From: Phyllosticta citribraziliensis
Lineage: Eukaryota
DNA: 64,000 bases
NCBI RefSeq assembly: GCF_038025025.1
Contig: NW_027117347.1
Location: forward strand, 868,001 to 932,000
Reading direction: 5' to 3'
The stretch's first letter is position 1. Every line of letters starts with the position of its first letter. Below the pieces are notes generated by a model. The model did no database searches. It was not told the DNA's origin and worked only from the letters and a program-made list of their open reading frames with translations. Below, in pieces: positions 1 through 64,000 of the stretch. Both the position numbers and the translations under genes were made by a program.

Positions 1-387
1 GTGCATGCTGCGCTTCTAGCCCCGTGTTTCGTGATGAATTGGAAATTCCCAGCCTCTTGCTTATCCAGATGAGATGTTTGGCAAGCTGGAGGAAGCCGGT
101 TTAGGGTGGGTGCGAAATACGAATTCGTCGGCCGTGAGACGCGGTCTCCAGGCAGGACAATGCCAAAAGCCGCTCGAGGGTGTGCCGTGCCGCCGTCTCG
201 TCGAACAAGAAGAACAAAAAGAAGAAGCATGATTCGTCAACCGCAAACACCCCAGTAAATGCTCGACCAAGCAAAAGATCAACAATGATGAGGGATAGTC
301 GAGAATGTGCACAAAAATGCGGCCTTCAGCTACTCCCACGGCCGTTACGCTTCTGCGTCTGCGAAATTAAAAGCTGAAAGGAGAGCT

Positions 388-2735
388 TTACTCGCTGGTG
401 TCATCATCGTCGCAAAGTCCAAGGAGAGACTGGAGTCCGCCGGGCTTTCCGTGCGTGATCTGGTCCAAGATCTGAATCGCTCCGATGCGTTCAGGGAATT
501 CGCAGCTCTCGGCCGCAGGGCGGTAGGTCGCAGAGGTGACGGAGATTTCGAGCCCCGAGGCGATGTTGTTCGGGATGACGGTGCCATTGGCCTAAATTGC
601 GTTTGACGTCAGTTAGGCTCGTTGAAAGGGACCAGCTGCAGTCGGAAGGAATGGAGGGAATGGGAATAGACTTTCTGTCCACTGGATTGGGATCGAGAGC
701 CTGACTTCCCCATGACAGGTGTTTGTCGAGGACAGATTAAAGTCGGGTCGCCGCAACCTTAATTTGATGCCATGGGATTGCATGTGCACCGGGATTCTGG
801 ACTTGGCGGGAACAAGGGGAAGGGATTAGTTGTTGAATAACTTACCGCAGTAACTGCCCACGCCATATTCTGCTGCAAAAATGGAATCATTTCATTCGCA
901 TCCATACACGGGACGTCGCCGTTGGAGACACGCTTCTCCAGCGTGTTGGTGATCGGGATGGAGCCGTACAAGGCCGTGTTTCCTGACCGACCAGGTGCCA
1001 TGGCCGTGCCAACGAAAAGACCAGAGGCTCCGAGAAGGCTCTCATCTGAGCGCCACTCGTCAGGGTTGTTGTTGTACGGCCCGAGGAAGACATAAATAGA
1101 ACCGGAACCGCCAAGCGCGAACTTGTCAATTTTGTAGTTGACCGAGTACTCAGTTCGCGTCTGGTTCTTCTTGGCCGCGCCGGAATCAACTGAGCCAGGC
1201 TGGACAAATGCCTTGACAGTGTTAACGACGCCGTCCATCATTTCTTCAACAGCGTCACCAAGTTTGCCGACAGTTCGTTTAGTGGGGTGACCAATGGTTG
1301 GCTGGCCGTAGAGATTGTTGACCGTGGTCCTCAGGGCGTTGATATCGGGATTTTGAGTCTCTGGGTAGTCGTAGTGCATCTTCTTCCAATCCCGACAAGA
1401 TTCAGACGTCCAGAAATTGCCAGAAGCGTCCGAATGGAAAGGGGTCAAGGCTGTTCAATGTCAGTGCTCGATCGATTCCGAATTCAAGATTGAACCCTTA
1501 CGAGAGTTGGCATCCTGCACGGAACCAGCGTTGATCGTGTACGTCGAGTAATCCTGAGTCTCGGGTAGCACGTAGCTGTCCGGATGCAAAGCCTGCCAAA
1601 TGGCCAGCACTCTGTCAACTTGAATGTGGTGAAGCATGAAGAATGGGTCAAATGCAGACCAAGGCACCTCGAGCATATTGCCGTTGGCGCCTCCAACGTA
1701 GTTGTGCACCCAGCCATGGATCGTTTCGAAACTTTGATACTGGGCCGGATGATAAGAAGCCATGCTGCTGACAAGCGTGAAGTTGTCATAATTGACAAAG
1801 AGGTCATAGAGTGCGTCTCTCAGTTGAACGCGGAGCGACTGCATGCTGGACTTCACTTTGCCCTCAGTATTCTGAGCGTCTGTAGTCAGGCTTGTAGGGT
1901 AGCGCAAGGTCGTCTGGTACTGCTGGAATTGGGGTTCACTCGGATCCGCCAAGTCGCTCGGATTCAGTGGGTGGAATCGGTATTGGTAAAGGGGATTGTC
2001 GATGACTTGAGTGCCGTTGGGAAGCGTAACGTTTATCTTGGGAGAAACGATGAAGTCCGGGATATTAGTTTCGCCCTCAGGGGGCAAAAGCGCCCAATCC
2101 AAGTACGGCGCTCTGAAGGTTTTCGCCGCCTGCACCCAGGCTGCCTTGTCCGGGCTCTCGGGCAGAGCATTGGCGACATCTTGGACGTGTCCCCAAAGCA
2201 ATTGCTGATCTGAATTAATTTGCGCATCTTAAGATGATTGGCAGAAAACAAACCTCATAGAGCGCCGCATATGGCCTGTGCCAAGTCATGAAAATATTGG
2301 AGCTGTGAACACAGTATCCAATCTTGTTGTATCCAGTTGAAGGGACACCGTCCCAGTCCTTAAAGGGCATGCCGTGAATACCTTGTCGTTGCGTTAGCCG
2401 AGAATCATGAGGTGGTAGCTTCGGGACTTACCCATGACCGAATACCATGATAGCTTGTCCTCTTGATCCATCGCCTGAAATTTTTGCAATCCGAGGAGAT
2501 ACAGGCTCCATTGCTCTTTACTCCTTTGGAGATCTCTAATCTCTAAGCGCAATTCGGTTGAACCGCTGTCGGCGCCTGTGATGGCAAAAGTGCCCCCGCT
2601 GACCTGACGACGTGATAGAGTTTCCGGTACGTGCGGTTTGCGGCCAGAATCCACGGGAGAACAGTCTCCAGATGAGATCAACGCAGACCCCGACAACGCC
2701 AATGTGAGAAGGCGAATCGGGAGACTGGCAGGCAT
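388..2735 (-). CDS. Secreted tyrosinase / type-3 copper oxidase with C-terminal domain (5 exons, ~647 aa)
   Basis: Exons 2735-2432, 2381-2254, 2204-1502, 1450-846 and 591-388 join in frame over GT-AG introns. N-terminal signal peptide MPASLPIRLLTLALSGSALISS. CuA motifs GIHG, YCVHSS, WHRPY; CuB motifs ETIHGWVHNYVGG and AFDPFFMLHHIQVDR. Confidence 0.92.
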
Positions 2736-5145
2736 GTTGGCGTAAGTGATGAGATTGTTGCAAAAACGAGTGTTGTTGGAATACAGACGGCGATGTGCCT
2801 ATTTTGTCTGTGCGAGGCTTCAGGCCCGACTGGGATGCAGGATTCCACCTGTGGAGACCCAATTGCACGTTTAACGAGTGAGTGGACGGGGATGAGTGGA
2901 ATGCCTTGTCGATGGACAGGCCGGGGACAACAGACACTTTAAACAAGGCCAAGAGGGACAAAAAGAGCGGCCGCGGAAGATATGGAGAGTACGCAACCCA
3001 TGTCTCAGGCGGTGCAGAGGGCCGGGTTGTTTTTTAATATCAAGAGGAGCTTGGCCGGGGTGGGATCAGGGAGATGGGGATGAACGCCGTGCGAACGGCC
3101 CTGGTCGCTGGCTTGCCGGCGGCGGCGTCATTCTGGCGAGGTACAACAGACGGTTGCAAGCTCGGGCAGCGCCGTGTGAAGACATGGCAGAGGTATGTGA
3201 TGTGGTGCTGCAGAAGGATCGGGTACAGGCTGGCGCACAGACGAGGCGACCGAGTAGCGTGGTGCGTGGCGCAACTGGGACGGAACCGGTGCGATCCTCC
3301 TGCCATGGAGGCGGAGGCGAGGCTGGGAACCAACAGGAGATGTGGACAGGCTCGAGATGTGCGGCCGGGTTGATGGCGATCACTCGAATGAGTAAGTGTC
3401 GCCATGTAGTATTGCAGGACTGTGTTGCGCGACCTCGGCCCATCCAGGGTCCTACCTTGCCCATGCGCCCTGCGCTTTTGTTTCTCTCTCCCTGAAACCT
3501 CGACCGCTTACACCGCCTTCGCTGCCATTTCCATCTTGCTGTCCTCAAAGTGCAGCGGGACAGAGCCTCTCTTTGAGTCAGCTTGCGCCGACGTCCGTCA
3601 TCAACCGTGTGCTGTCTGAGCCGCCGCGGTTGCACCCATTTTATTGATTGCCTTCAATCGGGTTTGCCGCACATACACGAACATTTCGACGTGCAAGTTG
3701 ACTCCCATGCGCTGGGCCGCTTCCGTGACTGCCCCACGCTGCTGAGGAGCCCGAGGCCGTGGCGCCATGCCCCTGCATTTTCGTCTGCACACGCGCTGTG
3801 TGCACAGCTTGCGAAAACACATAGTGAGATACCACCGAATGACGCAAGATAGAATTCTCCCCAAGCTCTGATCCCGGGTAGGACCCTCTCCCGCCCTGAC
3901 AGGTTGTGCAATGGGCCGTCAGAAACAGTCAGGGTACGAATTCCAGTTCCTGAGAATGGCTTTCAGGTCTCACTCTGGTGAAGATCAGCCAAGCGAGAAC
4001 CAGGTGGAAGATGTCGTGTGTGGTTGCACCTCTGTCGCACGGCGCGTACACGTCCAAAGGACTTTGTTGACGTGCCGAAAGCTCATCCTGCTGGAGCCAG
4101 CTGTAAAATGAGGAATGCGCAACCTCGTATTTGGACCATTGCGCTTGATGCTGTCAACTTTCGGCCGTTGTATCGGTAACCCTCAAACACGAGGCTGTTG
4201 TAGTTCAAGATAACCACGGCCGTGGTTGTGTGGGTGTTGACATGGACTTGGATTCCCATGACGATGAAGCAAGCTTTGGTCCGTGCTTGCCGACAGCCCT
4301 GACTGTTAAGCGAGCAACTCCATCAATCCGTCGGTTACCAAAGCTCCAGAAGCAAGAACAAGAGTTTCAGCAATGCTAAGCTGATGGGTCGGCGACAATC
4401 ACAGTTGAGATGCCCGACTACTACTGTACTTCGGACATGTTTCAATGCCGCGCTTTTTCGCTGAAAAATCGAGCAATTTAGACGACGCGATTGGACTGAT
4501 GCGAGAGAGGGCTAGTTCCAATGAGGGCTACCGCGGAGAGACACGTCTGGTGAGATCGGAAGTCCATCTGGATACTGCCGGATGGGATTGAGTAGACGTC
4601 ATCTGTTTGCAGGCGAAAAAGGGTTGATCGCGCAAAAGGCGGCAAGGTTCGAGATTTCACATCGATCAGCGCAAGGACCTCCCTGCCAGGAATGTTAACC
4701 TCTCGCTCACTTGTAAAAGTTCACACGTTGATTGAGGATGGACACACCAGAATGAAATTGCGATGACTCGGATCCCTTACCGACGCCCGTCAAAAGTTAG
4801 AGACATCGAGGACGCCAGGGAGGATGTGGTGGAAAAAGCTTGTTTCGTTCTTGTCCGAATCTGGCATCTCTTCCATGCATCATGCACATCACGCACTACG
4901 ACATCAGCAATCCCAGCCACAGGCGTAGAAGTATGACATGGGCGAGACAAATTCTGGATTTGACGATAGAATGTGAGAAAAACTTCAACCGACCTCAGGC
5001 CACGGGTTTACCGCAGGACTCGGCTTCTGGCTCAACAACACCAAACAATCAAAGCGAAGGACATCTTCAATGCATCAGGAGCTAGGTTGCGTATCCTGTA
5101 AACCGTTTTCTTTTGACAACCATTCGTGGGACTTTGGGACGGCTA

Positions 5146-7451
5146 CTAATTCGTCGCATCATCCGGATGGTCGCTCTCGTTCCTCGTCTCTGTGCCATGG
5201 AACGCATCGCCAAATGCATCCCCTTCAAGTCCCAAATCCAAGTCATCGCCGCCGGTATAATCCGCCAATGCGTCACCAGCTGTGTCGAACGGAAAGTCAG
5301 AGCTGTCGAACATGCCGGGGGTGTTTCCGGCCGCAGAGGCAGGCGCTGATGTTGCTGCGCTTTCCTGAGGCTGTGCTGAGGTCGAAGTCTGCTGTGCGTC
5401 GTTGCTCTGCCCTTGAGCTCCGCCAGCTGATGGTGCATTTTTGCCCCGTGAGTCCTCGGTAGATGCATTGTTGGTTGTGGCGGCTGTCTGATTGTTTGAG
5501 TCAACCATTACCCAGTCGTCCCCAGTCTTTTCGCCGGGGCCGTCTTCTAGGGCCGTCATGTCAATGTCCAGGTCCATGCCGTCCATCAAATCAAGACCAC
5601 CGTCGCCACTCTGTGCGTCTTGTTGACTCTGCCCTTGACCGGCCAAGGACGCTTGGTGTTGTGCTGCGGACGCGGTGCCAGCTTGTGATTGAGCATTTGG
5701 AAGAGAAACAGGTGGGACTTGTAACGAGGAGCTTCCAGGCGTGTCCACCAACGAGGTGGAGGTGTACTGGTCTAGAAGTCCTGCAGCGGTGTCTTCGCCA
5801 TCCATTGGTGTATCCTCAAGGTTTCCATTAGCCTCGCCACTTGCTGTGAACTGGTCATCTGCGTTTGTGTCGTTCCCGTTGCGAACCGTCATCTCAGACT
5901 GCTCGATGAGTCCGCCCTTGTCTACGCAGTTGACATTCTTGCGGGGCGCAATCGTAACACCTAGTGACTTTTCCACCTCCTGAACGATATCACTAGCTTT
6001 GGCACCTGATGCGTCTTCAATGGCCGGAGGTGGTGGGGCGACTGAGAGGCCACGGTTGGTCTGCGCCTCGTCGAAGGCAGTCGCTCTGAGCTTTCTCTCA
6101 GCCTCAACGTAAGTTTTGCTCTTGGTCAGCGCGGCCATTTTTTTCGAATGCTCGGTTTTCATTTTCTCCAACTGTTCCTCCTCATCTTTGATGAAGTTGT
6201 TGACGCGGTCTTCAAGCTCCTTGAATTTCTCTACACTGAGCTTCTCATACTCTTTGGCACCGCCTCGACCTGATACGAGCGATTGGGGAGTCGGAGTGTC
6301 AAGAATGCCATCGGTGAGATGTGCAAGTCCACCCACGAGCCCCAGGCCAAGGTCCAGAGGCTTGATCGTTCCGGCCGCATAAGGAGATGAAAAAACCTCT
6401 TCCATCCATTCATGATGCTGAGTGTACCTCATCGTGCTGATGTCTCGGGGCGTCAGGTGGTCCAGCAAATCGCCAATTGCAGTGTTTTCCTCGTCCTCGA
6501 TGGTGCTGTCGTGGACAGCTGGTGGCGGTACTCCTGGATGTACTCCTCCTGGCATCTGCGTCGGAGGCATCTGTCGAGGCCTTTTCGCAGGCGATGGTCC
6601 AATGGCTGATGCTTGGCCTTGCTGGTAAAATTGAGCTTGCCGAAAGCCCGGGCCTGGCTGCATTGGGTTTCCAGAATACATGCCCATGGGTTGCCCATGA
6701 CCATGAGGCATCTGGCCACCCGGCGCGAAGCTAATGTTGGGCCAGTTGTGGCGGTCGTGCAGCATGAATTCCTTGCGCGCCAATTGACCCTGGCCTTCAA
6801 GGAAGCGCCGCTCTTGGATCATCCTTTGCATTTCCGCGTTGAGAGGGACGCGCGATGTCGGTATGCGTGCTTGAGGTTCGGACTGCGAATAGTGCACAAT
6901 CCACAGGTTTGGTTCAAACATTGGACCGTTGGGTGAAGTCTTGTGGACCAGGCGGTAGCGATGTCTTTGATGCAAGGTGATTTGCTCATATCCGGGTCGA
7001 TATCCGCTGCGGCGCACCAGAATTTCCACAGTCTGCGCATCAATCAGCGAGAGCAAAGTTGGACTTGAATCGCTAATCTCACATAACCACGTTGAGAGTC
7101 AAAGGTATAAGTTTGCTCAGGGTCAGCCCACATGTATCCATCGCTGGCATACATGCTACCCCTTTGATTGGTGGGTTGCCATTCTAGAAAGACTGTGCCG
7201 TCGCCCGGGGGCGCCTGGAAGTATTGCCATGACACTGGCGCGCCGTCCTTGACGATGCGTGGGCCACTGAGAAGATATTCGACGGCCTGCTCGACGGAGA
7301 GTGTCGCAAGCGTAGGGTAGCGGTAACTGGAGACGAGGTGAACATGCGGGAGCTGTGCGGCGCGAGATGTTAGCCTGACGTTGGGGCAGAGAGAGGTCGT
7401 ATGCGCGGCCCGTACAATGAAGTTTGGCACGCCCTGGCTTGGGTCCTGCAT
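5146..7451 (-). CDS. ssr4: SWI/SNF and RSC complex subunit Ssr4 (DUF1750 family)
   Basis: Exons 7451-7416, 7352-7083, 7032-5146. Recalled family motifs MQDPS..LPHVHLVS.YRYP, YASDGYMWAD, LWIVHY, GDLLDHLTPRDISTMRY..HHEWMEEVFSSPY. Long low-complexity acidic tail. Confidence 0.85.
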
Positions 7452-7912
7452 CGCGTGCAAAAGGCGCAGATCGCCTGCGCGGAGGTTCGAGTATGAAGAT
7501 GAGTGTAATTGCAATTGACGTTTCTTGGAAGTGAACGCGATGCGTCGAACGCGTTGGTGGTTACCGAGCTGGGAACAAAGGTCGGGCGTGTCCCCAGCCG
7601 CAAGTCGCTGAAACTCGCGCACAGGCCACCTAACGCTTACTTCAGCATGCCTCCAGCATTTGGCTCAGTCGTCAGCGGTTATGTACGGTAAAGGTACCTC
7701 TGTAGTTTGGTGAGAATCACAAGCTATCGACAACCGATGTGTAGGCCCGAGGTCACCATATATCCCGCTAAAAATGCACTGTTCTAATGATTGCGTGTGG
7801 GCCGCCCTTCGAGTTCTAATCGAGTAAGTTGCTTGAACGAGTTGGACCCCGTCCAGCGACCCTTGGACGAGAAATCATACAGGAGACGTATGGCATAAAG
7901 GTCTTGATCTTC

Positions 7913-9040
7913 TCATCCCAGAATCTTGAGCCCGCCCTTCGTCTTGCTCTGCTTCTTCTGTACGCCTGCACCCGTGTTTGCGTGTCCTCGTCCTCCGCCT
8001 CCGCCTTTCCCGCCCCTGTTGTTTCTCCTATCATTGGGCGCAGTAGCCTTGATTTCGGTGGTGCTCCGCTTGATGAGAACAGGATGACTGCCAATGTACT
8101 TGCCCTGCATTTCTTTGGCGGCTTGGAAGTAGTCATCGCCGTTGCTGAAGCTAACAAAGCCATATCCCTTGCTTTTGGTGGTTCGTTTGTCGCGCACGAC
8201 GCGGGCCTTTTGGATAGACGTGTATCGAGAGAATGCTTTGTGGAGAGACTCGTCTGTGACTTCTCCAGCCAGATTTCCGACGAAGATGCGGAAATGCGCA
8301 GGGTCCCACTCCAACAAAGATGAGTCTTGCCAAGTCTTGCCGCCTCCAGACCTCACGACTGTTTTCTGCTTGCCATCAGCGCCCGAGACAACGGCCGCAA
8401 CGTCTGTGTCCGTGTTTGCGGCAGATTGCAGCTCCTTGCTGCTCATGCCAGCCGCGGATCCCATCTTATCACCTAGAGGCGTAGCATTTGCGTTGGTTGC
8501 GCCAAGCGTGGCGGCCCTGGGGCCCTTGGAGCTCCCGTCATCTCTGTTGACGTACGCGCTCTGCCACTGGGCTATTTGCGCTTCGTATTCGGGATCATAC
8601 GAGGCGTTGGCGGCACCGTAGCCACCGCTGGAAGCTTGACCTGGCGCTGGGAATGGGTTGCGAATCTGTGGGGGAGTGGGTTGGTGATAGGGGTCGACGC
8701 TCGGCTGTGGGTAATATGGCGCCTGGGGTTGGTAGGCGTTGGAGCGATGTCCAGCGCCCGTGTAGCTAGACTGGGCTCCTGGGTAGGCGCTTGGGGGTTG
8801 GGGACCAGCAGCTACTGTAGGGGATTGCGACTGCCATGACTGAGGGTTGCTGGCCACGGCACGCGGCTTGAAGGCAGTAAAGGCACTCTGCTGCGACTTG
8901 CTACTTGAGTTTGGACCGGGGCCAAACTTGGAGAAGGCGGGTGGCTGGGCGGGCGGAGGAGGACGCGCCGGCAGCGAGGGATGAGGTTGAGGAGTGGTCG
9001 ACGACGACTTGGGACCTGAAGGCGGAGGATGATTCGACAT
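7913..9040 (-). CDS. RBM42: RRM RNA-binding protein, RBM42-like
   Basis: Single-exon 375-aa ORF. Pro-rich N-terminus, then VRSGGGKTWQDSSLLEWDPAHFRIFVGNL (RNP2) and SKGYGFVSF (RNP1), AAKEMQGKYIGSHPV, typical of RBM42. Confidence 0.85.
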   Translation of the reverse strand: MSNHPPPSGPKSSSTTPQPHPSLPARPPPPAQPPAFSKFGPGPNSSSKSQQSAFTAFKPRAVASNPQSWQSQSPTVAAGPQPPSAYPGAQSSYTGAGHRSNAYQPQAPYYPQPSVDPYHQPTPPQIRNPFPAPGQASSGGYGAANASYDPEYEAQIAQWQSAYVNRDDGSSKGPRAATLGATNANATPLGDKMGSAAGMSSKELQSAANTDTDVAAVVSGADGKQKTVVRSGGGKTWQDSSLLEWDPAHFRIFVGNLAGEVTDESLHKAFSRYTSIQKARVVRDKRTTKSKGYGFVSFSNGDDYFQAAKEMQGKYIGSHPVLIKRSTTEIKATAPNDRRNNRGGKGGGGGRGHANTGAGVQKKQSKTKGGLKILG

Positions 9041-9821
9041 GATGAACGGGTGCGCGACGCTCTTTGCGGAGTTAACGAGACTTACAGCTCAAGCTCGTCC
9101 GTCTCCGATGCCGGTAAGGTAGAATGGGGCGGAGCCAGGCCGGGCCGTGCTCTCTCGACGTCTCGACGGGCGGTATCCGTACGGGAGCGAGGGGAGGGGA
9201 GTGGAGGGGAGGGGAGGGGTGCGGTGTGACTGGGCCGAGAATGACGATGGCAGGCGGCGCACGGATGGTGTTGTTGAGTTTTCGTTGCTGCAGCGGCGGC
9301 GCGCTGACACGCAGGAATAATAATCGCGAGCGGGCGATTAGTAGGCTGGGCCGGGGCGGTAGGTAAGCAACAGCGTCGGTCGAGTCGCGATGGTGACTTT
9401 GGCTTGTTGGAGGCCCTGCACCTGCACTGCACCTGCATCGGAGGCCCGGCGGGATTTGCTCGATGGCTTCGGGGCGGCATTCGGGGTTGGGACCGGGACC
9501 GGGAGCGATGGAAGATGCGAGCGGAACTCTGGGTGAGGTGGACGAGCACCATTGTGTCATAGGGACCTGAGGTGCCCATGCCCAGCCGAAAAATCCTCAG
9601 CCCCGCCAAACCAATCGAGAGGCGTCTCGTCCATCCCACCTACCCGACCCGACCTCGACCTCTCCTCTCCGTCCACCTCTCTCTCTCTCTCGTCACCACC
9701 CCTCGCCCCAGCAACACCTCTTCCTTCGTCCAGAAGCCTCACCATGTAAGATCCCTGCCCAGAGCCCCATTCTTTACCCGTCCGCCTAAGACGACTGCGA
9801 GTGCCCGCCGTGGCCCCGTCT

Positions 9822-9827
9822 TATAAA
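9822..9827 (+). promoter_or_regulatory. TATA box of gnd1 followed by a CT-rich initiation tract
   Basis: TATAAA 145 nt upstream of the ATG at 9967, followed by a pyrimidine-rich stretch typical of strong filamentous-fungal promoters. Confidence 0.6.
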
Positions 9828-9966
9828 GCAAAACCGTCTGCTCCCGCATATCGGCCCTCCATCATCCCTCTCTCCTCTCCTCATCCATCTCTCACTCTCC
9901 TCTCTAATCCATTGACCCTCCTCCAGACCATCCGCCTCATCTCCACCTCCATCCCATCCAGCAATC

Positions 9967-11924
9967 ATGTCTTCCGCCGTGTAAGTCGCCCTCGCCCTCG
10001 CCCCCTCCCCCTCCCTACCCCGCCGTCCGGCGTCACGGAACCCCTCCATCTGCGGGTTCAGCTGAGCCGCCGTCGGCATTTGCTTGGATGCCGATTTCCA
10101 TTTCCCATCCTGTCGCCCCATTGACGAGACAATGAATCTAACTCCAGCGCGCGTCTCTCCCGCATCGATGTGGGAGGACCTGCGCGCACCGATGCTAGTG
10201 GTGACTGGGGTCTCATTGGTTTGGTAAGTTCAGCCCCGCAGTGCCCCTCCCTCATCGATTTTGCTCTAACAAAGTTTCCAGGCCGTCAGTAAGTCAATTC
10301 GCAGCTCGCATCCCTTGGGACCGCTTCTCACGATCCAACAGTGGGCCAGAACCTGATCCTCAACGCTGCCGACCATGGCTTCACCGTTGTTGCCTACAAC
10401 CGCACTGTTTCCAAGGTCGACCGCTTCCTTGAGAACGAGGCCAAGGACAAGTCCATTGTTGGCGCTCACTCCATGAAGGAGTTTGTTGCCAAGCTCAAGA
10501 AGCCCCGCAGGATGATGATGCTTGTCATGGCTGGCAAGCCTGTCGACGGTAAGGGACGGCACGAGCCGAGGCAGAGGGCTAGTTGGCTGACCATGTCCAG
10601 ACTTTATCGAGCAGCTCATCGAGGCCGGTGCCGAGCCTGGCGACATCATCATCGACGGCGGTAACTCCCACTACCCCGACACCAACCGCCGCACCAAGTA
10701 CCTGGCCGAGAAGGGCATCCGGTACGTCGGCGCTGGTGTTTCCGGTGGTGAGGAGGGCGCCCGCTACGGCCCCTCCATCATGCCCGGTGGTAACGAGGAG
10801 GCCTGGCCCTACATCAAGGACGTCCTCCAGAGCATCTCTGCCAAGAGCGACAACGAGCCTTGCTGCCAGTGGGTTGGTGACGAGGGTGCTGGTCACTACG
10901 TCAAGATGGTGAGTTTGGAGCTCCATCCGGCAGCCTCTGCAGTTACTTACCCAAACAGGTCCACAACGGTATCGAGTACGGTGACATGCAGCTCATCTCC
11001 GAGGCCTACGACATCATGAAGCGTGGTCTTGGTCTCTCCAACAAGGAGATGGGTGACGTTTTCGCCAAGTGGAACAAGGGTGTCCTCGACTCGTTCCTGA
11101 TTGAGATCACCCGTGACATCCTCTACTTCAACGACGACGACGGAACTCCTCTCCTCGAGAAGATCCTCGACTCTGCTGGTCAGAAGGGTACCGGCAAGTG
11201 GACCGCCATCAACGCTCTCGACCTCGGCATGCCCGTCACCCTCATTGGCGAGGCTGTCTTCTCTCGTTGCCTTTCTTCCCTCAAGTCTGAGCGTGGCCGT
11301 GCCTCTCAGCTCCTGTCTGGCCCCTCGCCCAAGTTCGAGGGTGACAAGCAGGCTTTCATCGACGACCTTGAGCAGGCCCTGTACGCCTCCAAGATCATCT
11401 CGTACGCCCAGGGCTTCATGCTTATGCAGAACGTGAGTTGACTGATTCATCAACTATCTGCCGGTTGCTAACAAGTTTTGCAGGCCGCCAAGGAGTACGG
11501 CTGGAAGCTCCAGAAGCCCGAGATTGCCCTCATGTGGCGTGGTGGCTGCATCATCCGCTCCGTCTTCCTGAAGGACATTACCAACGCCTACCGCTCGAAC
11601 CCCGACCTCGAGAACCTGCTCTTCGACGACTTCTTCCACAAGGCCATTGACACTGCTCAGGCTGGCTGGAGAAACGTCGTCAGCAAGAGTGCTCTGTGGG
11701 GTATCCCTCTGCCCGCTTTCAGCACTGCCCTCAGCTTCTACGATGGCTACCGCACCAAGGACCTTCCCGCCAACCTCCTCCAGGCCCAGCGTGACTACTT
11801 CGGTGCCCACACCTTCAAGATCAAGCCCGAACACGCCAGCGCCAAGTACCCCGAGGGCGAGAACATCCACGTCAACTGGACCGGCCGTGGTGGCAACGTC
11901 TCGGCGTCGACCTACAACGCTTAA
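9967..11924 (+). CDS. gnd1: 6-phosphogluconate dehydrogenase, decarboxylating (7 exons, 491 aa; possible 508-aa isoform)
   Basis: Exons 9967-9980, 10199-10223 (or 10148-10223), 10282-10288, 10342-10548, 10601-10908, 10959-11432, 11484-11924. Splicing restores [59 protein letters not shown]. Strong C-ending codon bias. Confidence 0.97.
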
Positions 11925-12409
11925 ACGGAGATGCGTTGGTGAAGTAATTGGAGGACAGAGGATGACCATAGAAAGGCACTCGGCGCGCGTTCTTTGAGGA
12001 CGAACCGGTCGTTGGCAAATTCGTTTTTATCTCCAGTAAATGACGTAGATTGAATACATTGCATGAATGATGAAATTGCATCTCATTGAGCGTTTTTCCA
12101 ACTGAAGGAATCGAACGTGTCGGAGCGGTGGGATGCGTGGGTGGTGCAGGTACCGGGGACCTGAGTCGAAACGCGCGCACTGACTCGCCCGGCCATCGTC
12201 ACCCCAGGCAGGCCAAGGTGACTTTGAACCTCGAAGCTCGACCAGACGGCCCTCTCGCAACACCCCACCAGCAGACCGCCCTCCCGCGCCGTCTCCCTTT
12301 GTCGTCGCTCCTTTCCCTCCTTTTAATGCGGTCGCATGCCGCCTCAGCACCAGATCTGAGGGAGCACGCAGCCTAGACGAGTCCGACCAGCCAGTTCGCG
12401 CGCACCGCA

Positions 12410-13458
12410 ATGGCAGCGGACGGTAAGCGCCTCTCTACCGCCGGAAAGGTCGCAACACCCAAGCTGGGAGACCAGTCCATCCTCAACGACTCGCATCTGT
12501 ACAAGATCATTGGCAAGCGGTTCGTCCATCGCGCCCCCCTCGTCCCCTTCGTCCTGCCAGCCTGAGCTCCGTCGATGCCTGACTCTCCCCTCCTCACATG
12601 CGAGAGCGCGCCGCCAGTCTCAGCCCTCGCGGCACCAGGGCTGGCCGACTGGGGGCAGCAGTCTTGCTTCTCGCCACAAAACGAAACCGTTTTCTTCGAC
12701 CAGAGAGACAACAGTCGCATGTTTGGCTGACGCATGGGTTTGGCACAGGGTCAAAATCACAACGACAATCGCCGCCGCGACGAGCAACAATAATGGCGCC
12801 CTCGAAGGCGTCGTCTACGCCGCGGATCCGGTTCTGAACATCCTGGCCGTCAACACGGCTCCCGCGCCGCCGAACCCCGCGACGAACCTGGCCAGCCAAC
12901 CGGGCAACTACCACGTGATTTCGATCCCGCACATTCAAGACTTCAAGATCCTGGCGTCGGGTGGAGGCAGTGGTGGCGAGGATGGAGCTGTCGCCGCCGA
13001 CACGGTGGGAGGCTTTGAGGCGGCGGTGCCGAGCATCGGCACGCTCGACCTGGGAGCGCTGAAGCGGAGGGAAGAAGAAGCCGTCAAGAAGCTGATACAG
13101 AAGGAGGCGACGCGGGGACGCGGCGTGCCCAAGGAGGCGCAGGAGATTTTCGACGCCATTAACAAGACGTACGTATAGAGCTGAGAGAGGACCCGTCCCC
13201 AGGAAGAGGACGTCACGACTGACGACGAGACACAGACTTCCCGCGCGCTGGCACGAGCAGTCCATCGTCATTAACGATGCGGTGATTCTCGGCCCTCCCT
13301 ACACACTCAACGACCTCAAGGCTGGCGAGGGCAAGGAAATGACGCTCGCCCACATCAGGAAGATCATGGAGAGCCATTTGGCGAAGAAGAAGGCGTCGGG
13401 AGGACAGCCGCAACGGCCTGGGGTAGCCACTCCGATTCCGCCCCGAAAGGGCGGTTGA
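12410..13458 (+). CDS. lsm12: Lsm12-like protein (Lsm domain + anticodon-binding AD domain)
   Basis: Exons 12410-12519, 12749-13168, 13236-13458. IGKRVKITT..LEGVVYAADPVLNILA, YHVISIPHIQDFKI, RGRGVPKEAQEIFDAINKTLPARWHEQSIVINDAVILGPPY. Confidence 0.85.
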
Positions 13459-13859
13459 AGGTGGCAGGCGATTGGGTGCGACCGGCGGGCGGCACTGGGT
13501 TGGTCGGTATGAGCATTCTGGGAGAGTCGATGTTTGGCGAATGGCGAAGCATCTGGAGAATCAAGAGTTCAATGAGATGGGTCAAGACGTTGATACGATG
13601 GCATGGGATGGCACGTCTCTTGAAGGTTGATCGGTACTACCTAGTGAGTAGAGCAGTTCATCCATAGAGGACAAAAACGAAAACGGTTCAAAGAGCGTGA
13701 GCGCGAGCTCCAACTCCACGTCCCGTCACGTTGCAATTGTGGGCTGATCATTTCATGAAATCGCTCTAATCATTCGCATAGCATCTTTGCCAGTCTACTT
13801 ATATCAAATCTCCACAGGCTCTAGTCCTCTCGTCTAGTCCGGTCTAAACCAAACTTCGT

Positions 13860-14974
13860 TTATTTGCCCACGTTGGCGAACCTCAAGTAGGGCTTAACCT
13901 CCTTCACGTCGCCAAACTTCTTCTTCGCATCCGCGGTGCTGACGCTAGGCGGGACAATAACGTCGTCGCCGACCTGCCAGTCAATGGGGGTAACGACGCC
14001 GTTCTTGTCGGCCGTCTGCAAGCTATCAATGACGCGCAGGACCTCGGCGGAGTTGCGGCCGGTGCTGGCCGGGTAGATCATCATGAGGCGGATCTTCTTG
14101 GCCGGGTCGACGATGAAGACGCTCCGGATGGTGAAGGGGAGGCCCTTCTTGGCAATGTCGCGCACGTCGTCCTCGGTCACCATGTCGTACAGGAAGGCCA
14201 CCTTGCGCTCGGCGTCGGCGATGATGGGGAAGGCGAGGTTGGTCGAGGCCACTTCGTTGATGTCCTTGACCCAGTCTTGGTGCGAGCTGAGGTCGTCGGC
14301 GCTCTGGGAGACTTTGTGTCAGCATGTCTGCGCGTATCGATCGGGTGCCGTTCGTTCTGGTTGTATGCTGGACCGCCCTTCCTCTTGCTGGTGTTGCCAG
14401 TTGGGATTCAATGGTGGCAGCAGAAAGACTTACAAGTCCGATCATCTTGACGTTGCGCTTCTCAAATTCGTCCTTGAGCTTGGCAAATGCGCCCAGCTCC
14501 GTTGTGCAGACGGGCGTGAAGTCGGCCGGGTGCGAAAACAGAATGGCCCAGCTGTCGCCCAACCACTTGTGGAAGTCGATGTCGCCGTGCGTCGTCTTGG
14601 CCTGGAAGTTGGGAGCTGAGCACGACGAACTGTTAGCATTGTTTGCAAAGCTTCTTTGCCCCCCATCGGAGCTACGTTGGCAGGTGTCGAGGTAGCTCCC
14701 AGAGCTCCCGCCATATGGCTCTTTTCTATGGCTTTCTTTTCTTGGACTCTTCTGCGATTCTCCCTCCGGTGTGGTATGCAATTGAGAAGTTTCACTCACC
14801 AACAGAGCCGAGACGCAGACGCGGCTGCTCCGCAGGTACCTGCAGGAAACGGCGGAACAGAGGCGCGGCGGGGCGCTGGACGGCCTGAATGCGCGTCGTC
14901 GGGCGCGCATGAGCAGCAGCGCGCAGGCCGCTGTTGAAGGCGCGAGGAGCAGCACGAGAAAGGTACGAGGCCAT
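13860..14974 (-). CDS. prx1: Mitochondrial 1-Cys peroxiredoxin (Prx6 type)
   Basis: Exons 14974-14800, 14615-14434, 14303-13860. Arg/Ala-rich presequence [11 protein letters not shown], then [38 protein letters not shown]. Confidence 0.95.
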
Positions 14975-16159
14975 GGTTGATGAGATGCTGAATTGGTGTT
15001 GAGGAGGAACAATGGCTTGTCTGCTGTGATTGCTGTCTTGGAGCTTCACCCCGCTGCGCTGCTTAGAAACAATTAATCCGCCGACATGGCGTCAGAGCGC
15101 GACGTCGCCGACTGGACCCGGATCCCGTCTGACAGGGAGCTCCCCCCCGGCAGTCGGTCTGCTCTGGGATTGGCCGGCCTGTTCGGCATCTTCGGCCTTT
15201 GCGCGGCGTTGCTTTCAACGTCATTTGGCCGCTGTTGCTGGGGGCATTCTTTCAATGACCATTTCTCCAAGTCTCTCCAGATAGAATGGTGTTGCCTCGT
15301 CATTCCCGTGAATGAACGAGACTACGTACTCTCGATGGCCAGATCATCCTTGCTACACGTGGTTTGTGGGGAGCACATGGCATACACCATGTTGGACGGC
15401 ATTCTTCCCGATTCTTCGATCATCGGTCAACGAACCCGGTTCAAAAGCATACTGGATCTCGAGGTAGCCCATCAGTGTCGGTTCTGGTTACACATGTCAT
15501 CCGTAGCTTGGAGACCGACTTGGGTTCGCATTAAAGGCTTGTAGAAATCGTAATCGGACCGCTCTCCAGAGGTCGAGAAGCTCATGAACGGATCACTGGA
15601 ATCTGTCAACTTGGAAGGCTTGTGGAATTACTCGCATTGACGGTCTCTGCGTAGGCTCAAACTCCACCCAACCTTAACAACTGGCGAATAGATTTTGGAG
15701 AGTCATTCAAATTCCATGATACGTTAGACAGGGCCGAGCGGTGGTGAGTGCTGACTTGGTCAGGCAGGAATTCATTGAATTCAAAAGGACACAGACGATG
15801 AGACCCATGGTCCAATCACCGATACATCACTGGAGCCCGTTAACAAGTTCCAGAGTTCGAGAGCACAGAGAGAATGATTTCCGTGGTGTCGATTTCGCGC
15901 AACTTTCTTGTCGCGTTGGCAATTGTCAGTTGGCAATCCTATCATATAGTCTCGAATTCTTGGATTCCACTCCACTCTGGTATACCTGCATGACCTCGTC
16001 AGCCGGTCTCTACACCATCAAAGGCAGAGCCGCATGGGTACATTTTTCCCAAATCCCCAAAACTCCGGTGCACCTGCCTTCCTTTGTGATGCATGCTGAG
16101 ACAAAATTTTGAAATTCCACCGTAAACGCCGAGACAGATGTCATCCAACGTGCATCTTC

Positions 16160-16952
16160 TCAAATGACCCATCTGTAACTCGCGTATCGGCCTGCCGTCT
16201 CCGACTTCCTGATGATCTTGACGACCTGACCTCTCCGTAGACCGAGGTACCTCGCGACCGGGTCGCCCTGCTGGATGCGCGGAAGCTGGCTCTCCTTCAG
16301 GCGGTAGCGCTGGAGAAGGGCAGCCTTCTCCTCGGCGCTGAGGAGCACATGCTTGGGAACGAGTTCGTGGTGGGTGATGTTTACGAGGAGGTCCTGTTCC
16401 ATGAATGTCTCCATGACGAGCGGCAGCAGGGACGGAATGATCTTCTGGGCAGAGCCAGTGACGGGGACGGAGGTGATGTAGATTCCGACAGCGAAGTTGT
16501 TGTTGTTCAGATAGTGACCGAATTTGCGAATGTGGGCGACACCAATGTTCGAGTCTCCATTGAATTCGACCCAGCAGTTGCCCAAGGTCTCGGTGGGTTT
16601 CTTAGGGTTGTACAGTTTGTGCCTCATCTCGTCGCCTGGGCTGGCAGAGAAGGAAAGTCGGTTGCGGCTGCGGCCTGGATGTTAGCTGGCAGCCGGCGGG
16701 GGCGGAGGTTCCAGGCTGCTTACTCGACATAGCCGGAGCCATCGCAAAAGCGTGACCTGAATTCCTCGAGCGGAATCCGGTATTCGGCCTCGGGCATGAT
16801 GTAGCCCTAAAGCTGGAGCGTCAGTGCCAAATCTTCACAGCTGCGAAGCGCTGTGCTCGTACCCTGTCGTGAACAAGCTCGTGCACAGTGCGCCAGGCAC
16901 GCCAAAGCCTGGAAGCTTCGCGCTCGGCCTCAGTAGATCTGCCGTCATCCAT
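16160..16952 (-). CDS. rpb5: RNA polymerases I/II/III shared subunit RPABC1
   Basis: Exons 16952-16863, 16806-16724, 16667-16160. RLWRAWRTVHELVHDRGY, LLVNITHHELVPKH, QLPRIQQGDPVARYLGL, RKSETAGRYASYR. Confidence 0.96.
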
Positions 16953-17134
16953 TTCGGTGGCTGTCGCGACGGGAGAGCGGAGGTGGGTGTGGGGTGGACG
17001 GAGGTGTTGCGGTGGTGTTCGCGCGTCAAAGGTTCAGAGAAATCGAGCGGCGCGCCTTCACCGCCTTCCGAAAGTGGCCTTGGCTCCCGCGTCAGCTTGC
17101 CCTCGACTTCTCCACGTCACGTCAACACCAAACA

Positions 17135-18338
17135 ATGGCAGCGCCTCAGATTCCAAATCTGAATACTCTCCGCGCTGGGCGAGGCTTGCGTGGACGCGGC
17201 AGGGGCGGTCGCAATGGTCCACCTGGATCATCTGACCGGAAGAATGAAGACCAGGATAGCATTATCCAAAAGACCGACAGCGATGCGTCCCATTCGAGGA
17301 TGAGCGCCGTCGAGTTGGGGTACCTTGAAGATCCTTTTGCCAAAGATTTTGTCACTGAGCAAGTGAATCGACGATTCCCAATCATCAACAGAGGTTGGCA
17401 CCAAACTCCACTCCAGATTCATCTTGCTGAGCATCGGCGCAGGAACCTATGTCCGCAGCGCAGCCATAGATTGTCTTGTGGACAGCTTTCTCAGCACAAA
17501 CCCCGATCAACCAAAGCAAATAGTCTCGCTCGGAGCTGGAAGCGATACTCGATTTTTCCGCATCTTTTCAAGGAGGCCCTCCATCGCCTTGACTTATCAT
17601 GAGATTGATTTTCCTGCCAATACGAAGCAAAAGATCACAGCAATAAAGCGCACCAACCATCTTCTGCAAACTATCACCTCACGCCTCCCAAATCCTGAGG
17701 AGCTTTTCATATCCGCAGATGAAACGTCCCTGACATCGCCTGTCTACAATATCCACGCTCTAGATCTGCGGACATTGGCTGAAGATCAGCCGACCACGGA
17801 CACTTCCAATGCTCTTCCAAAGCTGCCAAATCTGTCTCCTACCACGCCTACTTTGCTGCTGTCCGAGTGCTGTCTTATCTATCTGTCGCCCAACGAGGCA
17901 GACAGTATTCTCGAGACCTTCACCACCTCTCTAATTCCTGCACCCACCCCAGTGTCTCTGATAATCTACGAGCCAATCAGACCATACGACGCTTTTGGCA
18001 AGGTCATGATATCCAATCTTGCAACACGTGGCATCGTTCTGCAGACGCTTAAGAAGTACTCGTCCCTGTTCCGCCAACGCGAACGTTTGAAGAAATTCGG
18101 TTTCGGCAGCGGGCAAGGCGCGGCGGATATCAACTTCATCTGGGAGGAGTGGGTGGCAGAGAGCGAAAAGGAGAGAGTCGGCTCGCTGGAGATGCTGGAT
18201 GAGATGGAGGAATGGGTCCTGCTGGCCAAGCACTATTGCGTTGCGTGGGGTTGGAGAGATGGAAATAGTGACATCTTTGGCAAGGCTTGGGAAGCCATCA
18301 AAGCCCAAGATGCTCCAGATGATGAGGAGATGGGCTGA
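17135..18338 (+). CDS. ppm1: Leucine carboxyl methyltransferase 1 (PP2A methyltransferase)
   Basis: Exons 17135-17393, 17443-18338. IIQKTDSDASHSRMSAVELGYLEDPF, PIINRGTYVR, QIVSLGAGSDTRFF, LLSECCLIY, LDEMEEWVLLAKHYC. Confidence 0.94.
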
Positions 18339-18651
18339 AAAAGATCGGAACTTGTTCAAGTCAAGTCAAACGGAACTCCTTGGAGCACAAGGCCTGTAAA
18401 TGAATATACGAACCTGTTTGGCCGCGATTCTCATGATTCTCTGTGCAAGGCAAATGATGATCAATGTACCCACTCAAAGAATTCAAAGTATTAGAGTCAC
18501 TCCATTTTCTAATTTAGGTATGGATTGAAATGGAAGCTTGATAGGCGACGTCATACCACGTGTTCACGTAGCAACGCGTTTGAATGACGGGAACGTCTCC
18601 AACGCGACACCCGCATTCCATCTTCAAGCTTTCCAACACTCAACCTTCCAA

Positions 18652-19701
18652 ATGGCGCATAACCAGCCAAACGATCTACACAACGTTTCAAAAAGTACAT
18701 CTACCAACGAAATATTCCTCGCCTGGCAAGACTGCGACGAACCACCGCCATCGGCGCAACCCTTGCCACCGTCCCCAAAAGCTCCCACGCCTTTACCAGC
18801 AACCGAAACGCCCAACGCAACCCACCACAACGGCATCCTAAACCCCGCACAACCCAGTCGCAAACTGTTCGACCCCTGGAATTCGTCCTCAACGGGTCAC
18901 CAACGTGCCGAAAACCGCCTTTCGGGGAGCACATCGTGGAGGGCTTCGCGCAACGCCAAGCTTGGGGCGCAGTTTCGTGGAGGAGCGGGCGGTGGCAAGA
19001 GAGTCGCAGACACGGTGGGAGCGGGAAGCGAGGCATTTGGGAAGGACGGTAGAAGGCAGGATGGCGGATGGGAGAGGGGTGCAAGCGGGCTGAGGGAGAG
19101 AGGTCAGTTGGCGATATGGGAGGTTGGGAGGGAAACCAAAAGGAGACGAGTCTCTGATGGAGGGGAAGAGGAGAAGAACAGTGACAGACAGCATGACCAT
19201 GGCCAGAAAGGACAAAGAACCAGGGCCGCCGAAGAGCAGGGAGGTGATGGAGCGCCGAAAGAAGAGGCAGGAGACTTGGACGAGGATGCTGAGGAAGAAG
19301 ACGATGCGCCACTGCCACCGGAGAGCCAGATATTTCGAAACCTTTGCTTCTACATCAACGGGTCGACAGCGCCAACCATATCCGACCACAAGCTCAAGCG
19401 TCTGCTCGCGACTCATGGGGCCACGACATCAGTTGCGCTGGGCCGTCGCAGCGTCAGTCATGTTATCATCGGGCCTACGGGAGAAGGAGGCGTTGGAGGC
19501 GGTCTCGCAGGTGGAAAGCTGCAGAAGGAGATTGAACGGGTGGGAGGGAAAGGCGTCAAGTATGTGCCTGTCGAGTGGGTTGTCGAATGCGTCAAGAGAG
19601 GCAAAAGACTCCCAGAAGCTGGGTTTGCTCATCTGAAGGTTGGAGCGCCGGCTGGTCAAAGGAGCGTTCTTGGAATGTTTAAGCAGGGCGACAGTAAATG
19701 A
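18652..19701 (+). CDS. Stand-alone BRCT-domain protein (Rev1-type BRCT), function unknown
   Basis: First ATG at 18652 in an uninterrupted ORF. C-terminal IFRNLCFYING..SDHKLKRLLATHGA..VSHVII..VKYVPVEWVVECVKRGKRLPE has the BRCT pattern. N-terminal block FDPWNSSSTGHQRAENRL. Confidence 0.8.
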   Translation: MAHNQPNDLHNVSKSTSTNEIFLAWQDCDEPPPSAQPLPPSPKAPTPLPATETPNATHHNGILNPAQPSRKLFDPWNSSSTGHQRAENRLSGSTSWRASRNAKLGAQFRGGAGGGKRVADTVGAGSEAFGKDGRRQDGGWERGASGLRERGQLAIWEVGRETKRRRVSDGGEEEKNSDRQHDHGQKGQRTRAAEEQGGDGAPKEEAGDLDEDAEEEDDAPLPPESQIFRNLCFYINGSTAPTISDHKLKRLLATHGATTSVALGRRSVSHVIIGPTGEGGVGGGLAGGKLQKEIERVGGKGVKYVPVEWVVECVKRGKRLPEAGFAHLKVGAPAGQRSVLGMFKQGDSK

Positions 19702-20971
19702 GCTTGAGCAGGACTTGCATCGATTTGGGCATTGTTCTGAGAAAAGCCATAGGCTATGTATGCATTGGAGAGGTCAGACATCAGCAAAAGGCTCTAGAGG
19801 GACAAAATGATACCCCAAGTTACTTTATCTTACCTATTCACTGAGCTTGACAAGCGAGAGGAATTCACCAATCCACTTTGGTAGGAAAATTGGTGATGTT
19901 GCGTATATTGCCAGTAACCGTAGGTTTAATATCAATAACTCGGTGCCGTGGTGTAGTTACGCGGGATTGCTGTTGCGTCATATCATGGCTCCGGTCGCCC
20001 ACCCTGCTAAATATCAGCAAAATGCCTGCCTGGAAGCACTGGGAGCGCAGTCAGTCCTTCTGGGCTGCACTGTACCATCTCCTGTAGTTGTGAAGGTTGG
20101 CTAGATCAAATGGGCCTTTAAAATCTTAGATGTGCTCTCTTCGGAGCAAGTATCCACACGTCTGGGAAGATCACGGTTCCTATATTAATTTTTTTTTTTT
20201 TTTTCGGAGTTCAAAACTCAACGCCTCCACCTTTTGCTTGCGGGTGCACCCTCTTCTACTGGGGTCACGTCCTTTTGCAGGCTCTTCTCATCATTGGAAA
20301 ATACTTTTCTGATGTGTTGATGATGAGTCCATAAGAGCTACCATTTCTTTTGACACGTGTTGCGGCAGCCGTGGCATAGTATCGTAGGTGTTCATATTTC
20401 CTGGATTAGGCTGCAGCAACGAATGGCTGTTTACTCAGTGTAGCAATAGCAGTTGATGAATGCTCCTCAGGCACAGCTATACCAGTAAACGAGTGCTCCT
20501 TTAATGTAACTGTAGTAGCAAATGAATGCCCCGTAGATGCACCCATCTAGCGTGGAGGTCTCATTTCTTGACAATCACTGTGGTGGTGTTGCGATTCGAT
20601 GCAGCGTGCCGGCCGTGGCGGAGAGGTACCGGTAGATCCGTCAGAGGCCCGAGCTCGCGTATCCGGCGTCCGGGTTCCTTCCGCCTCCGCCTCCCTGCTG
20701 CCGGTTAAGGCTGCGACTGTGACGTCCACAGTGCCAGATCTCCCTCCACGACTACCGTACCACTTCACATCAACCAACACCAGTCTTCTCCTTCGCCAGT
20801 CCTTCCTTCCTCACCCGTCTCTTTGAAACTTTCGCTCCGTCTCACGAACGCTCCCACAGCCGCAGCATTAAATCGCCGCCTCCTGCCGCGCGGAGCTCTT
20901 TGTTCGCCGCAACCCCAGCCACAGGCCGCTCAGCTGTACAACTATTGCTACCGGCGCACACAGCTCTTGCA

Positions 20972-23556
20972 ATGTTCAATCGCGGAGGCCCGTTTGGAAG
21001 TCGCCCGCAGGGCTCTCCCCAACAAGGCGGATACAATCCTGTCGGTCAACAGCCTCCCCCTCCAGGCTACGGAGATCCGCGAATGAGAGCATCTGGACTG
21101 CCTGCTCGTCCCTCTCAGCAAATGCCACCGCCAATGCCTGAGAAGCATTCCGCCCCATACGCGCGCTCGTCGCAAGGCCCTGGAGGTTCCAAGTCACTCC
21201 AACCAGTCAAGAACGCCTTTGGAGACCTGCTCATCTGGGGAAACATGTTAGGGAGCATTCACAATCTGTGTCGTCCTTCCTGATCGCTGACCTGACCATC
21301 AGTGCTGCCGTATCCACTCAAGACTTCCCACCCGGAGGCCCTCACACAATTATCCTGAACGACCACTACGTCCTCCCCGCCCAGCCCGTTCAAGAATGCC
21401 CGCCGGGTCAAATAGGCCTCAACGAGGCCCAGCGATCATGGGCGCAGATTAGCATATCGCCGGGAGCATTCGTCACGGCAAGGATCTTTGAGGGCACAAA
21501 CGACTTCTTGTCGACCATCGACATCTCGGCGGTTTTTGCTTCAGCAAAGCAAGCTGTCCAGAGTACATTCGATCAAGAACAATTCAGCGCGTACTTCATG
21601 AAGGTAGTTTGCCAGTGAGGGTGGTACATGATGGTTTGCTAATCCGATGACTGCAGACTTTCGGTGGTCAAATCCTCGCGCCCGGACAACAGTTGTTGAT
21701 GAGCTTCCAAAGCATACGATTTCGCCTGCAGATTCAATCTGTCAAGCTCGGAAATGTTACGGACATGAGTCAAGGCGAGCAGAATGACGACGAGCGGACT
21801 GACCCGAATGCCCGTGGTATCCTACACAAGGGAACGCAAGCGTTCTTCCAATCTGAGGCGGATAGTCCCGTCGCAGTCAAGTTTTCGTATCCCAAGGGCA
21901 AAAAGCTTCAAGCCAACCAGCTTCTAAAGTCAGGCTTCAAATTCGAGGACTTGAAGATTGGCGGCCTCGATACCGAGTTCAAGGCCATTTTCCGGAGAGC
22001 GTTCGCTTCGCGTCTTTTTGGAGACGACCTCGTGGAAAAGCTCGGCATTCAGCACGTCAAGGGTATTCTCTTACATGGCCCGCCCGGTACCGGAAAAACA
22101 CTCATTGCCAGAGAGATCGGAAAAATGTTGAGGATAGACGAGGACCACGTGCAAATCGTCAACGGCCCCGAAGTCTTGAACAAGTTCGTCGGTCAGTCGG
22201 AAGAGAACATTCGGAAACTATTTGCAAAGGCCGAGCAGGACAAGAATGAACTAAACCTCATCATCTTTGATGAGTTGGACGCCGTCTGCAAGCAGAGAGG
22301 CAGCGGTGCTGGTGGAGGCACAGGTGTTGGCGACAGCGTTGTCAACCAGCTGCTATCCAAGCTCGATGGTGTCAACCAGATGAACAACATTATCCTGATC
22401 GGTATGACGAATCGTATGGACATGATCGACGAGGCTCTGCTGCGTCCTGGTCGTCTGGAGGTGCACATGGAGATCTCCCTGCCCGATGAGAAGGGTCGTG
22501 TGCAAATTATCAACATCCACACCAAAAACATGCGCGATAATGACGTCTTGGCTTCGGACGTCAACATCGAGGAGCTCGCCCAGTTGACAAAGAACTTCTC
22601 TGGTGCTGAGATAACTGGTCTAGTAAAGGCCGCCACGTCTTATGCGTTCAGCAGGCACATGAAGCTTGGAGACAAGCCAACAATCTCGGAAGATGTCTCT
22701 GAGATGAAGGTGCGCCGGGAGGACTTCCTCAACGCCCTTGAGGAAGTTCAGCCCCTGTTTGGTGTCGCCGAAGAGGAGCTTGAGAAGCGCATCCAAGGCG
22801 GCATCATCCATTACAGCTCAATTATCAACACCATCCTCGAAGACGGGAAGCTCTACGTCAACCAGGTTGGCAAGGGCAACACTCCTGTCCTTTCCGTTGC
22901 GTTGCACGGCCCTCCAGGCAGCGGAAAAACGGCACTTGCCTCGCAGATTGCGCTGTCGTCGGAATTCTCCTTCATCAAGCTCATCAGTCCCGAGGACATG
23001 ATTGGATACAGCGAGATGCAAAAGGTGCAGCAGCTGGACAAGACGTTCCGAGATGCCTACAAGAGTAAGCTGAGCGTCATTTTGATTGACAATATCGAGC
23101 TGCTCGTCGATTGGGTACCAATTGGACCACGGTTCAGCAACACGGTGCTCGTGGCGCTCAAGGTACTGCTGGGCAAGCAGCCTCCCAAGGTAAGATGAAA
23201 CGAGAAATATCTGGGACCAGAGTACTGACACGACGCAGGACCGCCGGCTTCTCATTCTCGCAACGACGACGGAGAGGTCGGTTCTCCAGCAACTCGACCT
23301 GTTTGACCGGTTCGACTTTGACATTCCGGTACCCAACGTGCAATCTCGGAAGGAGCTGCAGCTCGTGCTGAACGAGTCGGCGTCGTTTGGGCCGGAGCAG
23401 GTGCATGACATCATTTCGGATGTGCCAGACCAGATTGGAGTGGGCATCAAGAAGATCCTTACGGGTATTGAGACGGCTAGACAGGACCCGCGAGACGTGA
23501 CGGGCCGCTACAAGAGGTTCTTAGAGACGTCGATTGCGGCAAATAAGTTTTTGTGA
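20972..23556 (+). CDS. sec18: Vesicle-fusing ATPase NSF/Sec18 (4 exons, ~808 aa)
   Basis: Exons 20972-21246, 21303-21603, 21657-23189, 23239-23556. IGGLDTEFKAIFRRAFASR, D1 Walker A GPPGTGKT, Walker B IIFDELDA, LLRPGRLEV, D2 GPPGSGKT, IGPRFSN. Confidence 0.95.
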
Positions 23557-26522
23557 GCAGGAGCGATGGCCGGCGTTGTTTGGGCATGTTCTGTAGAAGA
23601 GTCTTCATGAGTAGGACTGGCCACAAATGGGGAGCACTCATGTTCTTCGACATGCAATAGACTGGAAAAATTTGCCGGAGTGATCAAAAGTTTTCAAGCA
23701 CTTGTCGTAGAGAGGACCGGGAGACAACCACGAGCTCCAACTCGAGGAAGCCTGGTTTGTGTATTCCAGGAGCTGAATGACCACGCCTCGGGGAGATTCG
23801 AGGTGGCAAACCAAGCAACTGGGAGCATCCATGACAGCAAGCACCAGCACAAGGGTTTCGCAGAGGCCGGGGGAAAACATGGCAGCAATCAGAAAAGCAA
23901 TCACCGTGGCTGCATGGCCGTTTGTCTTGCACGACATGTCGAAAATCAGGCGACGAGACCAGGGGGCGGAGCGGGGCGGTAGTGCAACGTTGGTGCAGGA
24001 GTATCAGATTGACAGACCAGACCACGCGAGATGGGGAGTTTTGACAGGCAGGTCGGCGATGGGGCGCGACTTGAGCGGCAGAGTGCTGTTGTGCCCGTGG
24101 CTATTGGCAGCACGCGGTGTGTACTGTGAAATAGGCTGACGGCAGGCCGTGAGGTCACTCAATCTGGCAGGCCGTTGTACCATCAATCGTAGCCGTGGTA
24201 CAGTACATTCGTTCACGGCAGACAGCAGGGCGAGGCCTGTCTGCGGGAGGTCGGCCCTGGCGTCAATCACCTACCCGCGTTGGAGGGAGGAAGTGCTTTC
24301 GGGGGTGTCCCCAGCGCTGCCGTTCAAGATAGTCCACGAGACGACAGGCCGTTCCTGGACGGTTGCTGGTGCTGGGCGGGCCCCCTCGCGTGGCATGTAT
24401 GTACCATGATATTGACGTGAGGCAGAGTTTTTTTCCAACTTCTGCAGTATCGCTTGGCCATGCAGGTCAACGGTTTCACCAATATGGCCGCCGCCGCCGC
24501 TGCCGCTGCCGATGTTGACCTCGCCGCTGATGCCATGGCTCCTGCAGCAGCTGGAATGGAGGAAATCTTCGTTTGGTTGACAGGCAATACGAGCAAGAGA
24601 CGGGTAGAGGCAGTTCTTGAGACGGGCTGGTCAGCGTCAGGCGTCCCTTCGCTCGTTCTCTCGCACGAGGCCGCAGCGTGTGGTCCCAGCAAGGACGCCA
24701 ATTCGGGATTGTGGTCGCGCAGGCGCTACCTTGGACGGAGCTGTGGTACCGCCAGTGGGTGGTGATGGCGAGGTTCGTTCTTCGTTGTCTGTCAGACTCG
24801 ATGCGCACCGGGGGCGGACGGGATCGCGGGCAGCGGGCGACAGTCACATGGGATAAGCAAAGGAGCAACCTGGAAAAGATGTCGCGCAGTGCAGTGCAGC
24901 GCGTGGTGAGCAAGTGACCTCGGACGGCTGCGAGCGGCGGCCATGCAATGTTGGTTGTGTCGTGGTGGACCATCTGCCACTTCACCTCACACGTCGTCGC
25001 CTCTGCAGGCGCGTGGCCCAATCGTCGTCTCCCAGGTCGCCCGGCAGTGACAACGCATCAACTGCTCTCTCGTCTGCACCGCAGCGCCTCGTCCGAGTCG
25101 CCGCAAGAGGTGGGCTGCCCGCCGCCCTCGTTGGCCTCCTCGTCGAAGCTTTTGCAGGGGCCCAAAATTGTAATTGGAATTTTCCTTTCCTTGGCTTCTT
25201 CCATCCGCCGACAACCTCACCTCGACTCCCTCGACCTCTCCATTTAGCCTTTCTGCCCAACCCAATTCCTCTCTCCTATCGCCTCCCTCCATTGTCCTCT
25301 TGGTTAGCGCCATTGGTCCTGCATTGGCCTGGCCCTGTGCCAATTGCACCTTGCTGATATCAATGTACGAGCGTCCGGGGCGTATCCACCCTGTCGGGAC
25401 CAAACAGCAGCACCTCCCACTCCGTCATCAGCGAGCGTCTTTTTGGAATTGCGCCGGGAAAACATCTTGCCTGCCTGCCGACTGGCTCAATCTGACATGC
25501 CTCCCTATCCGTACCTCTACCTGATCGATTGCTCACCCCCGGTCCATCTCAATCGGGATATGCCATGGCAGCAGCCTTTGGTCTGCCCCCAGCTGCACGC
25601 GGCACGCATCGGCCGTGGCCGAATATGACCACGGCCACAGAAAAGCCAGCATGATGTCCTCTCAACGACGTCTTTGTCGTCAAGCAACCGTTTGCTGGGA
25701 TCATGGATCCACTTCCTTTTCACTAGCGTGGCAGCCTCTGGTCCCGGTCCGGGGGAGGGGAAGGGCACGTAGGTTAGGGTTGAGGCAAGTATGGTGAGTA
25801 AGGTAGGGTTTCTCTACTTTCGTCTTTTGCCCCCTTCCCGTCGACCCTTGACCTTGCTTGCTTGGCCTGTCCTTGCCTGTAGCTGTCATGTTGGACCATG
25901 CTCACCCCCATCCATGCCATGCCATGCTTGGCCCAGGCCTGACCGGCCCGGGTCCAGTTTACTCTCTGCTCCCAAGGCGGGTCTCTTCTGATAGTGTCAA
26001 AGCGGCGCCAGCCGATGCAGACGGATGGGGTTAGGCATGGATCGGGTCCTGCGTGGGGTGTGGGTGGTCGTATAAGCGCATGAGGGCTCAATCAATTGTC
26101 AAGGTCGGGGTTCACGGAAGGGAAGAGAGAGAAAAAATATCCATGTTGGCTCACGACTCCCCTGACCTAAACCAACTTTCTGGCCGACCACCCGGACCTC
26201 GCCGCTTGCTCCTACCTTGTCCAGCTCTGTGCTGTCCGCCGAGCACTCCCTTTTCATAGGACATTCGCCGTCCGTTATGCAGGCTCCATCACAGCCTGCT
26301 TGCTTGCTGCCTCGTCTTGCTACTGCTGCTGGAGCGGGGTCCGACGAACTGGCTTGCGCGGCTTGGATGATTCGTGCCAATCCCTTCCCTCATGCTCCTC
26401 TGGCTTGTCATGACCGGATGAACGTACGGCGTTGATGTGCGATAATGTGCCGTAGGGGCCGGAGGGTCTCGCGCACTGGCCCCTCTATCCCTACCCTCCC
26501 AATGCCCCCGGGATAGACGCGG

Positions 26523-26529
26523 TATAAAA
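26523..26529 (+). promoter_or_regulatory. TATA box of kxd1
   Basis: TATAAAA about 177 nt upstream of the ATG at 26700, followed by a pyrimidine-rich tract. Confidence 0.55.
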
Positions 26530-26699
26530 AGGGTTCGAGGGCGGGACTGAACCTTCTTTTCCTTTGACTCTGTATTCTCCTCAACCTTGGTCTCAATTGC
26601 ACATTTTGCCTCCCGTCATCCTCAATCGAGACCTTCCTTGCAACCGCAAGTCCACCAGTATACTTAGTTGAACATCACTACAACACTACCCATTTCATC

Positions 26700-27538
26700 A
26701 TGCCCTCGACTTACTACCAACCCAACCCCTCCATGCCGCTCGCCATGCCGAGCAAGCGCTCCCCCACTCACCACGCGCCGCACCATCACCATCAGCCCTC
26801 TCACAACCCGTACGCCATTTCCCCGCCCGAGACCGCCGACTCGGTGACGACGGGAGGACCGCCGTCGTACGACCCGACGGCCACGGGAGCGTCAAGCAGC
26901 TACGCGGGGTCCGAGTACGAAGCGAGCGGGCCCGTCGGCGGCGGCGGTTATGTGGGAGGAGGCGCTGGCAGCAGCGCAGCGCGCGAGGCCGGCGGCGTCG
27001 ACCTGCTCGACTACATGGGCGAGCGGTTGAACGGTGCGTTTGACGTGCTGGGCCTCGAGCGGAGCGTACAGATGCAGTGTCAGACGTGAGTCTTTTTCTC
27101 TCCCACTTTCTCTCCATTTCTCCATCCATGCTGTCATGGACTCGTTTGAGCGAGGTCACTCCAAAAAGGCTCGACTGGCGCGGAACGACAGCGATTGTGT
27201 CTACTACTCACATGAGGGACTTCTCGCTGACAAGCTCTCCAGGTCCGGCGAGCTCAACGCCAAAACTCGCGAGTTGCTGCAGTTGCAGGCGCTCGCACGC
27301 CAGCGCCTCGCGGCCACGAGCCGCAACTTCGCCGAGGGCATGAAGGCGGCCAAGGAGGTGCAGCGCGACCTGGAGTGGACGCAAAAGCGCGTTTCGTGAG
27401 TACTGTGCGACTCTGCGTCTATGGGGGTGATTGGACTGACATGTTTTCAAAAGGTCGATTAACCAGCGCGCTGCTCGCAAGTATCCAAACGAGTACAAGA
27501 TGGCCAGCGAGCGGTATCCGGCGCCTGTCGATTGCTAG
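26700..27538 (+). CDS. kxd1: BLOC-1 subunit KXD1-like (KxDL domain)
   Basis: Exons 26700-27085, 27243-27395, 27454-27538. VDLLDYMGERLNGAFD..LERSVQMQCQTSGELNAKTRELLQLQ..AKEVQRDLEWTQKRVSSINQRAARKYPNEY. Confidence 0.85.
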
Positions 27539-30500
27539 ATTGGCGGACAGACTGATCGAATCGGCGGACCAGCTTTGCTCGAGCGCGACTCCAAGCGACC
27601 AGTTCCTGAGAATCGCCTGCGTTGGCTGCTCCATCTTTTGCTCTCTACACGCCTGAGCCCATGGCGTTTTCCAGCCTCCTCAAATCTCTTCGACCGCGAC
27701 TCTCTGATCTGAACGACCGACTTTGAATGACGATGACACGCTTGGATTGCATCAGCAGGACAGGAATCTGCTGCTCGTACGAAAGTTTCGAGACGAAAAC
27801 TGAGAAAGACACTACCACACGAAGAAGATGACAACGAAAGAAGATGAAGAAAATGAAGAAGAAGCACGACAGAATTTGAGTCTGTCACCAGCATCAGCAT
27901 CACGACCAACGCCGCAGCAGTTTCATCTCAATCCTTATTCTCACGCCGTCAGTGAGCTCGCCACTCTTCTACCCTGACGAAAAAACCACAAGGCCAAACT
28001 CTACAATCAACAACACCCCGCCCTCGAGATCTCGCGAAACAGCAAGCCAGCAAAACGAACACGACCAAACAACACCACCGACGTCCGCCCTACCATAAGG
28101 CTGAGCACATGCTTCTTCACGAATGACGACGCGGCAGCCGATCCGGTCGATCTGCCACGCGCAGCAGCGGCGCGCGACTCCACACGCCGCCGCATCCTTG
28201 CCCACAAACCCTCGTCTTTTTTGCTTTTGCGCCTGCTCGTCATCTACAGACGCAGACGCCTGCAACTGCGAACATGGGTGCCAATGCGAACCCCAGACAG
28301 CACGGCACGAGCCACAAGTCCATCCGTGCCTCTTTCCCTGGAAGACCTACCGGCTGCGGCTGTGGACTGGGGTGTTGGTGCTTGTTTTGCATGATTGCTT
28401 TTTTTTTCTTTTTCTTCCGACCCATAGGCGTTGCGGGCCGCGCGCGCCGTGGGGCTTGCTTCTGCATGGACGCACCTCCTCGCTCAAGGCACGCAGTATC
28501 TTCAGCCGGCCAGACGGACAGACGGACAGAAAAAAGACGAATGTGCAAATGCCAGGACCGGGCTAGCACTTTCGTCTGGGATGGAGTGGATATCGCTTAC
28601 GCTTGCGGCACCTCAGCGTTTGCAACCAACACCAACATCAAGCGAGTAGACAGGCATCGCCAAATCTGCGTTCCTACCTGCACGACTTCTGGCTTCCTCT
28701 TTTAAAATCCCTATCCGCATAATCGTCCGTCGGCTGGGTCGTTGGTGCCGTACACTTGTACAGCGTTCCTTCGAAATTCCGGCAGTACATGGCGAGGTTA
28801 CCAATGCTGTCTGCGAGACCACACTGTCCAGATCGTCTGCACCACACCACGCAGGAACAGCATGCCAGACGTCAGCCACATCAGCGGACGCCGCCGTCGT
28901 TGCCACAGCACAGCACGGACAACGGAGACAGCCGGGTGGACAGGGGCTCCACATGGCCCACGTGCATGAACTGGAAGCATGTGCAGCGGGAGCGGGAACG
29001 GCAAGCCAGGGATCGAAGCGAGCGAGCCAGCAAGCCACAGGATCGGTTCCGGCCGGCTGACTGAATGACTGGCGAGCTGGGTATACCAGCGATCACGTTC
29101 TGCGGGGACGGCTAGACGAGACGAGATGGCGGAACGGGCCGGGGGCGAGCAGTTGCGGCGCAGCCGATCGCGTGGAGGAGAGGCAGGGCGAGGTGACGAA
29201 TGGGAACGGCGGCAGCGGGACCCTCGGATGGATCCGAGATGGTGGTGTGGGTGAAGCAACAGCCAGGGGGTGGGCTGCCTGGTGGATCTTTTCTTTCGTT
29301 GCCCTGGCTCACTCCGGGGGAGGCACACATGATGATGTGGACTTTAGGATCGGTGGGATGGCGTATGTTGCTGCTGCTGTTTCTCCTGCTGTGGACGAGC
29401 TGCTACCGTCTATCGTTTCTTGCGGTATGGCGGTAATCTGATTTGCGATGTCCGTCCCAGATGGGCGAAGGCTTTTTTTTGCCCTAGGCGTTGAGAAGTC
29501 CAACAATAGGTGATCGAACTGAATGTGAATTTCATCCTTTTGAATCTCGTGCTCCAAGACCACAGCCGAGTGCTCTTCGGCGTAACCACCATGTCTTGGA
29601 ATGACAGCTGCCGGAACACGGCCACGAGGCTCCTGTGAGGGTGGGCTGCATTTGTAAGTGGGGTTGCCGTCCTGTGGCCATGCCATGCCATGCCATGCCA
29701 TGCTCTGTTCGCCCAATGCGGGTTCTTGTGCAGAAGATGGCCTGGGTCTTGTGGTCCGGAAGTGGAGCCGTCATGCGTGTGCCATGTCTCGAGCCCGTGC
29801 AGAAGGAGGGGATGGGACACCGCCAGCCACTGGGTTGAAACAGTCCGATCAAGGCGCCGGCTGTATTAGTGAGTCAATCGATGCGGAGATTTGCTTTCTC
29901 CTATTCATGTAATTGGTTAGGAGCTAGAGGTTTGCGTCTGAGCGTGACGATAACGCGGTCCGGTGAATTTACTGCCGGTCGACCGAAATCGCGAGATTGT
30001 AGAAGCGAAGATACTGCGCGGCTTGAACATTAATGGTTTGTCGTTCCTGTAGTGTCTCATCAAGCCTCGTACAGCCTGCGAGTGCTTACAACGGTAAGCT
30101 TTGTGAAGGTGCCTCGAGCTTTTGTATTTTGCAAGACCGTCTCCCGCAGACCAGACTGGTTTTGTGCACGCATGCAGGAAATGGAAGGTTTGAGAGAATC
30201 AAGATAATGAAAGACACGGAATCGGGTGTTTTCTCGTGCAGGATATGCCCCATTTGTCGACGACGGTTGGGACTAGTTGATCCATTGCAATTGAATATGT
30301 TTGATGCTGCTTGCTTTCGTCTGCAAGCGGAAGATATTACACCTTGAAGAGGCCCTTCGAAGCTCGCCAGGTTGCCGTTGGATCTCTGAGCAATCGTCAA
30401 TCATTGATGGACTCAGGTTGCAGGTTCGACTCGGCGAGTGCGCGAGCCCCAGAGCCCCAGAAGCGCAATCTTCCATTGCTCTCGGATCGCCGAGACGAGG

Positions 30501-30576
30501 CAGACGGTGACCAGACACTTCGACCCTGGGGCAAGAATCCTGTCAAGAACGTCTTCATGCGAATTTGTCTCACCTC

Positions 30577-31415
30577 TCAACTTCCTTGCCTCTCAAGACG
30601 CGTCCAGGGGTCTTCGATGAAGCTTGGCAAGAAATAAGCAATGTCACCATTTTTATCCCGAATACCGTTCCTCAAGGCCTGAAGGTCAGGTTCGACGAAC
30701 GTGGAAGCAGGTTGAGTGTCGGATGTCTCGGGCAAGGAAGTTGTTGGAACGTCGGCCCCGGTCAAGTCAGGAACGATGTTTGAAGGTCCCGTCGAGGGCT
30801 TTTCTGGAAGCTCTTTGCCGCGAGCAAGGAAAGCAGCAAGCCCTGTTGGAACAGTTTCCTTGTTCTTTTTTGGTTTCTCCGCGGATAAACTGCTTTGGAC
30901 TGCCATGCGCTCTTCGCTGTGACTCGGCCCACCTACGAGGGAATTAGCACCTGCATAAATCTGTACGTATAATACCGGGGCCATAGAGATAGTGCTTTGA
31001 CCAGTGCTATACCTTGTCCTTGAGGCGGTGTCGCAGACACCATGTCTGACTGAGCGGTGACTGTCTCGGCATCCTTGGATTCTGTGGGGGCGCCAGGTGT
31101 ATTTGTGGCTTTGCTTCCCACAGATTCCACGTCGTCATGGTCGGCTCTTCGCTTGCGTGGAACAAGGTCTGCCAAGTCGGCACCTGTGGTCATGTTGGTG
31201 AAACAATCTGGCTTGCGGCTCTTCGTTATACCTTGGTCACTATTGGCCTGGCGTTTGCGGGGACCAAGTTGAACACGGTTGGTGCCTGTACCAGCTTCTA
31301 CTACGGCCTCTGCGCGTACTGGTTTTCCCGACTTTTTTGCTGGCCCAAACGAAGAAAAGCCCATGGCTGCAGCAAGGTCGGGATCGACTTCCATACCGAC
31401 AGTGTTGTCGTCCAT
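30577..31415 (-). CDS. Uncharacterised protein (~236 aa) with N-terminal AMGFSSFG and C-terminal YFLPSFIEDPW motifs
   Basis: Probable exons 31415-31232, 31183-31013, 30932-30577 (alternative acceptor 30950 is also in frame). This joins ORFs 30933..31424 and 30577..30984. Confidence 0.7.
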
Positions 31416-31808
31416 TGTGACCAATCAGGCGCGCCGAGCCAAGTTGCAAAAGGACGTGGGGTTGAAGCAGATCTCGATGGCCACGACGGCCTGAAACGAC
31501 ACGCGCTCGACTCGATCCCGACGCGTCGGTCGCGGAGAGATGGGACGGCGGAAGCGGAACGTAGAGGCGGAAAGTAAAGTTTTTGTTGTTGTTGGGGTGG
31601 CAGGCGGAGTCTCTTCGTTTGGCTTCTGCGGTCACCATCAGGCGCAGCGAGAAGGCGGGACGTGGTCCAAGCTCCTGCATCAGCTGGATCCCATCCTGGC
31701 CCTGGCCATTACGCATATCGTCACTCAAGACTGCCGAGTCCCCTTTGCTCGCCTCTGGATCATGCCAAACCCTCTCAACTTCCTCTCCCGCATGCCGTCC
31801 CCGGCGAC

Positions 31809-34800
31809 ATGAACGGTAACTCGAGGTCTTTGAACTCCCGCCGCTGGCAACGGCCTACGGTACCCTCCCTCTTCCAACCAACCTCTTGCTTCTTTTCCAA
31901 GACTGACACCGCCCAATAGCTTCGACAAGCAACCTTCATCTTGCCCAGCACCGGCGAACGTATTCGACGAGCCTTTACCCTTCGATCTCCTCCCCCAGAG
32001 GAAGACGACGAACGAGCTCCATTACTGGGCAATAGCTCCCCTTCGCCCGCTGCCCAAAAACAAAATCGCACTGTCCAGCGCGTCAAGCATGTCTCGCAAA
32101 AGGCATACGGGCTCTTCACCTCCAAGGTGGCCGTAGAATTGTTCAAATGTTCCATTGCCTACCTTTTGGGTAGCATGGCGACATTTGTCCCCCCTATATC
32201 GGCCTTCCTTGGGAACAACGACGGAAAGCACATGGTTGCGACTGTCACGGTCTACTTTCACCCTGCTAGATCGACTGGGAGCATGATAGAAGCCACATAC
32301 CTTGCTCTCATAGCATTTGTATATGCCACGGTCATATCATTTGCCAGCATGGCCGTGACCATCGCCTTTCGCCATCTCCATCTGTTGCAACTTGGTCACG
32401 CCATCGTATTGGCAGTCTTCCTCGGCGGTGGATTTGGCTCGATTGGATGGATCAAGCAAAAACTCGGCAACCCGTTGGTCAACGTCGCTTGTTCGTTGGC
32501 GTCTCTTGCACTGATCACTGTCCTGACCAAAGAGGGTGCTGTTCAAGCCGGCCATTTCTCGTACAACAAGATCTTCCAAGTATTAAAGATGGTCATCATG
32601 GGCATAGCAGCCTCATTCTGCGTCAACATCCTCATTCGCCCATATTCGGCTCGGAAGCAGTTGCGAGATAATCTACGGAAGGGCACAGATTCCCTCGGCG
32701 ACATGCTGACAATGATTACTAGAAGTTTCTTGTCAGGATCTGAAGAAGAGCTCAAACACCCCGAGTATCTGGATGCCTCCAAGAATTACAAGGCTGTGTT
32801 CAACCTAATGAAGAAAAATCTGGGTGAAGCCAAAAACGAGCATTTTGTTTTGGGAACCGAAAAGGAGTACCGAATTGAGGCTCGACTTGTCAAGTACGAC
32901 CTGCTTTTCTCTGCACGGGATTACTGTGCTAACAAATCTAGATGCATGGAACGTCTGTCCCAGAATATCGGTGCTCTTCGCGGTGCGGCTTTGACTCAGT
33001 TCACCCTGATTTCGAAGCCACCAAGCGCTGGCACCAATACTCCTCTGACAAGAGTCAACTCAACCGACTTCCATTTTCCGTCTTTGCACTCGCCGCACCA
33101 TAGCCAGTCCGGATTAAGCCATCTTGCGGCAATCGAAGAGCTCGGCGAAGAGAGCAGCAGTGATGGCCGTGATGGCCACTTGTCGAGTTCTGCCATATCT
33201 TATCCTGCAAGCGGGACCCAAACAGCCGAGTCTCCGTCAGACATTTTTACGATGTTCATCTCCCATTTGGGCCCGTCTATGAAGTCGCTTGCCTATACCT
33301 TGAAAGAAGTTCTCGACGAACTTCCCTTCGGCCCGCCTCCCGACTACACGATTGCAGTCAATAGGCATTTCAGAGGCAGCCTGATCGAGGCAAACGAATT
33401 GTTCAAAAAGGCAAGGAGGGAGGCATTGGCGGCCATTTACGCGAACCGCAGCCTCAACAGGAGTAGACCAGTTGAGGTGCTCGCAGACTATGAAGAGGTT
33501 GCCGCCAGTTGCGGGTACTTTAGCTCAGCTCTGCAGGATTTCGCCGAAGAAATGATTGTCTACCTAGACATTTTGGAAGAGCTCAAAACCAATCTGGAGC
33601 AGAAGCCAAGAAAGCGATCATGGAACTGGATCTTGTTCTGGCGGAAAGTCAAGACAGACACCGTCGAGGAGTACAGGCCAGGTATTTCTACGCACCGTTA
33701 TTCCTTTCAGAATGCCCTACTAACACACAAATAGATACCCCTGACATCATTGAGCACAATGAGACTCAGGGCCTGTCACATGGCATGCCAGACCTCACCA
33801 GACGGCAAACCGATTTCAACCAAGTCGAAAAGGTACACCGCAAAGCAAAGTTGACCTACCGTCTATGGCAGTATTTTGGCTTTCTCAGGAGAGAGGACAT
33901 CAAGTACGCCATCAAAGTCGGCGTAGGTGCCATGCTCTATGCAATGTGGTCGTACATCCCAGAGACTCGCCCCGTCTATTCTCATTGGAGAGGTGAATGG
34001 GGTCTCGTATCGTACATGTTGGTCTGTTCAATGACCATCGGCGCCTCCAACACCACTGGAATCCAGCGATTTGCTGGTACCTGCTTGGGTGCCGTCTTTG
34101 CGGTCGTTGCGTGGACAGCCTCGCGTGGGAATGCTTATGCACTTGCATTCTTCGGTTGGATCGTTTCCATCTACTGCTTCAATTTCATCGTTGCGAAAGG
34201 CAAGGGTCCCATGGGTCGCTTCATCCTGCTCACGTACAATCTGTCTTGTCTCTACGCATACACGCTTTCTGTTCGCGAGGCCGAGGGCGACGACGATGAG
34301 GGCGGAGAAACTCCAGCGATCTTCGAAATCGCCCTCCACCGTGTTGTGGCAGTCATATCTGGCTGTATCTGGGGCATCATCATCACTCGTGTGATTTGGC
34401 CTAACAGCGCCCGCCAAAAGATCAAAGACGGCATCTGCATTCTGTGGCTTCGCATGGGGCTCATCTGGAAAAGAGACCCCTTGGCCATGCTGGTCGAAGG
34501 TGCCTCGAAGTACTCCTACATGGACATCCGGGAGTCCATTGAGTTGCAACGGTTTTTGACCCATCTGGAAGCCCTGCGGAAGGCGGCCACATCCGAATTT
34601 GAGCTCAGCGGGCCTTTTCCGAACAAGATCTACGGCAATCTGCTCAGCACGACCGGCAGAATGCTGGACGCGTTCCACGCGATGAATGTCTTGATCACAA
34701 AGGACCTCAAGGCTACCCCGGGAGAAAGAGAGTTGTTGCAATACACACGAAAAGAGCGCATACAGCTTAGCAGTCGCATCAGCCACTTGTTCTCTGGTAA

Positions 34801-35179
34801 GTTGCCGACCTCGCACGTTGGCCATTGAGCTTCGACACTGACTCCCTTCTCCAGTCATGGCATCCTCCATGAAAATGGAGTACCCTCTCAACGATGCGCT
34901 GCCCAGCGTCGAGCACACGCGCGACCGCCTGCTGGCCAAGATCTTCGAGTTCAGGAAAAACGCGGCAGAGACGGATAGCAATGTCGCTACGGACGAAGAC
35001 TATGAGCTTCTCTACGCATATGGTAAATCAACGTTATTGACCCTCTTACATTCGAAATATAGCTAATACGTTTTGTAGCGCTGGTCACCGGACAGCTCGC
35101 GCAGGACATTGCGAATCTTGGACAGGACATTGAGCAGCTATACGGCGTCCTCAATGAAGACAACCTCAAGCTGCAGTAG
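31809..35179 (+). CDS. Multi-pass membrane protein, FUSC / aromatic-acid-exporter family (Bre4-like)
   Basis: Exons 31809-31859, 31920-32893, 32942-33681, 33735-34796, 34855-35022, 35079-35179. Two hydrophobic clusters: KCSIAYLLGS..TVYFHPARSTGSM and KYAIKVGVGA..WRGEWGL..TIGASNTTG..RVVAV..IWPNSAR. Confidence 0.85.
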
Positions 35180-35931
35180 GACAACCACCAACTCTACGCG
35201 GTATGAAGACGCAATCGATGGGAAATAGCGAATAGGGAAGCAGTATCATCAACAGCGATAGCGATACATTGGGCATGGTTATTTGGGCATTTGGCATCCG
35301 AGATGGAATTCAATGTGTACCTGGAGGAAAAGGGAAAGGGGAATACCGGGAAATTTGCCTTGCTCCTCCTTCACTCTGCCTTTCTGTCTCCCTTCTACTC
35401 CCTTTTGGGATCATGACGACACGACTGCATTCTGCTTTGGCGTTTGTACACACTAGCTTGTTAGGCACTAGAACAGCGGATGCGTCGATTGATAAGCTTT
35501 GGGCTCTTTGCTTTTTCTTTTGAACCGGGATCGAGATGCGGCGTCCTTGAATTGTCTGTTGTCGCTTGTCGCGATCTAGACAACGACGTAACGACGTAAA
35601 AGTTGCAGCAAAGTTGGAGTAAAATCAATATCAAAACGCTCTGGTATTCGAAGCATGCATGTAGTGAGCGCATGTACAAACTTTTCTATCTAAACGTGCC
35701 AAATCTTTTCCCTTTTTTTTTTTTTCCCTTCTCCACAAACGCTGAAACCAAAACCGAATCCATGAATGAAAGCAGGATCTAGGAGACCACTCGAGTGGAG
35801 GGTGGGACCACGATCCTCCGCCCTTGTTTAAGACCGCATATTTGTAGTTCCTTTCCTGTTGGTGGTGGTGGGTGTTGGTTGTACCGCGGACGCCGCAACT
35901 CCTGCAACAATGAGAAATCGGGGGGTTGAAA

Positions 35932-36863
35932 TTAGACGAGCAGGACAGCGTTGACGCAGCCGTCGTTCTCAGGACTGTGAAGATTTGGTTAGTGGTGGCT
36001 CTTGAATGAAGTGTGTCGTGCGAAGGCAAGGGCTTGTGGTTTGGCTGGCTTACTTGTTTGTCACCTGGGCATAGCGGGCCCAAGCCACCTTGCCGGTGGT
36101 CGTGGTCAGACCCAGCTCGCTGATGTTGACCTCGACGACGGTACCCCGAGTGAGCACACCAAGCTGCGTGCTCAACGGGTTCTGCGGGTTCTTCTTGACA
36201 CCGAGGATGGGAAGCTGCACTGTGACACCGAGCTCGGGGTGCGTGACGTTGGCCTTTTTGTAGCGGAGCGCCATTGGTCTGAATGCCAGACGTTAGCACC
36301 TCTTTCAAATTCCACATGACGGTGCTCCTATTGAGCGAAACTCACCTGATGAAGCGCTCGAACTTGACGGGCCGTCTTGTAAAGTCGGGGCCGACAAACG
36401 TGGGCTTGGTGATGACGCGCTTCCAGCCCTTCTTGGCCGTCTTCTTGCCCGTCTTGACGACGCTAAACATCTCCTCCTCCGAGATACCGCGGACCTTGGG
36501 CAAGGGCACGCTGAAGCGAGCGGCCTTCTCATTGCGCTTCTGCTTGATGGCCGACGACAGGGCTTTGGCGTTGTTCTCGGTCGAGCGGTCGAGCAGGTAC
36601 TGGGGCAGGGGCGTCGTCGACGGTTCGGCCGCGTCGGCCGACTTGACGTTGCGCTCCTCGTGCGCCTTGATCGTCTTCTTCAGCTGGATCTTCTCCTTGC
36701 GGCGCTTCTCCTGGTACAGCTTGGCCCGCAGGCCGCGCAGGTTCTGTGCATCCTTGGAGGCCCGGTGGCCCTCACGCGCAATCCGCTTGCGCTTGCGCTC
36801 GTCGTGGTCGAGGCGCTTGCCGTGCTGCTTCTGGAAGCGCTCGATGTACTCGTTCTGAGGCAT
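35932..36863 (-). CDS. nsa2: Ribosome biogenesis protein Nsa2
   Basis: Exons 36863-36346, 36278-36054, 35974-35932. [68 protein letters not shown]. Confidence 0.97.
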
Positions 36864-39800
36864 GGTGGTGTTGGTTGGTTGTGGATGTGTTGCGTGCTGA
36901 TGGTGTGGCACCGTCTGAACTTTTGGAGAAGTCGACGAATCTCTGCCTTGGCGGTGTGGCGCGGAGATAAGATAAGAGCACGGACCATATCCGCAAAACA
37001 CCAAGGAAAGAAGACTTCAGCATCCTGCACTTTTTCTCTTCGCAACTCTTCCATGACGTAGCATCAACGAGGACTGTCTTCTTCTCTATCAAATTAGAAC
37101 ATTGTGGTCTTTTTCTCACGGCTACCATCCAAGGTCTGGAGGATTTCGAGGGCGATCATGCTGAAAAGGACCCGTTGAGGGACGCTGAGCAGCTGTAAAA
37201 CTCCAGTCTTCTGTACGAAACTGGATTCGCGTGCCTTTACTTTCTCTTCTCTCACAAAATCCTTGATGTTGAGTCTACACGCCTTGAATGCGTCCACAAT
37301 GTCGGGGACTTTTCGAACACACGGCCTCTAACAGCAAGAATCCAGGGGCCAGCATGCTCGCTACGCCCTAACCCCCCGGGTCTTGAAGCTCTATGCATAA
37401 GAGCTCTTACGCCGCTGGTGGCACCGAAGTCGGCCGCTAAGGGAGTCGTGAAAAAGACAACGGCCCCGAAGGAAAGAGACCTGAGCATTGGAATCTCTGC
37501 CTCTGCCAGACGAGGACCGTTGCAAGCAAACTGGAGGCTTGAGATCAGTTTGACGGTGGGGGAGAACGATCAAGATGTGGAGAAGTCAAGTCGGAGAGAT
37601 ATAGATGTCTCAAGGGCGAGATCGAGAGGGTCCAGCCTCATCCCGTCGGCCGCCGAAGGAATCAGATATGTCCCCCCTTCCCCACAGCTCGATCCCATCT
37701 ATATCCACTTAAAGGGCAACCTGATGAGGACAGCTGCCTATCCAAAACATGACGGACCTCGGCAAGCAACCAAGTCGTGAAACGCGGCCTTTGTGCTGCA
37801 TAAAGCTGCATCCACTCGAGGACACTCTACACCGGTCTATGAAGGGCAACGAAACGTTGACATTTTTTTGTAAGGAGCACCCCGAAACTCGACGCCACGT
37901 CGTCCATCAATGATCATTACATACAAGGCGTATGATATGATACATTAGGAACACGCGCGCTTATCGATGGCCGCACGCAATAGACCCTGCGCGCCACGAG
38001 CGATCGTCATGGAAAAGGGCTTTGCGCCTCGGCAACCTTTCCAGTTGGCCGAACTTTGTGTGTGCAGAGTGAGCATAGTCCTAGCATAGAGGATGTGCAA
38101 ATGTCCAAATTGAGCCCCGGCGGCGGCTAGTCATTGAATGTCCAAGACCAGCAGTGGCAGCGCTAGGAGTGGCACGGTAGAGTGGTGTCTGCAGGATTCT
38201 AGACCGTCGAAACGGCTCATTTAAAATTCGATTTGCGCGGTGCTTTGCTGCTTGCCGAAGGAGTTCTCAGGGGAGCGTATTGTCAAAATTGTGCTCTTTC
38301 AGCACGATTCAAGACGACCACAAAGTCGCCCGAGCCTCGAAGCTTTGATGCGTCCATGGCACTGGACGCATAACAGTTGTTCGGCAAATACGGGGAAGGT
38401 GAGCCGTGGTCGGTGCTGTTGCGAAACTACTCAGCGACGTTCATTCTCGCGAGTTGTCGACCTGAATCAGTGTGGAGGATTTCAAATAGAAGAAGACCAG
38501 AATCCTTGTCTCGGGCCAACGAGAGGACATGACTTCCTTTTGGGAGGATTCTATCTCCGTGCTGCAACAAGACGAAGACGTTTGAAGAGGCTGACGACCC
38601 GCCGCACTGTCCTCCATGTCCACGTGGATGATTCGCAGCTTTGCCCTCGGAGAATTCAGGCGCTCTGGGGTCATGTAAGGAGCGGCCGTTGCAAAGGCCG
38701 GGGTGGGGAAAGAGTTCCAGATAGCTTTGCCCGTTTTCGTTGACTTGGCAGCATCTCGACTTTTTCGTCTTTCGGTAACCTCGTCCCACGACCGACTCCC
38801 TGTCTGTCTGAAAAGTTGTCTCTGATTTCAGGCCTCGGGACATCAAGCAGTACTGAACGTTCGCTTGCGGAGGCATGCCTAAAAAATCGCCCTGCAGATG
38901 GTGTTTCTCCGTGGTCGCCCAGGGTGGAGCACACGGTACAGGCAGCAAGTGGAGAGATTTCTGACACCCTCGGACGGACTTGTCGTGTTGAATTGGTCCG
39001 CGCCGCACCAACAAGGTGCAGAGGTGATGTGCAAAAGGCTTTTAGGTATCGTCTCCTAAACTTCTCCGTTCTCCGGTGATGCAGCGGTGAGGCGGTGAGT
39101 CCACGTTGCACCGTGGAAGGGCCAGCGGCTGTAGCCGAGAGCGTGGGCGGGAGCCGTGATGGGGTATCAAGATTAATCTCTCCCTTTGGGATATTTGGCA
39201 TAGTTGTGGGCGGAATACGGTAGGAGGCGCTCTCACCGAGATTTGGAGAGGGAGAGAGGAAAAAAAAAAAAAAAAAGGGAAATTCAAAGCCACCGCCATC
39301 GAAACGCGGATCGATTGATCGTCGTATCGCACATGTGTATCACCATCGTGCTGCTGCCATGTGCCATCGGTCCACGAAATCGGGATGGATTCCTCCCGCC
39401 GAGGATTGTTTGAACTTTGTTGATGACTGTCTCTAGATGGGCCGTTCAACGGCTTCAACGGAGGAATGTGCAATGTTTGAAGTAGTGAGGATGGTGGTAG
39501 CAATGACGACCCGAGCACAGAAACACAAGGACCGCGGTCGGACATTCAGCAGGGACAAAAGCTGCAGCTGGAGCGGAGGTGGCAGGGGGGGATGGGGCCA
39601 TCTTGATGCCCTTTGGCGCGAATTGCTCAATTTTGTGTAGACACAAGGCTGACTCGAATAGCACTGCAGGCGCGCGTCAGCGGCACGGCAAGCGCATCGA
39701 AAAGGTGGCATCTGGAGCGATGCAACGCAGAGCAGACACAAAGGACGAATAAAGAGTCGGGGGATGGCGAACGGAAGACGAGGTGCGTTTTGCGGAGATG

Positions 39801-42148
39801 GCACCGTGACGTGACGAAGCGAGAGGCGCCAGGGCAGGTTCGGCGGGCGGCAGGGAGCGGCGCGGATCGGGCAGCAGCAAGCGCGGTTCCTGCCTTCTGT
39901 TGGCTTTCAGGGTTACCATGTCTACCCGTACGTCTCTCTCTCTCTCTCTCTCTTCTGGCCAGCTCAACCACGACGTCAACTCTCCCCCACCATCCTCCGT
40001 CTGCTCCACTCGCTCGACCTCGAGTGCCACTGCCGAGCTGCCCAGCCTGCCGACTCCCGACGACGCCATTGTCGGAGCCCGGAGCTGCTTCATTTCACAC
40101 ACACGCCCGCAAGCCCCTCGCACGGCTCCCTAACCCTCATCTCGACAAATGGACCGTTTGGCCTGCGCCTGTGGGCCCGATCGGTTGTGACCCAGCGTCC
40201 AGCTCCTGGCAGCTTCCAGCCCGTTGTAGCGCGGAAGCGCGGATCAAGCTACCGCAGACGCACCATAGCAAGCATCATCGCTGACATCGACTCAGACAAA
40301 CCCCCAACCGCTGCCTGCTGCATGCAAGCCCGTTGGATTTCGGGCCTGCACCCTGCAAAACTAGCCGAAGGACCGTCATACGTGCGGTGCGCTGGTATTT
40401 TGTGGGATGATGGAGAGGCTGCTGCAAATCGGCACAGCACACGCTAACCTGAACATGCAAAGGAATCTCCACCTGCACATACTGTTCGAGCACGGCTAGC
40501 AACTGCAGTGCTGGGACTCAGGAGTGGGAGCGCAAGAAAACAGCACAACATTAGTGAAAGATGTGCATCGAAGGAGAAGAGATCCAATCGAGGGGGTGGA
40601 AAAAAAAAAAAAAAAGAGAGAGAAAAGGTGTCCACTGCAGGACCCATACCGTTCGACCATTTACCCAATGCAGTCGCAAACGAGAAAAAAGCAAAAAGCA
40701 TGAAAACCGGGGACCATGGGCAATGACTTCATCCCTCTTGCGCGTTTCGCATCACCCTGCAGAATTCGCTTCACGACAAGTCGTTTGCCGCAGCGACGGA
40801 GTCGAGGTCTCGCCGGGACACTGCCCACAACAACACCTGCCCGTTCCCATGAAATAGCGGTGCACCTTTTGCACGCTCACCGCCGTCCATCGTCACTCAA
40901 CGTGCCACAATGACACGGAGATCACGGCCTGGCAGGAATGCAACAGGGTCCACTGGTTAAAGTCCCGGTACGGCACTGCTCGCGAGAGCAAGTTACCCAC
41001 CCACCACCGCCCTCTCCGCCATTTCAGCTGCACTCCCTCGTCGCTTAGTCCAGCATTACAAATGCCCCTGCTTTGTGGTCCTCTCCTTGCTCACATCGTC
41101 CTCGCCTCGTCTCGCTATGACCTTCTGGCGACGGCGAATATTGACCCTCAAGCAAGGAGAATGCAGAGAGGAAAAGGAGGCCCCGATAAAGGAGGTGTGC
41201 TGCGTGCTTTCGGTCGGGCGATGACGGACGCCAAACAGCACTTGGTAACGACACAAGTTGATGCTTGACAGATGTCGGAAGATGGCGGGCTGTGGCGTCC
41301 TGCCCGCCTGGCACTGTCTGTGCCGCACTTGCTCTGATCTCAATAAACACGCACACACACATCACTACTGCTACTGCATCGGCAGACGAACACCTACGTG
41401 TTGGCAGCGGTAGGATTCTGACAAAAGTATGTACGAGCTGCAAGCCATGATGCCAGACGGTAGGTGTAGCAGTGGCAGGTAGATCCGCAGCAACGGAACC
41501 AGACCAAAGCCAATAGTGGCCAAGGGGCCGAAAAAAGATGAACAGGTGGATACATACACACCCAGCCCGATGGGCTCCGATATCCGTAGAGGGAGAGGGA
41601 GATGCAGACTGGCGATTGGCTCTCTCGCCGACTTGTTTACTTGTATACCTGCCTACTTCGTACCTACGGTCCAGCACAGCAGACAGCCATCAATCTATCC
41701 ATCCATCTATCTACTATCTGCGCACCCCTACTTTTGCGTGCCCCATCTGACTCGGATACACCCAACTCTCTTGACATAAGCTGGCTGGCTGGCTGACTGA
41801 TGCATGTCAGTCGTCATCTGCGTCTCTCCCTCCCCCCTCCCTCCCTCCCTCCCTCCTTGCCATCCATCCGCTCCGTCTCCCGTCTCCCGTCTCCCGTCTC
41901 CGTCCGCCCGCCCGCCCGCCCCTCCGCTTAATCAAGTGCTCCGAGAACCTTCTTTATAGATGGGTTTAACAGGTACGCGCGTTTCCAACACGTGCACGGG
42001 CAACGCAAATCACGACAAGCCGGGCTTCCGCACACGCAGCACACAGGCCACGGCCCAACCACTCACTCATCAGACGAAACAGTTTTTGAAGTGTTTTAGT
42101 TTGCTTTCCTTTCCCTCAATCTCTCCTGTTGGTGTGTATATGTACAAA

Positions 42149-42170
42149 TGTGTGTGTGTGTGTGTGTGTG
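42149..42170. repeat. (TG)11 microsatellite within an SSR-rich tract downstream of ras2
   Basis: Read directly. Neighbouring short (GGCT)n, (CCCT)n, (CCCG)n and (CCGTCT)n runs occur at about 41780-42260. Confidence 0.9.
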
Positions 42171-44234
42171 ATCTGGCTGGACAGGACAGGACAGACGGTT
42201 GATGGATGGGCTGGCTGGCTGGCTGGATAGGTAAAGTAGGTGGGTAGGTGGGTGGGTGGGATATAGAAAAAAGGGGAAGGAGAAGAAAGAAGACGGAAAG
42301 GAGTAAAAAGAAGAGGTGGGGAAAAAGACGAAGAAGCACTGGTGGGGTTGTTTGAAGCGTGCTGCCTGGCCGTCTTTCTTCTTGCTTGTTGTAGGCTTGC
42401 ACTCGCCTAGTCTGTTTGGTGTGGTGCCGTCCGTTTTGCTGTTGGTTTCTTCTCCAGCGCTTTGTGATTGGCGGTCTATGTGCTCTCGCTCGTCCAGGTG
42501 TCCATGGTGTAGGACTGGTCCGGGCAATTGCCGCTCCTTAAACTGTCTTTTCATCCTGTGCCACAGATTGGCGTCTTGGTCTTGAATAGCGGCTCATCTG
42601 CATGGGATGGACGAGCGAGAGATCGACACCAATGCCCGGGTTCGCAGATGCATGGAGAAGAAGCGAGGCGGTTGATTAGGCGCAGTTTAGTGGTTGGACA
42701 GACATATTTGGCGAGCGCAGTGCAACTGGCTGCAGGCAAGCGCAAACTGCAGTCTGCACAGCGTGTGTGTCGGTGGACAGCAGCAGCAGCGGCGGCGGCA
42801 GCTGTCATGCCGTTTGCGGAACCGCGTGTGGCCTCGGTGGCCCCAGCCTGCTGCAGATAAGACCCCACCCACACCGAACATGTAGACGACCCGTTGTGGA
42901 ATCGCCCCACGCACCATGCCTGCCTGCCACCTTGAGACTGGCACCGGCGATTGTTTGGTGGATGGATGGATGGACGGGTATACGCTGGTGGACAGACGGC
43001 TAAGCGGATGGACGTGCGACGGACCCATGTAGGTCTCTGCGCAGGCAAGCGAGAGCGTGTCGCTCCATCGTCGGCCCCTTCGCTAGGGGCCAACAATGGC
43101 CACGGCAACGTTTGCTCTAACAAGGACGGAATTCCCAGAAGTGGAAGACGTTGCGTCTCCGCGCGTGCGACCAGAGTAAAACCAACCAAATCATGCGCTC
43201 GGAAAGAGGGAGCAAGAAAAAAGAAGAAAGGCAACAAGGGGATTACAAGAAAAAACAAAGCAACAAAAGCCTGCATGAGTCTCATTCAGGCGTTGAATCT
43301 AGAACGGCTATCATCGGCTAAGACAACAAGGTGAAGCGCCTGCACGGAAAGACTGGTTAGGAAAGAGGCACAACGGACAAAACAAATGGTAGAAAATGGA
43401 CACACGAAAACATTGACTGAAACACAAAGCACTTTTTCAAAACGCGCACATGAAGGCGGCGGTAGCTGGTAGCTGGTAGTAGAGAACCACAAAGGGAAGG
43501 AAAAGAAAAGAAGATGGTGAGAATATGTGTGATCGGACAACACCTGACCGCAATGCACCCTCCCAACATGCGACGCCGTGGCAAAAGATAGAGGAAGAGA
43601 AAGAAGAGAATGGGAAGGGGAAGAAGAAGAAGAGATAGAAGAAGAAGAAAGGGAAGAAATCCGGAATTCTCTCGAGAGGAAGAAGCCACCTCGGCGGCTT
43701 GTGCCGTGACATTTGTGTTGTCCCCTTCCCGTTGATAACTCCCTAAACGCCATGTCCCATGCACGTCTCTCTGTGCGACACAAGAGACCCAAGGAAAAGA
43801 AAAGTCCAATGGTTGTTCTGGAGACAAGGTTCGCGCACGTTGGCAGGCCGAATCCGCGTACGGCTTAATCCAAAAGCGAAGTTGAAAAATGGTCCCTCGG
43901 AGGACAAGGGACGCACATTCACGCGTACCAAATCTTCCACTCCATGAAATCCTGTCTGTAGATCGCAAGTCGAAATGGGGTCGACTGCGAAGCTCCGGCT
44001 CGAGGCATGCGGGGCTGGTTTTTGTTGGTTTTTGTGTGCCGTGCTTCGTGGTTGTCGTCATGTTGATGGGCCGGCACAGGTTCGCTCGTCTGCGAAAGTT
44101 GGGTCCATGACGCATCGAAATGAAACGCCATGCGTGCGTCCAAGTCAACCGTGCGCTGGCGGCATGAAGGCGTCGCAGGCTGAGAGGGTCCCCGGCGGTC
44201 GCGTAAACGGAGAGGGCCCTTTGCTGGCGGGCGA

Positions 44235-45015
44235 TTAGAGAATGACGCACTTGGGCTTGTGCTCCTTTCCCCCTCGACCCTTGTCGCGGCCACCGCCTCT
44301 TTGCACTGCGGCAGGCGTCCTCGACTTGCCTCCCTTGGGATCGGAGCTCTTGGATGCCCTTCCAGACTGCTGCCTTTGGCGCCTCAGTTGACGCACGACG
44401 TCGTAAAAGGCCTTTTCGACGTTGACGCAGTTTTTGGCCGAAGCCTCGACAAAATCGCAGCCGAGCTCACGAGCGAGCGCGCTTCCCTCCTGGGTGGAGA
44501 CTTCTCGCTCCGTGACTCGATCGCACTTGTTTCCGACGAGCATTACAGGCGACGGACCGAATGAGCCAGAGCCAGCAGAGGTGGCGCTGAGGGGAGATCC
44601 GGGGTAGGTGGGTGAACCTGAGAAGGCCGACTCCTTGACGCGCTGTATCTGGTGGTGGAACTTTTGTATGCGAGAGAAGGAGGCGCGCGACGAGATGCTG
44701 TAAACCAAGACGAAGCCTTCGCCATCTCTTATCCATTGGTCCCGCAGTGCAGTGTACTCTTCTTGGCCGGCAGTGTCCAGAACCTCCAACATGCACGATT
44801 GGCCGTCGATTTGCACCTGCTTGCGATACGAGTCCTCGATGGTGGGATCATACGTCTCGACAAAGTGGTTCAGGCAGAGCTGCGGCGCGTTAGCGGGAGG
44901 GGAAAGGGAGGAGGGGTTAGGTTGGGAGCGAACGAACCTGGATGGTCAGAGCGGTTTTACCCACACCACCGTCTCCCAGCACCACCAGCTTGTACAAGGT
45001 CATTTTCCCCGCCAT
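44235..45015 (-). CDS. ras2: Ras GTPase, fungal Ras2/RasB type
   Basis: Exons 45015-44938, 44879-44235. [62 protein letters not shown]-terminal CAAX box CVIL. Confidence 0.97.
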
Positions 45016-45182
45016 CTTGTCGGAGTGATGGATGAGCGCAACAAGGGAGGGGTCGAAGCAGAAGGGATGCAGCAGTGAGGGGGCGCGTCGAGGTGTGGAG
45101 GAGGGAGGGGGGGGGGGGGGAGTGGTTGGTGTTTATGTGGCGGAGCGGCTTAGAAGAAAGTCGTCGTGGTTGGCGTCGTGGT

Positions 45183-45227
<45 letters not shown>
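45183..45227. repeat. (CGG)15 trinucleotide repeat upstream of the ras2 ATG
   Basis: 15 perfect CGG units read directly, followed by AGG CGG CAG CGG. Confidence 0.95.
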
Positions 45228-46266
45228 AGGCGGCAGCGGGAGACGTGACGAAAGAAGCTTGGATCCTTGCGTCCAGGTGACAGGTGCACAGCGGGCAGAG
45301 ATGCGGTGCCGGCAGAAGAGGGACTAGTAGTCGGAGCACGAAAAGGCCGCGGCTGAAGGCTGCCACGTGTGGAATGGGCCCAGTTGGGTAGAGTCGGCTT
45401 GCAACGAGGGGCAAGCCGGAGTGGGAAGAGGAGGGTGGAGCGAAGACGGAGAGGGAGAGGAGGAAAAAGAAGAGAGGAGTGGTGAGAGAGGTGACAGGGA
45501 GGAGACGAGACGGGGGGAGGGCGGGGTTGGGCGGTCGGCAGTAGCTTGGTAGGTACAGTAGGTGAAGATGGTGTTGTCTTGGGCGTTGGTGAAGTCGGTC
45601 GGCTAGGGTAGGATGGAGGTTGGGGGCCCAGTTGCAATGGAGGGACTCGACGAGAGGAGAGTGAGCAACGAAGGAGCTGGGCGGTGGGATTAGGGTGAAA
45701 CGAAGGTGAGGAGAGTGGCGTGTAAGTACGACCTTTGGGCGCTGTGCGAGTCGAGAGGATGGCCGTTGTGGGCGGTGGGTGCAGGAGGGAAGATCTGGGC
45801 AGGGCGACACGTGAAAGGGCAAATGGGGACGGGGGGGACGGGGACGGGGACGGGGACGGGGAGCCAGGTGGGAGCAGTGTCCAGTGCGAGGGGAGGGGGC
45901 GCGTCCGCACTGGCCGTCAAGAAATTTTACGAAAGGAGATGTCAAGAGTGGGTAACTACCTTAGCGGACTGGGCTGGAGTGGAGTGGACTGGACGAGGCC
46001 AAGCAAGTGAAGCGAGAGACAATCCCCAGTCATGACAATCCGTCCGTCAGTCAGTCAGTCAGTCGGCAGGCAGGCAGGCGGGCAATCCACATGCAGGCAG
46101 CGCAGAGTGTTGAGGGGCAGGGGCAGACGAAGACGACTGGAGGGCAGAAGGGCAACACGGCCGTTCATTATTGTCATGATCAATTTTGTTATTATCATTT
46201 CGCCAATCCACCACCAGTGCAGTGCAGTCGACGACGGCAGGCAGTGCAGGAGTGCAGCTGGGGCAG

Positions 46267-46339
46267 AGTCAGTCAGTCAGTCAGTCAGTCAGTCCAGGGA
46301 GGCCCAAGGGCAGGGAGCCAGAGCCAGAGAGCCAGAGAG

Positions 46340-46388
<49 letters not shown>

Positions 46389-46430
46389 CAGGGAGCCACC
46401 ACTACCACCACCACTACCACCACCACCACC
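46267..46430. repeat. Compound microsatellite: (AGTC)7, (GAGCCA)9 plus degenerate copies, (CAC/TAC)n
   Basis: AGTC x7 at 46267-46294; GAGCCA x9 at 46337-46390; CAC-rich run to 46430. Confidence 0.9.
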
Positions 46431-47138
46431 GCAGGGAGACAGGGCGCGCTTCCCCGACCCCGCTGTTGGTTATTGATTGGCCTGCCTGACACGACCCTCC
46501 CCGGCCGCCAACCACGCCGCCGGAACGGGGACAAGGAAGCGAAAAGAAAAGGAACAAAAAAAAAAGAAAAAAAAAAGAGAAAAAGAAAAAGAAATCATCG
46601 CCAGCATCTTTGCCTGCCCGCATCTCTCCTGCCTTCCCACACAGCTCCCTGTTCCCAGGCTGGCCGCATGCGCCGCACCGCACGTGATTCTGTTGCGTGT
46701 ACACCTCAGGTACCTCACCTCACGGTACTCTTTTCCGAGCGGGAGGCGGCCCGTCAGCACCTATCGCGCCGGGCCCCGATGAGCGGAGCGCCGCCCGCAC
46801 TGTGCTGCCCTGTATTCATCTCCCTGCTAATATTCACTACACTACCCTTTGATTCTTCATTTCTTGTATATGCTGTGCTCCACGCAGCCCCAACGACGAG
46901 TCTTCTCAACCTCTTCCCCTCGCCCTCTTGCTTGCTCTTCCGTTGCCAAACTCGGACTTGGGTCGGACATGCATGGCTGCTCCACGCGGCCATCGGCTCC
47001 TGCCTGCTGCTCGGCACCGACGCTCCATCCCGCTACCCGTCCCACGCCCCAAGCCGGATGCTGCACTTTCTACCTACCACCCTTCCCCCCCCCCCCTCTG
47101 CATGTACCAAAACACCACACCTCTCCTCTCCCATCCAT

Positions 47139-49663
47139 CTACAGCTTCGCCCGCGATTCCGTCGCCCTGTGCACATGCTTGCCCCGATCCAAAAAATACT
47201 CCTTGACCCTCGCCCGCGCAACCTCGACCGCCTCGACGTCCTCGATCGTCGCCGGCACCTGCACCTCCTTCTCAAACTCGCCGTGCACCGCATTCTCGAC
47301 CAGCTCCTTGAGAACCCGCCGCAGCGTCTTGCCCGACCGCGTCTTTGGAATCATGCCTTTGCCCTGCACCATGCCTCCGAGTCTGGCAATGCTCCCGATT
47401 TGCTCGCGAACCGCCTGCTGCACCTCTGTCTGCAGCCGCGAGTCTGGCACTGCAGACATGCTGGACCCCTGGTGCTTTTGGACCGTCACAAACGCAAACG
47501 GTAGGTGGCCCTTGACTGCGTCTGGCACGCCCACCACACACGCCTCGGCGACCTCTGGGTGCGACGTGATGGCCTGCTCAATCGCTCCTGTTTCCTTGTC
47601 GTCAGTCTCTTTCCTATAATTCCAGCCCCAAAACACTCACCAGTGCTGAATCTGTGGGCCGCCACGTTGATCATGTCGTCGGACCGCGACATGACATGGA
47701 CATAACCGTCCTCATCCAAGATGCCTGCGTCGCCCGTGTCGATCCAACGACCATCAAACCGCTTCAAATACCCTTTGTAGAACCTGTGGTCGTCCTGCCA
47801 CAGCGTAGTCATCCCCGACGGCGCCAGCGGCATCCCAAGCACCAAGTTGCCCATCTGCCCTCGCGCCACCTCGTCGCCCGCCTCGTCGACCACCCTGACG
47901 TCAAACCCAGGCATGGGCTTGCCCGCCGAGCCCGCTCGAATCGGCAGTGGCTTGCTCCCGTCGCCCGCGTTCAAGGCCAGCCCCGAAATAGGCGACCCGG
48001 ACTCGGAGCTCCACCAGTTGTCGTTGACCGTCGCCCGTGGCGCGCAGTATCTTGCTAGCAGCCGCTGGTACATATCAACGATGCTGGGCTCGCTCCTCTC
48101 GCCAGCCAGGAACAGAGAGGTCAGGCTGCGCAGCCCGCCGCGCCGTCCCACGCGCTCCAAGAACGCATTGTCGCCGTCCTCGCGCCGGATCGCCCGCAGT
48201 GCCGTCGGTGCCGTGAACATGGTCTTGACCTTGTACTCCTCGGCGATGCGCCAGAAGGTGCCGGCGTCGGGCGTGCCCACGGGCTTGCCTTCGAACAGCA
48301 CTGTTGTGGCGCCCGCCAGCAGCGGCCCGTAGACTATGTAAGAATGTCCAACTACCCAGCCAATGTCGGACGCGCAAAACATGACATCGCCTGGCTTCAG
48401 GCCGAACATGTAGTGCATGGAAAAGTCGAGTCCTACAGCGTGGCCGCCTGCCTGCCGTAGAACGCCCTTGGGCGAGCCCGTCGTGCCTGTGATGCTGGTA
48501 AGTAATTTTGATTTTGCACATAGTGGCAGCAGACGTGATGGACAAGTCACTCCACACTCCAGTCTAAACCCTCCCTGTATCCGTCGGAGTCATGGGTGAA
48601 ATGACGCCCCCATGATTACTCCTGGAATAAGTGAAGACATTCTCGCAGACTCTTGTGGAAGAACAGACGAAGTCTTCTGACCGCAGACACCACCTAGCTG
48701 CCAACAAAAAGAAAGTCAAGCACTCACCACTGGTGTAAATAACATACAACCCCTCCCCACTCCCCACAGGCACCGCAGCCGCCCTAACCCCCCTATTCCT
48801 AGCACTCTTAACGCACCTCTGCCAATTCCTCTGGCCCGCCATCTTATCCACCGGATCCCATCTCAGTTCACTCCTCTGCCACACGAGCACCTTGTCCGGC
48901 TTGTACTCGCAACGCGCGAGCGCGCCCTCGACCAGCGGCTGGTACGACAACGGGCCCTTGGCGCCCTCGATGCCGCACGAGGCCGTCAGGATGGCGCGAG
49001 GCCGCGACGCTGCGATGCGCTGCGCGAGCGACGACGCGCTGAAGCCGCCGAAGACGACGGCGTGCAGGGCTCCGAGGCGCGCCGTGGCGAGCATGGCGAC
49101 GAGCGCGGCGGGGATCATGGGCACTGTGTTTGCGAGGCGGGCATCAGCAAAGGAAGACCAAAGCAGACCAAGACCACCACGGATGGGACAAGAGGGACGA
49201 GTAGGAAAATTGGTCGTTGGTTGGACGCACTGTACACGACAACGACGTCGCCCTTCCGCACGCCCTCCTCTCTCAGTGCGCCCGCCAGCACCTCCACCTC
49301 GTCCAGCAGCGCCGCGTACGTGATGCGCTCTTTCGCGCCGCCCGCGACGGGCGAGTCCCATATCACCGCCACGTCGTCGCCGCGCCCCGCTGCAACGTGC
49401 CGGTCGACGCAGTTGTAGCTCGTGTTGAGCTGCCCGTCGGGGAACCACGTCCAGTGCGGGTGCGTTATCGACGCTGTCGAAGAGGAGGAGGACGACGACG
49501 ACGACGATGAGGCCGCCGGCGCATCCAGCGTCTTGCGTCCCAGAGACAGCGCGGAGCGCGGCGCCACGTCCCAGTGCAGGTGCGCCGCTTGCGCCAGCCA
49601 GAAGCGCTCGCGGTCTGCGAGGGAGCGCGCGTGCGTCGTTTCTTGCGCGTGTTGCGGGCTCAT
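47139..49663 (-). CDS. pcsA: Propionyl-CoA synthetase-like acyl-CoA ligase (PrpE/ACSS3 type) with PTS1
   Basis: Exons 49663-49231, 49123-48728, 48486-47641, 47587-47139. WFPDGQLNTSYNCVDRHV, IYTSGTTGSPKG, ASDIGWVVGHSY, DNWWSSESG, DTGDAG, PKTRSGK. Ends in -AKL. Confidence 0.9.
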
Positions 49664-52600
49664 GGTTTTGATATGTCCCGTCGTTGAGTGGGTTGGTGGA
49701 TGGAGGCTAGCTTGGTGGCCTTCTACGCTGCTTGCTTTGCCCTTCGTTCTTTTCCTTCTCTTTCCTCGCTCTTTGATTCTTTTCTTGTTTAACCTTTGCG
49801 CGCAGAATCGGATGTCTTGATAGAAGGTGTACCGGGTTGTCGACGTGGGAGATGCACGGTGACGTCTGTCGCGTCGCACAGGAACATGTGCTGGTGTTCG
49901 AGGTCTCTCAATCGAATTGCCCAAGTACGCAGCTCAGCCTGTTGCGCAGACGAATGAGAACATGGCCAGGAACAGGACTAGCAGTCGCGGGTTACAGTAG
50001 TGCAGGCGCGTACGGTATGTAGCCCACGACGACGAAGAGAAGGCAGAGCGTCTGTCGTTGACGCGATCAGCCTCGGCAATGCGGGGAAGAGAGGTGCGGC
50101 GGCAACGTGTGTATACAGCGTGTGCTTGTCCACATCTCTCTACAGCTCAGATGTCCGTTGTCGGCAACCAGGCGCTACCTACCGCAGTTGCATTCGCTCC
50201 AATCCAGTGCGGTCTACTCCGGGCAGAGACGCGATTCTGATTCCGCACTTGGAGAGGAGGGCTGGCTTAGTCGCCCGTCCGAACCGCTGCAGCTACCTTG
50301 CCTTACTACATGTACGAACGGTACTCGGACCAAGCGGGCAGCATCCATCCAGCAACAACCTACATGCCACCTACGCACCGCAGCATCCACGGCACTCGGC
50401 GCGTTCTCAGTCCGCAGGCCGCACACCTACCTCCGTCCCCTGCCCGCCACACGCCCTCATCGGATTGGACAAAGGCGCTCGCGTCTTCCTCGTCGACGCG
50501 ACGAATTGGGCAATGCGGTCCCGCGGCTCGACAGATGGCACGCACATACATAATATGTATGCGTGAGATAGGTCGGCAGCGGCAGCAGTCAATTTCGCTC
50601 ATCTAGCGTCCGATGCCCGCTGCCCTTTTTCTCTCTCTTCCTGGCTGACAAGGTACCACTTGCCAGCCGGCGCTTGTGAGAAGACAGGCAGTGAGAGTGC
50701 GTGGAAGGGTGGGAGGGTGGGATGGTGGGGTGCATCGAGTGAGCGCCTTGGTTGTCGAGACCGCAGTCCCCGCATTGAGTGCGGAGGTTCCCCGCCCCTG
50801 ATCCCCACACCTGGCAGCAGTTACTCAGGCACCAGATGGTCGTCAGGTCCGCGAGACGAGGCGTGACGAGACGAGACGAGACGAATCAATCCTTGTCTGC
50901 CCGCATGCCTGGACGCGGGTCCGCGGGTTGGGGTCCAACGGCATTTTCCCTCTATTCCTTTATTTTCTATTTTTTCCTTCTTCATGCATAGTGCGCCGAC
51001 TTGATAGCAGAGTGTGTCAAAGTCAAAATGACATGACGCTATAGAGCGAAAGTTTGGGGCGCCGATTGCTTTACGAAATAGTGGCACGAGTTGTGGCATG
51101 ACTGCACTCTGATAAGATGAAAGAGAAGTGACAGATTGCGGGGAGATTGGGCACGACATTGGGGGACTTTTTGGGTTCAGGGATTCAATTGAAATCCTGA
51201 TAGTTTGTCTGTCTACTTTGAAATTGGCGATACTTGGGACGGCTTTCCTTTTCATGGCGAGAAGGGCAACAAGCTACGCGTCTTAAAAGTCAATGGCCGG
51301 ACGAAAGACGCAATAGACGGCGCTGGGTATACCCATGAGAAGCAGCTAGCTATGGTCTTCTCTCTCCCTTCACCAAACCGTTTTTCAACGACCTCGGTTA
51401 AGGGCGTCTGTAGAACAAGATGCAGATTCAGAAAGGCAACAATTCTGTCCCTATTTCCATGTCTCGAAAAACAACATACCCTTTTTCTACTCCTTCAAAG
51501 CAACCCTGCCATCTTGCACCCGACCAATGGTAAGCAGCACAACTCGGGGGTCCGAGCTGCGGCCCGTGCGGATCTCCCGCCGGCATCGCAAGCGAGCGAG
51601 CTGAAGACTGACCTGACTGCTACCGTACCCCCTTAGGTACTCGCCCCTAAAGCCATGCAACAACAGCGGCCGCCACACGGAGCACTCGAATCATCTGATG
51701 GCCACAGTAAAGGAAAAGCCACTCAGTCTGCCAGGTGGGCACGAGGTCTGACTAACAGGCAGCATGCCCAGAACAAGACGAGTTTTGAGCCTGACCTCAA
51801 TTGCACTTGTTTGCAGGTCTAGAACACCTCGGGCGAGAATGATTCGTCTCGCTTGTTTGCCGGCGTGGCTTGCTCTAGACTACTCCTCCTACTCCTCTCG
51901 CAGCTGATGAGGCGCTGCTGAGCTCGCCACCACGGAAGGATTGTCGACAACACGGATACGCGGGAAAAGCGGCAGTTTGGCATGAAGCTACGTGCTTGTT
52001 CACCAGCGCAGGATTTCTAAGACAACCAGAGTGGTGTGTGCGCTTAGAAAATCAGTTCATGTCACGAGTGACTCGAAGTTTGCGTCATGGTCTTTCGCGT
52101 TTTTGCCGTCAAACGTCGTGGACGAGGAAGAATACAACCCGTTGGAAGACATGAAAACAAAAACAAAACTCCCGACGACCCGTTGCTTGTCGTCATTCTC
52201 GCGCGCTTGAGATGGCTGTCTGCGTGTGCGGGTAGGTAGATCAAGAAACAAAAGAAACCAGTAAATCAATCAATCCAGAAAAACTTCGACTCAACCCACC
52301 CCAGCCCAGCTGAGCTCAAAAAGACAGTCGACGCAACTGCAGCCATCCGGCGCCTGTCAACACAAGGCAGTGTACCTTTAAAAAAAAGGAAGACATCCTC
52401 GAAACGACCGCAACAGTAAAAGTCAGGCTAGCCACGTTCGGCCGGCTGGGAGGTGGCTGCTGGCCATGTGGCTCGCCCGGGGGTCCAGACTAGACCTATC
52501 GTCGTCATGCTATCATCCCTTTGCTCATTTCTCGTTGCGTTCGTTCGCTCATTCGCTCGCTAACTAGCTAGCTAGCTCACTGTTTTCTTGAGCTGTGCTG

Positions 52601-52917
52601 CTCGATTGAATGCCTGTGCTTGTTTTTACTGCTCTCCACAACTCAGACTCTTTTTGCCGTCTGTTTACACACACGATATCTGAGTGTTGTTGCGCGTGGT
52701 TGGCACCTGGCCGGCCCCCTTTTGTCGTCTCTGCCATTTACATCGTCACATTCAGGAGTGCTAGTGACAACAGACAACACTGCTTCCTCGTCTCGCTTTC
52801 TAGGTGTCCCTCGCTGCGCCTACCCCCCTCAGGCCGCTCGCTGCGCTGGCCGGGACGCACAACCACACGACAGACAGTCCCGACACCATCACAGCTCTCG
52901 CACTCGCCGCCGCCGCC

Positions 52918-53703
52918 ATGTCCACAAGAAAAGCACCGCCCATCCACACGCCTCTCCTCCTCCTCACCGTCCTCACCGTCCTCACCGTCTTCGCATCCGC
53001 CCAATCCGCCTCCTCCTCCGCCACCTCCTCCACAACAGCAACAGCAACAGCAACAGCAACCTCTGCATCCTCATCCTCGACCCTCAGCCCCGCGCCAGGC
53101 ACGTCGGGCTTCACGTACGCGGGGTGCTGGAACGAGACGACGGGGTACGCGCAGGGCGGCAACGTGCGCGCGCTGGCGGGCGGCAGCATGGCGAGCGACA
53201 CGACGCTGACGGCGGCCAAGTGCTTCGAGTTTTGCGGCGACGGGAGTCAGTATGCCGGGCTGGAGTATGGGCAAGAGTATGTGCTGCTTCTGTTTCTTTG
53301 CTGCTCTCCCTTTTCCGGGTTTCTTGTCAGAAGGACGGAAGCGAACGCGCGAAAAGGAGGATGAGAAGAGGAAAAGGACAGAGGAGAGGAGAAGGAAGAG
53401 AAGATCAGAGACAAGACGATTCAAAAGGCTAGCTTACTGACAACAACTCTCTTGAATGGCAGATGCTGGTGCGCGCCCTACCTCTCCGCCCTGTCGACGC
53501 AGCTCCCCGACTTGGCCTGCGACATCCCCTGCAAAGGCGCAAACAAGACGGCATGCGGCGGCAGCTTGACGCTGACGCTGTACAACCGGACGGGCAAGGG
53601 AGGATCCGATAAGAGCGGCGCGGTGGGTGGTGGTGTTGGATGGAGTGCGGCCTCGGCCGTTGGAGCGGTGTGGTTTGCGATCGCGTGGGGTATGGGTGTG
53701 TGA
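52918..53703 (+). CDS. Small secreted, probably GPI-anchored, single-WSC-domain protein
   Basis: Exons 52918-53276, 53463-53703. Signal peptide, Ser/Thr linker, YAGCWNE..RAL..KCFEFC..YAGLEYGQECWC..CDIPC.GANKTACGG..LYN, hydrophobic C-terminus after KSGA. Confidence 0.9.
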
Positions 53704-53965
53704 AAGAGGGGAGGGAGGAAAGGAGATCGAGGAGGTGGAGGCTAAGGTGGAGGCTTGTAGTGACGGTTTAATGTGAATACAGCCACGTTGTTTGCATGAG
53801 CTCGCAAACGAAGCAGGACATGAAGGAGGAAACTGACGGACAGCAACGCAGTCTCGATTCCCACAACCAAAAAAGCGGTCCAGCATAGGATTGACCAAGA
53901 CAATACAGTCTACCACTCACCACGCGGCATAAGAATAACAGTGATACCCCACCAATGCCGACCCA

Positions 53966-56606
53966 TCACGCAACGCCCATGACGGCCGTCCTCATCACCT
54001 CCTTCGGGCGGCGATACGTGTACCCAATAAACGCGCCCTTCTTCCTCGCCTCGAGCACCTGCGCCTTGAGATACGGATCCCGCAACAGCTTGTCTCTCGG
54101 CCTCTTCTTCTCCCTGACCTTGCGCTTCCCCAGACTCTTGCCAAGTACGGCGTTGAGCGGGCCAGCCTGGTACTCGACGCCCGACATCAAGCCCGCGCAG
54201 TCGTTGTTGCCAGCAGCAGCGGCGGCGGCGGCCGCGGTACTGTCGACCTTTGCGGCGGCCTCGGCCGCGGAGCTCTTCGATGAGTTGGCGTCGTCCACGT
54301 CCACGTCTGCCGAGCTGCCCAGGATCTGGTGCTCGTCGTCAAAGTACTTGGTCAGATCCTGGCCGCGGCGGATTTGCGGCACAAAGGGTGGCCGGAGCTG
54401 ATGCAGTTGCGCCCATCTGATGCCGTGGAAGAAGGGGTGCGACTTGATATCGCGCGCGTCGTCTGCGTAGACAAAGCTCCGGGCCCGCGCGTCGCTGCTG
54501 CTGTTGCCTCCCCCGCTGCCGCCCATTGCTCCGCTTGCGGCGACCGGCGTAGGCACTGATGATATGCGGTAGCTGTAGCCTTGGCCGTTGGAGCGCATGC
54601 CGAAGCTGCGATGACGTTGGTGACGTGGAACAGGGTAGGTACTGGAGTCGTTCTGACGATATTCGGACGCGGAAAGACGATCTTCCTTGTCCACGAGCAA
54701 TGACTTGATTAGACTCATGGCAGTGTAACTCACTTGCGGGAGAGGGATGCGGTCGTTTCCCTCACCGCCCCAGCGCTGCTCGGCGGGAAAGTGAAGATGC
54801 AGGGAATGTGTCACGATCTTGGTCTTGGTGTCCTTGCGCTCTTGTGAATAAAAAGGCGTTTGGCCATAAAGACACTGTCACTGGTGAGCTACTCTGACGA
54901 CCAACTTTGATGGAAGTCAGAATTACCTCGTAGAGAATAATCCCAATGCTCCACCAGTCACATCGTCCGTCGTACTCCTCGCCTTTGATGACCTCTGGAG
55001 CCATGTACTGGCTCGTGCCAACGACACTTTTTGCAAGCCTTCGCTGTTGGTTCCTGTTCATCCAAGGCAGCGGATTCTCGAACTTTGGTTCGGCATTGCT
55101 GGCAAAGTACTTTTCCTTGATTGTGAACATGGACGGCTTGGTCGGCATTCGGCCGAGTCCAAACGGAACATTTGAAGAGCTGTTGACGCCAGTCGCCTTC
55201 TGCTTTTCCAGCTTGATGCGCTCCTCCTCTTCATCGTGCTCATCACCCTGAACCTTGATGCCAAATTTTTGAAGCAGGCTATAACGCTTCTCGCTAAAGT
55301 AGCTTTGGTTATGGGCCCAGTGTCCGTCAAAGGCCAGACCGAAATCGGAAATCTTCAAATGTCCAGATGCCGTGATCAAAAAGTTGTCGGGCTTCACGTC
55401 TCGATGTATCCAGTTCATCTTGTGGGCTTCTTCGACGCACAAAATCATTTCAGCGACATACCACTGGGCGACCCATTCATCCAGGACATCCTGTCTCATC
55501 AAAAACCCCAGAAAGTCGCCACCGACCATGTAATCCATGACGAGGTACAGATTGGTATGGTCTTGAAAACTCGCAATCAGGGGAACTACCCAGCGCGAGT
55601 TTTCCGAAGCCACCAAAAAGTCTCGTTCGGCTCTCAGGTGGCCTTCTTGACAGTTGCGCAGCATCTCTGACTTTCGAATTACCTTCATGGCAAACACCTG
55701 TTGGCTGGGGTCGGACAGACGTGGCCTTCCCCTCTCGGGCTCGCCCTTTCCTCCGTCGAGGCGTTCGATATCAGACTCGGAGTCGAGCCGCGGCGCCTTT
55801 GAGGGTGGCATATCCCTCTCTCTGACGAGACGGACGACCCCGAAGCTCCCCTTGCCCAGGATCCGGACAACTTCATAGCCAGCAATGGAGATGCCCTTGG
55901 ACTTTCTTCGAATCAAGGAGTGGCTCTTCCAGACACGAGTCTGCCTCAGATGATCACTCTCTGCGCGGAGCCACCTCTTGATTGCGTCTTCTCGTTGCTC
56001 TTTGGAAGCTGCCTGGAGGTTGAGTCGCTCCTCGAGTGCTTCTCGCCTTCTTTGACGTGAGCTGGCTTGGGAAGACTGCAATTCATTAAAGTGAGTCTCG
56101 AAAAAGACCTTTGTTGCGGCAGCGGCCTCGATGGTCCCGACTGACGGCTTGATTGGGTCCAGTTCGGCTTGCTGGACGGGAATGCCATGGCTTGACGAGG
56201 TGGAACGGGCAGACCTGTGCTGTGACAGTGTGGTTTCAGTGCTTCCTCCTGTTGGGGCTACCGTCGAGCCGCTGAAGGCGGTGGTCTTGACTGGAGAATG
56301 GGGCCGGAGTTTCGAAATGGCCGAGGCGGCAGAATGGCCATTGGAAGTCGAATCGTTATATGAGGTGGGCGCCGTGGAAGCCGAGTGAGGAGGCGAGAGG
56401 CTGTTTGACTTTTCAGGGGACGAGGAGCTGTTGTTGGGAAGGGACAGGCTGAAGACGGCGTTGAGAATGCCTGGGGCAGAGGCAGATCTGGTGGAAGGGG
56501 ATTCGACCAGGTCCTTTGCGCGGCCAAAGAAGATGCTGGGGCGATTGTGGGGGCGTCGGTGTATGACGGTCCGCTTCTTGTACGGGTTATGGCTGAAGAA
56601 AGTCAT
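53966..56606 (-). CDS. NDR-family (Cbk1/COT-1-related) Ser/Thr kinase
   Basis: Exons 56606-54927, 54874-53966. ESDHLRQTR N-terminal region, LGKGSFGVV, AMKVIRK, HRDVKPDN, DFG with a long insert, SVVGTSQYMAPE, AGC tail AFIGYTYRR. Confidence 0.9.
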
Positions 56607-57069
56607 GCTGGGATAGTGATGTGGTCGACAGGACGGCTGATGGGGCCGACGCTGGAGACGGAGAGTTGGCCGACGAGGTGGGAGACATGGTGGGCCAAAG
56701 TCTGCTGCGAATACAGTTGAGGAAGCAGCAAGTCCGAGTTGAGTTGGGCAGCGCTTTCTCGTGCGAGCGCGTCCAGTTGGCGGGTGGTGGTGAGCGAGGG
56801 AGTGGTTAGAGTGTCGTCGGCGGGCGAGGCTGATGGGACATTCCCTGCTGCAAGCGCGTTTCAGTGCGGGCGTGGCACATGCGGGTCGTCCTGGTGGTGA
56901 GGTGAGCCGCGCTCGTGATGCGATCTGCTGTCCACCTGCTCCTCCACATCCGATGCAGCCTCTCCGACTTGATTTAATGCGTCTCGTCCTCGCTTGCTTC
57001 TGATGCATCTTCTCTGCTGTGCCTCTCTCTTCCTTGTCCTCCACTCTCCACTCTGTGCTGTCCGAGCGC

Positions 57070-57114
57070 CGCATCCGCATCCGCATCCGCATCCGCATCG
57101 CATCGCATCGCATC
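57070..57114. repeat. (CGCATC)n / (CGCAT)n simple repeat in the kinase-Yippee divergent region
   Basis: Read directly. Confidence 0.85.
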
Positions 57115-57439
57115 GGCACCGCCGGCGCGTCCCGTGGCGCTCCACTCCGCTGCCTCTCCACTCCCGTCTGGTTGCCCTACCGCACCTTATCGCCCTTATC
57201 GATTGTCTAGTGCCCCGCTCCACACGTCAGAAGACAGAAGAATACCTTTGGTACTGGCCATCTTCACAACCGCATCCAGACTTGCCGCGCGATTCGCTTC
57301 GTCCTGGAGCCTCCTCAACCGCTGCGCGCCCTCTCCTGGCCAAAACGGACACCAAAACCCACCTCTCCCGTCCAGGCCGCGCGCAAACGCACCTCACCAT
57401 CAGACCTCCATTGTCGCGTCACGCCATTCCTCACTCACA

Positions 57440-58318
57440 ATGCATTCGGCGCCCTCACCATTCCCGCTCTATCTGCTCCCGAGCATTCCTTTCCGGCGAC
57501 GATCCTCCAGCGCCACCACAATCGACACCACCTCGGCCTCTAGCTCCCCTCCTACGGACCACCAATCTTGCTCAACCGACGCGAGCTCCAATCTCGGCAG
57601 CTCAGCACCATCTTCGCCGCCCTCGTCGCCGCCGCGCTTTCTCTCAGGCCATCGCGCTCATCTGCGCTGCACGCGCTGCCTGACGGATCTCTGCCTGACG
57701 TCGCAGATCATCAGCAAAGGCTTCACCGGCCGCCACGGCCGCGCCTATCTCGTTGCGCCGCCAAACCCTTACCCCTACGCCGGCAGCGGCGCGTCAACGA
57801 GTAACAGCGATTCCAGCTTGCGCGGCGAGATCAACCTCCCCAATACACACACGCACAAGCCGGTCCCGCGGCAGCTGGTGACGGGCGCGCATACCGTCAG
57901 CGACATTAGCTGCGCGCTGTGCGGCGCCGTCCTGGGCTGGAAGTACGTCGCCGCCGAGGAGGAGAGCCAAAAGTACAAGGTGGGCAAGTTCATCCTGGAG
58001 ACCAAGCGTGTGTGCCGCGGCGTGTGCTGGGAAAACGAGACCGCAGACGAAGACAACAGCGTCATTGGCGGCCGTCGCGGCCGCAACGGTGCGCCGCGCA
58101 AAGAGGCCAGGAGCAGCGTGGACAGCGAATGCTCCGGCGCTGCTGGTTCCGGTGACGGCGACGGCGACGACGACGCGATAGAGTTTGACAGCCAGGACGA
58201 GGATGAGTGCGAGGATCTCTTCGCCGGCATCTGGAGCCCGGCGCTGGCGAGGAAGAGGCGGAGGGGCAGGCTCTGGAGGGACGCCCGGAACGGCGCCAAT
58301 GGCGTCGAGGAGGTTTGA
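57440..58318 (+). CDS. Yippee/Mis18-family zinc-binding protein
   Basis: Single exon from ATG 57440. LRCTRC..QIISKGFTGRHGRAYL..RQLVTGAHTVSDISCALCGAVLGWKY..A.EESQKYKVGKFILE. Confidence 0.9.
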   Translation: MHSAPSPFPLYLLPSIPFRRRSSSATTIDTTSASSSPPTDHQSCSTDASSNLGSSAPSSPPSSPPRFLSGHRAHLRCTRCLTDLCLTSQIISKGFTGRHGRAYLVAPPNPYPYAGSGASTSNSDSSLRGEINLPNTHTHKPVPRQLVTGAHTVSDISCALCGAVLGWKYVAAEEESQKYKVGKFILETKRVCRGVCWENETADEDNSVIGGRRGRNGAPRKEARSSVDSECSGAAGSGDGDGDDDAIEFDSQDEDECEDLFAGIWSPALARKRRRGRLWRDARNGANGVEEV

Positions 58319-59714
58319 GTTAAGCTCAACCTTCGCCCAGTTCGACTCATACCTGCGGGATACCTTCCCTCTTGTCACACCGCCGCCGTCAATCGACCTC
58401 CTTGGCGGCGGAAGGACGAACCTTGAAACCTTCCGTGGATTGGAACAGTCATGCCTGTACAGGACATGACGTCTGAGGCGCGTCTTTTTTTGTTGCATAG
58501 CATCGCATTTTGAGAACTGCAAGGTGATCGTCTCGCGCAACCAGTGCGCACGACTCCTGCCATGGCGAGCACAGCTACCCAGCTGCTAATCGCCATAGTT
58601 CTTTTGCCTTCGTCAAGGGCGTTTTCGGATCGGACGGACGTGCGGATGGACGGCTGGCTTCTCTCGGTGCTTCTTTTGGACCTTGTTTCTTCCCATCTCT
58701 GTTCTTTCTTCCCCAGGATGCATCGTCGCCATCATCATCATCTTCATCGCCCTCGGAATTTCCTTGTCTCTTTCCCGCCTGATCCTGGGGCTGCCGCATG
58801 TCCGCCGTCAATGGCGGACGTGGTGGTCCAATCAGGTCAGCCAGCCGCCTGATGCTTCAACGACAGCTTATGATTGGAAGACTGCACAACGACCACCACT
58901 CATCATTCATCCATTGATACCCCCCTTGGACCTGGTGCGGTGGATTGCCTTGTGGTCCACCGCGAACCACCGGTCATCTTTCCCTTTGCTCTTTTCTCCC
59001 CACCACACACCGTTAATAATGTCTGGGATAATCACCCGCTCCACTCCTCTTCCTCTTGTCTAGGGATGTAATTAGTCAGTACAGTAGTAATGCCAACCAC
59101 CTCAACTCACAATCGATGCATGTGCAAGGCAGAGCAGGGCTACTGCCGGCATGAGAGCAAACAATCTTGATGAAATTTTCATGTGACTACCTTCCCTTCC
59201 TTCGATCCAGACTTGTCGTGAAAACCCACGACCACCGTACATTCTTTTCAACCACCCACACCCTTCTTACATGCACAGCCACATTTACGCCCCCAATGTG
59301 GTGAACCCCTCTGATTAGATGCACCCCACCAACGCCGCGATCCAACTTTTTGTTCCGACTGATGAGATGGCGAGTGGCGAGGTACCGTACACGGTATACC
59401 CATGCCCATCCCGCGTTCCCGGTGATTAAGCAAAGACAGGAAGAAAGGAAAAATAGAAAAGAAGGGCAGGGAAGGGCGCCTGAGAGATCCGTCCTCCCTG
59501 CACTATGCCGCAATGCAAGTGGGATATCTCGAAACGCTGCAAAACGTCGAACCCGAGACTGAGACGAGAGGAAATTTGCATGAGAGAAAAAGACGAGCCT
59601 AGTCGAGCGTGGCCGAGGCTCAGAACGGTTTGCAGACTGCAGACTGCAGACGCCGGAGTGGAGCGTGCTATGCGACCGACTTGTGCGGGTACCGTTCTTG
59701 ACTCAATAGGTTCC

Positions 59715-61414
59715 TTAGTTGAGCGACACCATCTTGATGTCGAAGACAAGGGTCGAGTTGGCAGGGATGCCGGGCAGCGCCGACTTGCCGTAGGCCATGT
59801 GGGCCGGGACGGTAATCCTGCGCTCAGAGCCAACAGTCATACCGGCAACACCAACGTCCCAGCCCTTGATCACCTCACCGGCGCCGAGCTTGAAAGAGAA
59901 TGGCTTGCCCTTCTTGTTCGCTGTGGCACCATTGAGTCAGCTTCTGCCGCCTGTTTGGACGTGCTTTATCAGAGCAGGGGAACACTTACAGTCAAAGACC
60001 TTGCCGTTGGTCAGCTTGCCGATGTAGCGCATGCCGACGCGGTCTCCCTTCTTCGCGGCCGGGCCAGTTCCCAGCTTCTTGTCGTCAATGGTAATGCCCT
60101 GGACCTGCTTGACGCCGAGGCCGGTCTTTTGGTCCTTGCCGCTCTTCTCCTCTTCCTTCTTGGGGAGGGGAGAGCCAGTGGGGCCTTGCTCAAGGTTCTT
60201 GGCGAACTGGACCTTCTTCTTGTCGGCAGGACTGTCCTTGGCCTCCTCCTTGCCAACGGCCTTGCCTTCGTTGTTCTTGAGCTTCTTTTGTTGCTTCTTG
60301 CTAAGCTTCTCCTCGCCAGCGTTCTTGATCATCTCGTCGAGGCTCTCAGCAGAACGCTTCTTGCCCTTGTCGTTCTTGGCCTCGATGAGCTTGGGCGGCT
60401 CCTCATCCTCGTCGTCGGAGCCGAGCTCCTTGATCCTGGGGTTCTCGAGTCCGTCAAGCTCGTCATCCTCCTCGCTGTACTCCTCCTCAAGCTCATCCTC
60501 ATCAGGAGAAAGGTCGTACTCGTCTTCCTCGTCATCATCCTCGTCGTCGTCGTGGGTGTGGTCAGGAGCGAGGTAGTTGCCAGTCAGAGAAATGTCGTAG
60601 GCACCGGTAACCTGGAAGTACACCTGCTCGTCCTCGCCAATGGTGATGTCGATAGCCTGCTGGTAGTGCTGCAAAGAGTTAGTAAACAACCAGTACAAGC
60701 GCGAATGTCTTTTCGAATGGAAGGGTATGGATCAAGTGCAGTGAAGCATCGTGAGGCGGCGCAGATGCTTACCTTGTCGGCGTCAAGAGTGCAAATGACA
60801 AACTCCTCCATCTCCATCTCTTCATCGTCGTCGTCATCATCATCCTCCTCAGAGTCCTCATCACTCTCGCCCTCGACGGCGGGGCCCTTGCCCTTGTTCT
60901 TCTTGGCGCCGCCATCGACGTCCATCTCGTCCTCGTTGGCAGCCTCCAGGATCTGCTTCAGAGCAGCCTCGGTGCGAGCCTTCTTCGACTTCGCTGGGTC
61001 ACTGGGACCGCCGTTCTTCTCGTCATCCGAGTCGCTCTCGTCGTCGCTGATGATTTCACCCAAGCGAGCGCGGATGGCATCAATGCTGTCATCCTCCTCA
61101 TCATCGCTGTCATCCTCGCCATTGGTGATGGGCTCGCGAATCAGCTTGAGGGTTGCGCGGGCGGGGCCATCGCCTTGAGGCTCGGCGCTGGGGTCGATAG
61201 CCGCCATGGTGATGCGGAACTTTTTCTCTAGTTAGCCAAATTCTGCGCCAAAAACATGGAACGACAGGCAGCACAAAGCTGCATCTGCATATCCAAGAAG
61301 CACTTAGAGCTGCGGAACGCAACTTACAGTGGCTGGGAAGTCGGGAAGAGCCTGGATGGGCATGCCCCCAGCGGGGACTTCGAGGCCATAGATGGCGACA
61401 GGAAGAAGAGGCAT
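59715..61414 (-). CDS. fpr4: Nucleolar FKBP-type prolyl isomerase / histone chaperone (nucleoplasmin-like + acidic + FKBP)
   Basis: Exons 61414-61328, 61219-60773, 60668-59990, 59920-59715. [29 protein letters not shown], acidic tracts, [33 protein letters not shown]. Confidence 0.93.
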
Positions 61415-61772
61415 AGCGGATGTGTTGAATTAATTGCTTTGGTAGGGTATTGGATGGACTTTGTAGAGGCTGTGCTTCCGTACGCAAAATTTGGGTTGGA
61501 AGAAAAAAGAAGGTAGTGGGTAGGCGCAGAGAAAAGGTGCTGAGGGCGGTGGAGGGAAGCAGATGGGCAGATCTGCGGGCGACTTTTTCGACTGGCGCTA
61601 AGATTTCCGTGCCCTAGCGCTATTCCTCTTTCGCCACAATGACGCGCCCCGCGATGAGGACCGCCGGCTCAGGTCCCTCTCGAGTCGCGCTCTACGGTGC
61701 TTCCGCCCATCATTTGCCATGTCTCAACCGCCACGCTCAACAACAACATGATCCCTTTCATCTACCGCAATC

Positions 61773-64000
61773 ATGGGTTCGCGCCTCGAAAGCAACTCGA
61801 ATGCTGTGCGCAAGCGCATCGAGCGACGTACGTGCCCTGTCGCAAACGCTCAAAACCTCCTTCTGACATGGCGTCATTGCAGATACCTTCGACAACGAGG
61901 AAGGCGACGAGTATGACGCTTCTAAGTTCGGTGGCTTCGGCGACTATTTCCGGCGCAAAAAGATCAAGCTCCAAAACCTCGATGTTGAGCTGCGCGCACA
62001 GTCGAGCGACAATCCGCCCATATTCCGCGGCGTTGTAGCGCATGTCAACGGATACACTCAGCCGTCCCTCAACGATTTGCACAAGCTTATAGTAACCCAC
62101 GGCGGAGGATTCATGCAATACCTAGACGGGAAGACGACTGTCACTCACATCATCGCGAGTAGCTTGACTCCGAAAAAGGCCGTAGAGTTCCGCAGATACC
62201 GCATCGTGAAGCCAGCATGGGTGGTCGACAGTGTGCAAGCTGGAAAGCTTTTGCCTTGGGATAATTACCGAGTCGTTGACGAAGGTGCAGGACAAAAGAT
62301 CCTCGGCTTTGAAAATGGAAAGGTCGTCAACCAGGCCAACACGAGACAAAGAGGCTACCGGGACCAAACAGATGCCAGCTGGTACACCAGCCAACTCAGA
62401 CAGGAGGAGAGCACACCCAAGAGTTCCTATCGCCCACTATTCTTATCACAAACCTTCCCGTCACCATCAGTACATGATGAAATTGATGATCTACCCCCTT
62501 CCCATCAGCCGCAAGCTGAATTCAACGAAGCCAGGTTGGAGCAGGATGACGACGTGTGGCCAGCTGAGCAGTCACTCGTCACTCCGCCGAAAAGCGAGCC
62601 TGTCCAGCCCGAACAGTCTACCGAGCCTCGGGGCGTCAAAAGGACGAGCGATGAGCAAGAAGACTCGCCATCCAAACGCAAAAAGATGACAGCTGAGGAG
62701 CACAATGCCATCTTGCTGTCGGATCCTAAAATGTGGAAGTCGACAGTCGTCAATCCCGAGTTCCTGGAACAGTACTACAGGGAGTCTCGTCTCCATCATC
62801 TTTCGACGTGGAAAGCGGACCTCAAGTCGCAACTCCAGGCCATGGCGGCGGAAAAGTCTTCGTCGCAAAAAGCAAAACAAAAACGAGTTCCTGGAAGCCG
62901 GAGATATATCCTTCATGTAGATTTTGACAGCTTCTTCGCAGCTGTTTCGCTCAAAAAATGCCCCCAATACAAGGAACTACCGGCCGTCGTCGCTCATGGT
63001 GGCGGCAGTGGCTCTGAGATTGCCAGCTGCAATTATCCTGCCCGCAAATATGGCATCAAAAATGGCATGTGGATGAAGCGAGCACAGGATCTTTGTCCAG
63101 ATCTCAAGGTTTTGCCATATGACTTTCCGGCCTACGAAGAAGCAAGCCGAGCCTTTTACGAAGCCATTCTCGCTACTGGGGGCGTCGTTCAAAGTGTTAG
63201 CATCGACGAAGCACTCGTGGATGTTTCCATTCAGTGCATTGCCCTCGGCGGCTCGGATGGCAAAAAGATGACCGAGAGCAGCATTTACCGCGAACAGAAA
63301 GAGGCAGACAAAATTGCTCAATCTTTGAGAGATGAAGTCAAAGCCAAGACTGGTTGCGCTGTCTCTGTGGGAATTGGGTCCAACATCCTTTGCGCCAAGC
63401 TCGCTCTGCGCAAGGCAAAGCCCGCTGGTCAGCACCAGATCAAGCCTGAGGATATCCAAGAGTTTATCGGGGAACTCGAAGTCACCAACCTGCCAGGTGT
63501 CGCCTACAGCATCGGTGCGAAGCTTGAAGAAATAGGCATCAAATATGTAAAGGACATTCGCTCTATCACCAGAGAGCGTTTGACAACCGCGCTGGGCCCA
63601 AAGACTGGAGAGAAGATCTGGGACTACTCCCGGGGAATCGATCGAACAGAAGTTGGAGACCAAGTGATTCGAAAATCCGTTTCAGCAGAGGTCAATTGGG
63701 GAGTCAGGTTCGCAAATCATGAGCAAGCTGATGATTTCATCCACAACCTGTCTGGCGAGCTGCATCGACGCCTTGCAAAGGAAAACGTCAAAGGGCGTCA
63801 GCTCACGATGAAGATCATGAAGCGATCTCCCGATGCTCCCATGGATCCCCCGAAGCATCTCGGTCATGGTAAGTGCGATACTTTCAACAAGAGTGTGGCC
63901 CTTGGGGTGGCGACATGCGCAAAGGAAGTCATTTCGAAAGAAGCTCTGTCCATTTTGAAAAGCTACGGATTCTCACCAGGCGAGCTGCGAGGCATCGGCC
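61773..64000 (+). CDS. rev1: Translesion deoxycytidyl transferase Rev1 (3' end beyond window)
   Basis: Exon 61773-61827, then 61883 onward open to the window end. FGGFGDYFRRKKIKLQN, BRCT IFRGVVAHVNGYTQP, SRLHHLSTWK, HVDFDSFF, IASCNYPAR, SIDEA, LPGV, RKSVSAEVNWG. Confidence 0.95.

What the first reader, a model, noticed from the sequence alone, without database searches (positions are those of the whole stretch)
10138..10198. gnd1 intron 1: hairpin between two in-frame 3' splice sites, predicting two N-terminal 6PGD isoforms
Seen: I find one canonical branch point, CTAAC (10138-10142), followed at once by CAG (10145-10147). The acceptor directly before the conserved GDWGLIGL exon is TAG (10196-10198), 51 nt downstream and in frame. 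The spacer folds into a strong hairpin: GCGCGC 10147-10152 with 10182-10187, GTC with GAC, and CTCCCGCA with TGTGGGAG around a TCGA loop. Its base includes the G of the proximal AG and it would bring the distal AG close to the branch point. Proximal use gives [26 protein letters not shown] (508 aa); distal use gives MSSAVGDWG (491 aa). Established: alternative splicing of Candida albicans GND1 yields cytosolic and PTS2-peroxisomal isoforms. Inference: an RNA-structure-controlled splice switch adding a targeting peptide. RLSRIDVGG starts like PTS2 (R-L-x5) but lacks the canonical H/Q-L/A end, so its function is open.
Basis: partly seen in the sequence, partly recalled or inferred. Interest (0 to 1): 0.7.

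Follow-up and report, generated by a model that had tools for sequence, protein, structure and literature searches.

The report
Hairpin steering 6PGD intron splicing
In a fungal pentose-phosphate gene, a very stable RNA hairpin sits between the intron's branch point and the splice acceptor that is actually used, and the same bases encode a widely conserved but so far unseen 17-residue alternative N-terminal segment.

Summary
The sequence features are real. Intron 1 of a Phyllosticta-type 6PGD gene has CTAAC (10138-42), a proximal CAG (10145-47), a distal in-frame TAG (10196-98) and a 41-nt hairpin between them (10147-87, -27.9 kcal/mol). That hairpin is the most stable 41-nt fold on the + strand of the window.

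Spliced contigs from 4 of 4 public runs use only the distal acceptor. No proximal junction was seen, but contigs cannot show a ~0.1% isoform.

The 17-codon insert is annotated as protein in 56 models across Pezizomycotina, from Orbiliomycetes to Dothideomycetes. None fits the PTS2 consensus, because motif position 8 is Gly rather than His/Gln. Transcript-sized assemblies show only the short form.

The synonymous bases of the insert are tuned for pairing (z -4.1 to -5.5 against synonymous recodings).

Best reading: this is a constitutive "downstream stem". It shortens a 57-nt branch-to-acceptor path to about 18 nt and buries two decoy AGs. It overlaps the Pezizomycotina counterpart of the known yeast GND alternative 3' splice-site event.

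A regulated switch is not shown, and a thermosensor is unlikely. Covariation could not be tested because no DNA of relatives was reachable.

The parts
9700..9745 (+). 3' part of an upstream non-coding exon (5' UTR); the transcript starts left of 9700
   Evidence: Contigs of X1 and X4 join 9745 to 9927.
9746..9926 (+). 5' UTR intron (GTAAGA..CAG), not removed in every contig
   Evidence: Joint 9745->9927 in X1 and X4. The X15 contig runs unbroken from 9883 to 9980.
9927..9980 (+). Exon 1 with the start codon 9967-69; it encodes the first four residues plus two bases of the fifth codon
9981..10198 (+). Intron 1 as actually removed (218 nt, GTAAGT..TAG)
   Evidence: Joint 9980->10199 in one contig each of X1, X2 and X15. 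Loose ends in X4 read the other side of the same joint.
10121..10125 (+). Second branch-point-like motif TTGAC, 23 nt from the proximal AG
10138..10142 (+). Branch-point consensus CTAAC. The branch A at 10141 is 6 nt from the proximal AG and 57 nt from the distal AG.
10145..10147 (+). Proximal candidate acceptor CAG; its G is the first paired base of the hairpin
   Evidence: G10147 has paired probability 0.96 at 37 C. No junction to 10148 in any of the 4 runs.
10147..10187 (+). 41-nt hairpin: 5' arm 10147-64, loop 10165-68, 3' arm 10169-87 (17 base pairs, -27.9 kcal/mol)
10148..10198 (+). 51-nt in-frame segment (17 codons) that would be included if the proximal acceptor were used. It is conserved as peptide in relatives.
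10174..10176 (+). Decoy GAG inside the 3' arm. Its use would shift the frame.
   Evidence: Paired probability 1.0.
10196..10198 (+). Distal acceptor TAG, the one used; predicted unpaired
   Evidence: Paired probability <=0.19.
10199..10223 (+). Exon 2 (25 nt), the start of the NADP-binding Gly-rich motif
10246..10259 (+). Segment of intron 2 complementary (13 of 14) to loop plus 3' arm 10164-77. It is a near copy of the hairpin's 5' arm plus loop.
10282..10288 (+). 7-nt micro-exon GCCGTCA between introns 2 and 3
   Evidence: The letters lie between the two sides of joint 10224->10342 in 4 of 4 runs. The CDS built with it equals P0003.
10342..11924 (+). Rest of the 6PGD coding region with three more short introns (about 10549-10600, 10909-10958, 11433-11483) and stop codon 11922-24

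Best explanation
Intron 1 of this 6PGD gene is spliced almost entirely to the distal TAG. The only good branch point near it (CTAAC) lies 57 nt upstream. In the other six introns of the gene the branch motif sits 9-12 nt (5' UTR intron: 11 or 19 nt) from the acceptor.

The 41-nt hairpin between them works as a constitutive 'downstream stem' in three ways:
- It folds 39-41 nt out of the path, so the branch A and the distal AG are about 18 nt apart.
- It buries the frame-shifting GAG and the G of the proximal CAG. That CAG is in any case only 6 nt from the branch A, which is too close for efficient second-step use.
- It leaves the TAG single-stranded.

The same bases are under a second constraint. 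Read in frame, they give a 17-residue segment conserved across Pezizomycotina. It sits where yeasts include a PTS2 through the proximal site. A rare long isoform (well under 1%) is therefore likely to be made.

Shown: the anatomy, the stability, use of the distal site, conservation of the peptide and tuning of the synonymous bases. Inferred: which branch point is used, that the stem is needed for splicing, that the long isoform exists, and what its peptide does.
For: - Distal junction: 9980->10199 in contigs of X1, X2 and X15, and matching loose ends in X4 (4 of the 24 runs listed were laid).
- Branch-motif distances: 9-12 nt in the five short introns, 11 or 19 nt in the 5' UTR intron, but 57 nt in intron 1, with no YTNAY in its last 56 nt.
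- Hairpin stability: z -3.27, 0 of 200 shuffles. No other 41-nt window of 21,320 is as stable.
- Pairing probabilities at 37 C: G10147 0.96, GAG 1.0, TAG <=0.19.
- Codon choice: with the peptide held fixed and synonymous codons redrawn, the mean MFE is -18.6 to -19.2 against the real -31.1. That gives z -4.1 to -5.5, with 0-2 of 2000 as stable under three codon models.
- Rare codons: 8 of the 17 insert codons are rare in the constitutive CDS (GCG 1/45 twice, GAT 1/33 twice, GTG 0/25, GGA 1/50 twice, AGT 1/33). The rare third bases of GCG, GTG, GGA and the first GAT are paired bases of the structure. The T of AGT is the first base of exon 2, and the AG of that codon is the distal acceptor.
- Peptide conservation: 56 annotated proteins give 51 distinct inserts, and 44 of the 51 are exactly 17 aa. 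Arg, Leu, Ile and Gly are invariant in a 20-sequence alignment. In the list the last insert residue is Ser or Arg, the only residues with AGN codons, as expected if the distal AG sits in that codon everywhere.
- Span of conservation: the conserved 13-residue block coincides with the hairpin span, and the next residues vary.
- Codon compatibility in relatives: the window's 15 in-insert pairs can all be formed in 20 of 45 distinct 17-aa inserts, and 14 of them in another 19. Permuted peptides average 11.4 pairs, and 5.3% reach 14 or more.
- Literature: downstream stems that lower the effective branch-to-3'ss distance are described in S. cerevisiae (PMC12350175, passages, citing Meyer et al. 2011). 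The GND alternative 3' splice-site event is described in PMC7491326 (section 10).
Against: - No branch point was mapped. A non-consensus branch nearer the TAG cannot be excluded.
- No DNA of relatives could be obtained, so true nucleotide covariation is untested. The codon-compatibility test shows only what is possible, on sequences related by descent.
- The proximal junction was not seen in any contig.
- All 24 transcript-sized database entries with an intact N-terminus carry the short form (my count).
- All long forms come from genome annotation or genomic read-through. Gene predictors pick only in-frame inserts, so frame conservation is partly an ascertainment effect.
- Rare codons are also what an untranslated intron would show.
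- The wider 231-nt region is not unusually structured.
Confidence: 0.55

Rival explanations
1. One reading: a regulated, RNA-structure-controlled switch between the two acceptors. It would respond, for example, to temperature or carbon source and add a peroxisomal targeting peptide on demand.
For: - Both acceptors are in frame.
- The peptide is conserved, with Arg, Leu and Ile at PTS2 positions 1, 2 and 5.
- A yeast precedent exists.
- A second, mutually exclusive pairing of the 3' arm with intron 2 (13 of 14 bases) lies only 3.8 kcal/mol above the hairpin state, with equilibrium share about 0.4%. Such an inverted repeat was found in 0 of 300 shuffles.
Against: - Only the distal junction appears, in 4 of 4 runs.
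- The hairpin stays folded from 15 to 60 C in silico, with inner-pair probability >=0.957.
- The insert fails the PTS2 consensus at positions 8 and 9, and so do 53 of 53 insert-type relatives.
- No condition-dependent data exist.
Confidence: 0.15
2. The intron is purely constitutive. The hairpin is the only selected element, and the conserved 'peptide' is a shadow of a conserved RNA stem that gene predictors happen to translate. No long isoform is made.
For: - There is no transcript evidence for the long form anywhere.
- Peptide conservation coincides with the stem span.
- Codon usage of the insert is unlike the gene's.
- The motif is not a PTS2.
Against: - A stem selected only as structure would be free to drift by compensatory changes. 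Here the primary sequence is kept from Orbiliomycetes to Dothideomycetes, and the length is exactly 17 codons in 44 of 51 inserts.
- The invariant residues fall on PTS2 positions 1, 2, 5 and 8.
- In yeasts the homologous segment is translated at about 0.1% and is reported as functionally important.
Confidence: 0.2
3. The insert is simply an alternative coding segment, a degenerate PTS2. The hairpin is an accident of this lineage with no role in splicing.
For: The consensus peptide of relatives is intrinsically self-complementary at the codon level, so some pairing comes for free.
Against: - Recoding the same peptide synonymously almost never gives this stability (0-2 of 2000).
- It is the strongest compact hairpin in 64 kb.
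- The distal acceptor has no branch motif within 56 nt.
Confidence: 0.1

Closest known systems
Alternative 3' splice sites of the GND (6PGD) gene in Candida albicans and other Saccharomycotina (Strijbis et al. 2012, cited but not held here; Hurtig et al. 2020, PMC7491326, section 10 read)
   Same: Same gene, with the intron just after the first codons. The proximal acceptor adds an N-terminal segment and the distal acceptor gives the major cytosolic form. The minor form there is only ~0.1% of mRNA, which would explain why contigs here do not show it.
   Different: There the included segment is described as a PTS2 and junction reads were found. Here no junction was seen and the segment fails the PTS2 consensus. 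No hairpin is mentioned in the section I read.
Predicted but unconfirmed proximal 3' splice site in Aspergillus fumigatus GND (Hurtig et al. 2020, 'alt 3'?')
   Same: Same subphylum, same architecture and same absence of junction reads. Aspergillus models carry the same insert type as the window.
   Different: That paper calls the segment a PTS2. Its Supplemental Fig. 6 could not be read, so I cannot see which residues were meant. It makes no breadth or RNA-structure claim in the section I read.
[quoted passage not shown] 2011, recalled and cited in PMC12350175; passages read)
   Same: A stable stem between a distant branch point and the used AG lowers the effective distance. The intervening AGs are structured and the used AG is open.
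   Different: This is a filamentous fungus whose introns are otherwise ~50 nt. The stem is also an in-frame, peptide-conserved segment. It does not melt in the physiological range, unlike the APE2 thermosensor (recalled).
Cryptic PTS2 in the 5' UTR of basidiomycete pgd1, translated from a non-AUG start (Kremp et al. 2020, PMC7214817, passages read)
   Same: A minor N-terminally extended 6PGD isoform is made from one gene.
   Different: The mechanism there is translational and the motif is canonical. In the window no PTS2 is encoded in any frame of the spliced 5' UTR. Seven other Dothideomycete models do carry an upstream canonical or loose PTS2.

Membership tests
GND alternative 3' splice-site event | Intron directly after the first few codons, upstream of the Gly-rich NADP-binding exon | tested here: met
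GND alternative 3' splice-site event | Two 3' splice sites in that intron, in frame with each other | tested here: met
   CAG 10145-47 and TAG 10196-98 are 51 nt apart with no stop between them.
GND alternative 3' splice-site event | The distal site gives the major mRNA | tested here: met
   Joint 9980->10199 in X1, X2 and X15, with matching loose ends in X4.
GND alternative 3' splice-site event | The proximal site is used in a minor mRNA | tested here: inconclusive
   No such joint in the contigs of 4 runs. Contigs drop rare variants, and the raw-read test was not available.
GND alternative 3' splice-site event | The included segment carries a PTS2 | tested here: not met
   The window insert and 53 of 53 insert-type relatives fail both the strict and the loose consensus.
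PTS2 peroxisomal targeting signal | Arg/Lys at position 1 and Leu/Val/Ile at position 2, near the N-terminus | tested here: met
   Arg and Leu are invariant in the alignment of 20 long forms and are present in the window translation.
PTS2 peroxisomal targeting signal | His/Gln at position 8 and Leu/Ala at position 9 (consensus as printed in PMC7214817) | tested here: not met
   Position 8 is Gly here and invariantly in relatives. Position 9 is Gly in the window.
PTS2 peroxisomal targeting signal | Pex7-dependent import | not testable with these tools
Localisation needs an experiment.
Downstream stem (branch point to 3' splice site) | Linear branch-to-AG distance well beyond the organism's norm | tested here: met
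   57 nt, against 9-12 nt in the five short introns and 11 or 19 nt in the 5' UTR intron.
Downstream stem (branch point to 3' splice site) | A stable stem lies wholly between the branch point and the used AG and restores a normal effective distance | tested here: met
   The effective path of about 18 nt was counted by me from the structure.
Downstream stem (branch point to 3' splice site) | Unused AGs are sequestered and the used AG is accessible | tested here: met
Downstream stem (branch point to 3' splice site) | The stem is conserved, with compensatory changes, in relatives | tested here: inconclusive
   Only a peptide-level proxy was possible. No DNA of relatives was obtained.
Downstream stem (branch point to 3' splice site) | Splicing depends on the stem (mutate and rescue) | not testable with these tools
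   Needs an experiment.
RNA thermosensor of 3' splice-site choice (APE2 type, recalled) | The stem melts within the physiological temperature range | tested here: not met
   Inner-pair probability is >=0.957 from 15 to 60 C.

The most novel reading that the evidence does not exclude
A dual-coded element several hundred million years old. Thirteen codons have bases that form the stem steering 3' splice-site choice. Their rare translation yields a PTS2-derived signal with Gly where His/Gln normally sits.

A near copy of the 5' arm in intron 2 offers a second, mutually exclusive pairing, predicted at about 0.4% at equilibrium. That pairing would free the proximal CAG and so set or regulate the tiny share of the long isoform.
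Probability: 0.12. Interest if true: 0.75.

Novelty: new variant of a known kind. Interest (0 to 1): 0.5.

Why it matters
Hurtig et al. 2020 left open whether the GND alternative 3' splice site predates the split between yeasts and filamentous ascomycetes. This locus bears on that question in three ways:
- The segment is conserved from Orbiliomycetes to Dothideomycetes.
- Its motif has changed at the PTS2 position usually regarded as essential.
- In this genome it is also the strongest local RNA hairpin, placed exactly where a downstream stem would be needed.

Together these give a concrete, testable case of one sequence serving both as a splicing structure and as a rarely translated targeting-like peptide.

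It also explains a practical annotation problem. Lasiodiplodia theobromae is annotated with both the 493-aa and the 510-aa form. Some Phyllosticta models miss the 7-nt micro-exon.

Tried and rejected
- Earlier findings were not open.
- No whole genome is held for the window.
- Rfam, 9600-10400, E<=1: 0 matches. Intron 1 holds no known RNA family.
- DNA of relatives, metagenome scan. An alignment limited to the insert could not be made, so the scan used a whole-protein alignment (A1). The tool chose the words IGLAVMGQ and KMVHNGIE, which are interrupted by introns in Pezizomycotina. The 80 loci kept (of 593 confirmed) were intron-less genes at 52-73% identity, and none was a Pezizomycotina genomic locus.
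- DNA of relatives, prokaryote genome contigs. A scan with the window's read-through frame gave 600 pattern matches and none was confirmed. Nucleotide covariation therefore remains untested.
- No contig of the four laid runs covers 10130-10185. This is absence of cover only, not evidence of absence.
- The X4 fragment 10048-10129 (depth ~2586) ends in adapter sequence, as other X4 fragments do. I read nothing into its ends.
- PTS2 elsewhere: none in any frame of the spliced 5' UTR. One loose match in the unspliced 5' region is followed by an in-frame stop.
- Thermosensor idea: rejected.
- Literature. Strijbis 2012 is not held, and Supplemental Fig. 6 of Hurtig 2020 is not readable. Full-text searches found no paper describing a hairpin in a fungal 6PGD intron. 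Search 51, which asked for that combination, returned 0 papers. The library lacks most subscription journals.

Full report
**What is there.** The window carries a 6-phosphogluconate dehydrogenase gene on the + strand.
- Joining the exons by coordinates gives 491 aa, identical to database protein P0003, which a source names as from Phyllosticta citribraziliensis. That species belongs to Botryosphaeriales, Dothideomycetes.
- The start codon is 9967-69, exon 1 ends at 9980, and intron 1 begins GTAAGT.
- The features named in the finding are all at the stated places: CTAAC 10138-42, CAG 10145-47 and TAG 10196-98, which is 51 nt on and in frame.
- Two items were missed. A second branch-like motif, TTGAC at 10121-25, lies 23 nt before the proximal AG. 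A third AG, GAG at 10174-76, lies inside the stem.

**The hairpin.**
- The 68 nt 10138-10205 fold at -31.1 kcal/mol. Dinucleotide shuffles give -21.5 +/- 2.9, so z is -3.27 and 0 of 200 are as stable.
- The same stem appears when the whole intron or a 231-nt context is folded. The wider region as a whole is not unusual (z -0.43).
- The core, 10147-10187, has 17 pairs around a 4-nt loop and folds at -27.9 kcal/mol.
- Among 21,320 41-nt windows of the + strand of this 64-kb window, only the hairpin itself reaches that value. 77 of 9,134 68-nt windows (0.84%) match the longer stretch, and the top ones are a (GGC)n tract.

**Which acceptor is used.**
- One search listed 24 runs. I laid four of them from four studies (X1, X2, X15, X4), all as Logan contigs.
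- One contig in each of X1, X2 and X15 joins 9980 to 10199. The short side is 26 letters because exon 2 is only 25 nt, but the same contigs continue through the later exons.
- In X4 there is no joint row. However, loose ends at 9980 and at 10199 read the first bases of exon 2 and the last bases of exon 1.
- No contig joins 9980 to 10148. The tool only guesses that these runs are RNA, but the contigs lack all the GT..AG introns.
- Contigs drop rare variants, so this shows the major form only.

**Why the distal site needs help.**
- In the five short introns (50-58 nt) a YTNAY motif sits 9-12 nt before the acceptor. In the 5' UTR intron it sits at 11 or 19 nt.
- In intron 1 (218 nt) the last such motif is CTAAC, 57 nt before the TAG and 6 nt before the proximal AG.
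- With the stem closed, I count about 18 nt between the branch A and the TAG (structure).
- At 37 C the predicted paired probability is 0.96 for the G of the proximal CAG, 1.0 for the GAG and <=0.19 for the TAG.
- This is the arrangement described for yeast 'downstream stems' (PMC12350175, passages).
- That an AG only a few nucleotides from the branch is poorly used, and that GAG is a poor acceptor, is established knowledge that I recall. It was not tested here.

**The insert is conserved as peptide.**
- A search with the read-through frame found two Lasiodiplodia theobromae models of 510 aa, among 14 candidates. They carry the same segment, with 15 of 17 residues identical.
- The same species is also annotated with the 493-aa short form.
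- A search aimed at the long N-terminus gave 53 proteins among 346 candidates. By my count from the source column, 49 come from NCBI genome annotation.
- Pooling, 56 proteins hold 51 distinct inserts, and 44 of the 51 are exactly 17 aa.
- Going by the organism names the sources give, they span Aspergillus, Penicillium, Talaromyces, many lichen fungi, Pseudogymnoascus, Lachnellula (Leotiomycetes) and Arthrobotrys (Orbiliomycetes).
- In a 20-sequence alignment the insert has four invariant residues: Arg, Leu, Ile and Gly.
- In the list the last insert residue is Ser or Arg, the only amino acids with AGN codons. This fits a distal AG embedded in that codon in all these fungi.
- The insert residues after the 13-residue block that spans the stem are variable.

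**No transcript support for the long form.**
- By my count, all 24 entries that come only from assembled short contigs (jgi or lgn, up to ~3 kb) and have an intact N-terminus show the short form.
- The four non-NCBI long-form hits are genomic read-throughs (P0136, P0145, P0150) or a chimera (P0140).

**Is it a PTS2?**
- The consensus printed by Kremp et al. (PMC7214817) needs His/Gln at position 8 and Leu/Ala at position 9.
- The window insert and all 53 insert-type N-termini fail this consensus, and also fail a stricter form that I recalled.
- Seven other Dothideomycete models carry a fitting motif in an upstream extension instead.
- A yeast-like metagenome locus (L001) has a fitting motif at the homologous place.
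- The Pezizomycotina segment therefore looks like a PTS2 relative that has Gly at position 8. Whether it still targets anything is open.

**Structure versus coding.**
- Holding the peptide fixed and redrawing synonymous codons for 15 codons gives a mean MFE of -18.6 to -19.2, against the real -31.1.
- That is z -4.1 to -5.5, with 0-2 of 2000 as stable, under uniform, gene and intron-composition models.
- Eight of the 17 insert codons are rare in the gene. Most of their third bases are paired in the stem.
- Mapped onto relatives, the window's 15 pairs are codon-compatible in full for 20 of 45 distinct inserts, and 14 of them for another 19. Permuted peptides average 11.4 pairs.
- This shows only that the stem could exist in relatives. 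The sequences are related by descent, and their DNA could not be fetched.

**Comparison with the literature.**
- Hurtig et al. 2020 describe exactly this event in yeasts. The proximal site includes a PTS2 and the distal site gives the cytosolic form. The proximal form is ~0.1% of mRNA in C. albicans.
- They flag an unconfirmed proximal site in A. fumigatus.
- The isoform idea is therefore a new member of a known event.
- The hairpin overlapping the conserved segment, and the non-canonical motif, are the new parts. My searches found no description of them.

**A possible second state.**
- Bases 10164-77 (loop plus 3' arm) are complementary in 13 of 14 positions to 10246-59 in intron 2.
- Such an inverted repeat occurred in 0 of 300 approximate dinucleotide shuffles.
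- Forcing this pairing costs only 3.8 kcal/mol, with a predicted equilibrium share of about 0.4%.
- It would free the 5' arm and the proximal CAG. This is a lead, not a finding.

**Verdict.** The best reading is a constitutive downstream stem that enforces distal splicing. It overlaps a conserved in-frame segment that is probably included only rarely. A thermosensor is unlikely, and regulation is untested.

Noticed in passing
window 10282-10288: A 7-nt micro-exon (GCCGTCA) between two ~55-nt introns is supported in 4 of 4 runs. Some Phyllosticta models in the database miss it: P0011 lacks one residue there, and P0009 starts after it.
   Followed up: partly
window 9700-9980: There is a 181-nt 5' UTR intron (9746-9926), spliced in X1 and X4. 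The X15 contig is unbroken from 9883, which suggests a second 5' end or intron retention. The spliced leader is open in the ATG frame back to 9537, without any ATG or PTS2.
   Followed up: partly
window 10164-10177 and 10246-10259: A 14-nt inverted repeat (13 of 14) links the hairpin's loop plus 3' arm to intron 2. The intron-2 copy is a near duplicate of the 5' arm plus loop. The alternative fold is 3.8 kcal/mol less stable.
   Followed up: partly
window 10048-10129: Run X4 holds an intron-1 contig at depth ~2586, where exon contigs read 25000. It is followed by adapter sequence. This may be unspliced RNA or a lariat remnant.
   Followed up: no
protein P0140: A 279-aa entry from a 1-kb ENA contig fuses PAS and ABC-permease domains to the 6PGD long form, exactly within the conserved insert. 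It looks like an assembly chimera at a shared word. The same short peptide word seems to occur in bacterial sugar-permease proteins (this last point is recalled).
   Followed up: no
L001:2496-2560: A yeast-like metagenome contig has an ATG followed at once by a canonical PTS2. A TACTAAC box plus TAG lies inside that coding stretch, at the position homologous to the window's distal TAG. This may be another way of making two isoforms.
   Followed up: no
proteins P0029, P0055, P0068, P0070, P0073, P0107, P0114: Other Dothideomycete 6PGD models carry a long upstream extension with a canonical or loose PTS2 instead of the insert. Within one class, two different routes to an extended N-terminus are therefore annotated.
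   Followed up: partly
window 45140-45245: A (GGC)n tract gives the lowest folding energies in the window. It is a simple repeat, not a designed hairpin.
   Followed up: yes
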